Shown piece by piece: positions 1-64,000 of a stretch of DNA of 64,000 nucleotides. This DNA is from Paraphysomonas bandaiensis. Lineage: Eukaryota; Protista; Chrysophyceae. A program made the translations under genes and the position numbers. The notes below the pieces were generated by a model. The model ran no database searches, was not told where the DNA came from, and saw only the letters and a program-made list of their open reading frames with translations. Positions within the stretch are counted from its first letter, which is position 1; every line of letters starts with the position of its first letter. The DNA lies in the NCBI GenBank assembly GCA_965644295.1, contig CBFFRP010000338.1, positions 236,181 to 300,180 on the forward strand, in the 5' to 3' direction.

Positions 1-498
1 CATGCATGACTCAGTATTGGTCTATTGTGAAATTGGCCGCCCCCCCCTCCCTCCCCTAGAATGCGCGGGGTTTTTCGTAATCTCATATAGACTATGCAAG
101 TATAGTGTAGATCTAGCTAGAGTTTTCTTGGTGCCGGCACACAAAGATACGCTGAAAGTTTTATTAATAATCTATACGTTACTTAGCTTGCTTAGTCAAC
201 ACTAACACTTCACTAGGGTACGCTCTCAGAATGGGGCAACTACAGCAAGACCATTATACAAATAATGTTACACACAAAGAGTACAGTGATTTAATATGGT
301 TACCTTCGTTGTCTGTGGTCTGTTATATGATATATTTCATCAAAACTCACATATGCTATCTTATATTAAGATGAATCCCAATAACGGAGCTCTCTCGAAA
401 GGCTGAGTTAGAAATGGATATATTTCAAGATGGAAATACTCGATTAGGGTAATTTAGTGTATTAATTTACATTATACTGTGACGATTCCACACACTAA

Positions 499-1167
499 TT
501 AGCGTTTCTGATTTACTATACATTTCCTTAAAGAATAATCTAGGGTTACTACTCCTCGTATAGCCACCATGTAGTCCTGGCCAAGTAAGTCCACATTCTC
601 AAAATGTCCATGTGCAAGGTATGCTGTAACGGCAGTACCATGGATAATAACATTGGTATTCGATGGTATGTTTTCACCATATCCTAATGCCGCGAATGTT
701 TCAGACCGAAGGTAAGTGCAAGGAGAGACAGTGTCGAAAAGGAAATGAACGTTGATGCTTACACCACGCTTGGAAACAATCAAAGGTATAAATATACGGG
801 ACCCTGTGCCATATAGTATTCCTTCAATCGGAAATGCAACATCAGCTTCAGTTGCTTCCAATGCAACACTCCCTAATTCGTCTCCAATTATACACTTATC
901 CTGTGGTGTTATATCACCGATTAGTACATCGTAGGCTGCAGGATGGACGGTAACGGTATCACTCGGAAACTCTAAGCTGTCACGTCGTTGTTCCATCAAA
1001 TTAACGATATATCTCTGTAGAATTGCTAAATCTTTTCCATTTTCCATTTCTGATGCTATTGAACGAAGAGAACTTAGTTTACTGTTTGGTGACATTTTAT
1101 TTATTCTATCAGTATCAGACTTTCCAACAATTTGTTCCAAAACTCCATTGACATCAGTGATATCCAT
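499..1167 (-). CDS. Retropepsin-like (clan AA) aspartic-protease-fold protein with a degenerate catalytic motif
   Basis: Intronless 222-aa ORF. It has hydrophobic-hydrophobic-D-T-[V]-S-P-x-T (VHFLFDTVSPCTYL) and a downstream LLGQD motif matching the retropepsin ILGxD. The Gly of DTG is Val (GTC). Confidence 0.6.
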   Translation of the reverse strand: MDITDVNGVLEQIVGKSDTDRINKMSPNSKLSSLRSIASEMENGKDLAILQRYIVNLMEQRRDSLEFPSDTVTVHPAAYDVLIGDITPQDKCIIGDELGSVALEATEADVAFPIEGILYGTGSRIFIPLIVSKRGVSINVHFLFDTVSPCTYLRSETFAALGYGENIPSNTNVIIHGTAVTAYLAHGHFENVDLLGQDYMVAIRGVVTLDYSLRKCIVNQKR

Positions 1168-1699
1168 ATTTATCTGTTATTAATGTTTACACATGATTGA
1201 ATTAGGATATAAACTATGAATTGACAAGTTAATTAGGAATGAAGAACATCATAACAATCAGAGGAGGAATGTCCAGTTCATATTCTCGTATTGGCATCCT
1301 TGGTATATTTTGGTTCAAATAAGCCTCTTATACTGAAACAACAATTATCTGTATTCCAGCCGTAGTTATACTGAAGTTATATAGAGTACTTTTGCTTCAT
1401 TCTATTCCCGAAAAATGAGATGCTGAATACGCTTAAGTGCTATAGGAACCGTAGGTAAAATACTGTGGCAGTATTTTTTTGGTAGTGTGTGACTATGTTT
1501 CACCTGCACCTGGAATATCAACAAAATAACACTGAAATATCAGATTTTTACTGTAGGTGAAATTATCATGGCACACTGTAGAAATCGTATGCAAAAGATA
1601 CAAGGCTGTATCTATATGATATGTGATCTACGTAGAAACCATATTCACATTAATATCGCACCTACATTGAATATCTTGCCTGTATTTAATATCGTGGCC

Positions 1700-2040
1700 A
1701 CACCACCACGAATTGAGAGACGTTCTTGAAGTCGATGAGGAGGAAGCTCGAGACGTAGCAGGAGAAGTATCATCTGAGAGGACCCATACCAAAACAAAGA
1801 CAATGTATACAGACAAAGTGAAGCACATGACGTAGTTCTTTTGTTCTCTTTATCCTGAAAGGTTGGATGATGAAGATAAGCTGATAATTTCTGCCAACAA
1901 AGACCGAGTGATGGAGTACTTTGGGGTTCAGAGCAATGCAGCTAACGACCGGAAGAAATTAGATGGACCACATGATATACCGAATGACAGGAGGATCTCT
2001 ACAGTGCATTACATGTTAAAGGCTATAGTGCATTAGTGTG
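1700..2040 (+). pseudogene. Decayed fragment resembling the N-terminal part of a Crypton-type tyrosine-recombinase transposon ORF
   Basis: Manual translation through stops and frameshifts gives TKTKTMYTDKVKHMT*FFCSLYPERLDDEDKLII...VMEYFG...YSALHVKGY-SALV. From memory this resembles the core-binding region of stramenopile Crypton YR proteins. No catalytic YR domain is visible. Confidence 0.35.
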
Positions 2041-3742
2041 AAGACTTTGTGGGACCTCTGACGTTTTGGTAATTGACAAGAAGGGGTCAAACCATATCGG
2101 CTTTTATGTAGACTTCAAGCTTTGACAAAAGCTGATAGGGATGATTCTCATCTACGTGCAAGAAAGACAATAGAATTCCTTCTTAAACGAGCATGGGAGT
2201 ATACTGAAATGCGATTCAAAGATATTACTCTCAGCAATGGAGATGTCCCGTTTGAATAAAGAATTGATCTTTATAATAGTAAAACAATGTTGTGATTATT
2301 AGAGTGTAAGTAATGAACGCGATAGAGTGAGAATTATGAATAACAATATAGAACATAACTATCATGCACAACGGAATAGTTAGAAGTGTAACTGATAATG
2401 ACGACGTTATGGTGACGATCATGTATCTTCGACAGATACTCTCTCTAATTCAGTTCGTGATATATTTCATTGAACATTATAACTCACAGATACAATCTTG
2501 TATTAAGCTGAATTCTAATACGCTCCCTCAATGAAACAATCAGTGAAAGATTATAGAGAGAATATGAACTTATACACACTGAGAGTAAAAACCAGAGTAG
2601 CAGTCACTAGTCAATAATAAGTGCACTGCAGAGATGCCATATTGTGAGACCATCCTTCTAGCCCAGCATCATTTGTAAGCTGAATCCTAATAGTTTGGTA
2701 GAGTATAGTATGAAAGTGCTTTTAAAGAATTGTATCAAGAGTTAGGAATGGAATGTAAGGATGTTGGTAATTTCAGTTATGGCAGTTTCTATAGTAGGTT
2801 ATGTTCTAGTAGTAGAGGTAAGTGAGTACTATTTGTAATCTATATCAATATTATACTAAGTAGTAATAATATACGAAGTATGTATGTCTACTACAGTATA
2901 TATATTATTTGCACTTGAAATATATGTAAATTTTTGACTAAGAAAGTCGATTGTATATAAGCCAGCTACGAAAACCACTGCTAGATATATATTAGGGTCT
3001 ATTTTCAATAAAGCAATACAGATAGGTACTGGGACTACTTCAGAAGACTTTGACCACTGTGGTGTACCAGCGCGTGTGAATGGCAATCAGAAGAGGGCAC
3101 GTAGTTCACTCAGATAAGCAAATAATAATCATATCCTCCTTCCTTAATATACGTGAAATAAGAATAGGTGAAGTGACACGCTATCACCATAAAATAACTA
3201 ATATTTGTTATTATACGGTAGGTATGTACGTGTGTGCCTTTTCAATTGTACTCCAAAAATCTTGCAATATACATTTACCACCTACCCCATATCCCCAATA
3301 TATAAGCATATACATAAAATAATATATAATATATATACCAGTCTATTTTAAACACAACTGTTATATTAGGTCTCATCACGTTTGCAGGCACTTGTCGCAT
3401 GGGTCTTCGTGTTAAAGTATAGAAGATAGAAGCAAGTGTACTGAACCCCTCATAATTATGGCTTGATATTATGATTTTTTATTGTTAAAAGAATTTAGCT
3501 TGCATTGCTTCTTGATTCTCGTATCCTGGCTACTCAACCTCGCATAACATACGTACTAGCGAATGATAGTACATCGAATTCTGGATATATGCGTTGTATT
3601 ATAATACTCGCAGTACAAGTATAGCCCACATATTAACTCAGTTTGTGGAACCGTGATACTTGAGCATCATGAAATATAAATGATGAGAACACTATTATTA
3701 CATATACTTCACTTAACTATAACTAATACTTCAACAACATAA

Positions 3743-4210
3743 TTATTTCTTGTCATCTACTTTAGACTTCTTTTTCTTAGGCTTAACGACCTCTATAGAT
3801 TCTGGATCAGATACAGACTTTCTTTTCTCAGAAAGAGGCTTCACACCACCTTCCTTCTCAGTAGACTCCCGCTTACGCTTCTTTTCTTTAGATGGTGTTT
3901 TACTCTTATCTTTCTTCTTCTTCTTCTCTACTGATGGAGGCACATCCTCTTTTTTACTGGCAGATTCACTATCATCATTCTCCGTTTCTTTGATTAATAT
4001 TTTTTGTTGAGCTTCTAAAGCATTACACATCGTGTCAAGTTTTTCAAGAACTTCATCAGAAACTTTTCCAACTCGCATAGCATGCTGAATGTTGAGAGGA
4101 TCGCCACCATTTGATTCTATAAAGGAACGTATTTTGGATGTTATTTTCTTGGTAGAAATATCCTTTTCCCCAGTTACTATGACAAACGGTTCTAACTTTT
4201 GTGTAGACAT
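3743..4210 (-). CDS. Hypothetical 155-aa protein with a Lys/Glu/Ser-rich C-terminus (NLS-like, possibly nucleolar)
   Basis: ORF 3743..4282; likely start MSTQKL at 4210. Globular-looking N-half, poly-Lys tracts in the C-half. Confidence 0.65.
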   Translation of the reverse strand: MSTQKLEPFVIVTGEKDISTKKITSKIRSFIESNGGDPLNIQHAMRVGKVSDEVLEKLDTMCNALEAQQKILIKETENDDSESASKKEDVPPSVEKKKKKDKSKTPSKEKKRKRESTEKEGGVKPLSEKRKSVSDPESIEVVKPKKKKSKVDDKK

Positions 4211-4335
4211 TATGAATATTAAATATATCAGAGAAAATAAATGACAGTTTGGTCTGGTATCGGCGTGGAATGAAGGACACATAGAGCACCGCCCTGGCTA
4301 AACACACTCCACCACATATTCCACACACCACTCAC

Positions 4336-4380
4336 ATGTATATGTATGTATGTATGTCTGTATGTCTGTATGTATGTATG

Positions 4381-4414
<34 letters not shown>

Positions 4415-4916
4415 TGTATGTATGTATGTATGTATGTATGTATGTATGTATGTATGTATGTATGTATGTATGTATGTATGTATGTATGTATGTATGTATG
4501 TATGTATGTATGTATGTATGTATGTATGTATGTATGTATGTATGTATGTATGTATGTATGCATGTATGTATGTATGTATGTATGTATGTATGTATGTATG
4601 TATGTATGTATGTATGTATGTATGTATGTATGTATGTATGTATGTATGTATGTATGTATGTATGTATGTATGTATGTATGTATGTATGTATGTATGTATG
4701 TATGTATGTATGTATGTATGTATGTATGTATGTATGTATGTATGTATGTATGTATGTATGTATGTATGTATGTATGTATGTATGTATGTATGTATGTATG
4801 TATGTATGTATGTATGTATGTATGTATGTATGTATGTATGTATGTATGTATGTATGTATGTATGTATGTATGTATGTATGTATGTATGTATGTATGTATG
4901 TATGTATGTATGTATG

Positions 4917-4948
<32 letters not shown>

Positions 4949-5134
4949 TGTATGTATGTATGTATGTATGTATGTATGTATGTATGTATGTATGTATGTA
5001 TGTATGTATGTATGTATGTATGTGTGTATGTATGTATGTATGTATGTATGTATGTGTGTATGTATGTATGTGTGTATGTATGTATGTATGTATGTATGTA
5101 TGTATGTATGTATGTATGTATGTATGTATGTATG

Positions 5135-5198
<64 letters not shown>

Positions 5199-5255
5199 TG
5201 TATGTATGTATGTATGTATGTATGTATGTATGTATGTATGTACGTATGTATGTAT
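4336..5255. repeat. (TATG)n/(CATA)n tetranucleotide array, about 920 bp
   Basis: Nearly perfect array seen directly; lies between two divergently transcribed genes. Confidence 0.99.
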
Positions 5256-5536
5256 ACCTATACAAGTGATTTGGCTGGGCAAATCCAGCACTTTTTTGCT
5301 TGGTCTACCGAACGCACCCTGATATATGATATGCATTATGTATAGGTTCAATGCATTTCGTCTCATGTCACTCATATCTTTTCACTCTAAGATATAATTC
5401 AACACAATATATATACAGAGAGAGCTCATAACAAGACTTCCCACTACAGTGTGTTTAATACACCCATATCTTCGATCGTCCTCTATTCTAATCTACTCTA
5501 ATCTACTCTACTCTAATCTAATCTAATACAGTCGTA

Positions 5537-6613
5537 ATGCTTCCAATGTTTAACTTATCTGAGCCGATCAACTCATGTTTATTATTTTTAACTTCTACGT
5601 TAAGTTTCATATGTTATAAGCACAGAAAACAAGTGAAGAAAATCAATCAATCTGGTAAAAATATCTTAGTAGTGCTGCATATTCCAGGAACAGGAACTGT
5701 TAGTATGCCAACTGCGCTAAATAATGATATTATTATTGCAAAGGCAGTGGAAGGTATGTGTATACATATGTGTGTATGTATTCCCCCTCATTAGTTGTGT
5801 ATTTACTATATATTAGCTCTTAGTGGGAACCTGTATATTTACATACTCAATGGGGGCGACGATGACAATGCAGCTATGATGAGGTACATCTCGTATGTGT
5901 ATTCACGAGCATGGGATGAGATGGTTTTGAATAAGAAACTTCACTCACAGTGTATTGTTGTTGGCGATTCCAGTAGCTGCTCATTCATGCCATTAAATGA
6001 TATTATGAAGTCAAGTTTGGATAAAGCATTTGTCTCAGACACTCATCAAGAAAACTTAGTGCGAATATTATGTTCATCTGTAGGCAAACCATCGGTAGAT
6101 ATCAGTGTCGTTCCTGAACCTGGCTATGTTGATGATGTTTACTACTTTGATGCCGAGGATGAAATTTTGCCTCAATACAAAAAAGTAGCATTGGGGGGTA
6201 CTTTTGATAGAATTCACAATGGCCATCGAAAATTGTTGACCCTTGCTGCCGGCGTATGTACGGGTACTCTAGTGGTGGGTATCATGACAGACGAAATGCT
6301 TAAGAAGAAGAGTAATGCAAATATGATCCAGAATTTTGCCACAAGAAAACAGGCTGTACTTTCCTTTCTTCGACTAATAAAGCCTGGTCTTGATATTTTT
6401 ATTGCCCCTCTAACGGACCCATTTGGCCCGACAATAACAGACCCGTCAATTGGTTCTATTGTCGTGTCTTCTGAAACTATAACTGGAGTATCGAAGATAA
6501 ATAAACTACGAAAGGATGCGAAATTTTCAGCCTTGGATGTGTTGGTTGTAAAGCGTGCAGATGTTGCAACATTATCCAGCTCTTTCATCAGAGATTTTGA
6601 AAAGAGTGTGTAG
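5537..6613 (+). CDS. Phosphopantetheine adenylyltransferase (CAB4/COASY-type cytidylyltransferase fold); 2 exons
   Basis: Motifs VALGGTFDRIHNGH (HIGH motif), DPFGPT, IVVSSET and LSSSFIR. A GT-AG intron at 5754-5816 joins ORFs 5537 and 5795 in frame. Confidence 0.88.
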
Positions 6614-6914
6614 TATATATAATTCTAGAGATTGTGGATTGAAATTGAATTATGAAGTGAAATCCCCATGTTACGCACCTTGGGCTTTGTTGTGAATTTG
6701 GTTAGTATTTAAGCATTCTATAATAAACTGTAGAGATATTTGTAAAGAAAGTGTTGGTGGGGTATGTGCTAAAGATGAGTTCTGAAACTATTATAAATTT
6801 GAATAATTCTTGAAGAGCATTGTTGTAACTTAATATACTAGCTAGTAGTGAATTTCTTTTACATAAGCAAGTACATAATATATATTGATTGTTATATATT
6901 ATATATATTCAAAT

Positions 6915-7629
6915 CAGGGATAGGGAACAATATATTGCAATACTATTGTTAGATAGCGTTCCATCAATACTATTGATGGATTTTTTAAACCGGTCCTACA
7001 ATACAATTACAATATATTGCAATATATTGTCAATGTATTGCAATATATTAGTATGACTAATCAGTAGGTAAACACATCCGTAGATTTCATTTCTAGTATT
7101 AGTCATTAAGATCACATGACAACCAAACCAACTACTGCTTATAGCTAAAAAAAATCCACCTCGTCCTCATACTCTGAGCCATCATCGGTGACGTCAACAT
7201 AACCATATTCATCCACAGAATTAATTGAAATATGCTAGTATCCGGCCATAACTGTCGAATAGCTTTCAGAAACAACAGCATATTAAGTAGGATGGATACT
7301 TTTGCGCAACACTGATATAATATGTCTAGCTGTGCTGAACAGACGTTCCCATGTATTGGAAGATCCCATACCAGGGCCAGGCAACCGTTAATGACTCGTG
7401 GATCTGTACGTTTCTTAATTTTTTGAGCTGACTGAAGGCTTTTAGTCGCATAGTCAACATCAGCTTCATTATCCTTTGTAATGTTGTAATCAATTTCTCG
7501 GTTATTTATATCCATTTTGCACCCTACAGTTGAGAATCTTCTCTTATATGTCTATCATAATATTGATTGCAATATATTGCAATGTATTGTACAATGTATT
7601 GCAATACAATATATTGTTCCCTATCCCTG
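6915..7629 (-). mobile_element. Non-autonomous hAT transposon (internal deletion derivative), copy 1
   Basis: TIRs CAGGGATAGGGAACAATATATTG / CAATATATTGTTCCCTATCCCTG. 8-bp TSD ATTCAAAT (6907-6914, 7630-7637). Subterminal TATTGCAATA repeats. Remnant of the hAT dimerisation domain (KRLFSTAKHI..; MLLFLKAIRQLW). Confidence 0.93.
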
Positions 7630-8563
7630 ATTCAAATTATTATTACGGTTTATACCGCTGTTTCTATCCCTGGTACTTTTATACCATAGTTTGTGTGTCA
7701 GGTTGCGTTAATCCGGGTAGTGTACAGCTTACAAATAATAGGGAGATGGCCTTTCGCTTTCCGTAGCCGTATAGGAATTGTTACATTTTTGAATTGTGAC
7801 TGTTTAAGGTTAGTGCAGATCAGCTAAATACAAACTAGTATATCAAAAATTTTGTAGCAGCACTTCGTTATCCATATTAAATATATTTATTGTATCTAGA
7901 TTTCTCTTTTCATTTTCACGTATAATACACACACATTTTCACGCGGAAATCATATGATATGTGGCAAATATTTAGAAATCATTTAATATGGGGCCATCAG
8001 ATGCTGTAGAATTTTCTAGCACATACATTCACTTAAATCCAGAGTGCCTTTTGCATGGAAAACGATCTAAGAATCTTGTTAAGTTACGATTTGAGTCTGG
8101 AGAAAGCAAGAATAGGCAGCAGATGTATAAGAGGACATAATATTATAGATGACACATTTCCGTTACTATAACACTGCAGAGCGTATATATACATATGTAT
8201 ACATATGTATACAGCAGCAGCATACAGAAACTGAAATCAAAAACAGACAGCATTTCGATTTTTTGAATTTTCAGCTGAGTTTTTTTCTGGTGCATACCAT
8301 ACTGCTGTATGTGGGTGCAGTATATGCATATGCAAGTGTTTGTGTGTATGTATTGTGTATATAGAGATATTGAACTGGTCGTATCATGAGGCAGATAGAA
8401 GTCGAAGTGTCCAGTTTAATATACTTAACTTCCTTAACTTCATTTGAATATAGGAGAGTATATGTATGTATCATATGAAATCATACGTATAGATATTAAT
8501 ATCTGTATTCATACCTCCTATAATTAAATAATACATACATATATATATATATCCACACTCAAG

Positions 8564-11079
8564 ATGCATACAGTGGGATTGTTTCTATTAACGATATGCG
8601 GGTTAGGATTCACTATGTCTTGGGGGGATATCATCGACCCATCCCTTCAATACACATGGTCTAGGTATGAATATATTCATAGTTAAGTTAATGGTATATG
8701 TATAATCTTATAAATAGAGGATATCCACAGTCCTGTAAGTGTGTTGAAACAGGAGTAACAAGCAGTGAATGTGATTTATATAAATGCACATGTTCATGTG
8801 ATCTTTCTGCGGGTGAATGTGATTATAGTTGTTGCTGTGATCCGGACTGCTCTGTTGATCAGGTAACAGACTCATATGTATTAGATTATATCATTTAATC
8901 AGTTATTTATATGATAGATTGATCGATTTCGAGATAATGGAGTGTGTAGTGATGAGGGTTATACACCGGACAGTGAAAGAGTATGTTACAGCTCTGAGGA
9001 ATTACAAAAAGTCAATCCGCGATCACCAGTTGAGGGGAAAGCGACATCAACTGATGCACTAGATGAAATGCTGTGTGTTGAGAAAAAGAATAAAGAGCTC
9101 AAAGTGGGAACATGCTCATGTTTTGATAACACACATCATTATTTACACAGGGAAATTTTTATGAAGAGGTGGGACACCCTCAGGACACATCAGTCTTCGA
9201 CGAGTCTGGCGGCCAGAAGGAATATACTTACTCCACTGAAGATACTGTTCAGGTACAGCGAATGGTTACTAAGACATCATATTTATTCCGATATCATGTC
9301 CTTATATTTTAGTTGACAAATGATGGGTTCTACGATCATAACGACACTATTCCTGCGTACAATGGTCGGTATTCACCGCCATCTAGCTTTGGGGGTTCCG
9401 GTTATTTACCCCTACCGCGACCTGATTTTTCTGGATATTGCAACGATAATAACAATGCTGAATTTCGTAACGATGCATCGACCATGTGCTTGAGAAAGCT
9501 TGGTGGTAGTTCAAATACTGAAGCTTCTTTTGCATCGCAGTGCGAAGCCGGTCTTGTATCAACGGACACGTTAGTAAGAAATCTACTATTAGCCAGCACA
9601 CCGTAAGTTGCTACGTGTTGAGTAACTTGTGTAACCTTTACCCTCAGACCAGCAACTCTTGGTACACCTCCGGCTGAGTATGTGAGTCCGGTGATTACGT
9701 CTGTGATGTTTCTGTCACCTGCAGATGAAAACAACGCTGCTGTTTCTACCGATGTGACCTCTGCTTGGATGACCAATAATTGTTCAACTGGTGTTGAAAG
9801 CAGTTCCTCAAACTACGACTCAAGTTGCCAATTTGGCAGTAATTTTTCAAGCAATACTATTTGTCGAAATGCTATTCAATCAATTACATTTACTGTTAGC
9901 CATGCGCAGGACTCACAGTCATCCATTGAGTCTGTTTCTGTGGAATTTGTTGTCATGGATATTGTATTAAGCGATTCCAATGGGGGAGCTGAATTTGCGC
10001 AGTCATTCGGAATTTTGTACAACGATACTGCATCGGCATCCTCGATTTCTCAAGTTAATGGTAATCAGGTTAAGCGGTATCGATCTGGCAATCCGGGATA
10101 TCGTTTTGGCCTTCCTGTTCTCTTTGGTTCACTAGACAGCTCTAATGAGGTTATACTAGCCGAGGAAAGTGGACTCACAGTGTCTACAGCTTTACCAACT
10201 TCACAAGCTGGGGTGTCAACATTTGGGTCTGCGCTCTGCCCATCGGAGTTGACCATTGACAACGTAGAAAAAGAAGGTGTAAGATTCGGATACGACTTAG
10301 TATCCTCGTGTTCATTGCAGTTGAATAGGTAGTTCAGTATGTGTATAATGGTGATGTAACTAATTTTCTTGCCACCCAGGTCATCTCTTCGAAGCTTTTG
10401 TTGTGAAGGTGCTGACCTTTGTGACCCCGGATATAGCAGTGTATATTCAATGTCTAATGGAGTACCTGTGTATCTGGATCCGGTTGAAGGGTAAGTATAG
10501 ATACAAGGGCTTCCCGATTGTTGACGTATTGTGCAGTTACATTGGAGCGTTTGGTAATGCGGACCCTTTGGATGTAAATCAATGGTTTGCCTTATCAGTC
10601 GACAACCCTTCTGTGCTTGTTTCGAATAGGCGGTGGACAGAGAGTTCAGGGGTGTGCAGCTCAATGATCACTGGTGTGAATTACAAGTTTCTGGTGACTT
10701 ACGCTGGGGAGAAAGGTAACCCACAAAACAAAATCGTGTCTGCTATGGTGGAGTATAAAACATCCGATGTAGTAATGAGGTACGAGAAATATGTTAGCAA
10801 ATTTATCAATTAATTCATTGTGTCAGAGCTCCTGTCGATGATGAAGTTGCTGAACAACCAATCACGCTGTCAATCACGGCGACGTTCATATTTAAAGAGA
10901 ACGAGGATTTGAAGGGATATACCCCCCCTCCCCCTCCTGGTCTTTTGACTGTTCCATATGATGTTTTTTACCCGTTCAATATAGGAAATAGTGCTCCGAA
11001 ATGCAATAGAATTTCACTTTTCAGTACCTTCGTGTTGATTGCTTTCGCCACATTAGTCGGGGTTGTGTATGGAAATTGA
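8564..11079 (+). CDS. TCTN: Tectonic (DUF1619) ciliary transition-zone protein; multi-exon
   Basis: Signal peptide MHTVGLFLLTICGLG; Cys-rich CSCDLSAGECDYSCCCDPDC; RSGNPGY; GEKGNPQNKI; C-terminal PYDVFYPF followed by a hydrophobic anchor. Several short GT-AG introns link ORFs 8698-10813. Confidence 0.9.
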
Positions 11080-11664
11080 GCGGCCTGTAAGGTGTTGTGG
11101 TGAGACGTGCAGTACAGTGTGACAATTTGTAGTACTAGTATCAATGAGAAATTGTAAAAATAATACTTGAGTTAGTTTATTCATTTGTATCGTATATTGT
11201 GATTGCCGTGCGTGTTATTCAGATGCAAACACTATGGCAGCTAGTAGTTAGATTTCTGACTTACAAAGCTTGACTTAATACAGCAACACTCTTGCACTAC
11301 TAGTCTATTAGTATCTCATTGAGGTATTTAGGTATTTTTCATGCATTGACTACGTCTGACTTTTTTTGGTCTACACACTTCGACTGTGCACGCTGATGAT
11401 GTAGTCATCCAGAGAAAGCTCCAATATTGCATTCTCAGGACTACGTACACTATAGAGTAAGTGAACTGCTTAATTTACTGAAACGGTAAGGTCTAATTTT
11501 ATCACACACTAGGGATGTTTCAATATGAGTGTCAGAGTGTTACGAAGTCGCATAGTAGCAAAGAAACAATGATTTTTAGTTTTTAAATGACATTGTCATT
11601 ATTACTTAACGGAAAGAAGTAATTCACAGTTACATACCACAGAATTACTGTCAATACGATGAAA

Positions 11665-12117
<453 letters not shown>

Positions 12118-12453
12118 TTATTGTAAAATTGGATTGTGTGCAATTATAATATATGGGATTGCATGCATTGTATGGATCGTCTGTGCTTCTAGATAGTCAT
12201 CGTCTGTTTTTGTAGTTCAAATATATTCCGCATCTTGAAGAGACAATGTAAACTGAAAATATTGTGTAGTACGGTAGGATTCGGTATACCAATTGGAGAT
12301 TCTTGATGAAAGAAAAAGATGAAGTGTGATGTGCATATCCAATAAGCGTGAACAGAATCAGGGAGTGAGAGTATGTGAATTTACTATCTGCAATAGTACG
12401 TGAAAATAAAGTACATATTGCAATCAAACAATCCACAGGACTGTATAGATATC

Positions 12454-14223
12454 ATGACTGAAACATTGAACGAAGAGGACTTGTATGATGGATACTCTGC
12501 TGCTGATATATTCGCATCGACTGAAGGACAGGTATGGATATATATATATATATATATATATTAAAGTATGTATATATGTATAAGATATACTGTATATTCA
12601 TATATACGAATATACGTATATGAATACATACATATATAATATTTCATATAAAACTAACCCTCATAAATAAACAGGGCATTACATTCGATGACCTTATCAC
12701 ACTTCCCGGTAGTATAGACTTCGGTATACTTTCATAATATATTCTCACTTCACTTCTTATGTATACATATATATATATATATAGGTGTACATGAAGTTCA
12801 ACTTCATACTCATATTACAAAAAATATTACACTGAAAACTCCTATATGTTCAGCTCCAATGGATACTATAACAGAAGATCGTATGGCTATTAGTATGGCA
12901 TTAAATGGAGGGATTGGATTTATACATTGTTTATGTAGTATTGATCAACAAGTTCATATGATTGATAGAGTGAAACGATATGAGAATGGATTTATATTAG
13001 ATCCTGCTGTATTATCACCTGATCATACCATACAAGATTTAGATGATCTGAAAGACAGGATGGATATTACTGGGGTGCCTATTACAGTCAATGGAAAAAT
13101 AGGATCAGAATTAATTGGATTATGTACTCGACGTGATACTGATTTTATTACGGATAGAACTATTAAGATTAGAGATGTTATGACTCCAGTTAATGAACTT
13201 GTAACTGGTTTATATCCACTCTCTATTACTGCAGCTTTCAATATTCTTAAGGTAATGTATATTTGATAGTACTGATATAGGTTATAACTATTTTATTAGG
13301 AATGTAAGAAGGGGTATTTGCCTATTGTTGATAAGAATATGAATTTAAAAGCGCTTACAACTCGAACAGACCTGAAAAAGAATCGTGATTGTCCTCTAGC
13401 CACACAAGATAGTTCTGGGCGACTGATGGTAGGAGCAGCTGTGAATACTTCGGTTCAGCACCCTCTCGACCAAGAGAGGGCTCGTCGACTTTGTGAAGCA
13501 GGTGTTGACGCCATAGTGCTAGATGCACACAATGGCAGCAATTCCAGACAATTAGAAATGCTTAAATTTATCAAGCAAAACTATCCTCAGGTTGACGTAA
13601 TTGCGGGAAACATAGTGTGTCCTGCCCAGGCGAAAGAGCTATTAGCAGCTGGTGCGGATGGCCTTAGAGTAGGAATGGGGGTTGGCTCTGTGGCAGTAAC
13701 TCATCACCGCCGTGCTGTTGGTAGACCTCAACTTTCTGCCGTATACCATTGCTCAAGAATGGGCCGAGAAGCTGGAGTGCCGGTGATAGCAGACGGTGGC
13801 CTAAAAAATACAGGGACTGTTATAAAAGCACTCGCCCTAGGCGCAAGCTCTGTAATGTTGGGTTCTCTACTTGCTGGAGTGGAGGAGGCCCCGGGAGAAT
13901 ATTTTTTTCAGGACGGAAGGAGGTGGAAGTGGTATAAAAGTGCATCCGCTGAGACCTACAGGATGGCTGAATCTGAAGACAGCACTAGATCTGCTGGTCG
14001 TGTTACGGGTGCAATTGCTGATCGGGGTCCTTTGAGTAGCTATGTTCCGTTTATCTGTCAGTCTATCCGCCATGGGTTGCAAGATATGGGTACCAAGTCT
14101 GTGGAAATAATGCACAACGAATTGTATTCGGGGAAATTGAGGTTTGAGTTGAGATCAGCCAGTGCACAGAAGGAGGGTGGAATTCATGATTTGCACTCGT
14201 ATACGCAGAAGTTATACACCTAG
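12454..14223 (+). CDS. IMP dehydrogenase-like protein with CBS pair; catalytic residues degenerate; 4 exons
   Basis: Exons about 12454-12531, 12675-12723, 12785-13251 and 13300-14223. Motifs [24 protein letters not shown] domains, PVIADGG, C-terminal [14 protein letters not shown]. The catalytic loop reads [10 protein letters not shown] and YRGMGS is absent. Confidence 0.9.
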
Positions 14224-14775
14224 TACCCCATGAGTAGGCCGGCTATACTTTAGTTCGCTAATAGTGAGCTGTACACATGTCATTTAGGGTCAATATTTTG
14301 ATATGATTTTGAACTTATTGTCGATTGTCATAACTAAGAGTAGTTTTTGTTGAGTTCTGCAATATGATGTGATATATATTGTGCAATTGAAGTGAGTTAA
14401 TAGTGTGCGATATGTGAAGCTAACTCATAGGTGTAACGGGTGATTACAGTTACAAAGGAATTAAATTCAGTTACTGATGTGTGACTATATAATATATAGG
14501 AGTGACTGGTGAACATATGATAAGCAGATGTTTCTGAGAGCAGTTGATTCACCAGATGTTACATGAATATGTAGTGCAGTGCCGTATTCAGATTAATAAC
14601 TATAATTTCTTACTTGAAAGTGCATTGTGTTTATTATTAAAGCAAGGTTAAGGTGTACGTGTTGAGTAAAGTTACCTTCAGTGAAATGTCCAATTCTAAC
14701 AGGTTTCAGCATATCATGGCTACTGAATTGAAAATCATATGTCATATATGTCATCTTATTGGGAAATATTATTCA

Positions 14776-14882
14776 ACCTAGTCAAATGGGTTGAATTACC
14801 TAGTCACACTATTTTTAGTTGAATAACCTAGTCAAAGTAATAAATGATTCAACCTAGTCATTTTTAGTTATAAACCTAGTCA
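14776..14882 (+). repeat. Five copies of ACCTAGTCA spaced 22-28 bp apart
   Basis: Copies start at 14776, 14798, 14826, 14852 and 14874. Confidence 0.8.
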
Positions 14883-15102
14883 TAACAATATAGATGATAG
14901 GTACATTTCCTTCAGGAATTTAAAGATTTAAAGTGTAGTGCATATTTCTCACAGTAATTTTCCGGGTTGTACTAAAAGTAGTCAAGTCTATTATGACAAT
15001 ACACAAGTAATTATATTTTATCACTAATTGTTTTCCACCGCATACTACTTGGAGCACTACAAGCTCTCCACCATGTATTACGGTAAGTATATTACACCAG
15101 CT

Positions 15103-16260
15103 TTAATCAAGCTTCTTTATTGATTCACGTAGTGGTTGCATGAGTGCAACAAATGGTGAATTCGAAATGCTTTGCTCCATACCGTTATCTTTAAAACCAG
15201 GAGAGCATGCTGTGTCGAGTCTTTTTTGGGTCTCAGAAAACAATGGGAAAGCATCATCTGCGCTATCTGGAGGCACCACAGCCCTGAGATCACTAAACAC
15301 ACACGACATGTCTTTATTGAGGTTACGGAGAGGTGCTTGAGTCGGAAGATCATGCAACTTGTCGCCTTTACCAATCACCAACGCTGCCATATAGTCTTTC
15401 ACAACGAGGTCAAAAACTTTACTTTGCCCCCAGGAGGAGGAAAGCATGTCAGCGAGTCGCTCCACATCATCAATAGCTGCGGTCATGGATCACAGGGTGT
15501 TAGACAATGGACTGAGTCGTGCACAAAGCCTTACATTGTGTAAGTCCAAGCTGTTCAGACATAAATAGAGCTTCTGCCGCCGCCTGAGCATGGCATGTGA
15601 CTAGTGCTTGATTGACTAATTTGGCAGCCATTCCAGAACCTACAAATTTGTCATATTAGCAATTCAACATTACAAATACAAATGAATAGAATACTATATT
15701 CATGTACACCAATTACCTACAGGACCAAAATGAATAACTTTCTTTCCAACACTATGTAGTATGTCATTTACTGTCTCTATTGCATGAGGTGTTCCCCCAG
15801 CCATGATAGTTAAGGTCCCATCTTGAGCCCCCTGTGGCCCACCACTAACAGGAGCATCCACATACGATACACATCCATTAGTAATCTCCTCAACCTTTCG
15901 ACTAATATTAAGTGCAAAAGTACGAGAAAATGTACCATGATCAACAATAATTTTCTGTTTCGTATTATCTGTATGTCTCCAGTTAGAAGATGACAGTATC
16001 CCATTACTACCACATATAACCTCTTCACATGCTTTTTCATGAGGTAAACTAAGACATATAATATCAACTTCATTAGCTAAACATTTTATAGATAATGAAT
16101 ATGAAATATTTCTTATCAATGAATTTGTTTTAATATTCTTTATAAAATTTGTTATAGTTTGGGATGATATATCATAAACTATCATATCATTTGCTCGACT
16201 TATATTAGCAGCCATACCCTTACCCATATATCCTAAACCAATAAATCCAATACGTTTCAT
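15103..16260 (-). CDS. Beta-hydroxyacid dehydrogenase (3-hydroxyisobutyrate dehydrogenase/GLYR family); 3 exons
   Basis: MKRIGFIGLGYMG Rossmann motif, VDAPVSGG, LTIMAGG, GSGMAAKLVNQ (catalytic Lys). Two GT-AG introns join ORFs 15700..16425 and 15103..15486. Confidence 0.9.
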
Positions 16261-16979
16261 AGATATATATATATGTATGAATGTAGAGAGAGAGTGTGGT
16301 TGTGTATATAATCTTAGTATGAGAATATCCTGAGAGGGTATCATATCATACTGGTATGTGTATGTGTGTAGAGATAGAGGTATCAGTATAGGTATATAGA
16401 GGTATAGGTAGGTATGAACAATCATGTCGTACTACTGTACTGCTACAATCCCGTTGGACAGCAGTACACGAGTACATATGTATGCATATATATGGGCTAT
16501 ATGTACAGCAGTATATACATACATACAGACAGACAGACAGTGAACACATCTGATTGGACGAGAGATCTTTATCAGAACATAATCAAATATGTCCGTTGAC
16601 TTTATACTATGTATACCTTCTGTATATACTCTGTATTCCATCTGTATATATATCTCTTCATCTATTCTATACCCGTAATACGTAATGTATAGAAGGAATA
16701 CCGTATATATGTAACTGTAAAAGTAACCGTATTTCTGTCTATATATACACACATGCATGCACATATATAACTATCACACCAACAGCTCTGCAGTCATATA
16801 TATACACATACACCCCATTGTCTATTAAGAACTTACCTTCAATTCACACAATGTTGATACACAACTATCTTATTAAGGAGATATACTTAAATACATATTA
16901 TTAGTAGTGTATATCTAATAGAAATACACACTCTAATGACTACAGTTTAGAGCCTCTATTAGAAATTAGAAACAATAAA

Positions 16980-19401
16980 ATGACTAGTAAACTTAATAGA
17001 ATCGGTCCTTTTAATAACAGTGTTCTCATTGGACACGGCCAAGATCCCATGGAAGTCATGTATGGTAAAAAGACAAGACTAGATCAATCTTTCACCAAAA
17101 CTATCGCCCGACATGGATTTTATCATGATACTTCACTTGATGCTGCTACCCGATCAAAGAAACGTCACATGGTAAATTTGCAGCGAAAAAAGTCAACAAT
17201 GGTATATTGTATTAGCGTTAATTTCATGCAAGCTAATGATAAAACTTGTTACAGGATCGATTATCTGCAAATTTTGAAGCAGAAGCACGCAAAGTTGCTC
17301 TTCTGCAACGAAAGCTTGCCAAATATCAGCACGATATGGCGTTTACTGCTCAGCAAAAATTTGCAGTGCTGTATCTGCAGTCCATATTCCGTGGTTGCTT
17401 GGCTAGGCGCCTTCTCTTGCGTTTGTTTTATGGGCGATTTTTACGAGAATTTTTGAGTTTTCGGTATCGTTACAGGATGATGTTGTGTGCTGCGACTGTC
17501 TTAATACGAGCAACACGAGCATTCTTGGCGACTCGACGATACCAAAGATTTGTCTACCATAGTCGCAATGCTCGTACAATTCAAAAGGCGTATAGAAAAC
17601 GATATAGGCGCATGCGAGCTGTTGTGCGAATGGGTTGTATAAAGCTGTGTAGAGATGTTATTTGCATGGGAATAGCAAAGGCAAAGCAGCAGTTATGCGT
17701 ATTTGAGAGAGCAAGACGTGTGCTTTACAAGTTTATGCATGGTTATATTCGGAAGCAGCGTCAAAAGAGGTGTGTTTTGTTTAGGATGTTCATGTTCTTC
17801 AGTTTAATGTGCTAATAGGCTGGGTAACTCCTCCGGTGCAAGGAAAATATTCTACGCCTTGTTTCACATCGACAAGCTGCCGCCGATGTTACCAGCTGAT
17901 ACTTCTGTTCCTTCGAAATCTAGCTTTAGCCGGCGAGGTACCATAGTATCATCGGTTGACGATAGCTATAGAATCGATTGTGCCTTGAAGCGTATTGAGC
18001 ATTCAAAATTCGAAGAATCTGTAGAGCAGTTGCGAGCATTTGTCAAGGCCCAGGCTGCTAGAGAAGCGCGAAGAATAAAGAAAGAGGCACATGAGATTAA
18101 GGTTAGTTCAAGTATACACAAGATTCGTTAACCTGTGTGATCTTGTTTCTGCAGAGGTTCCGAAGGGGCAATTCTCGAGTGACTCCAGCCCCTCCTACTA
18201 AAGTTCTAAAAAAGCTTTCATCCGCCCCACCTAACCTGTCATCATCAACATCAAATTTGGGGGATCAATTTCCAAAGAAAGTACTCAAGAGGCGTGCCTC
18301 CTCGCAACTGGAACCAGAATTGATTTTTGCGAATGAAAAAACGTAGGGAACGCTGCATTGTGTAGTTTTATATTCTGTAGTGATATAATAGCTTGCGACA
18401 TACAACTTTCATATTCTTTTTAATTCTTTTCCTGTAGCAAGGGTTCTAAACAGTCCACTCCGTATGTTTTACGAGACTCCTTTCGTCTAAAGTCTCTACA
18501 TGAAGTAGTCGATTTTCTGGTAGATCTCTCAAGGACGGTCGCAAAAAGTCCTGAGCTGATTCAAAGCGACTTGGCATTATTGGGAAATGAGAGCAGCGAT
18601 GAAGATAGTAGGGTGAGTAAGCAGAAGAACTCTGTGATAGGCACTCTAAGTCGCGTGACATCTGCGGAAACCATTTTCCCTTTTGGAGAAGTTCGCCCAC
18701 CTCCTCAACCTCCTAAAAAAGGGAGGAGGAAATTTCTTCCCCGTGGAAGTATCATTGACAACTCCAAGCAAAAAAACTCGGAAAATAAAGCGCCGAGTCC
18801 GAGAAATAATGTAAATAAACCTGTAAATCCAAATCGAAGGAAAAGTACTTTACCAAGTAAATCTGAAATCAACCTCCACGAGGTGGTCGTAGATAGTTTG
18901 AATACGAAGTTAGGCGATGCAGAAAGTAAGACCGTCACCGAGAGTACCCAAAATGAATCTGTCGTAAAAGATATTAGTGATACGAGCGGAAGCGGGGCTC
19001 AAAATGATTGCCCAATAAAAAACGATTCAAGCCATGCTGTGGGATCAGGAAATACGGGAAGCAATTTAGCCGAAGGCATGGACACAGAAAAGTCTAGCAA
19101 CACTAGAAATGTGAATGGTATAGGAGATACGCCTGAGAGTTCTCATGATGGCTGTAATTCTGTGACGGATGTCAACGCGGCTAGTATTCCTAGGCCATCT
19201 ATAATTGCTATGAATAGACAGAACTCAGATCCGTTGATATCTAGCAGTTCTTCAGACGAATATGACTACGATTTTGATGATTTTGAAGATGATGATGCGA
19301 GTAGCAGTAAGCCCACAAGCAGTAGACAACCATCGCGACCAATCGATCCCAAGCCATCTTCCTCTCATAGGCGAAGTATCAATGTTTCATCTTTAATTTA
19401 A
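16980..19401 (+). CDS. IQ-motif (calmodulin-binding) protein with a long Ser/Asn-rich disordered C-terminus; about 5 exons
   Basis: IQ-like motifs LYLQSIFRGCLARR, LIRATRAFLATRR and TIQKAYRKRYRR. ORFs 16980, 17246, 17859, 18137 and 18571 can be linked by GT-AG introns. Confidence 0.72.
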
Positions 19402-20170
19402 TTATCTACTGTTTTTGATGTGGAAGTATAATGGAATATTCATCGAAGTTACATTATAGAATACTTTTCTCCATGCAATAGTCATTATTAGATGCCAATA
19501 ATCGAAAAGCATAGAGCTTCTGTTGGTGATATAGTATTGAGCCAAGTCCATATGGTGAAAAGGCTCCTCACTATATATTGTGAGATTTGCCTCGTCAAAA
19601 AAATAAATGAATTTTAAGTCGCATTGTTGAGATCTGAAGATTCTATATTCCATATGTAAGATGCAAGGATCGAAAGATATATCTAAATTCTATACTGTAG
19701 TATTGTAAATAGTAAATACTGTAGAATGAAACTGAAGTATAAGTTGGTGATTATGCAGGATACCACTACTTAGTGTGTGGCTCGTATATTATAGAAGTAA
19801 AAGATTTTGTGTTGAACACACCGATTACAACTTCGGTTCTTTATCATGTAAAATAACGTCAACTTATGTTACGCATTACAATAAAGGAGAGTTATGTTTG
19901 CATGGAGTATAGCCAAACATGCTTGCACCAGTTAAAATTCATCAATATATTGAGACACTAAGATCTCTAAGTCTGATTCATCTAGACCAAATGCAACGCC
20001 AATCTCTCTTATTTTTTCTTCACTAGCTTTAGCGGATCAAGTCCTCCTAGCATTATCCTTAAGGTCCTTCTTACTGACTCCAAATTAGAAGAATCTTGTA
20101 CTCTACTATTATCCTCCTCATCCATAGTAATCAATAATATAAATGAATAAGAATAAATAAGTCTATAATC

Positions 20171-20968
20171 CAGGGATAGGGAACAATATATTGTATTGCA
20201 ATACATTGTACAATATATTGCAATATATTGTAAAATATATTGATTGGTGGACTGGTCAAATATTCCATCAATAGTGTTTCTGTTAAAGGAGCTCACAATA
20301 CTATTGCAATACATTGCAATCAATATTATGATAGTCATATAAAAAAGATTCTCAACTGTAGGGTGCAAAATGGATATAAATAACCGAGAAATTGATTACA
20401 ACATTACAAAGGATAATGAAGCTGATGTTGACAATGCGACTAAAAATCTTCAGTCAGCTCAAAAAATTAAGAAACGTACAGATCCACGAGTCATTAACGG
20501 TTGCCTGGCCCTGGTATGTACTTCCCATATATGGAAACGTCTGTTCAGCACAGCTAAACATATTATATCAGTGTTGCGCAAGAGTATCCATCTTACTTAA
20601 TATGCTGTTGTTTCTGAAAGCTATTCGACAGTTATGGCCGGATACTAGCATATTTCAATTAATTCTGTGGATGAATATGGTGATGTTGACCTCACCGATG
20701 ATGGCTCAGAGGATGAGGACGAGGTGGATTTTTAGTAGCTATAAGCAGCAGTTGGTTTGGTTGTCATGTGATCTTAATGACTAATACTAAAAATGAAATC
20801 TATGGATGTGTTTACCTACTGAGTAGTCATACTAATATATTGCAATACATTGACAATATATTGCAATATATTGTAATTGTATTGTAGGACCGGTTTAAAA
20901 ATTCCATCAATACTATTGATGGAACGCTATCTAACAATAGTATTGCAATATATTGTTCCCTATCCCTG
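20171..20968 (+). mobile_element. Non-autonomous hAT transposon, copy 2 (798 bp, opposite orientation to copy 1)
   Basis: Same TIRs as copy 1; 8-bp TSD CTATAATC (20163-20170, 20969-20976); carries about 80 bp that copy 1 lacks. Confidence 0.94.
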
Positions 20969-22259
20969 CTATAATCTATAACTACAATACTATCTACAAG
21001 CAACTTCCAGAATGAAGAAACTGCATCTTTTGTATCAATAATTCATATATGTCTATCTACGATTCCGTGATCAATGGAATGGTCATCATTCATATTCAGT
21101 ATCAAACACATCAGCCTAATAAAGTTGATCACAATAACTCATCATCAACGTATAAGGAAAGATACATTCCGTATTCTCCTTGCAGTTGAAGCCTTGTTTA
21201 CGCACTTCCAAGCACAGTCAATAATCAATAAGCACTGAAAGTAATACGTAAAGTACAAGTGTGTTACTGGATAATCTGGCAATACACGTCTATCAGCGTG
21301 GATATCAAACCCGGAATTCTCCACCAGTAAACTTCTCCGGCCTAAAAGTCAATATATATATAAAATAATAGCATATATATATACCATCAAATAATTATCT
21401 TTATCATTAAGTTTCATTATTGTTGGTAATCCTGTCTTTCTTTGTTTTTTTAATAGATATATAAAATTATCAATAATAGCATGAGTTGTAATAGTCATAA
21501 TGTATCATATAGCTTAATGTGAAATAGTATGGTAATAATAATAATATTCAACATTCAACGTATGTTGCACAGATAATATATATGTACAAACCTAAGCATA
21601 TACAATAGAGAGCTCATATAGCATAGAACCGGATAGCTTGTTATTACATCTTCACCGTCATAATCTATAAATTTTTATCGCTTTTCCTTCTCAATATATC
21701 CCAACTCGAGTGGAGATAGATTCTATTCAGTACTACATATCACATCTACATATAGTGCCCCAAGTAAAATTCCTAGCCACTTGCAACTGTTCTTGAACTC
21801 AACTTGGTACGCTGGTTTATATTGATCTTAAAACTACTTGAGGTAGCATCCCAAGAAAGAAGGGGGCTCTTATTTTGAACAACCAAACACGAGAAACAAT
21901 TTCTCATCACATTAGTACAAGTTCATATTTTTTATCAACAATATATTTCTAATTCATTATTAATTGCGGCTTATGTGGCACATATACTTAAATGTAGTTA
22001 ACAAAAGCTCGCAATTAAAAAGTTTCGATTCCTGCAATCTCCATGGGGGGTTCAAGCGGTTCTCCCCTGCATGATACAATACAATGTGATTGTTATCAGG
22101 ATCCAATACAATATCAGTAGGCATCACTAGGAACAGTATACCATCCTCTACTATACACCTTACTTTCTCATTTCATTCACCTTCTTCTAGTTCAAAGTAT
22201 ACATGTATACCCTCCCCAGTTGGTGAAGTATGTAGAGAAGGTACTGTGACCGTCTGGAC

Positions 22260-24797
22260 AAGCAGACGACTCAAAGAGACAATACGCAGTGTACATTCAG
22301 GGCTGCAAAGGAACTTACCAGATGCCAACGTCAGAGACCTGGTGAGATACGCCAACAGCCGCATGAACTTGAGGAGGCCATCCACCAATGGTACAACTGT
22401 AGCACCGCGAGTGGCATTGACCGGTCGGAAACCCAATTATAAAAAGGAACTGTCACTGGCTTTCGGGGACTATATCGAATGCTATGACCAGAAGGTCAAG
22501 AGCAACAACGCGGAGCGGGCCAGAACAGAACCATGCATCGCGCTGTACCCATCCGGCAACGCAAATTGGAGCTGGATATTTTTAAACCTTAAAACAAATA
22601 AATATGTGAGTCGGACCAACAGGGTGAAGATTGTAATAGACGCCGTGAATAGGATATCGTCATTGCACAACAAGTCACACTCACCTGCCACGACCAGTGA
22701 GAATGAGAGTCGAGAGATCGAGGATACCACGCCACTAGCAGAGAATGACAAGATCGACATGCCGAAGGAGCCTCATGAAAAGGAGCAGTCGACAGTCGCT
22801 GACACAGGCGGAGGGCACGCTCACACAGACGAGACAACAGAAATCACGGAACCAGTCGACGATGATGGCGACAGGGCTGATGGGCCATGCGAACAGGAGC
22901 CGGGCGCTGTAACACCCAACGACACCGACGATCTGGAAATTACAGGGGTGGAAACTACAGGGATGACACATAATACAAGCGAAGAGTACTATCATCATCA
23001 TCAACCGGAGCAAGGATAGCGACAGGTACAAGGAGAAAGCCCGTAATGTATCGAGCCTACCATACAAGTGTAACTAAAGGCTTAAAGGAGCATGGCAAAG
23101 AAGCTTACCTGGCGATAGTACGGGAGCTGAAGCAGCTGCTACATGACAAAAAGGCCATAGTTCCAGTCCACCGGAGTGACCTGTCAAAGACTCAGCTCAA
23201 ACGCACAATTCGATCGCTGATTTTCCTGAAGACGAAATACGACGGACTCGGAAGGTTCGAGAAAATCAAGGCGAGGTTGGTTGCGAACGGGGCGCAGCAG
23301 GACAGGAAACTGTACCCAGACACGTCGTCTCTCACTGTGGACATACAATCAGTGTTTGCATGCCTAGCTATAGCGGCGAGAGAGGGGAGACATGTATCAA
23401 CAGTGGACATAGGAGGTGCCTACCTTAACGCAGAGATGACTGGCGAAGAAGTGATAGTAGAATTGGAGCCGATGTTGGCCACAATACTCAGAAAACTAGA
23501 CCCCACAATCCAGCCGTATGTTGATGAGAGAGGCAGAATATTGGTGCGCCTAGACAAAGCGTTATGTGGATGCGTGCAGAGTGCAAAGCTGTGGTACAAC
23601 ACGATAAGAGCGTACCTGGAAAGCATTGGTTTCGTGGCCAACCCGGTGGATCAGTGTGTTCTCAATAGGACTGTCAACGGCAAGCAGTGCACTATAACAC
23701 TACATGTGGATGATCTGCTGGTGCTATCACAAGACAAGGGTGACACCGAGTGGTTGGTGAAACAACTAAAAAAACAATATGGTGAGATAAAATACTGAGA
23801 TGATAGAGACATGTCGTATTTAGGTATGCACGTGAGTATGATAGATGACAAGGCAGTGGTGTCAATGAGGGCCTACCTGGATGGGGTGCTGGAGGAGGCA
23901 GCGGTCACTGGCAAGCATCTCCAGCAACATCATCACTGTTCGCACAGGACGTAGAACAGAAATTGGGGAGGAAGGAGGCTGCCAATTTCCATTCAGTGGT
24001 GGCTAAATTGCTATACCTATCGATAAGAGTTAGACCAGACATCCTACTCAGTATAGCGTACCTTACCACGAGAGTTAAAGGTCCAACAATCGGAGATCAG
24101 CAGAAGCTGGAGCGAGTATTGAAGTACCTGGCGCAAACTAGGGATCAGGATCTACAGCTGAGGATTGGAGAACAACAGCGGATAAGGGGCTTCATAGACG
24201 CTTCATTTGCCATCCAAGAAGACGGAAGAGGGCATTCAGGCGTAGTCGTCCAGCTTGGAGGGGCCAACGGTGCTGTGCCGATCAACTAAGCAGAGAATCG
24301 TGACAAAAGACTCGACAGAATCCGAGCTGGTTGGCCTGTCTGATATGATGTCAAATGTGCTGAAGTTACATGAGTTTGTGTGTGGACAGGGCTATGCGCT
24401 TGACCCACCTGTTGAGTATCAGGACAACATGTCGAACCTCAGCCTCGTGACGAAGGGAGGAGGTCGATATAGATCGAAATACCTGCGAGTATGACAGGCT
24501 TTGATTAAAGAGTTGCATGATAATGGGGAAATCAAGCTGATGTACTTACCCACTGGGGAAATGCTGGCAGATGTCTTGACTAAACCCTTGCAGGGTAACT
24601 TATTCCGCCATTTGATATGTCTTCCCGTCAGTCAGCATCTTATTTTTTCGGGAATATATTGAAGAAAATATACTCTATAATACTGATATATAACTACGGC
24701 TGATATTCAGATAATTGTTGTCTCAATAATAGAGGCATCTTTACACAAAAATACACAAAGGATGCCGATACGATAGACACATCACACACAGGGGTGC
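22260..24797 (+). mobile_element. 5'-truncated, decayed Ty1/Copia retrotransposon (integrase C-terminus, RT, RNase H)
   Basis: RRLKETIRSV (helix after the integrase catalytic site), KARLVANG, DIGGAYLNA, LHVDDLL, RPDI, FIDASFA, STESELV, YQDN and MLADVLTKPLQG. Several stops and frameshifts. Purine-rich ACAGGGGTG near 24788. Confidence 0.9.
24629..24772 (+). mobile_element. Right half of the long-TIR MITE family (full copy at 32248-32566), located in the Copia 3' region
   Basis: CAGTCAGCATC...ATAATTGTTGTCTCAATAATAGAGGCATC...AAAGGATGCCGATACG aligns to about 32423-32566. Confidence 0.75.
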
Positions 24798-25267
24798 GAA
24801 GAGAAGTAGATAGAGGATATTCTTTTCAGTTTAGTACTTGAAGTGACTGTATAAGATATGCATAGGGCACATATAAGGTTATATGCAGTGTAAGCAAAGT
24901 TTGACTACTTTACGAAAAGGTAACGGGGGTATTCCGTCCGTTTATTGATCTGTAGCATCCGTAAAACTTCACGACCGAGTACCGTATTTTTCTTTGCGGT
25001 ATGTATGTATGTACATAAACACTGAATTCTCATTTCCCTCTCACTTCAACTCCCCCTCCTACACTCCCATACAAAAAAAAACAGAATTCGTCACCTCTAC
25101 AGCAAAGTACATATCTGGACATACACTGTATGTATGTCTGACACACGGAGTGGATATCCTCCACAGATAATCTTATTTTTCACTGGGGTGTCATATACAG
25201 AGATCAGGAGGTGGGTTGATATTACTGTACATCTCAGTTCACTCTTCATTTCTTTATCTGATCTGTT

Positions 25268-27415
25268 ATGGAGTGTCCAATTTGTAGTTATGATTACACT
25301 GATGGGGGAGAGTATGATCCTCGAAGCTTACCCTGTGGACACACTCTATGCATCACATGCTTACACCAACTCAGAGCAAATAAATGTCCCATATGTTCAC
25401 AACATTTTTCACGTGATATTAATAAAATTCCAAGAAATTTCACAGTAATTGACTTTTGTCGTCATACTTCTTTATCAACCAATCATAAACGTTCATTATC
25501 TGAAACTATAAACTTCGAACATATTCAATCAAAGATTGCTATAAATGTAAGTAAAAAGGAAGATATACTCACACGTATCAGAAAGATCAGACATAATTCA
25601 CAAGTAATCAAACAACAGATTCAAGATACACAAGAACGTTTAAATGAATTACAGTCAAATAGTTCATGTTTAGATTTGGAATATGAAAGACTTTGTAGTA
25701 AAAAGGAACAAATTCAGTCACGTATTATACAGTTACAGAATCAAATGACTGTAAACGACAGACAACAACACGCTCTTCCAGCCCCTTCATTCACTGGTGA
25801 TGGAACAAGTGCTTCTTCTGGATATAATCATGATCGATATTCAGATGAGACAACTGATACAACAACAAGAGCAGATGATGAAATTACACGATCGATAGCT
25901 TTGTTGCGTGAAGGCAGTGCAAAGGACAAGATTAAGGCAGCAGAGGTACTTTATGAGCTTGCTGCAAACGCCGATAACAGCATCAGAATTGGTCGTGAGG
26001 GCGGTATATCGGCATTGATTGCTTTGTTGCGTGAGGGCAGTACTGAGGGCAAGAGTAAAGCGGCAGCAGTACTTCGTAAACTTGCTGCGAAAGCCAATAA
26101 CAGTATCAGCATAGCTCGTGAGGACGGTATATCTGCTTTGATTGCTTTGTTGCGTGAGGGCAGTGCAGCGGGCAAGGTTTTGGCGGCGGAGGTACTTTAT
26201 GACTTTGCTCGATATACCGATAACAAAATTAGCATTGCTCGTAAGGGCGGTATATCGGCATTAATTGCTTTATTGCGTAAAGGCAGTGCTGCGGGCAAGA
26301 TTAAAGCGGCAGAGGTACTTGGTAAACTTGCTGCTGACGCCGATAACAGCATCAGAATTGGTCGTGAGGGCGGTATATCTGCATTGATTGCTTTGTTGCG
26401 TGGGGGCAGTGAAGAGGGCAGGATTAAGGCGGCCGAGATACTTGGTAAATTTAATGCGAAAGCCGCTAATAGAGTTAGCATATCTCGTGAGGGCGGTATA
26501 TCTGCTTTGGTTGCTTTGTTGCGTGAAGGCAGTGCAGAGGGCAAGATTAAGGCGGCCACAGTACTTTATGACTTTGCTCGAAATAACGACAACAAAATAT
26601 GTATTGCACGTGAGGGCGGTATGTCTGCATTGATTGCTTTGTTGCGTGAGGGTCATGAAGAGGGAAAGATTAAGGCGGCAGTGGCACTTGGTAGACTGGC
26701 TACTATCGCCGATAACAGACTTAGCATAGCTCGTGAGGGTGGTATGTCTGCATTGATTGCTTTGCTGCGTGAGGGCAGTGAAGAGGGCAAGATTAAGGCG
26801 GCAGAGTTACTTTATGAGTTTGCTTTACACGCCAATATCAGACTGAGCATATCTCGTGGGGGTGGTATATCTGCATTGATTGCTGTGTTGCGTGAGGGCA
26901 GTTCATATGCCCAGTTTAGGGCGGTACTGGTACTTGATCAACTTGCTGAAAATACCGATAACAGTATCAGCATTGGTCGTGAGGGTGGTATATCTGCATT
27001 GATTGCTTTGTTGCGTAAGAGCAGTACATATGACCATTCTAGGTCGGTACAGGTACTTGATAAACTTGCTGCAAACGCCGATAACAGTATCAGAATTGGT
27101 CGTGAGGGCGGTATATCTGCTTTGATTGCTTTGTTGCGTGAGGGCAGGGAAGAGGGCAAGATTGAGGTGGCAGCAGTACTTGATAAACTTGCTGCAAACG
27201 CCGATAACAGTATCAGCATAGCTCGTGAGGGCGGTATATCTGCTTTGGTTGCTTTGTTGCGTGAGGGCAGTGCAGCGGGCAAGATTTTGGCCGCACAGAT
27301 ACTTGATAAACTTGCTGCAAACGCCGATAACAGTATCAGCATTGGTCGTGGGGGCAATATATCTGCATTGATTGCTTCGTTGCGTGAGGGCAGTGCAGAG
27401 GGCATGGGTACTTGA
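25268..27415 (+). CDS. RING-HC finger, coiled coil and about 12-13 near-identical 41-aa Armadillo repeats (putative E3 ligase); intronless
   Basis: CPIC..PCGHTLCITC..CPIC; a heptad region; 123-bp tandem units (REGGISALIALLREGS). The last repeat is broken by a small frameshifting deletion near 27405, and the repeat frame continues to about 27509. Confidence 0.9.
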   Translation: MECPICSYDYTDGGEYDPRSLPCGHTLCITCLHQLRANKCPICSQHFSRDINKIPRNFTVIDFCRHTSLSTNHKRSLSETINFEHIQSKIAINVSKKEDILTRIRKIRHNSQVIKQQIQDTQERLNELQSNSSCLDLEYERLCSKKEQIQSRIIQLQNQMTVNDRQQHALPAPSFTGDGTSASSGYNHDRYSDETTDTTTRADDEITRSIALLREGSAKDKIKAAEVLYELAANADNSIRIGREGGISALIALLREGSTEGKSKAAAVLRKLAAKANNSISIAREDGISALIALLREGSAAGKVLAAEVLYDFARYTDNKISIARKGGISALIALLRKGSAAGKIKAAEVLGKLAADADNSIRIGREGGISALIALLRGGSEEGRIKAAEILGKFNAKAANRVSISREGGISALVALLREGSAEGKIKAATVLYDFARNNDNKICIAREGGMSALIALLREGHEEGKIKAAVALGRLATIADNRLSIAREGGMSALIALLREGSEEGKIKAAELLYEFALHANIRLSISRGGGISALIAVLREGSSYAQFRAVLVLDQLAENTDNSISIGREGGISALIALLRKSSTYDHSRSVQVLDKLAANADNSIRIGREGGISALIALLREGREEGKIEVAAVLDKLAANADNSISIAREGGISALVALLREGSAAGKILAAQILDKLAANADNSISIGRGGNISALIASLREGSAEGMGT

Positions 27416-27769
27416 TAAACTTGCTACAAGTGGTGATAACAGTATTAGCATTGGTCGCGAGGGTGGTGTATCTGCATTGATTGCTGTGTTGCGTGATAAT
27501 ATATCTTAATTAATAAAATAATATAAAGTTTGTTATTTTTACGTCTGATGTAAAATTGCTCGACTTGTTTACAGCACTATCAATGAGTTAAAATTTATTG
27601 TGAGTATTATATCTTACTATTCTCGGCAATTTGCTATGTTCATTGGATTCACTCTCACCAATCAATAATATACGATTTTAGACAGTCACGATATATATAT
27701 ATAAACTACTATATTGTCGCGATATTTCTTGATTTACTTCACAAAACTAACCCTATATATTAAATGTCT

Positions 27770-29200
27770 TTTTATTTAGCAATAGGCGTTAAAAACTCGT
27801 TCCGATATAGTGGCTAGTTGAATGCTAGATCTACTAGTTAGACCTCTACCCATAACTAATCAGCACAAATTCTGTTATCCTACTATTTAACGCTACAGAA
27901 GCTGCTTGTGCGTCGCCGCAAGCACCAAGGTGCAACCACTTCCGTTCTTGATGTTGTGTGTGAGTTCGCCCTGCTCGTGTGTCTGAGGACTCACTGGCGC
28001 GTGTTGTCCGGGGGTCTCCCCTTGGGATAAGGTTCCGCCTGGCTCTGAGGTACCGGGTTCTGTATTAAGGTCCTGAGTGTACCGAGCACTAGAGGTGTGT
28101 ATTGAAAGGTTGATGGTGTGGTGGAGTGTAGCGGTGTCACCATGCACCGTCTGGGCGTTGGGCATAGGAGGAGTTGCCGGAGACGTCGTCGCCGTTGTCT
28201 AGGGCCTGTTGGTTTCATACGGTCCTGTGCTATGGTCCTTTGTGTATGGTTGGGAGGGTTCATAGGTGCGGTGGGTGGTGTTCCAGTCTTGGTTCGTCTG
28301 TGGATTCCTAGTAGTCTTAGCACCCTTGGGCGTTTCCGTTTCTGTCTTTGTTGTGGACTCGGCCGCTGTCGTAGCCTTGGAGGACCTTTCCGTAGGGTCA
28401 GGTATCTTCTACTGCGATCTTGGATCATGAGCTTTGCTGCAGCGTAAAGCGGTAGAAGTAATTTGATGATCGCTGATTCGATGCTGCGCAGTCCTTGGGA
28501 TGTCAGTGACTCATGGATGTGATCTCCAAAAACCATTTCAAGCTGTGTAGTTGTGATGGTACCCGTCCAGAATCTCTCCACCTGTGGCACGGAAGGGTTC
28601 TAGGCCCTGCTGGAGAGTCGCTGCAGTACAGTGGTGGTCCATTGGGGTAGTTTCGGATTTCTCATTTCTTCTAGGAGCGCGTTTTTGTGGCTGTGAAATG
28701 CAGACTCCCTTATCTGCGTTATGGTGGCGTTTGTACAGTCTAAACACATATGCTTGAGTGAGTCTAGTCTAAATCCGTAGTCAGTGCATACAGCTTTAGC
28801 CATGTCGAGTCCGTGTTTGGTTTTCGCCCGGTTTCTTCCTATGCTGCAGGATTTGTCCCATGTCAGTGCTGCATTGAGTACTCGTTGGCGTAGGTGGGAG
28901 CTCACTTTGTCCTTTGACGGGCCACCATCTGCTTGCGCCAATTTGCGCGGAAGTAGTGCTCCGCTGTCTTTCCAGTATCCAGGAGCCCGGTCAGGATTGT
29001 GACCGTAGCGTTGGTCTCGGAGAGCTGTGTAGGCCTCCAGCGCCCGTTGATTACGGAGGGATTGGAAATCCGTGAGCAGGGGGCTTGTTCGATACGGCCG
29101 TCGTTCCCCAGTTAGACGCCAGTGCCATAAACCCTCGGTAAGTATTCTCTCGATGGCTTGGTCCACTTCTATGTTACAGACCGTGTAATTTTGTCGTCCG
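27770..29200 (-). mobile_element. 5'-truncated non-LTR retrotransposon (LINE-like) 3' fragment
   Basis: GC-rich, with frameshifted ORFs 28600..29166 and 27991..28590. Degenerate C-terminal zinc knuckle VCTDYGFRLDSLKHMCLDC, typical of the region after LINE RT. The 3' tail recurs at about 29210-29390 and 54860-54938. Confidence 0.65.
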
Positions 29201-29209
29201 AGTAGTCTC

Positions 29210-29390
29210 TTATAAAATACTGTGTTTAAGTATAATAGGCTTTACGAGCCTGCACCAATGTAGTAGCTAGATGAATGCTAGTCAACCTCTACCTATAACT
29301 ATTCAGTTCAAAATTCAAACACTGCTATCCTACTATTTGACGCTACAGAAGCTGCTTGTGCGTCGCCGCAAGCACAAAGGTGCAACCAGT
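29210..29390 (-). repeat. Second copy of the LINE-associated structured tail
   Basis: CCTACTATTTGACGCTACAGAAGCTGCTTGTGCGTCGCCGCAAGCAC..GGTGCAACCA, nearly identical to 27879-27940. Confidence 0.85.
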
Positions 29391-29860
29391 GTCAGCGACG
29401 TACTCATCCGCGAAGGGGTCGATAAAAGTTTGGGAATGTTTGTTCCTGAAAGTGTATTACATCGAGCTTCCGATATATTGATTGACGCGCGAAGGACAGA
29501 CATGGTGGTAAGATCAATTTGGGGAAAGCAATCAAAAAAGGAAAAGAAGCAGCGGCACTTGCCAACAAAGCATCAAAAGCGGTGGTGGGCGAGTCACTCA
29601 CGGATATGGCGGTCAATCGTCTCGAGGAAGAGGCAGTCAATCGCGGTGTGAATGCAAAGATAGCCAAGCGCGTCAGCAAAGTTGGTAAAAAAGCGGCCTC
29701 AAATTATGTCGGTGGTTCGCTCACAGGCGACGCGTACGTGTACTCATATCAAGGGATAATGGGACCATCACACCCCGCAATCCGCAATGGACCCGTACAA
29801 CAGAGGTAGTCGAAAAGGAAAACGTGGTGGTTCGTTTTTACTATCCTTATACATATAAAC
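29390..29860 (+). pseudogene. Polinton/virophage-like basic (core-like) protein remnant with Gly-Gly motifs
   Basis: Lys/Ala-rich ORF 29519..29809 plus frameshifted flanks. Motifs HGG|KI, VGG|SL and RGG|SF, plus GPSHPA. Lies directly upstream of an adenain-type protease. Confidence 0.5.
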
Positions 29861-29873
29861 GAATGGAACTAGG

Positions 29874-30200
29874 AATTTCAACATCGATGACGGCTCCAAA
29901 GATACATATTGGGTCGCCATATTTTCACAGGGGGTAAACGCTATTTATATTTCGACTCATTTTCCCTCGCGCCACCAACAAATATAGCGGCATATATTAA
30001 ACGTGTGAATGGAAACAAAAAAATACCCTACAACTATTCCAAACTGCAGGATCCTCGTGCAGAATCGTGCGGTTATTGGTGCATGCTCTGGTTGGACTAT
30101 ATGAGAAAGCGATCCATTCTGACAAAATGGTCACTCACTTCACTATTCAATAATGCGGAACAAAATGAAATCATATTGCACGAACTATACCTATTAGTCG
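29874..30200 (+). pseudogene. Adenain-like (Polinton/virophage PRO) cysteine protease, frameshifted
   Basis: NIDDGSKDTYWVAIF / YFDSFSLAPP / YNYSKLQ / SCGYWC / NEIIL. This matches the N-x-D..HW..YFDSFG..PP..YN..Q..CG..C pattern. The His codon is TAT, and there is a frameshift near 29948. Confidence 0.8.
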
Positions 30201-30521
30201 CTTTCGCATGTATATTACTCTACTTACACGAAAGGTTGGGTGTGAGCCCGAAGAGTATGCTAGTATTAATACAATTAATTGTACCAGAGTAGAACTATAC
30301 ATACTCGATAAATCGAATATGTGTTTACATACTGCTACGGTAGACAGCAGCAAAATATATAAATGATCAGGGATGCAACGAGCAGTTCCGTTATTTCATG
30401 ATTTGAAAAACGCATTGTTTCAGGGGTTGTGATGAGTAATGAGCATAGCTCGCATGTTTGTCGCATAGGAATCTTACGTATCCGTTCGAGCCATGCCATT
30501 GATAAGTGGAAAACAACGATC

Positions 30522-31958
30522 CTATGATGGTATGGACAACTCATTTTTCGCCATTTTATAAAGGGTATCAAAAACTCTACAAGGATCATCCCGCACACCA
30601 CTATGTTGAAACTCGTTGGTGACCCACATACGACACAAGTCACTTCCTCCAAGTAGATCTGCAGTTGCCTCACTAAATTCTCTTTCCACAAACACGTCAT
30701 CATACGATACCAACGCAGCACATGAAACATCACGAGCAACATTTATCAGCGAGGACAAGTCATACAGAGGTCGTTCCCATCGCTCATTGGCAAGTATATT
30801 GGCCACATCTTTCAACGGTGCAAGTCTTGCGTAGTCTTCCGACATCCACGAGAACACCATCTCGCCAGTGAAGTTTATAGGTTGGTCATCATTTTGCAAA
30901 GCTTTGACTGCATCAAAAGCATCTGCAAATTCTGCTTCCTTGATCACAGTTTCCGCTGTCCACTCTGAAGCTGTTCCTGCACCATTCATGTATATACTCT
31001 CATGCATGAGCCAGTATATGGGTGAAGATTCGAACCCAGACTGATGCTGCATCACTGAAGCCAAGAATGACTCACTCAGCTCTTCAAGACCGCTCGTCCC
31101 TGGTGCACTGTGAAAAGGGTCTTCCATTAGCCAGTGCATGGCCTCCATTCCTGCCCCAGAACCCAGCAACAGTCCAAGCTGTTGAAATCTACGCACCGTC
31201 AGGCGTCCACCATCTAGCAGAACCACAGGGTCGCCTGCTTGCTCTCGGGAATATAAATGAGCAACAACCGCTCGTATACGCGATATGTCTTCAGGATATC
31301 GGGCATAGAATCGACGACTACGAACAAGCATACGCCTGTAAGTAGCAATATAGACTTCCCGAATGCTTTTCGTTACCGGCGCGAGCCCGCAGGTAAAAAG
31401 ACAAGTCTCTGCCCCGAACGGATACTGTGATAAATAAGAAAGCATACAAAATCCACCAAATGACTGCCCCAGCAAGGAGATCTTGTTCATAGGACCACAT
31501 AATTCTTTTCGAATGGCTTCTATATCATGTGCTATAGCATCTGAACGCATATGTCGAAGATAATGTGCTTGTTTCTCTACACCTCCTTCATCAGCTAATT
31601 GTTTTAATCTTTGTATTGTCATTGCTGTACTACGACCTGTACCACGTTGATCAAGTAGTAATAAACGATATCCTTTATTCAGAGCTGACTTCATCCATCC
31701 AGATGGAGGGGCTGTAGGACGAGGACTAGGGAACCCAGGTCCCCCTTGAAGATACATGAGTGCTTTTGATTGAGTTGTATTAGTATTTAATTGTAATTCT
31801 CTTATGAATATATGTATATATGCATCCGTATAGTGTGTGGGGTCATGTATGTATGTATACCAGTCAAGTGGGACATGAAATGTATGATCTAACATGAGAT
31901 ATCCACCATGCCATATGGTAGATGTTGTATGATGAAGGAATGATGAGGTTGAAGACAT
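30522..31958 (-). CDS. pip: Proline iminopeptidase (peptidase S33, alpha/beta hydrolase); intronless
   Basis: LQGGPG, DQRGTGRS, GQSFGG (nucleophile Ser), YDDVFV (Asp) and EFQHSG (His). Confidence 0.92.
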   Translation of the reverse strand: MSSTSSFLHHTTSTIWHGGYLMLDHTFHVPLDWYTYIHDPTHYTDAYIHIFIRELQLNTNTTQSKALMYLQGGPGFPSPRPTAPPSGWMKSALNKGYRLLLLDQRGTGRSTAMTIQRLKQLADEGGVEKQAHYLRHMRSDAIAHDIEAIRKELCGPMNKISLLGQSFGGFCMLSYLSQYPFGAETCLFTCGLAPVTKSIREVYIATYRRMLVRSRRFYARYPEDISRIRAVVAHLYSREQAGDPVVLLDGGRLTVRRFQQLGLLLGSGAGMEAMHWLMEDPFHSAPGTSGLEELSESFLASVMQHQSGFESSPIYWLMHESIYMNGAGTASEWTAETVIKEAEFADAFDAVKALQNDDQPINFTGEMVFSWMSEDYARLAPLKDVANILANERWERPLYDLSSLINVARDVSCAALVSYDDVFVEREFSEATADLLGGSDLCRMWVTNEFQHSGVRDDPCRVFDTLYKMAKNELSIPS

Positions 31959-32065
31959 GATTGTATGAGATAATGAAGCAGAGTATTGTGATATGATGGT
32001 ATATATATCTATCTGTTTGCTACTGTGTGCTAAGTAGTAGAGGCATACTGTACTACTGCCTCTAT

Positions 32066-32193
32066 CAGTGGGTGGAAAAAAGTCGATCAGGCAAAAAATC
32101 CCAGGATTTTATCTGCATATTGTATTGTTTTTTCATGATCTGCAGATACAAATAACGAGCGATTTTTTGCCTGATCGACTTTTTCCCTCTACA
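32066..32193. mobile_element. Small MITE with about 30-bp imperfect TIRs
   Basis: GGTGGAAAAAAGTCGATCAGGCAAAAAATC ... GATTTTTTGCCTGATCGACTTTTTCC; a related element sits at about 37844-38000. Confidence 0.75.
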
Positions 32194-32247
32194 ATAGTAT
32201 GTAGTGAGGATATCTAGATATCCAAAGCGAATACTGAAAAAAAATAG

Positions 32248-32566
32248 CGTATCGGCATCCTTTGTGTATTTTTGTTCCAAGATGCCTCTAATATTGAGAC
32301 AACAATTATATGTATTCTATCCGTACTTGTACTTCAGTAATATAGAAGTTTTCGGCTTCAATAATTTTCCGAACAATAACATGCTGACTGCCGATACGAG
32401 CTATATAGCAGCAGCGTATTGGCAGTCAGCATCTCATTTTTCGGAAATTAAATGGAAGCGAATATACTCTATATTACTGCGATACAACTACAGCTGAATA
32501 ACACATAATTGTTGTCTCAATATTAGAGGCATATTTGAACAAAAATATACAAAGGATGCCGATACG
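32248..32566. mobile_element. MITE with about 60-bp TIRs
   Basis: CGTATCGGCATCCTTTGTGTATTTTTGTT..GACAACAATTAT / ATAATTGTTGTC..CAAAGGATGCCGATACG. The empty site is visible in the paralogous copy near 38117. Confidence 0.88.
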
Positions 32567-32724
32567 AGGATACGACCATAGAAACTCACGTTAAAATATA
32601 CGTACCTATTCCGGTATATGGTACACTTCACGCCTTACAATAAAGTGGTGAGATATAGTGACCATTACTACGATTGTATCTAACGTATCAATTCATACAT
32701 AATCAATCATTCACATTCTATTAT

Positions 32725-33438
32725 ATGACTATAGAAGTATTACCAACAGTTAAGAAGAAATCTAAAACTCGTCGAGGACAAGCTTCCTTGAAAAGACGTC
32801 AAGACAAGAGGCAGGATGTCTTCCTTGAGGAAGCGGCTAAGCGACGTGCAAGGAACTTTGCATTACGTTGCCCTCAAGGTGGCTTAGGGGTACATGATGA
32901 GCTATTTAAAGTAGCACCCTACTTGTATAGTATCACATCCGATGATACCCCTGAGGTATGTGCCGCAGCTCTAGACTTTTACGCTAGTTGTGGTGAAGAT
33001 AATCCCTATGTCGAAGTCAGAAAGGGTGTCAATGTTGCCAATCCTGATGGCTTGAGTCCAGAGAAGAAAGGACTCTTTGCTCGCGTAGACTTGGACTCAG
33101 GGATTCATGTCTGCCTCTATAGCGGGAAAGTCTTGGATAGGTGCCCTAATTGGGGTGCCTATATTGTTCACGTGCAGGATAGTGTCTACATTGATGCCGA
33201 GCGTGAGTTGTATGACTTGGGCTACCTCTGGGCCATTCCTATCGACGAGAGAAAACTTCTTAAGACGCCTTACAATCATGGTAGGTTTGTGAACACCCTG
33301 TCCGATGACAACCTCGCTGCAGGTCTGGAGTACAACTGTGAGTTTTGTATAGATGAAAGTGGCTTGGAAGTCGTCTGGGTGAGGACCCTAAGGCCGATAT
33401 CTGCAGGTGAGGAGCTGCTGGCTGACTATGGAAAGTAG
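32725..33438 (+). CDS. SET-domain protein, copy A (237 aa, basic N-terminal tail, no post-SET region); intronless
   Basis: KKGLFA, YSG, GRFVNT..YNC and RPISAGEELLADYG; start MTIEV at 32725. Confidence 0.88.
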   Translation: MTIEVLPTVKKKSKTRRGQASLKRRQDKRQDVFLEEAAKRRARNFALRCPQGGLGVHDELFKVAPYLYSITSDDTPEVCAAALDFYASCGEDNPYVEVRKGVNVANPDGLSPEKKGLFARVDLDSGIHVCLYSGKVLDRCPNWGAYIVHVQDSVYIDAERELYDLGYLWAIPIDERKLLKTPYNHGRFVNTLSDDNLAAGLEYNCEFCIDESGLEVVWVRTLRPISAGEELLADYGK

Positions 33439-34299
33439 TACAACTGGAAGAGTAAACTTCGTCGACGTGAGTAGTGAGTAGTGCTTTCTTTATTGTCGTT
33501 CATAAATAATAATGATTCTTTGTCGGCTGTTTATGCTTGAGCTATATACACTATAGTATTGTATTGATTATAGCCACATAAGTAAGGCACTAAAGGTTCC
33601 AAGTGGTCACAACGTCACAATATTACTCCTTAGCCCTACGTCAAATTGTAGCTTATAGCTTATCCTCATGATGTTAAAAAGCTAATATCTATATTGTATA
33701 GGGAATATGTATTATATTGAGGAGTAGGTGTTCCTGTTCCACTGTAAGAAAACAAGTAAAAAAAAGAAGTATTAATTCAAAAAAATCGTATCAACATAAG
33801 GGACTGGCAAAAAGCAATAAAGCCTCAAATTTCAATCTTATCGAATAGTTTGGTGATCTATACTTAAAAGTGCCCATCATTGTGGATTCCTTTTAAATGT
33901 GTAATACAATGAAGTCTGACTGTATCATTATTCTGTTTGAACCGAATGTCCATTTTTGCCTGGGCTAGTATGAGCGTTCTGTTTAACCCAATTCAGGTCA
34001 AACTTTTAGATATTCTATTTGGTTATTCAGCATGTATATATTGCGAATACCACATATGATGTAAGCAGCGGAAATAGTGAGCTTTCGATTACTGACATTG
34101 CAATACTCCCATTGCAATAGTTGTATTCATTAACAATTATGCCAAAACAAAATACTTTGTCATTGATTTAGATATTATAATCAGTGACAATATTTTGGCT
34201 TTGCGTATATCACCTATATATATACTATACATAACTTAATATTACTCACTTGCCACACAAGATTACGATAATTATTGCCACTGCAGCTACAAAAGTGCG

Positions 34300-34474
34300 T
34301 GATGCTTTCCAATATATGATGGACTATCTTCACTGGATAAAGCATTCCTGTAAGCATCTACGATAGGATACTATAGAGAATAGTAAGGAAAACATTATGC
34401 CATAATTAAGACCTACCAGAGTACTAAGTTCAACACTCATAGTGGCCCATCCAATACCAGTTGAATATACTGTG
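34300..34474 (-). pseudogene. Duplicated 3' fragment of the dynactin p27 gene
   Basis: Matches 40490-40673 (..STGIGWATMSVELSTL and the last exon). Confidence 0.85.
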
Positions 34475-34786
34475 ACAGAGGCTTTTTTTTTGTACATTTA
34501 AAAGTAAAATCCCTATATTTGTTGTCACCTCGTTCAAAAAACTCTAGATTAAACAAGATACCACGATCCAGCAAAGAAATCGAACTTTTTTCGCTCGTTA
34601 TTCGTGAAATATACTGCTGTGTATAGGTCATGGAATATCCACAAGATACAGCAGTATCCCATATCTAGATATCCATGATTGGATATCCACATAAATCTGA
34701 TACACTACGTACAACAAAATTATGTACTCAACTCATCTTCATATTTACATACTAAATCATTATAGTCTTATTTCTATACTAAACTA

Positions 34787-35473
34787 TTGATTGCAATGGT
34801 GGTATATTACAAGAAAACAATAGTTAGCACGATTGGAGGTGGCCCAAACCAACCTTATTGCAAATATTTTAAATATTATCAACAACAAAGGGGTAAAACT
34901 GTGCATTCGAAAAGATATGAGTATGAAATGTCGGTATGTGTTGACGAAAATGACTATAATACACTAGTGAATGCAATGAAGTCGTGTGAGGAAGATGATG
35001 TCCAGGAAGCTTTCGGTGGTCTCCTTGTAAACGTTACTAAAGGGGAGAGACTTACTTATAAATTAAACCTCGGCAAGACACCTAAGTACTACACTTATAG
35101 AGCTCAGATTTATTCTACAAAGGAGGTCGCTAATGACATTCGTGGCTACCATATCTTTGAAATTGGGCTTAACTATGAGCCTAAGAAGAGATCTCGTTGT
35201 ATTAATTTCGTTGTGAAGTTTTCCGGCCGTAATACTCGCTCGGTTGTATTTTATGAATACCGTCAACAACAACAGAAAATATTCGAAATTGACTTGAATA
35301 TTCATATCAAAAGTGGAGACGCAGGGAATGCAAGGAATTCCCTTGAGAATGAGATCAAACAATTTTGCCGCATACACGGTACAAATTTTAGAAGTTTTCA
35401 CCAGCATATGACGACTCATTGTAATGCTAATTGGAATATATCAGATCGTAGAACAAAGAGATATAATTTTTAG
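34787..35473 (+). CDS. Orphan intronless basic, Tyr-rich protein (about 225 aa)
   Basis: Uninterrupted 228-codon ORF in AT-rich DNA; no motif recognised; probable ATG at 34796. Confidence 0.6.
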   Translation: MIAMVVYYKKTIVSTIGGGPNQPYCKYFKYYQQQRGKTVHSKRYEYEMSVCVDENDYNTLVNAMKSCEEDDVQEAFGGLLVNVTKGERLTYKLNLGKTPKYYTYRAQIYSTKEVANDIRGYHIFEIGLNYEPKKRSRCINFVVKFSGRNTRSVVFYEYRQQQQKIFEIDLNIHIKSGDAGNARNSLENEIKQFCRIHGTNFRSFHQHMTTHCNANWNISDRRTKRYNF

Positions 35474-36391
35474 CAATAGGCATTAAGAATCAGCACCAGC
35501 TTAGTAGCTAGGTTGTTTCTAAAAGTGATTCCTAGCCATCATGCACATTCTATATATTGCATCTACAATAACAACTTTATACTTTTTATTTTAATAATCT
35601 TCTTCAAATCATCGATATCTTTATTCCCTACACCAACAATATCACAGAATTTGGCGAAGTCCATCTCCATCAAGAGCTTTATCAATGGTGCTGAAGAGCT
35701 TAACTTCATCACCGGTTCCGGCTGGTCTTGATCTCCACTGGGAGCGGCATCAGTGTCACCAGCCTCAATAACAAAATTATCAACATCTTCCACATCGTAA
35801 ACATTGCTAATTATATCTGCCATGTGACACAATATCAACTCTAATCATATTATAATGTGACTGGTGTAGCTGCAATGAATCTCATATTTTGGCGATGTTA
35901 CTGCCAAAAATCGCCGCCGTCAAGTTGAAAAACTACAATTGTTCCCTGACCAAAATCATAGAGCTGTCTGTTATGCTCCGTTATACACAACCACTTTGCA
36001 TTCACTGACAATTGGAAATCTATAAGGTTGAGGTCTTGCCTTCTTACTGAAACTCACTAGAAACGCGTTACTAAGTTACTAAAATACCCTAAATGCTATT
36101 TTTCATCAATATATCACTTCTCATTGTGTCACCTCAAATTTGGTATAACGGTACGGTGTCAACATATTATTCCATAACATACTGACTACTCTTTACTCTT
36201 TATGTATACGAGTGATGCAAGTACTATTATAATGGTTTTAACGAATGTGATCCGAATGAGTCAATGTTATCGTCAAATCATCTATATATTCTCTTAATGC
36301 TACGACATGATATTGAAATAAGACTAGAAAGGGTTGATAATTGAACATTTTATAAATTTAATGACTGAAATATTATAGAGGAAAAGGTTCA

Positions 36392-36818
36392 AATTGTTTT
36401 AATCTTTGTATTGTCATTGCTGTACTACGACCTGTACCACGTTGATCAAGTAGTAATATACGATATCCTTTATTCAGAACTGACTTCATCCATCCAGATG
36501 GAGGGGCTGTAGGACGAGGACTAGGGAACCCAGGTCCCCCTTGAAGATACATGAGTGCTTTTGATTGAGTTGTATTAGTATTTAATTGTAATTCTCTTAT
36601 GAATATATGTATATATGCATCCGTATAGTGTGTGGGGTCATGTATGTATGTATACCAGTCAAGTGGGACATGAAATGTGTGATCTAATGAGATATCCACC
36701 ATGCCATATGGTAGATGTTGTATGATGAAGGAATGATGAGGTTGAAGACATGATTGTATGAGATAATGAAGCAGAGTATTGTGATATGATGGCATATATA
36801 TATCTGTTTGCTACTGTG
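36392..36818 (-). pseudogene. 5' fragment of proline iminopeptidase (duplication breakpoint)
   Basis: Near-identical to 31598-32027, with a 2-nt deletion near 36688; truncated after TIQRLKQ. Confidence 0.9.
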
Positions 36819-36845
36819 GGATGATGCGGTATGAATTAAGGTGGG

Positions 36846-37380
36846 ATGCCAACTGTGCTTGATGCTATGAATATTGTAGTTGATTTGTGGAAAAACGAGA
36901 AATATTAAAGCCGAAAATAACTAATAAGATGTTGGCGTAAGGCCGGTATATTACCCCCGACACTTACAGCTGATATCGACAATGGCGTTTGTCAACTGAG
37001 TACTTGCTGAAGATAATCTAGACGTCCTCGATCATGAAGTGGATGAGCTCACAGATGACTTATGTCTAATGCGCACGTGATGGAGGAAGACGTTGTAGAT
37101 GTTGAAGGAAGATATATAAGAACTCAAGAAGCAGAAAATGCTTTTTATACTATAATTGATTATGCTATACAAGAAGGCCAACCTTCAGATATGTTAGCTA
37201 CTTTAAGGAAGTGTAATAACCAGCTATTGGACATTTTACGCTATGATCTCTTTGTACATACTACATGTTTATTATTGACATTTATATACTTATTCAAAAG
37301 ACAAAGAAAAGACATATTGATGAATAATGAAGCATAATAGCTGCTAAAACCACTACTATATACACCCCTACCCCCTACGG
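36846..37380 (+). mobile_element. Decayed pogo/Tigger (DDE_1) transposase C-terminal remnant
   Basis: Translation PTVLDAMNIVVDLWKNEKY*..LIRCWRKAGILPP matches the conserved DA..W....I..CW.KAGI end of DDE_1. An acidic tail follows, then a possible terminus CCCCCTACGG. Confidence 0.65.
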
Positions 37381-37843
37381 ATACAGAATTGTCTCATTTA
37401 GCACCAGAGTAGTCATACATCATGAGGCTGCACTCACGCGTTAAAGAGTTTCTAAGCAACATAGAGTCCACCCTGTGAACCCAATATGCAGGGCGGGCCA
37501 ACTGCTCTCAAACATCCATCCTCTGAGCACTGTATATTCCAGCACCTGCAACAGCTACTTACCAAACATCAGAGTCTATCGGCAGCAGGCGTGCGAGATG
37601 TCATGCAAAAGAAGATGCTCTTCTATTTCGTGCGCGCATTTATACTCTACAGTTATGTGAGCATATGATAGTACATAGTGTAAGATATGTGCGCTTGATG
37701 TCGAGTAATGATTACGCACTTTCAGCTGCTATGCTGAAAGAAAAACTCCTGCAATAGAGTTTTTATAGTAAAAACAGGGATTTTTATATAAATACTGCCA
37801 CTTTTATGCTAAAAACCTATATCGCGATTGGCTGTACCCATTT

Positions 37844-38000
37844 GTGGGTGGGAAAAAGTCAATCAGACTAAAAATCCGAGGTTTTTATTTACTGTTTTTA
37901 AGAACTACTGTACGTACTCTGTACAGAGTATATACAGTATATTCTCAAACAACGAAAAAAGGGCGATTTTTTTGCCTGATCGACTTTTTTCCACCTACGG
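37844..38000. mobile_element. Small MITE related to 32066-32193
   Basis: GGTGGGAAAAAGTCAATCAGAC ... GCCTGATCGACTTTTTTCCACCTACGG. Confidence 0.72.
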
Positions 38001-38261
38001 ATATCATCATGTGCAGCAGTATATACCGTATACACAGTATCATGTCCAGCTACTGTACATGTACAATAGTATGTAGCGAGAATATCTAGATATCCAAAGC
38101 GAATACTGAAAAAAAATGAAACTCACGTTAAAATATACATACCTATTTGGTACACTTCACGCCTTACAATGTGGTGAGATATAGTGACCATTACTACGAT
38201 TGTATTTGTTTTGTATCTAACGTATCGATTCATACATAAGCAAACATTCACATTCTATTAT

Positions 38262-38975
38262 ATGACTATAGAAGTATTACCAACAGTTAAGAAGAAATCT
38301 AAAGGTCGCCGAGGAAAAGCTTCCTTGCAAAGATATCAAGACAAGAGGCGGCATGCCTTCCGTGAGGAGGCTGCTAAGCAACGGGCAAGGAGCTTTGCAG
38401 TTCGTTGCCCTCAAGGTGGCTTAGGGGTACATGATGAGCTATGTAAAGTAGTACCGTACTTGTATAGTATCACATCCGATGATACCCCTGAGGTATGTGC
38501 CGCAGCTCTAGACTTTTACGCTAGTTGTGGTGCAGATAATCCCTATGTCGAAGTCAGAAAGGGTGTCAACGTTGCCAATCCTGATGGCTTGAGTCCAGAG
38601 AAGAAAGGACTCTTTGCTCGCGTAGACTTGGACTCAGGGATTCATGTCTGCCTCTATAGCGGGAAAGTCTTGGATAGGTGCCCTAATTGGGGTGCTTATA
38701 TTGTTCACGTGCAGGATAGTGTCTACATTGATGCCGAGCGTGAGTTGTATGACTTGGGCTACCTGTGGGCCATTCCTATCGACGAGAGAAAACTTCTTAA
38801 GACGCCTTACAATCATGGTAGGTTTGTGAACACCCTGTCTGATGAGAACCTCGCTGCAGGTCTGGAGTACAACTGTGAGTTTTGTATAGATGAAAGTGGC
38901 TTGGAAGTCGTCTGGGTGAGGACCCTTAGGCCGATATCTGCAGGTGAGGAGCTGCTGGCTGACTATGGAAAGTAG
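38262..38975 (+). CDS. SET-domain protein, copy B (237 aa)
   Basis: Same length and motifs as copy A; about 15 amino-acid differences by manual count. Confidence 0.88.
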   Translation: MTIEVLPTVKKKSKGRRGKASLQRYQDKRRHAFREEAAKQRARSFAVRCPQGGLGVHDELCKVVPYLYSITSDDTPEVCAAALDFYASCGADNPYVEVRKGVNVANPDGLSPEKKGLFARVDLDSGIHVCLYSGKVLDRCPNWGAYIVHVQDSVYIDAERELYDLGYLWAIPIDERKLLKTPYNHGRFVNTLSDENLAAGLEYNCEFCIDESGLEVVWVRTLRPISAGEELLADYGK

Positions 38976-39342
38976 TTCAACTGGAAGAGTAAACTTCGTC
39001 GACGTGAGTAGTGCTTTCTTTATTGTCGTTCATAAATAATAATGATTCTTTGTCGGCTGTTTATGCTTGAGCTATATACACTGTAGTATTGTAGTGATTA
39101 TAGCCACATACTAAGTAAGGCTCGAGAGGTTCCAAGTGGTCACAACGTCACAACATTACTCCTTAGCCCTAGGTCAAATTGTAGCTTATCCTCATGATAT
39201 CTATCTATATCTATATTGTATAGGGAATATGTATCGTATTGAGGAAGTCGGCTAATATCAGGTAATAAGTAGTGGTACTAGAGTAGTAGAGTGTGGAGCT
39301 GGAGTACTATTGGGCTGTTGGGAAATAATAAATCAGTTCATT

Positions 39343-39673
39343 CAACCGTTAATGACTCGTGGATCTCTACGTTTCTTAATTTTTTGAGCTGACTGAAGAT
39401 TTTTAGTCGCATAGCCAACATCAGCTTCAGTATCCTTTGTAATGTTGTAATCAATTTCTCGGTTATTTATATCCATTTTGCACCTACAGTTGAGAATCTT
39501 CTCTTATATGACTATCATAATATTGATTGCAATATTTTGCAATAGTATTGTGAGCTCTTTTAACAGAAACATTATTGATGGAGTATTTAACCAGTCCACC
39601 AATCAATATATTTTACAATATATTGCAATATATTGTACAATGTATTGCAATACAATATATTGTTCCCTATCCC
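39343..39673 (-). mobile_element. Truncated copy 3 of the hAT element
   Basis: Aligns to 7382-7627 and to 20173-20502 (reverse). One TIR only, missing its terminal TG; absent from paralogous copy A. Confidence 0.88.
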
Positions 39674-39815
39674 ATATTCATTGTATGTACAGTTATTGTT
39701 TTTCTATTACATACGCAAGCAATAATGAGAACTAGATGGTACTGTAATGAACTATGAGATTAGGTGAAATTTATTTATGCTCAAAATTTGTCGTTAATAT
39801 GCAGCAAACGCATGC

Positions 39816-39936
39816 ATGTGTATGTATGTATGTATGTATGTATGTATGTATGTATGTATGTATGTATGTATGTATGTATGTATGTATGTATGTATGTATG
39901 TATGTAGTATGTATGTATGTATGTATGTGTGTATGT
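39816..39936. repeat. (TATG)n array, about 120 bp
   Basis: Seen directly; absent at the paralogous position near 33725. Confidence 0.97.
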
Positions 39937-40486
39937 CGGTGTTCCTGTTTCCTGTAAGAAAACAAATAAAAAAATCAAAGTATTAATTTAAAAAAATCGT
40001 ATCAACATAAGGGACTGGCAAAAAGCAAAATTTCAATCTTATCGAAAAGTTTGGTGATCTATTCTTAAAAGTGCCTATCATTGTGGATTCCTTTTAAATG
40101 TGAATATAATGAAGTCTGACTGTATCATTATTCTGTTCGAACCGAATGTCCATTTTTGCCTGGGCTAGTATGAGCGTTCTGTTTAACCCAATTCAGGTCA
40201 AACTTTTAGATATTCTATTTTGTTATTCAGCATGTATATATTGCGAATACCACTTATGATGTAAGCAGCGGAAATAGTGAGCTTTCGATTACTCACATTT
40301 CCGTAATCCCATTACAATAGTTGTATTCATCAACAATTATGCCAAAACAAAATACTTTTTCATTGATTTAGACATTATAAGCAGTGACAATATCTTGGCT
40401 TTGCGTATATCACCTATATATATACTATAGTTAACTTAATATTACTCACTTGCCACACAATATTAGGATAATTATTGACACTGCAG

Positions 40487-41050
40487 CTACAAAAGTGCAT
40501 GATGCTTTCCAATATATGATAGACTATCTTCACTTGATAAAGCATTCCTGTAAGCATCTACGATAGGATACTATAGAGAATTAGTAAGGAAAACATTATG
40601 CCATAATCAAGACCTACCAAAGTACTAAGTTCAACACTCATAGTGGCCCATCCAATACCAGTTGAATATACTGCTGTCTTGTCAGGAATAACAGCGTTCT
40701 CAATCACCACAGCTGGTCCAATTACACAGTAGTCACCAACTACAGTGTTCGCTAGCAATTTACACTTTGGACTCAATTTGTTGAACGAACCGACTGTAGA
40801 ATCTGAGATAACAGCGCCTACCTCACATAGATTTGCATGACCCAAGGTAGAATTAGTAATTTGAACCTTTTCCTCTATAATATTTCCCTCTCCAATATTG
40901 ACAGCGCTCCCATCTATAGCAGTAACACAACAATCTGGGTGTAATATGCTGTTATCGCCTATGTATACATATCATATATATAATTGCATAGTAGTATAGA
41001 TATATACCAATTTGGACTTCTCCAACTATAGTAGCATTCTCGCAAATCAT
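40487..41050 (-). CDS. DCTN6: Dynactin subunit 6 (p27), left-handed beta-helix; 3 exons
   Basis: MICENATIVGEVQI|GDNSILHP..IGEGNIIEE..NLCEVGA hexapeptide repeats; last exon YPIVDAYRNAL..HHALL*. Confidence 0.82.
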
Positions 41051-41608
41051 ATGAGAAGATATGAATGAATAGTAGAGATCACTGTCCTATTAGTTGCAAT
41101 ATAATCTTAATGTTATCATATCACTGTGATTGAGACTATGATGCATGTGTGTTTGTTGACAGAGTTTGTGTGGTATATGGCAATTCTTAGAGCTAAAAAT
41201 CATTTATTTATAGAAAATCATACACATTTCAGTTAAACTAGGGTTTTTTACAGAAATCCCGTACTTTTATTATTGTTTAGGTAGACTACATTCGGGAATA
41301 CAGTCCAGGATACTCATTGATTGTATTCTACTGTAGTTCCAGAACACAATTCGATCTGAAACGGAATTTTAGATATGAAACAGACAGCAGTGACAGTTAC
41401 ACTCTACAGCAAAATACATACATACGTACAGACGTCTATATACCATACGTCTATATCGTCCAATCATACTAGAAGCAAAAGGAGTCGACTAGATAAGCAT
41501 CTTCTACTAACAGAACAGGTATATATATTGATACTTATGTCAGGATAGGTAGTAAATTTCAAGCTATTTGTACTATTAATTAACACGTGTGGGTAAAATT
41601 GTATAATT

Positions 41609-43137
41609 ATGGGACGTGATGATGACTATTCCAAGGATGATACTTCCAAAGGATTATCCTCTCAACAGTCTAATATGTATGCAAGTAGACTGCTTGTGGT
41701 GGCTCAAATTGCTATAGTCATACTATTTGGAGTTTGTACGAAAGAAGAGTTTATTGAAGATAATTTCAGTGATGTTTATGTGATGTTCACTGGCATTGAG
41801 ATCATGATGTTCTTCGTAAGTAACGGTAACACTGATGTCGAGACTCATCTCATATTTTGACATTTAGGGTTTCGGTTATTTAATGACATTTCTCAGTCGT
41901 TATGGTCTGGGCGCTATTGGTTTAACCATGCTCATTACAATCATAGGTTAGTCGTACCCTTACATATGTTGTCTCTAAAAATGATTTGCATAGGCATACA
42001 GTGGGGTATACTGGTGGAAGGATTCTTCAAAGCTGTTTACCACAATTCTTGGGTATATGTTAGAGTGGATATATATAGTTTTATGGACTCTCTCTTCCTC
42101 GTTGCAGCTATTCTTATTTCCTATGGAAGTGTGATTGGAAGGCTGAGTCCTCTACAGTTGATCGTTATGACTCTGCTGGAAACAATTTGTTATTCTATTA
42201 ACAAAGTGCTACTTTTATTTGGTGCTGTTGATCTTGTTGACGGTAAGTTTTTAACTTTTATTTTGTAAGTTTATGAAGTTTTCTTTCTCTAGCTGGTGGT
42301 ACGATTAGCATACACATGTTCGGAGCGTACTTCGGTTTAGCTGTGGCGTATGTAATTGGTAAACCATCTAACTCAATTTCTACTGAGGGTTCGAGCATAG
42401 CCGATATATTTTCATTAGTGGGAACTTTATTCCTTTGGATTTACTGGCCATCATTCAATGCTGGTGCTTTGGAACCTAATTCCCACCAGCACCAGAGAGC
42501 CATAGCATCTACGATACTTGCCCTTTGCGCGAGCACAATGGGCACCTTCATTGTCTCCATGAACTTCACTAGTGGGTTCAAAATTCGGCCTGTAGATGTA
42601 CAAAATGCGACACTAGCAGGTGGCGTAGGTGTAGGTGCGATATGCCACCTGACCATGAACTTTGCGGACTCCCTTTTGACCGGGCTTGCTGCTGGGTCTG
42701 TCTCATCTTTGGGGTATGCTGTCGTACAGAGTAATCTCGAAAAGTGGGGAATACATGACTCCTGTGGAGTACATAACTTACACGGGTTGCCATCTATTAT
42801 TGGGGGTATTGCTAGCGTAATATTGATGGGATACAAAGGCCCACAAGGTCACGACTATCCAACAGTCATTGAGCACAAGCAATATCAGTGGGGACATCAG
42901 CTAGTTTCTATTTTTATAACTCTCATTCTGTCTATCTTTTCAGGACTAGTCTGTGGACTAATTCTAAGAGAACTTAAGTGTGACTCAACAGTGGAATGCT
43001 TTACCGATAAACCATACTGGCAACTTGCTGAGGAAGAGAACTCTGAAAAAGATTCTGTTGTTGATCAGGCCAAAATATGTCCAGCAAAGGTTGATGATCG
43101 CGTCATGAAATTTGAGGAAGATGAAACTAAGGATTAA
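41609..43137 (+). CDS. Rh-type (Rh50) ammonium/CO2 channel; 4 exons
   Basis: GFGYLMTFL, IHMFGAYFGL, GTLFLWIYWPSFN, QNATLAGGV and DSCGVHNLHG (twin His). Confidence 0.95.
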
Positions 43138-44845
43138 AAATTATGATCTAGGCGGTGCTTAGTTACAACGCGCCTCCAGGACTAACTAAACAGTCGAATG
43201 TTATGGAATTTGTTGCATGTTTATTCTCAGTGTGCTGTTTAACATGCACGAGTGCAACAACTTTTTATATATGTGTTTTTTGAGCGATGATAATAATAAG
43301 TGTACATGAGCATAGTGTTTGACTGGGTATACGTGAAGAATTATCTTAAATAGCTAGGTTAGTTCAAATCTGTTTCTATTCTTGGAATCTTAAGTCCTAA
43401 CAATACCGTAATTAATATAGTACGGTATTATTGACTCATGACACGAGTCTCACATTATTACGAGCGATCTATATCAGGATATATGAAAAGATTACATGAA
43501 AGTACTTTCAGCTTTTAAGTAGTATAAATACTGAAGTACTAGCAGCTACTAAGTATATATGTAATTTGTAAGGCACTGACAAAGAATCACACGTTGATAA
43601 TAAAGATAAAATATAGTGTTCTTAGCTTGTCTTCTCATAGGTTTTCCGTTATAGTAATGACTTGAACAACAATATGTAGATATGAAGTATTGTAGTTTAC
43701 ACTACCACTATATTTTGGGTACTAATATGCACTTCATAAAGATACCATTCATATTGGACTGTACACCGTTTAGAGCTTAGTAGCGTACACTTGTATGGGG
43801 TATGGGGCTATCTTTCTGTAGCTAGCTGACCACACTACACTGCATACTACACAACTACTGCATAGTTCAGTATAATATCAAATACCAACACAAGCTTTCA
43901 CTTCAATGTACGTACTACGGTGTAAAAAACACTATATTGCAATATCTCGAAGTTGTGCTAATAATACTATTGCAACAAATTCCAAAACTCTTGACAATGC
44001 ACATTGTGATTATCGCAATATGTTAACATTGTGAATTTTAGTTAATAACTACTGTGGATAAGTATGAAATCACTTGGTTAATACTACATATTATACGTTG
44101 CATGAGCACTGTGCTTGCTTAATCTACTGGAATTGGTTTAAAATAATTTGCTACGAGTGACATGTATGATACAATTGAAATTAAATAACTAAGAAAGTAA
44201 TAAAGAATTACCGAGTACTGTCAAGGGATTTTCTTCAAAATGGCGGTTTTTCTACTTAAGTTCAATGCAAAGTGTTCAATATTTCATAAGATATCATCAT
44301 GCTACCTGAACCAATTATATATATGCTAATACGGAATATAATGATACGTCATCTCTCACATGGTCATCCTTATTAATAAAGACCATATACATTGATTGTA
44401 TAATCTTGCTTTCTTGCTAGTCTAGTAATGCTGTTGCCAATTGCTTGCAAAGATATATGCTGCCTCTGATCGCTTGTGCTGCTTTCGGATTGGTTTCAAG
44501 GATATCGTAAAAATCCATATTTTTATAATAATTGAGTTTTTTTGTACTAAATATTGTAATATATTAGACTTTTTGAGGACCATATGTATTTTTATCTACA
44601 GCTGTATATACACAGCAGCAGAGTACGTCATAATCGTATGCAGAACCCCCAAACCTCAAACCATACACCAGCAGTGTATACATACTACTATGTATGTATG
44701 GTGGATATCTACTATGGATATACTGTATGTATTGGTGTACATATTTCTATATATAGGAGCTACCTAACCACAACCATCTCATACTTAAATAATCATATTC
44801 AACAACACACACATACATACACATCTCTATCTCTAATAAAATCAT

Positions 44846-47341
44846 ATGAATTCTACTTATTCACCAACTAATCAAAATGATGATAGTAAAGAAGAGAAAT
44901 CAATCAAAGATATTCATACCATTGAATTAAATTATCATTTAAGTGATGTCAATTTATTACGTGGTGATTTTAAAAAAGAAGAATTAGAAGTACAACATAC
45001 AAATATTGAACATGAAAATATTAAATATTTAGCAAAAGAAATATTTTCACAATGGGATTTATTAGATGATGGACAAATATCTGTGGATGAAATTATATTA
45101 TGTGGGATTGATACACAATTAGCTGTTGCATTAGGTCGTGTAATGGATTGTGATAATTCTGGTGTAATACATTATGAAGATATAGTTAATTGTTTAACTA
45201 TTTTAAAATTTGGTACAATGAAAGCAAAAGTTGCTCTATTGGTCGAATTCATGGATCATAATGGAGATCATATGATATCATATGATGAAGCTCTGACTTA
45301 TTTAAAAGCAGCACCATCTGAAATTTGCGAAAAGTTGGGACTGGATCCCACTAATGGGAAGGACTTGCAATTCGAAGACATTTTAGCACTCTTCGAGTCT
45401 TCAGATCGTGGTGAAGAAGCAATTGGCGTATTCTGCAATCATATTCTGCATATATTGGAAAGTCGTGTGGTTAGATTGAAGCCCATGATGTCAACCGTTG
45501 TGCACTGTTTGGGAATAAATGACGTGATGATGTTATACAACCAGTTGGCTACCTGGGTTCGACATCTATCCCGGGAAAATATGTTTATAGCAGTCTTGGT
45601 AGCACTGCAAATCGTCTTGTGGGAATATAACTTCAACTACTACCAAGAAAACAATTATCCAGTATCATTCTGCATCGCTAAGGGATTTGGTCTTAATCTG
45701 CGCATATTAACTATAATTCTTTTTCTCACTATGGCTCGAAGCACGATGGCAAAGCTGCACAGCTATAAATTGTTGTCGTACTTTGTACCTATGGGTTTCA
45801 ATATCCAAATCCATTCATTCGTGGGGTTTTGTACCGTGTTTCATGCTCTTGGTCATATGTCTGGTCATATCGTTTACCACACGTACTTCGTTGAGGGAGG
45901 GTTCTCTCACTCTTTCGTCCAGAAATCACTCTTACGGGGAGAGGGATGGCGCACTAAGGGATCTGGTGATGCGATAACTGGTTTCATTCTTCTTGGCGCA
46001 CTGCTTCTTATGGCTATAACAGCTCTGAGACGAGGAAATAGCTCCCAGGCTTACAAGTCTTTCTCGCTTACGCATTTTCTGTACAACATATGGTTGGTGT
46101 TTTTATTTTTACATGTCCCTCATTTGTGGCCTTTTTTTCTCGCAATTGGTGCACTTTTTGCGTTCGAGCGTGCGAACGACTTCTTCGTCCGCACTACCCA
46201 CTCTACACTTGCCGCAAGCCGACCTCTTAGCAATGGCATTACTTTTCTTTCTGTTCCGCGCTGCAATGCGGCCAGTTATCCTGGTTCGTATTACCGCATT
46301 AAGATTCCAGAGTTGTCCCCTGTTGAATGGCATCCATTTTCGCTTGCTGGAAATGTAACCTCGCATCACCTTATATTCTTCGTAGCTAGTGTTGGGGATT
46401 GGACTAATGGGCTCCATGAACTAGTTTCAGATCCGCAGAGAAGAAATAATGCTACTATTCAGGTATATTTTTCTACTTAGTGCAGTTGTGGTGGCAATCT
46501 GTCGTGGCTGTTACGAATGCGCTGAAACCAACTGAAACTCATTTTGTTTTCATAGGTACAGGGCCCATTCTATGCACCTGCTCACACTGCATCCAAGAAG
46601 CCTACCACAACGACAATGCTTATTGCAAGTGGTATTGGGATTACCCCTTTCTTTTCCGTAATGGCCTCCCGAGTAGCTGAGGAGCAAAGCTACGAGTCAG
46701 ACAAGGAGGTATATGCTGCACTCTTTGATGAGGAACTAGCACAACGTGGTGGTGCCCGCAGCACTGTCAAAGCCATGAAGAAGTGGGATCTAGCCCCTCA
46801 ACTGAAGGCGGAAGATATTAAGACTATGTATGTTGTATGGACAATACGGGATGTCAAAGAGCTGATGTTTTACCTGGACTATGTCTACGAACTAGTGAAA
46901 CATCAGAACACCCTCGCACGGCCAGTAATACATGTTTCTGTGTATCTTACAGGTATTGGGAAAACTACAGATTTGACATACATGATGTCCCAGACGCTTT
47001 TTCTTCTGACATTAGCTGCGAAAACTAGTAAATATATGACGATCCATTTTGGGCGTCCTAACATGTCGAAAGCGATTGAAGATGTCAGTCCGGACCAGGT
47101 TTACTACTGTGGAGGTGGATTCTTGAAGAAAACAGTCAATGATATCTGCATTGAGAACAAAATACCTTTTCATCCGGAGGACTTTGATGCTGGAACGAAT
47201 TTCCTGAATTCAATACAGAGTGCATTTAAGTCGCTCCGTGAGCCGACTGAGAAGAGTCTCCGTCAAATCCGAGCCATGACCTACAGGCGAGTGAAGCGAG
47301 AGAGTGGTGAAATACAAGCCCAGAAACACAGAAAAAAGTAA
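44846..47341 (+). CDS. EF-hand NADPH oxidase (RBOH/NOX5-like); 2 exons
   Basis: EF-hands (DCDNSG, DHNGD), heme His pairs, WHPFS (FAD), GPF, ASGIGITPF and YYCG; intron 46463-46555. Confidence 0.92.
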
Positions 47342-48346
47342 ATGGTATGCGTTGATTTAGTGATTGGTGTTAATAGCTAACGTGCCGGGATTTAGAATTT
47401 TTTGTATCTATTATCTTATGCAAAAGTGCTTTTGACTTCTTGCTGCTATTTATTAGCCGTATACGATTTATTTTCGTGTGTGTAAGAATTTCTATTACAT
47501 TATTATCCATATAAGTTTGAATTCATTACACATGTAGCTACATGTCGGGTCGGTGTTGAGTTTTGAAAGTGCTGTTCTATAGAGATTACAATTACTCCCA
47601 ATATTATTTACGTATTGAAATAATATATCAACGCATATACGCATATGTAGACGTACTACGGTGGCTTACAATTGTGATAAAACTTTCATGATCTAGTATA
47701 ATCTATTATAGTTCATAATATTTTACTAATCCCGTGTAATACCGCATTTAAATCACTAGCGGTGCTATAGCACGTAATTCTACAAGATTAAGTAGTGCTG
47801 AGTGCTGAGTATTAACGTATTGCTATTAGCTATTAGCTAACAACCTTGTCCAGCAGTTTGACTCTGCAATCATACTCTCTAACTCGGTGATGTTAGATAC
47901 GTTTTCAATTAATACGTTTTCATTATGAAGAGAAAGATGATGATGATGAAGACGAGGTCATTCGTTTACTTAAAGACAACCGAAAGCTCAAAAAAGCACA
48001 CATCAAACTGCCAACACGAAATCGTTGCTTGAAGCAGATGTATAATGTATAGCATTATCAATTTTTGTGAGAGGTTGTTTAGCAGAGATAAGAATGCTAT
48101 GACTGATTTTCGCCCCTTGAAATATTGATGTTTCAAAATCGGCATCTTTGGGATGAGATTATAGCTCTGATAGTTATTCTAAAATCTAGTAATAAAATTG
48201 AAGGCAATTAATTGCCAATAATTGGATGTTTGATTAATAATTGCACTTATTATTGTTTGACATCTGTCACCAATTTACTGACAATTAATCGTTACGCAAG
48301 CCTGATACACACACACAGGAGGTAATAACTGGAAGCAAGTTGTGAA

Positions 48347-49036
48347 TCAATCAAATTTATGTCCTCGCAAACTCTTGATTAAACTCGCGATACTCATCCT
48401 CGGAGATACCGTTACTGTCAATAAAGCGGCAATAACTAAAACATAATTAAACATTTTCGTTATTTCCATAATATACACCACAGTTTCAATACGATGCCAG
48501 AAAATCTCAATAAACATACCGAGACCTATCCAAGGGAGAGCGTACTGCAATTTGATATTTCCATGAAAATACGCATCAAACCCTCTGTATTCCCAAGCTA
48601 CATTACGTCCAAACAAAAACATAATAATATAACCCTCAATTATTTCTAAAAACCATATATTGATTGGAAATAATATAACACGTAGAATAGAGTTGATAAT
48701 GATGTGTCGATAACCATATAATATGATAGGCGTAAATATTATATTAGCCCAAAACTGTGCAAAAGAGGAGTGACCAATAGAACCCTGCCATCCTCTAATA
48801 GAGAGTTTACCAGTAATAGAATCTTCATGTGAGATAGTGTTCCATATGATTTCAATGGGTATAAATAATAGTGCTGCTAAACATCCTCCAACTCTGTGTG
48901 TATGTGATGTATAGTGTATGTAGAGTAGTACTATGAGGGATATGAAGCAGGATTTGTAGAGGAATGCAGTATATATGCCTTGTTGAGATGATGGTTGGGG
49001 GAATGGACTTGGGGATGGACCACCGTGTAAAACCAT
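48347..49036 (-). CDS. Multi-pass membrane protein, TMEM229B/CmpB-like
   Basis: Several TM segments; IWFLEIIEGY..AWEY..GNIKLQYALPW pattern; likely start MVLHGG at 49036. Confidence 0.68.
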   Translation of the reverse strand: MVLHGGPSPSPFPQPSSQQGIYTAFLYKSCFISLIVLLYIHYTSHTHRVGGCLAALLFIPIEIIWNTISHEDSITGKLSIRGWQGSIGHSSFAQFWANIIFTPIILYGYRHIIINSILRVILFPINIWFLEIIEGYIIMFLFGRNVAWEYRGFDAYFHGNIKLQYALPWIGLGMFIEIFWHRIETVVYIMEITKMFNYVLVIAALLTVTVSPRMSIASLIKSLRGHKFD

Positions 49037-49191
49037 TGTTAGGTTAGTGAAGCTTGGAGTGAATATATACTTGTATGTATATATAGAAAGAGCACAAAGC
49101 AGAGGAGGAAAGATACCATACACACCATATCTACTGTATGTACCTACAGAAATACTTGCAGTACCTACATACTTGAGTGCCTATATATACG

Positions 49192-49604
49192 TACATACAT
49201 ACATACATACATACATACATACATACATACATACATACATACATACATACATACATACATACATACATACATACATACATACATACATACATACATACAT
49301 ACATACATACATACATACATACATACATACATACATACATACATACATACATACATACATACATACATACATACATACATACATACATACATACATACAT
49401 ACATACATACATACATACATACATACATACATACATACATACATACATACATACATACATACATACATACATACATACATACATACATACATACATACAT
49501 ACATACATACATACATACATACATACATACATACATACATACATACATACATACATACATACATACATACATACATACATACATACATACATACATACAT
49601 ACAT
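49192..49604. repeat. (ACAT)n array, about 410 bp
   Basis: Perfect array between two divergently transcribed genes. Confidence 0.99.
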
Positions 49605-49695
49605 GCATGCAGTAGTAGCAGTTGACAAGAAAATCCTGTGAAGGTATATCATTCTAGACTCATTTCAGCTACCCCCTCACATCCCCTCATCTACT

Positions 49696-50460
49696 ATGTC
49701 AGATATATCCCGAATAAGTACTGTAATTACCACTGGATCAATCATGGGTGTGGTCCATGTTCTAGCAGGGGTTGATCACCTCAGTGCTCTTGCAACCCTC
49801 TCTGTGGGGTCATCATGGAGAGCTTTGAAACTAGGCATTCGTTGGGGTTTAGGTCACTCTGCTGGTCTTATTATAGTAACAATGATATTTATTATATTAA
49901 AAGGAGATGTCAATATGAATTTTGTGAAACAGTATTGTGATGGTCTTGTAGGGATATTCATGATTGCACTGGGTATTCATAGCATATTTAGCTCCATTAA
50001 AACATATTATCAAAATAGATATGCAGATAGTAAACGGGATGATAATTATATTGGTACAGAAGTTGAGGATGATATTGAAGAAAAGGAGCATACGAGTAGT
50101 TGTTTTGAGAGACTATCGAACACCAATATGCGAGACAGTCAAACACAGCGGCTGGTAGCATTTGGTATTGGAATAGTCCATGGAGTAGCAGGACCAGGTG
50201 GCATGCTTGGCGTAATACCAGCTGTTGAGATGACACATTGGTATGCATCTGTTCTTTATATGACCAGCTTTGTTCTGTCTTCAACGTTATCGATGGGTGC
50301 CTTTGCGGCAGCGTTTGGTGAGATCACGAAACGCATGGGTGCAAATTCTGGTGTAATGGAGTTGTTTTTAAATGTCTTCAGTGCTGCAGTGTCTGTTGTA
50401 GTGGGTGCGGTGTGGCTTATATTAGCCATGTCGGGAAAGTTAGATGAATTCTTTGAATAG
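49696..50460 (+). CDS. Nickel/cobalt permease-like protein (NiCoT/UreH family)
   Basis: GVVHVLAGVDHL (H-x4-DH signature), WGLGHS and GIVHGVAG; about six TM helices. Confidence 0.85.
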   Translation: MSDISRISTVITTGSIMGVVHVLAGVDHLSALATLSVGSSWRALKLGIRWGLGHSAGLIIVTMIFIILKGDVNMNFVKQYCDGLVGIFMIALGIHSIFSSIKTYYQNRYADSKRDDNYIGTEVEDDIEEKEHTSSCFERLSNTNMRDSQTQRLVAFGIGIVHGVAGPGGMLGVIPAVEMTHWYASVLYMTSFVLSSTLSMGAFAAAFGEITKRMGANSGVMELFLNVFSAAVSVVVGAVWLILAMSGKLDEFFE

Positions 50461-50745
50461 CAGTTTCGTAAATACGTTCTGTGTTAAATGGTTTGTGTAA
50501 ATGTAAATAACACTGCAGGAGGGTACAATATATTACAATTCTTAATGATATCGTATTCTTTTGAAATATATCACATCTCATTGCAATTTTAATAGAGAAT
50601 AGCGACTTTTACTGACATGTAACATATAGGACACTCTTTACATGACAACAAATAGAAGGCTAAAAATTTACGACTACACAATGTTGAATAATACAGAAAT
50701 CCACAAGAGAAGCATATAATATACAAAATTCATGATAGTTATTAG

Positions 50746-50892
50746 TGTCCCTTGTACCACACAAGCATTCGGTTAAGAGTTATGAGTGGACTGAAATTTA
50801 TCTTCTAACTATATTTGCGACTCGCGTTAGTTTCCCGGAGAAATAATTCGGTACTTATCTTCCAGAACACCACGAAAGGTGCGAATCTGACA
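50746..50892. repeat. 147-bp dispersed repeat with TGTC..GACA ends (solo-LTR-like), copy 1
   Basis: TGTCCCTTGTACCACACAAG...GAACACCACGAAAGGTGCGAATCTGACA; second copy at 55192-55332. Confidence 0.7.
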
Positions 50893-51325
50893 TAGTTGAA
50901 GGGCAGGGGAGGGGCAAGCCCTTTTTCCCACCCCTAGTTTTTTAATCCAGAACTACACCTCATTGCGTTATTAAGAACATAATTATGAAATCATATAGAT
51001 ATTGTAGTTTATAGTATAAGTCACTTGCTAATTCTTCACAAAAATCTCACTGTTTGCTGTACAAATTGTTGATTAAGTGTTGAATAGAAAATTTAAATTT
51101 TCAGTTTAAATATGACAGCTAACTCCTGCGAACTCTTTCACAAAACTACCATCATATTCCTAAAAATCTTTCAAATATTTACTGTTAACACACTGCAATG
51201 ATACATATTGTCAGATAACTTACGGAAACATCACTAGTTATATACTATTTCTAAACAAACTCACCTATAACAAGCTAAAAATAACAATAAAATAGTGATA
51301 TTTAGTTTTCGCCATATAAATGGTA

Positions 51326-52750
51326 TCAATAACTAAAAACATATACTGGTTGCGATGTTTCCATATCTTTGATCAATGGGTTACTTTGGTGTTCCTCTGA
51401 TGGCTGTGAGGAAGGCACCTCTGTGAAGCTAGTCACCTCAGTGCTTGCTGGGTGTGCTGACGACGGGGCCTGATCGTTCACACGACTACACAAAAGTATA
51501 CGGGATTGTAACGGCTTTTCAATATAATCAGTGGTGAGCCATCCCATAAGAAGGGCTAGTGGAAACACGATTATAATGGCCCAGGATGGGATGAACATAT
51601 CACTTATTTCATCCCCATAATGCCCATGTTGAATAACATAGATAAGTATCCCTAAGTAAACACTCACGATCATATGCATAACATAAAAGCTCATTGAAAT
51701 CCGACCCATAAACTGCAATGGCGCCGAGAGAAATACCCGTTCTACAATAGACAGGCTCGTCGCCTCTCCTACAGGTTTTGGGAGTGTAAGTGCCAGAATC
51801 CAATCAAAATATAGAACTGGAAGGACAGGTTCGGCTAAAATGCGAATGGCTAGAGCAGCAGTTTTGTAGTCGAGGCCAGACAGTATCGTACCAATTGACA
51901 CTATCAGGGCAAACACTCCCGCAGGGGAAACAGTGTCTCCTGGCGCAAAAAAAAATGGTGATGGGTGGGACGAAGTACGAGAAGTTCCGGGAAGCAAGTC
52001 TCCCTTGACTCTCATATACCCGAGGCAACAACCCATTACAAACACAGGTATTCGGTTGGGTGGAAATAGTCGCCACAAGAAATACGCTCCGAGAGGATTC
52101 TCTGAACCAATAGTAACCATTACGACGGCAAATACGAGCAACTGAAGCCAATACATTTTCCACGCCAAAGATCTGAAATCTTCCACCAAATGCATCTTCT
52201 GAAGTCGGGGTGCCAAACAAGGAAAACAGAGATAGAAAAACATCATGGTAGATATGGTCCATAGCACGCCATTATAAGGTGCCAAAAACACCCATGATGT
52301 GAGGAATGGAATAGAGAGAATACCAATTAATATAAACCCAACAATATGGAAAGTAGGGTAAACCCATAGTGGTATGGCAATAGCACTGGATATATAGTAC
52401 ATAGGTGCTAGACGTGAAAATCTTTTCATAAGAAATTTCTTCACAGGGAATGGTACACCTGACTCGACCTCATCACTATCACATGGCTGTGAAGGTGTAC
52501 AGCATTTCATTGAATCACAACAGAAACAACAACAATCACATATCATTCCCCCATTATTTGAATATTTCTTATGACCATATCCTAGTACCATAATAAATCC
52601 TGATATAATAAAGAAGAGACCCATAGAGGCACCCCCGATGAAATCTGTACCTGCTGTTGGGCCCCTAGAGAATAAGAAAAAATGTCCTGTTGCCACATGT
52701 AATGCAGCTAGTCCACGTAGGCCATCTACTGATTTTGTATCTACTCGCAT
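51326..52750 (-). CDS. Acyltransferase-3 (OafA-like) membrane O-acyltransferase
   Basis: Start MRVDTK at 52750; DGLRGLAA..H, FFIISGF, KRFSRLAPMY, LWTI, GRISMSFYVMH and IEKP. Confidence 0.92.
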   Translation of the reverse strand: MRVDTKSVDGLRGLAALHVATGHFFLFSRGPTAGTDFIGGASMGLFFIISGFIMVLGYGHKKYSNNGGMICDCCCFCCDSMKCCTPSQPCDSDEVESGVPFPVKKFLMKRFSRLAPMYYISSAIAIPLWVYPTFHIVGFILIGILSIPFLTSWVFLAPYNGVLWTISTMMFFYLCFPCLAPRLQKMHLVEDFRSLAWKMYWLQLLVFAVVMVTIGSENPLGAYFLWRLFPPNRIPVFVMGCCLGYMRVKGDLLPGTSRTSSHPSPFFFAPGDTVSPAGVFALIVSIGTILSGLDYKTAALAIRILAEPVLPVLYFDWILALTLPKPVGEATSLSIVERVFLSAPLQFMGRISMSFYVMHMIVSVYLGILIYVIQHGHYGDEISDMFIPSWAIIIVFPLALLMGWLTTDYIEKPLQSRILLCSRVNDQAPSSAHPASTEVTSFTEVPSSQPSEEHQSNPLIKDMETSQPVYVFSY

Positions 52751-52793
52751 GATGAGGTTGAGTGTTATGAGAGGAAAAGATATGAGACATAGC

Positions 52794-53099
52794 TGTATGT
52801 ATGTATGTATGTATGTATGTATGTATGTATGTATGTATGTATGTATGTATGTATGTATGTATGTATGTATGTATGTATGTATGTATGTATGTATGTATGT
52901 ATGTATGTATGTATGTATGTATGTATGTATGTATGTATGTATGTATGTATGTATGTATGTATGTATGTATGTATGTATGTATGTATGTATGTATGTATGT
53001 TTGTATGTATGTATGTATGTATGTATGTATGTATGTATGTATGTATGTATGTATGTATGTATGTATGTATGTATGTATGTATGTATGTATGTATGTATG

Positions 53100-53128
<29 letters not shown>
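52794..53128. repeat. (TATG)n array, about 335 bp
   Basis: Near-perfect array between two divergently transcribed genes. Confidence 0.99.
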
Positions 53129-53130
<2 letters not shown>

Positions 53131-53361
53131 GAATGTACATGTGCACAAACTGTAGTTGCGTGTAGTCAGGTACTGTACGCCGTGTCCAATATATGTACAT
53201 GAGGTCGTATGTACAGGAGGGTGACAGTGTACACATCGTTTGTGTGTATTCTCTATTGATGCCTGCAGTGAGACACAAGTGCACACTATATGCATATATC
53301 TTCTCTATGTACATTACACCCCCTCCCATATGCAACCCACTCTATAATCCCATCATAACAA

Positions 53362-54455
53362 ATGGGTTCCGGTGTATCTATGCCTAATAAACTGAATGAA
53401 GAGGATTTAAGAAACCTCTGTGGAGATGCTTATGAACCTGCTCTCTATACATCCCTACATAACAAAGATGGTCTAGTTGATCGTGATAATTTCATTGCTA
53501 TTACATCTAATGGTGAAGAATATGAATTATATACATTATATCGTTCATATGCTTTAAATGATGGACGAATGGACCAGCAGCACTTTACGGAAATATGTCG
53601 TGATACGAAACTATTATCCAAACATAGTTTTACAGTTACTGATTCATCAGAAACATTTAATGAACTTTCAAGTATTGAGTGTGAATTTGGTCCTTTAGCT
53701 AATTATGAGTCATTTCGTCATGAAATTCTACCTAAAATTGCTACAAAAAAAAGAATTAATATGGCCGATTTGGTGCATAAGTTAGCATGTGTAGATGCGG
53801 ATGAAACCAAAGCCATGTCTAATGATTACTGGCACCAAAGCAGTAAAGAAGAACATGATGCACGACTGATGCTACTTCTTGGAGATGATGAAGTAGAAAA
53901 CGAGAAAATTAGGAAGCAATGGAAAGCAGCTGTAATGTTACAACGGGTGGAAAGACAACGGATAGCTAAACGGAAGACAGCGTACTTGAAAGAGGTAATA
54001 ATACCATGTATGCTCTTTGGTACATGTGGTGACTTATATTGGATGTTTAGGTCTTTAAATGTCGTGAAAGCGAGCGTATGCCCATAGAAGTAGATGTGCC
54101 TGTTCAAACTAATGACGACCGTGAAGCGGCCCTCTGTCAACTATTTGCTCTTTATTGCAAACGAAATGAGATGCCGTCAAAGATGTTCGTAGATCTATGC
54201 AAGGATGCCCATGTAATAAGCCAAAAGTTCACAGTACTTGATGCTCGAATGGTTTTCGAGAAAACTAAAGCCATTGCGTCTTCAGATGCTGCGAAGGAAT
54301 ATAATGACGGTGTATTGTTTGATAAGCGTATCACTTATAAAGTGTTCAGAGAAGTGCTACTACCATGCTTGGCGAAATCATCAGCCAAGTCTCTTTCGGA
54401 ACTATTTGACGTTGTCGAGAATTGGAAAAAGTCTAAGTCCGAACTGCTTCTGTAG
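53362..54455 (+). CDS. Protein with two p25alpha (TPPP-like) domains, a central IQ-like motif and an N-myristoylation motif; 2 exons
   Basis: MGSGVS; MDQQHFTEICRDTKLL..FTVTD and MPSKMFVDLCKDA..FTVLD..RITYKVF; AAVMLQRVERQRIAKR; intron 53995-54050. Confidence 0.78.
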
Positions 54456-54859
54456 AATCTTGTTTTTAGCGCCGATATTAACTACAGCTATAAGTGTATA
54501 TATAGTATATAGCTTTTAGGTTTTTGTTTGCTATGTCAGTGGTATAGTCATGCTGTATATATGTGGAATAGGGACCTCTGATTCTCTAGTTGATATTCAA
54601 AATATGAAGGCCATACAAACATTTATATGACTAAAAATTACTAATTGAAGGGTGTTCTCATTAATCACGATTTCATTGATATTAACTTAAGTGAGTGTTT
54701 TAACTCTTTCCATTACGGACACTGTATATTTTGGATCACTTCGTATTTCAGTATACCCGAATAGAGAATATATATTTCTTCTACATTACAAGTTTTATAT
54801 GTGATGTCGCATAGTGGTGAATAGTCAGAACTATTGTAGCAAAACAATTTAACTAGCTA

Positions 54860-54938
54860 GTGCTTAACTCTGATATCCTACTCTTTGGCGCTACGAAAGC
54901 TGCTTGTGCGTCACCGCAAGCACCAAGGTTCAACTACT
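54860..54938 (-). repeat. Third, more diverged copy of the LINE-associated structured tail
   Basis: CCTACTCTTTGGCGCTACGAAAGCTGCTTGTGCGTCACCGCAAGCACCAAGG. Confidence 0.8.
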
Positions 54939-55191
54939 TTTGCTCTATTACTCAAAGCAAACGCAGTGAGCAAGCAGAATGTTGATATACCTGACATATG
55001 CTGACTTCTGACTTCTGACTTCAAGGTTTTTGAGTCCTTAAAGTGAACAAGTGAACTAGCCCAGATGCTTTACTTCAGCAGGCAGCCCAGTACCCCGGAT
55101 GCCCTTGTGGTGGGTCCATTTCCGGATACCTGTTTATTCGTCAAGGCCCGAAGACGTGTACACAAGTGACATTAATATATATACTCACTAT

Positions 55192-55332
55192 TGTCCCTTG
55201 TACCACACAAGAATTAGGCTATGAGTGGGCTGGAAATTATTTGCTGACTATATATGTGGCTCACGTTAGTTTACCAGAGAAATATATTCGGTACTTATCC
55301 CTCAGAACACCACGAAAGGTGCGAGTCTGACT
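55192..55332. repeat. Solo-LTR-like dispersed repeat, copy 2
   Basis: Aligns to 50746-50892. Confidence 0.7.
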
Positions 55333-56266
55333 TTGTTGTTCAGACACGTGGCACAGCTACCTTGTTATAAATCACGAAAGCCGAAATCCTTGTTGAGAAA
55401 CGCTCATTTTACACTAGATCACAGAGAGAATTTGTCGTAAGACTAGATAGATTTATTAGTATCGTTTACACGAAGTTGTGATAACCAACACTAACTCATT
55501 ATAATCCCTGCATAATATCCTACATATGCGAACCTCTCGTTACTGAACATATCTTGAAAGGTCAACCTATTTCAGTTTCTCAATATCATCACAGCATTTG
55601 TACATCACTATATTTCACTGTATTCTCGTACATTGTCTTCAAGTGACATACTGAATATACTAGAATAAGATCCATATTCTAATACTCCCACTCAATGTAG
55701 AATGCAGTGAGACAAAACAACAGTGATCACAATAATCTGATAATGCTATGACTATCTAGTCCCATAGGTAAAAACAGATGTGAAATCTTTTAAAGATACA
55801 TATATACCTAGCAGTCAACTAGATATACAGTTATGTGGGATTTTCACCCACTAAAACACACCTTTAACCTCTTCGGGGTCGTTTCTTCTGCTGCTCCTCC
55901 ACACTGTTAGACACACTCCTCTTAACCCCGGTAATCGTTTTCTCATGACGGCTGAAGATCTTCGTGGACAATGCCTTTGTAAAAATATCGGCCGCCATAT
56001 CATCCGTAGATACATGAATCAACTTTGCTGTAGGAAATTTGCCATTAACATGTTCTCTTATCCAGTGATACTTGATGTCAATATGCTTCGACCTCTTATG
56101 ATACACTGGATTCTCTGAAAGATCCTTTGCACTCTTACTATCCATAAAGAATGGAGTCGGCTTCGCTACCAAGAGTCCGAGCTCCTTGAACACCCCCCGA
56201 AGCCACACCAGTTCTTGCAAAGCCGCATACTCCGCCATATACTCAGATTCCATGCTCGAAGTCGCA

Positions 56267-56906
56267 TGTAACTTTTCTGTGCCCGCAGATGACTCACAAA
56301 CCGTGACTCAACTCTGAATGGACCAAGAAAAGATGATCTCTTGTCTAGACTCTAAAACCCACCAAAATAGTATCCGCCAGCGGGCTGCGATACTGTCCAG
56401 GGCGCAACGACGGGCGCACTGCCAGAAACACTAACAAACCGTAGGTGCTCTTTAAGAAAAGTAAATTATAAAGTCAGTGACAAGAATGAGCAAACACCCA
56501 TCTCGTTCAACGTAGGTCAACACTACACTACGATCAACACTTCACTCTCGAAAAACAATATTCACGTACTAAAACCAATATTCACATACGAAAACTTCGA
56601 CTATCTACGAAATCACGTATTTTGTACTAAAACTTCGAAGTTCTGGACTTCAGTCCAAATCGAATGTGAATCGCCATCAGAAACTGAAAAACGTATCTCA
56701 GCTACTAAACTAAAAACCTCGAATGTCGTAAACTGAAAAAGGTAAGTCCCAAATACAGTGAATATACCCTGTATATGACAACCTCTATATGCTTATGCAT
56801 ATCATATATATACCATATACTGCTCCAGATATATACGATATATACACACTATATACAGTACAGTATTCTATATACAAATACACGCAGTGTATACTGCTGC
56901 GTGACA
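56267..56906 (-). repeat. Gypsy 3' LTR
   Basis: Direct repeat of 62135-62774; one mismatch seen (56355 A vs 62223 C). Confidence 0.97.
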
Positions 56907-56963
56907 CTACCCTCTTTTTCCTTCCAACGGATAAGAGATTCCGGAAATTAGGAAAATTCAAAA

Positions 56964-59141
56964 TTAAGAGAGGATATTGGGAAATCTGGCACAGAAGGCG
57001 GAGTCTACCAGAACCATGGTGTCAGGGTTAAAATCTCGTGTAGTTCCATAGTTCTGGACATCATAGGCTGACCATTCAAAAGTAGAGTTAAAGAGAGAAC
57101 AATACACATCAATAGTGATCCTTTTGCGGCCCGCCCAACGCTTATAGACACATTGAACTACATAAAGAGTATCATATGCATTAGGTAATTCTAAAGCGTC
57201 ATAGAAGTCTGCACCCCACGCTCGAAGATTAACAAAGACAACGTCTCCAGGTATCACAGTGGATATAACACACTTCTTGAGTTTAGTCTTCTGTTGCACT
57301 GCTTCCTTTGCAGAAAAACGTAAGGGAAACAATTCAGGGACACTGAAAATATATTCATGAAAAGCTTCACTTGTCGCAAGATCAGTAGAATATGGCATCC
57401 ACAACAACGATTGATCGGAGAAGAGAACTCTGAAATCCATAGTAGTTCTTTTTTCGGGGTCCCCTCTATAAGCCACCACTTTGTCAAGAGAAAATTGCCT
57501 ATAGTCAATCATTGCTATGCGAAAAGCCTCCTCCTTGCTACCAAAGAATGGCTTCAACCAGGACATATGTAACGTTACATCAAACCGCATTACAAAATGA
57601 GTACAAATAACATCGGCCTTGTACGTGGATACTACTTCATACGGTCCTTTGAATCGAGGATATAATTTGGACGGCTTATGTTTCGTTACATCCAGTTTAA
57701 ACAAAACAAGCTGGCCTGGTTGATATTGAGTCATTTTCTCTGCTGGGGTTTTGGACATACGTTTATTCTGAATTTTCTTCTGAACTTCACACGCAATTTT
57801 CCTGATAGCTTTAAGGTTATCATTGAAATTGGAAATATAAGTCGAAGAAGCAAATTCATCTGAAGAACTGTCAGGGATATGAAAATACTTTGAATCCATT
57901 GTTCCAAACGTAAACTCAAAAGGTGAAAGACCCGTCTCACTTGAAATTTCATCGTTGAGAATGAATTGTATCAACAAATAGCATTCTGGGTCACTCCAAT
58001 TTTCTAATCTTTCGTCATGAACCAATGCACTAAGAAAACGCAATAATTCCCGATTACTTCGTTCCACCATGTTGGACTCATGTCTATTCACTAACGACAT
58101 TCTAAAGCGGACTCTAAACCATTTCAGGAGTAACTGAACAACCCTAGCTGTGATATTCGAACCTGGATCCGATACCATCACTTCAGAAATTCCATATGTG
58201 ACAAAGTAACTGAACAAAGCACGTGCCACTCCCTCTGCTGAGTAATTACGAGCTGGATATATTCCTACTAGGCGAGATGGTAATTGTTTCACCACATGAA
58301 TACAACAATAACCATTAGCATCTACCGGAGTAACAGTCAATGTATCGAAACCCACAAAATGTCTGCAATTATCAAGATTTAATGCTCTTATCGGTGCTTG
58401 CAACGATGTACTCATATCATAAACTAACTTTTGACAAATAGGACATCGATCAATAAAATCTTGGATAATTTCTGTTGTCAAGGTATGACCCGGAAATACC
58501 TTACTAAGTTTCAACCATGTTCTCTTAGCTCCGTGATGACCCATTCTACCATTGTGTACTAGATCAAAAGCTTCTTTTAGAGACTTTGGCTGTAAATTCT
58601 GACTAGCTAACTCATCCAAGGCTTTGACTAGTTCCTCTGGGAATTCTGAAACACAAGCAAGATCATCTGCCTCCGCTGACAACATACCACTCTCATCATA
58701 CATAAAAAGTTGGTCTTCCGACAACAGACTAGAATTCTCATACTCCACTCCTAGACACAATTCAATATCTGAACATGAATCTTGAAGACACAGATCTAAC
58801 AACATGACACAAGAAGCTGCTCTCTCCTGTCCCATTCTTGATAACCAATCCGCGAAACGATTTAGTTTACCTTTGAAATGTAACAAATCCATATCAAAGT
58901 TTTGCATGAACATTCTCATTCGAACTATTCGGTCAACTACTGAAATTTCCATCCACTTTAGATTTGCTTGATCCGTCATAATCGTAAAGTGTTTTCCTCT
59001 CAAGTAGTACGACAACTTAAAGATAGAATAGAATATACCAAAACATTCCTTGTCTATAGTTGACCATTTGAAAGCAAGATCTGAAAATTTTAGAAACCAT
59101 AGAAAGAAATCAAGTACATTCTCTTGTTGAGATATTGACAC
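56964..59141 (-). CDS. Gypsy pol remnant: partial RNase H, integrase (HHCC, DDE, GPY) and chromodomain
   Basis: WSTIDKEC, TDQANL, NRFADWLSR, HNGRMGH..CPIC, GFD, SDPG, VERSN, FKGPY and a chromo-like DKVVAYRG..FRVLF..W. Confidence 0.9.
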   Translation of the reverse strand: MSISQQENVLDFFLWFLKFSDLAFKWSTIDKECFGIFYSIFKLSYYLRGKHFTIMTDQANLKWMEISVVDRIVRMRMFMQNFDMDLLHFKGKLNRFADWLSRMGQERAASCVMLLDLCLQDSCSDIELCLGVEYENSSLLSEDQLFMYDESGMLSAEADDLACVSEFPEELVKALDELASQNLQPKSLKEAFDLVHNGRMGHHGAKRTWLKLSKVFPGHTLTTEIIQDFIDRCPICQKLVYDMSTSLQAPIRALNLDNCRHFVGFDTLTVTPVDANGYCCIHVVKQLPSRLVGIYPARNYSAEGVARALFSYFVTYGISEVMVSDPGSNITARVVQLLLKWFRVRFRMSLVNRHESNMVERSNRELLRFLSALVHDERLENWSDPECYLLIQFILNDEISSETGLSPFEFTFGTMDSKYFHIPDSSSDEFASSTYISNFNDNLKAIRKIACEVQKKIQNKRMSKTPAEKMTQYQPGQLVLFKLDVTKHKPSKLYPRFKGPYEVVSTYKADVICTHFVMRFDVTLHMSWLKPFFGSKEEAFRIAMIDYRQFSLDKVVAYRGDPEKRTTMDFRVLFSDQSLLWMPYSTDLATSEAFHEYIFSVPELFPLRFSAKEAVQQKTKLKKCVISTVIPGDVVFVNLRAWGADFYDALELPNAYDTLYVVQCVYKRWAGRKRITIDVYCSLFNSTFEWSAYDVQNYGTTRDFNPDTMVLVDSAFCARFPNILS

Positions 59142-60951
59142 ACAGGCTCAATACCCACATCATAGATAGCCTTTTTTGTCGACTGGAAATCTGTAGAACA
59201 CTTACATGGAAAAGGAAACCTGGAAATTATAAAAAAACATCAAGTTAACTGCAGAACTTCCATGTTGAATTTTGACTCATTGATTCCCACATAGTTACTC
59301 AGAACAATGTATAACAACCAGTTTTGATACACTCATAGAATCAATTTTCAACTCAGGAATACATAGCATCTGATAGTTCTCTGACATTAGAGTTCGAACA
59401 ACAGACTTTCTATCACATCGCTGACACAGGATCTCACTCATTACCCTGAACTGTTTGAGAAGTGACAACCTCGAAAGAATTTTACATTCCAAGAATATAA
59501 TATAATATCATCAAACTCAAACAACTTATTTTGAATCAAGGAATTCAAAATTGTAGGTACATTTCAAATACCATCACAATAGCACTCTGGAAGTTTAGAT
59601 ACCACCGAACAAAATATTCTCAGTAACCTTCTTGTACTCAACACTTCAAGTTTAAATGCAAAGAACCGTTGAAAAAACTAACAACATCTCTCTTGTCTTT
59701 TGAACAAAACATCACTTTCACTCGCATCACATTCTGAACCTCACAATATCACCACCATACTGACAAGCAATGTAATCGGAGATAACTCCTGATGAAGAAT
59801 AATGAATATCAAAAACACTCCCTCACAGAAGAATCTGCTCTCACTTGATTCAAAATTGCAATTGGCAATAGACATTCAAACTCTTTCAATACAATTGCAG
59901 CACAATACAAAACACATGTGCAACAACACTGTCCACAAAATGAACTATGTATATCATCGAACAATGTATCCAGCTTGGAAAACTTATAAACGATAATGTC
60001 ACGAGAAGATTCACGTAATTTGACAAGATGACTCCCATTTAATCTGTAACACGTTTGAAACATTTTCAACAAACTTCAGAAACTCCTCTTGCAACCATCA
60101 TTGAAATGAAATTAAACAGTATGACAGTACATCATTGGCCAACATACTATTGAACTCACTGACAGAATTTTCGCTCTTAACTCTCAGTCTAACTCAATAC
60201 AACTTTAGTACTTTGACACCTCACTTTGCAAAACACAAACTTCAACTCTCAAAACAAATCTGAACTTCAAACAATTGAACAACTCAATAGTAATGGACTC
60301 TCAAATCGAAAACATTAATCATATATATCTCATCGAAATTATTGAACAACAAATAAATCAAACTGAACCAGAAAAGAAACAATCGCTAATATTGAATAGC
60401 TCACTCTCGATTATACAATATATAGTATTATATATAAGTATCATCGGTATATAGTATAGGTAAAATGATATCACGTATGTCGAATCTGTACAATTTGAAA
60501 CACAGGCTCATTGAACTCTCCATTCCAGGAATACAAAGAAAACTCCACCGGCCTTGCTTCTACAATATCTTAATATATATGAACATAAAATATGATACAA
60601 ATTCACAACTGACTCTCGCATCCACATCGAACACATTCACATTGACGCCATGAAACATCACTCAATGATTTGAACACTGCACCCCATGTAGACACTCATC
60701 ACAACAAACTGAATTTGAACTGACAAAATATCGGACAAAATATTTACAATACAATACAATCTCTCCATCGCAAGCATTGCACAACGAATCCTCTGAGAAA
60801 GAAACTCATGAAGACATTCGTTACAATACAATACTATCTCACATCCAAACCGAAATGAAATGAATAGGCACACTGATGATAATGTAACTCCATTAGTAAT
60901 ACAACATCAACATCTGGTACAACCACATTTCATTATTCCAACAGGTTGAAC

Positions 60952-62034
60952 TTAGAATTGAAAAAGACACACCGATTTGGCAATAGGCGGTCCAGGACCA
61001 TGCTCATCGCACAACACAAGTTCTTTAAAACACACGCTTAGTTTCTCAACCATCATCTTACAGTAAAGAAAACTGACCACTTCAAGCTGACTCAATGACA
61101 ACACAACATGCTCTTCCATAATCCGTCCTAGCACTGCACAATAGCTTAATGGAATCAATGTACCGCTAGCAACCATGGCATTTGACATTGCTAATTGAAC
61201 GATTGAGACAACAGATGAATAACAGCCAATATCGTCCTTGACAGTAGGTTCCTCATGTGAAAGCTGATTCACTGAAACAACCGGTACAGAAGAACAACCA
61301 TTGAATTGCACAACAGGTCCATCGATCTGCTGCTCCTGATCAATCTTTGAGACAACATTGCCTATCATCTCCTCAACAAGTATCACAACATCTGACTCAA
61401 CATGCACGGGGCTAATGCACTGTTCCTTGACACACATAATAGGGCATTCCACGACTGAGTCCACGTTCTGAGGGGAATTTGAATCCTTATCACAAGAATC
61501 AGGAAACACTGAAAAACTATTCTCCACCTCAGCAGGTAATTCCCTAACATCAGAGACAACAATATCTTGCATTAACAAAGGCTCCACCTTGGCAGAATTG
61601 ATACTCTCAATATGAACATCCGAAGGCTGATTCACAACGCAAACAGCTTCCTTGACTTTTGAATCATCAAATGGAATTTGGGAAATTTCCTTTACAGGAA
61701 GAGGTGAAACTTTTTCTTTGGAAACAACTGAAGCTACTGGTGAAGTCCTCCGAGATCTTATCTCTTCGACTGCTGTAAGACGTTGAGTAATTTCCACTCG
61801 AAACTCATTGAAATTCTCCTCCTGCCTTAGCTGTTGCTGGTTAAGCTGATGCATGTCCTCCCGAAGCTGTTGATTCTGCTTCTTGGAACGCTCCTCCTGC
61901 TGCTGCAACTGCTGCTGAATATCGTCCCGAAGCTGCTGATTTTGCTGTTGAATCTCATCCCGAAGCTCGTCTCTTAGTTGCTGAAATTGTTGACTGAACA
62001 TGTTGACCATGTCTTGGAAGCCTTGAGGCTCCAT
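60952..62034 (-). CDS. Gag-position ORF with a Gln-rich coiled coil
   Basis: First ORF after the 5' LTR; repeated QQQNQQLRDD heptads; no zinc knuckle recognised. Confidence 0.55.
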   Translation of the reverse strand: MEPQGFQDMVNMFSQQFQQLRDELRDEIQQQNQQLRDDIQQQLQQQEERSKKQNQQLREDMHQLNQQQLRQEENFNEFRVEITQRLTAVEEIRSRRTSPVASVVSKEKVSPLPVKEISQIPFDDSKVKEAVCVVNQPSDVHIESINSAKVEPLLMQDIVVSDVRELPAEVENSFSVFPDSCDKDSNSPQNVDSVVECPIMCVKEQCISPVHVESDVVILVEEMIGNVVSKIDQEQQIDGPVVQFNGCSSVPVVSVNQLSHEEPTVKDDIGCYSSVVSIVQLAMSNAMVASGTLIPLSYCAVLGRIMEEHVVLSLSQLEVVSFLYCKMMVEKLSVCFKELVLCDEHGPGPPIAKSVCLFQF

Positions 62035-62134
62035 GGCTCAATCACACGAAAACTAAACACACTTTTATCTCTTTGGGCTCAATATATATTAACTTGGTAC
62101 AAATATACTGCTAAGCTAAGCTAAGTAATATTAC

Positions 62135-62774
62135 TGTAACTTTTCTGTGCCCGCAGATGACTCACAAACCGTGACTCAACTCTGAATGGACCAAGAAAAG
62201 ATGATCTCTTGTCTAGACTCTACAACCCACCAAAATAGTATCCGCCAGCGGGCTGCGATACTGTCCAGGGCGCAACGACGGGCGCACTGCCAGAAACACT
62301 AACAAACCGTAGGTGCTCTTTAAGAAAAGTAAATTATAAAGTCAGTGACAAGAATGAGCAAACACCCATCTCGTTCAACGTAGGTCAACACTACACTACG
62401 ATCAACACTTCACTCTCGAAAAACAATATTCACGTACTAAAACCAATATTCACATACGAAAACTTCGACTATCTACGAAATCACGTATTTTGTACTAAAA
62501 CTTCGAAGTTCTGGACTTCAGTCCAAATCGAATGTGAATCGCCATCAGAAACTGAAAAACGTATCTCAGCTACTAAACTAAAAACCTCGAATGTCGTAAA
62601 CTGAAAAAGGTAAGTCCCAAATACAGTGAATATACCCTGTATATGACAACCTCTATATGCTTATGCATATCATATATATACCATATACTGCTCCAGATAT
62701 ATACGATATATACACACTATATACAGTACAGTATTCTATATACAAATACACGCAGTGTATACTGCTGCGTGACA
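62135..62774 (-). repeat. Gypsy 5' LTR
   Basis: Direct repeat of 56267-56906. Confidence 0.97.
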
Positions 62775-64000
62775 CGCAACTGTGGTCTGAAGCTTGGACT
62801 GCCAGGCCAATGCGCCCGCACATAAAAACACAATGTATCCCGTTGTGGATCGCCGAGTCATCCTATCCCCAGCCCAATCTGAATCACTGAATACATGTAA
62901 ATCAAACTCACTCCCACTGAATCTGATTCCCTTATCAACTGTACTACGTAAATATTTCAACAAATGAATAGCTAATCTGCAAGTCGCATATGTTGGAGAA
63001 GTACTAAATCGAGCCAATAACCCCACAGCGTAAGCCAGATCAGGTCTAGTGTGAATCGCCAAATGCAACACCGCTCCAATAATTCCTCTATACGGAAATG
63101 ATTCGACCCACTGCTTCTGCTCCTCCGTCAGCTCACGTTGATCTGTCAACAAATCCTGAACATTGGTAGGTAGTGGAGTCTCCTTATTCTTACTGCTCTT
63201 TCCCATAAACGAACTGAATTTCTTTACAATATTCTTGGCATATTCCGATTGATCTAACATGTACCAGTCCTCGCCTCTCGTGATTCTGATATTCAGAAAC
63301 CGTTTGCACACACCCAGATCGTGCATTTCAAACGTTTCGCAGAACCTACGTTTAACACTTTTTCTAAGTAGGTGAGATCAGCAGATGCAATGATAATATC
63401 ATCAACATATATCAGCAATAAGTGCAATTGACCATTACTCCATCGCATATACAAGCATGTATCTAAAATGCAAGCAGTAAAATGTAACGATTTGATGAAC
63501 TTGTCAATATGCTTGTTCCACTGCCTCGGTGATGACCGCAAACCATATAAAGCCTTGATCAATTGAAAACACCACCCCGCTGGCAACTCTTCATCAGGTG
63601 GAGGTGCCATATAAACATCCTCTTCAAGATCGGCATAACAAAACGCTGATGATACATCCAACTGATGTACATGCATATGGAACATAAATGCAATTGCAAG
63701 AACCAGTCGAATGGTTATTCCCTTGACCACTGGAGCAAACGTGGACTGCTCCTCCTCCGTTTTTTCTTGTAGATTCCCTAATGCAACCAGCCGCGCCTTA
63801 TACTTGACTACGTTCCCCAGAAGGTCTCTCTTCACCGTGTGAACATACTTTGCTCGCACCAACTTCACTCCTCGTGGAGTCCGCACAATCTTTAAGACAC
63901 GTCTCTTCAGTAGTGAGGTCTTCTCCACCTTCCGAGCTTCTCTCCACTTCATGTACTGTGGAGATCTCTCTGCTTCAGCATAGGAGTCTGGTGTCTTAAA

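Follow-up and report, generated by a model that had tools for sequence, protein, structure and literature searches.

An ancient clade of Cys-less IMP dehydrogenase paralogues in ochrophyte algae and its probably non-catalytic member in Paraphysomonas bandaiensis

The flux into guanine nucleotides is set by IMP dehydrogenase (IMPDH), a textbook example of an enzyme controlled both by allostery and by assembly. In its catalytic cycle, Cys331 is the nucleophile that forms the covalent intermediate E-XMP*, and an Arg-Tyr flap activates water. Nucleic-acid-binding roles and roles linked to translation or transcription have also been reported for IMPDH and its Bateman domain (the CBS pair). Non-catalytic paralogues are known for PRPP synthetase, with which the PRPS-associated proteins (PRPSAP) have been shown experimentally to co-assemble. 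In our literature search we found no paper on a Cys-less clade of eukaryotic IMPDHs, and the only related case was GuaB3 of Actinobacteria (family model TIGR01304). This IMPDH homologue has an active-site loop without the catalytic Cys, is encoded beside a true IMPDH and has no known activity; it is required for growth of M. tuberculosis (PMC9790621). The structure entries for a Trypanosoma brucei GMP reductase (PDB 6jig/6jl8) describe an enzyme that contains CBS domains, has Ala instead of its catalytic Cys (C318A), and still binds GMP, which indicates that a Cys-to-Ala change need not abolish nucleotide binding.

Here, we analyzed a gene in a 64,000-nucleotide stretch of the genome of Paraphysomonas bandaiensis, which we class as a marine, silica-forming ochrophyte; the stretch is referred to as the window. 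The gene lies on the + strand at window positions 12454-14223, consists of four exons, and encodes an IMPDH-family protein of 505 residues (Table 1). Profile and database searches were performed with the exons separately, whole-protein analyses with the database protein P0001, and codon numbering and variant classification with a local script that strings the exon coordinates together. P0001 is derived from a transcript, comprises 505 amino acids, and equals the gene model except for K147N. The Pfam model PF00478 (IMPDH) matched exons 3 and 4 above its cut-off, which places the protein in the IMPDH/GMP reductase (GMPR) superfamily, and a CBS pair was matched with 25.6 bits in two stretches within residues 105-235. 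The N-terminus encoded by exon 1 carries no targeting extension, and exon 3 is AT-rich, with a GC3 of 0.10-0.22.

Table 1. Features of the Cys-less IMPDH paralogue gene, in window coordinates.
Feature	Position	Strand	Basis
Exon 1, ATG, codons 1-26	12454..12531	+	sequence; P0001 match; transcript-contig coordinates fit splice 12531/12675
Intron 1, GT..AG, contains (TA)n tract	12532..12674	+	missing from X1, X4 and X5 transcript contigs; present in DNA run X14
Exon 2, codons 27-42 and first base of codon 43	12675..12723	+	sequence, transcripts
Intron 2, GT..AG, contains (TA)n tract	12724..12784	+	missing from transcript contigs; record-coordinate gap fits exactly
Exon 3, start of barrel and most of Bateman (CBS pair) domain	12785..13251	+	Pfam IMPDH 4e-24; CBS match
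Intron 3, GT..AG, 48 nt	13252..13299	+	explicit 48-base skip in X1, X4 and X5; none in DNA run X14
Exon 4, end of Bateman domain, main barrel, flap, C-terminus, TAG stop	13300..14223	+	Pfam IMPDH 1.6e-77; translation
DAHNG at position of NAD-site motif DSSQG	13522..13536	+	alignment; clade site table
GCA, Ala330 at catalytic Cys331 position	13693..13695	+	sequence, alignment, transcripts
Degenerate, shortened flap, residues 411-432	13936..14001	+	alignment; flap identity; low pLDDT
C-terminal Glu-Gly-Gly, retained; K+ site given to neighbouring subunit	14173..14181	+	clade site table
3' UTR up to reach of transcript contigs	14224..14330	+	X4 contig to 14297, X5 contig to 14330

The gene is real, spliced, polyadenylated, and single-copy. 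Transcript contigs from three runs (X1, X4, and X5, the last a marine polyA metatranscriptome) are spliced at all three introns, which the DNA run X14 keeps, and polyA transcripts occur both in culture and in the sea. An earlier note on this DNA had described a full-length, correctly spliceable gene, and the 505 codons, the GT..AG introns, and the spliced transcripts bear out this description and document the expression on which its reading depended. The Ala codon reads GCA in every run examined, with no variant or editing; RNA editing back to Cys is ruled out, as the transcript contigs themselves carry GCA.

In overall architecture, the protein closely resembles eukaryotic IMPDHs such as human IMPDH1/2 and the Ashbya gossypii enzyme. 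It shares with them its length, the TIM barrel with an inserted CBS pair, the finger, the C-terminal SAQxEGGxHxLHS segment, the IMP phosphate and ribose residues, and the K+ site, and it is 47-49% identical to human IMPDH1/2 (E 1e-147). An AF2 model (pLDDT 86) matches the human, Ashbya, and Trypanosoma brucei IMPDHs over about 490 residues with a TM of up to 0.87; its pLDDT falls below 50 at residues 415-429. Unlike these enzymes, the algal protein lacks Cys331, the Arg429-Tyr430 dyad, and Gln441, and has lost residues of the NAD adenosine site.

Alignment to human IMPDH1 located these differences. The catalytic loop reads [12 protein letters not shown], in which Ala330 takes the place of Cys331; DAHNG replaces DSSQG, and YKSASA replaces YRGMGS. 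The flap is nine residues shorter than the human one and contains no RYF motif; it has Tyr-Arg instead of Arg-Tyr at residues 418-419, where the related proteins described below conserve nothing, and a Gly stands at the Gln441 position. Together with the site table of these relatives, the alignment shows that the protein has lost Cys331, Arg429/Tyr430, Gln441, Ser275/Ser276/Gln277, and the base-binding turn GMGS, and that the positions of Thr252, His253, and Phe282, among them the residues that stack on the adenosine of NAD, are altered throughout the clade. The motifs [13 protein letters not shown] and [14 protein letters not shown] are kept, as are the K+ site and the ribose-phosphate pocket of IMP (Ser329, Asp364, Gly366, Gly387, Ser388, and Tyr411). 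The Ala, DAHNG, and YKSASA replacements, the shortened flap without its dyad, and the retention of the CBS pair, the phosphate-site motifs, and the C-terminal motif had been pointed out in the earlier note, and each was recovered here.

Without Cys331, the Arg-Tyr flap, and Gln441, and with an altered adenosine and nicotinamide site for NAD, E-XMP* would be neither formed nor hydrolysed. Judged by the established mechanism, such chemistry would be impossible, and we therefore infer that the protein has neither IMPDH nor GMP reductase activity. That it could still be an active IMP dehydrogenase or GMP reductase working by an unusual mechanism is suggested by its full-length similarity to human IMPDH and by its score against TIGR01302, the NCBI equivalog model for IMP dehydrogenase (495.9 bits, cut-off 481.5). 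We regard this as very improbable given the combined absence of the residues listed above and the presence of a canonical IMPDH in the same genome. As TIGR01302 is passed, automatic pipelines will call the protein an IMP dehydrogenase despite its missing catalytic residues.

The canonical gene, which the earlier note had proposed to look for, was found on another contig (C428) and encodes every catalytic motif: GSICTTQE, DSSQG, RYRGM, KRYF, and VAQGVSG. Its exons were kept separate rather than joined, and the best proxies are 66-74% identical to them. No third IMPDH-family gene was found in the genome besides the canonical and the Cys-less copy. With the TIGR01302 threshold passed, two IMPDHs will be counted in genome annotations and in metabolic models of these algae, of which only one is likely to be active.

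Other members of the superfamily were ruled out by their model scores. The GMPR models gave 115-200 bits against cut-offs of 344-675, and the Cys that a GMP reductase needs is absent; membership in GuaB1 is likewise excluded. The GuaB3 model gave 81.4 bits against a cut-off of 342, so that the algal protein is analogous to GuaB3 and not a member of that family. The two also differ in content and origin: GuaB3 lacks a CBS domain and most IMP- and NAD-binding residues, whereas the algal protein, which descends from a eukaryotic-type IMPDH, has both the CBS pair and the IMP pocket.

Sequence comparisons revealed that the loss of the Cys is not confined to P. bandaiensis. Among the best 120 matches, the residue at the Cys site is Ala in 72, Ser in 18, Gly in one, and Cys in 25. 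The same substitutions are seen in more than 100 related proteins, a recurrence that places them far beyond chance. In two trees, a branch with an SH-aLRT support of 100% separates the Cys-less proteins from all others; they are nested within a protist IMPDH group that contains the canonical exon of this genome. The clade spans chrysophytes, synurophytes, xanthophytes, and brown algae, with members in Chromulina, Ochromonas, Epipyxis, Mallomonas, Vaucheria, Tribonema, Ectocarpus, Phaeothamnion, and Chrysoparadoxa. The window gene is thus a member of a single old clade of IMPDH paralogues without the Cys, common to several ochrophyte classes. What is new here is the recognition of an ancient family in many ochrophyte algae rather than an oddity of a single lineage.

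Within this clade, the window gene sits on a long branch and its protein is among the more derived members. It departs at 14 of 196 clade-conserved columns; among other changes, TTQ has become THH, Arg412 has become Lys, and Gly442 has become Arg. Nor does it keep the residues at the positions of Lys238 and Asn198 of human IMPDH1, Bateman positions that are mutated in IMPDH1 retinal disease and lie near the GTP-specific third site. A long branch of this kind, more derived than most of the clade, would also be expected of a decaying pseudogene or an unconstrained transcribed relic. The likelihood of such decay is negligible, as the frame is open, the introns are removed correctly, cultures and seawater alike yield polyA transcripts, orthologues exist in several algal classes with 198 alignment columns at least 90% conserved, and near-identical strains differ by 10 synonymous changes and only one replacement.

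This 10:1 ratio has a probability of 3.5e-6 under neutrality and corresponds to a dN/dS of about 0.04, with a UTR divergence close to dS; the gene is under strong purifying selection at present. Loss of essential residues, purifying selection, and expression therefore coincide in this gene, the combination that characterizes a pseudoenzyme. To the extent that sequence can tell, the data bear out the proposal of the earlier note that the protein is dead as a catalyst but selected, and two observations that would have spoken against it, a Cys in close orthologues and a dN/dS near 1, are replaced by a Cys-less clade and the low ratio given above.

Across the clade, losses and retentions follow a consistent pattern. 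The NAD-site residues Thr252, His253, and Phe282 are lost, and DSSQG of eukaryotic IMPDH has become D(A/S)xNG. At the Gln277 position, Asn is found in 106/106 Cys-less proteins, and Gln in 29/29 canonical ones. Glu335 is replaced by a hydrophobic residue and Gln441 by Ser (83/104), Gly, or Ala, while Thr333 and Gln334 are kept. The residues of the ribose-phosphate pocket are kept or nearly so (Ser388 in 87/105), as are the K+ loop, the finger hairpin, and the CBS pair with both canonical nucleotide sites (Arg161/Asp162 and Arg224/Asp226), and the C-terminal Glu, Gly, and Gly are present in 104/104.

The conserved new active-site pattern, with its invariant Asn277, Ser441, and hydrophobic residue 335, could equally reflect a new catalytic or binding specificity. 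A neofunctionalised enzyme, in which the barrel binds a nucleoside monophosphate and carries out another reaction without a Cys nucleophile or flap, would account for this pattern, for the retention of Thr333 and Gln334, and for the whole barrel being as conserved in the clade as in real IMPDH. We consider such an enzyme quite unlikely. The former Cys position is occupied by Ala, Ser, Gly, or Asp and switches at least seven times on the tree, and is therefore not catalytic; the flap, which closes over the site, varies freely in sequence and length; and the NAD adenosine subsite is degraded. To our knowledge, no chemistry without the Cys is known in the IMPDH/GMPR family.

Constraint has been released selectively, with the flap relaxed and the Bateman domain not. 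Mean pairwise identity of the flap is 0.28 in the Cys-less clade and 0.70-0.72 in canonical enzymes, whereas that of the Bateman domain is 0.64 in the Cys-less clade and 0.56 in the canonical group. Many Bateman columns are constrained in the Cys-less clade only, and type-II changes are located in this domain and the hinge (Lys208 to Tyr, Phe139 to Ile, and Lys242 to Gly). The greater conservation, the gain of constrained columns, and the placement of the type-II changes would also suit a moonlighting function that stands alone and has no part in controlling the active IMPDH, such as nucleic-acid binding or a role linked to translation or transcription. This is unlikely in our view: a protein working purely through its Bateman domain could dispense with the elements that serve the active site and the octamer, yet the IMP pocket, K+ loop, finger, and C-terminal Glu-Gly-Gly are all kept.

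We therefore favour, as fairly probable, the reading that the gene encodes a non-catalytic IMPDH paralogue, or "pseudo-IMPDH", which most likely acts as a nucleotide-responsive regulator of guanine-nucleotide synthesis; its task is probably to sense or regulate purine nucleotides and not to make them. As the pocket, the K+ loop, the finger, the Glu-Gly-Gly, and the CBS sites are kept, nucleotide binding and the formation of tetramers and octamers are most likely retained. The barrel is predicted to bind a purine mononucleotide still and the Bateman domain to bind ATP/GTP, and IMPDH-type tetramers and octamers would still be formed. The GMP-bound C318A protein of T. brucei is an engineered single mutant of an active enzyme, whereas the algal clade carries many further natural substitutions.

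The conserved Bateman domain, finger, and C-terminal element would fit either a sensor or a co-assembling subunit: a dead subunit or tetramer might assemble with active IMPDH, or the protein might form a separate nucleotide-binding assembly. In a more specific form, which we put forward only tentatively, ancient dead IMPDH subunits across ochrophytes may join the active enzyme, in mixed tetramers or as a dead tetramer stacked on a live one via the conserved Bateman domains and fingers, and so brake or buffer the synthesis of guanine nucleotides under the control of ATP/GTP. Docking through the conserved interface would be expected of any two IMPDH homologues, so that a positive docking prediction would tell little about hetero- versus homo-assembly. 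PRPSAP provides a model for this co-assembly: like the algal protein in our reading, it is a dead paralogue, kept by selection, of an oligomeric, allosteric enzyme of nucleotide synthesis. The two differ in fold and pathway step, and co-assembly of the algal protein is hypothetical. If true, it would add a regulatory layer of IMPDH undescribed in any organism, in a major group of marine primary producers. In a natural copy that has retained the finger, the nucleotide pocket, and the regulatory Bateman domain but, judged by its sequence, given up catalysis, the chemistry of IMPDH is uncoupled from its other roles. Such a copy offers a direct route to ask whether dead subunits tune GTP synthesis in ochrophytes, including brown algae and chrysophytes.

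A feature search of the ESM Atlas returned generic IMPDH clusters only. No conserved gene neighbourhood was found: P0003, the nearest relative on a long contig, has unrelated neighbours (kinesin and strictosidine-synthase-like genes) and no calmodulin. The P. bandaiensis genome also contains silicon-transporter-like genes, with modest scores against the Pfam model.

The IMPDH-like gene comprises 505 codons in four exons, and every intron is bounded by GT..AG. Transcript contigs from three runs, X1 (organism A), X4 (organism B) and X5 (a marine polyA metatranscriptome), cover the four exons only, which bears out the earlier proposal of a full-length, spliceable gene. In each run, intron 3 (48 nt) is spliced out at an explicit GT..AG joint, and the removal of introns 1 and 2 was read from the record coordinates of the transcript contigs, which the aligner split at these introns because of their (TA)n tracts. 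The contigs extend to 14297-14330, corresponding to a 3' UTR of about 75-105 nt, and a DNA run (X14) is colinear with the genome across the gene. A word search with exon 4 retrieved P0001, a transcript-derived protein of 505 residues that is identical to the gene model in length and exon junctions and differs only by K147N. P0001 was used as the reference sequence in whole-protein analyses, and codons were numbered by stringing the exon coordinates together with a local script. GC3 steps sharply inside the gene, from 0.10-0.22 at codons 51-200 to 0.34-0.54 from codon 250, and GC is about 0.30 as far as ~13350 and about 0.50 beyond.

Features in the window and the canonical IMPDH gene of the same assembly
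Feature	Coordinates	Strand	Remarks
Calmodulin gene	11665-12114	-	intronless; encodes 149 aa with four EF hands; head-to-head neighbour of the IMPDH-like gene
IMPDH-like gene, exons 1-4	12454-12531, 12675-12723, 12785-13251, 13300-14223	+	gene under study
(TA)n microsatellite	12538-12562		intron 1
(TA)n microsatellite	12768-12783		intron 2
DAHNG motif	13522-13536	+	aligned to Asp274-Gly278
Ala330 codon (GCA)	13693-13695	+	position of Cys331
Repeat, ~355 bp	14348-14702		directly after the 3' UTR of the IMPDH-like gene
Canonical IMPDH gene	~2084-4140 of L007 (excerpt G000:C428:6500-12500)		PF00478 profile search

The encoded protein belongs to the IMPDH/GMPR superfamily. Pfam IMPDH (PF00478) matches exon 3 at 4e-24 and exon 4 at 1.6e-77. 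An AlphaFold2 model built from a 64-row alignment has a mean pLDDT of 86.4, with low confidence confined to residues 329-338 (the ex-catalytic loop), residues 415-429 (the flap) and the C-terminal tail, which correspond to the mobile segments of real IMPDH. Foldseek aligned about 490 residues, including the Bateman domain, to human, Ashbya and T. brucei IMPDH, and the top matches were to ATP-bound structures in the extended state (TM 0.83-0.87).

Aligned to human IMPDH1 (numbered identically to IMPDH2), the protein has Ala330 at the catalytic Cys331 and DAHNG at the canonical DSSQG motif. Tyr411-Arg-Gly of the human enzyme corresponds to Tyr410-Lys-Ser, the nine following flap residues, including the GMGS turn, are missing, and Gln441 is replaced by Gly431. 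Tyr418-Arg419 lies near the place of the Arg429-Tyr430 dyad in reversed order, and nothing is conserved there across the Cys-less relatives described below. The dismantled active site of the earlier note, with Ala for Cys, DAHNG for DSSQG, a replaced YRGMGS and a shortened flap devoid of its Arg-Tyr dyad, thus stands. So does its list of retained elements: the CBS model matched twice on residues 105-235, above cut-off, and the protein still carries [13 protein letters not shown] as well as [14 protein letters not shown] at its C-terminus. None of the runs aligned to the gene differs at the GCA codon, which excludes RNA editing back to Cys.

The same genome encodes a canonical IMPDH with all catalytic motifs, the partner presupposed when the window protein was proposed as a regulatory subunit. 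A PF00478 profile search over the whole assembly (62.5 Mb) matched the window gene, one further IMPDH gene on contig C428, a nitronate monooxygenase on C129 and one sub-threshold sequence. Read separately, the C428 exons encode DSSQG, GSICTTQE, RYRGM, KRYF, VAQGVSG and REGG; the gene has at least six introns, compared with three in the Cys-less paralogue. Its REGG is followed by a short last exon apparently giving HSF (HSFQQL), with a C-terminus two residues shorter than usual. Since neither protein carries an N-terminal extension, both are probably cytosolic.

Of the best 120 matches to exon 4, 72 carry Ala at the catalytic position, 18 Ser, one Gly and 25 Cys, and a search with the N-terminal half brought in further Cys-less proteins, among them Gly cases and a single Asp. 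Two maximum-likelihood trees (66 and 126 rows) both set the Cys-less proteins apart by a branch with 100% SH-aLRT; they lie within a protist group of eukaryotic-type IMPDHs (95%) to which the canonical exon of this genome also belongs. This single supported branch points to one duplication and one Cys loss. All named members are ochrophytes, from Chrysophyceae (Chromulina, Ochromonas, Epipyxis, Ochromonadaceae sp.), Synurophyceae (two Mallomonas species), Xanthophyceae (Vaucheria, Tribonema) and Phaeophyceae (Ectocarpus), together with Phaeothamnion and Chrysoparadoxa; no named model diatom, oomycete or eustigmatophyte was among the matches of this word-filtered search, in which organism names are sparse. 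In the tree, the marine sequences P0121 and P0004 are the sister of the window protein, at 66-67% identity. The earlier reading, made for one gene, thereby extends to a whole family across ochrophytes, both old and conserved.

Comparison of 106 Cys-less with 29 canonical proteins showed which sites the clade has lost. Cys331 is replaced by Ala (79), Ser (25) or Gly (2), besides the Asp of the second search, and at least seven residue switches on the tree mean that this position carries no fixed chemistry. Gln277 is Asn in all 106 proteins, Ser275 and Ser276 are altered, Thr252 is Ala, Glu335 is Leu, Val or Ile, Gln441 is Ser, Gly or Ala, the stacking positions His253 and Phe282 vary, and the GMGS/RYF flap has become a linker of variable length. 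Kept near-universally are Asp274, Asn303, Arg322, Gly324 to Gly328, Ser329, Thr333, Gln334, Asp364 to Gly366, Met385, Gly387, Ser388, Tyr411 and Arg412, as well as the finger hairpin and Glu500-Gly-Gly. The Bateman domain retains Arg161/Asp162 and Arg224/Asp226/Lys229, the motifs with which the two canonical CBS sites bind ribose. Mean pairwise identity in the Cys-less clade and the canonical enzymes, respectively, is 0.28 and 0.70-0.72 for the flap, 0.64 and 0.56 for the Bateman domain, and 0.65-0.67 and 0.62-0.67 for the barrel. Constraint has been selectively relaxed on the parts that serve chemistry, and held or tightened on those that bind nucleotides and build oligomers. At only six columns do both groups conserve a residue of their own (Tyr32 to Phe, Phe139 to Ile, Lys208 to Tyr, Lys242 to Gly, Gln277 to Asn, Gly463 to Ser), and none of these positions is, to our knowledge, an obvious tetramer contact. 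The window protein is among the more derived members, being off consensus at 14 of 196 conserved columns (median of other members, 1.6%), among them THH in place of TTQ, Lys in place of Arg412 and Arg in place of Gly442.

Purifying selection is also evident within this lineage. Contigs of organism B differ from the window at seven synonymous sites and one replacement site, and runs of organism A at three and none, giving a dN/dS of about 0.04 (347 synonymous, 1168 non-synonymous sites); the neutral probability of at least 10 of 11 changes being synonymous is 3.5e-6. UTR divergence in organism B (~2%) equals dS. Together with the clade-wide residue losses and 198 alignment columns that are at least 90% conserved within the clade, this supports the earlier reading of a catalytically dead but selected protein.

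IMPDH chemistry depends on Cys331 for E-XMP* formation, on the flap Arg-Tyr for the activation of water, and on a closed NAD site; the same Cys serves GMP reductase. As all three are missing, the window protein is predicted to have neither activity. The retained ribose-phosphate pocket suggests that a mononucleotide is still bound, for which GMP reductase offers a precedent, its Cys-to-Ala form having been solved in complex with GMP (6jig), and the retained CBS motifs suggest ATP/GTP binding at sites 1 and 2. Invariant in the clade are the finger and, at the C-terminus, the Glu-Gly-Gly that completes the K+ site of the neighbouring subunit, and given also that the six diverged columns are not obvious tetramer contacts, IMPDH-type oligomers are probably still formed. 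In canonical IMPDH, octamer formation is driven by the Bateman domains, and compression makes fingers from opposing tetramers interlock, so that catalysis is blocked (PMC7018514). No sequence feature would clearly insulate the window protein from its active paralogue. With probable oligomers, this leads us to favour a regulatory protein that responds to nucleotides; that it co-assembles with the active IMPDH we consider possible, though less likely than not. Either co-assembly or nucleotide-gated regulation, if true, would be notable biology.

The analysis supports a pseudoenzyme, conserved as the paralogue of an oligomeric metabolic enzyme; its function is our inference, and conceptually it is akin to the non-catalytic PRPS-associated proteins. 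The defining catalytic features of IMPDH and GMPR are absent from it, and model scores ruled out membership of the GuaB1 and GuaB3 families. Actinobacterial GuaB3, a Cys-less IMPDH homologue of unknown function that is encoded beside the true enzyme and needed for growth, has no CBS domain and few of the ligand residues, most being absent (PMC9790621). It is the nearest known analogue, sharing the Cys loss but differing in its missing CBS domain. A full-text literature search found no description of a Cys-less algal IMPDH clade, whose members carry database names such as 'IMP dehydrogenase', 'CBS domain-containing protein' and 'unnamed protein product'. The window protein passes TIGR01302, the NCBI IMP dehydrogenase equivalog model (495.9 bits, cut-off 481.5), without the catalytic residues. 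This is an annotation trap: when ochrophyte genomes are annotated automatically, the number of active IMPDH genes will come out too high.

The N-terminal-half search also yielded a second, independent Cys-less group (P0187, P0196, P0207, P0194), which is sister to a canonical protist group, apart from the ochrophyte clade. Here the loop reads GSVSRAQE, DSSQG becomes DQKQG, Tyr411 is Ile, RY is RS or QS, and VAQGVSG is kept; P0194 shows a further oddity, GSGSISAE. It seems that protists evolved dead IMPDH paralogues on more than one occasion.

Upstream, the start codons of the calmodulin and IMPDH-like genes are only 339 bp apart, so that the two probably share a bidirectional promoter region; an X1 transcript contig continues upstream of 12300, toward the calmodulin gene. 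Downstream, depth in the DNA run rises from about 82 to more than 13,000 at the repeat. A genome search with this repeat gave 579 first-look candidates at 87-89% identity, and many of these are paired ~3.8 kb apart on one contig, the LTR pattern of a short LTR element; the copy in the window looks like a solo LTR. Elsewhere in the assembly of this silica-forming organism, several silicon-transporter-like genes lie on contigs C348, C406, C398, C150, C298, C149 and C405, with half-repeats that each score only ~50-90 bits against the Pfam SIT model.
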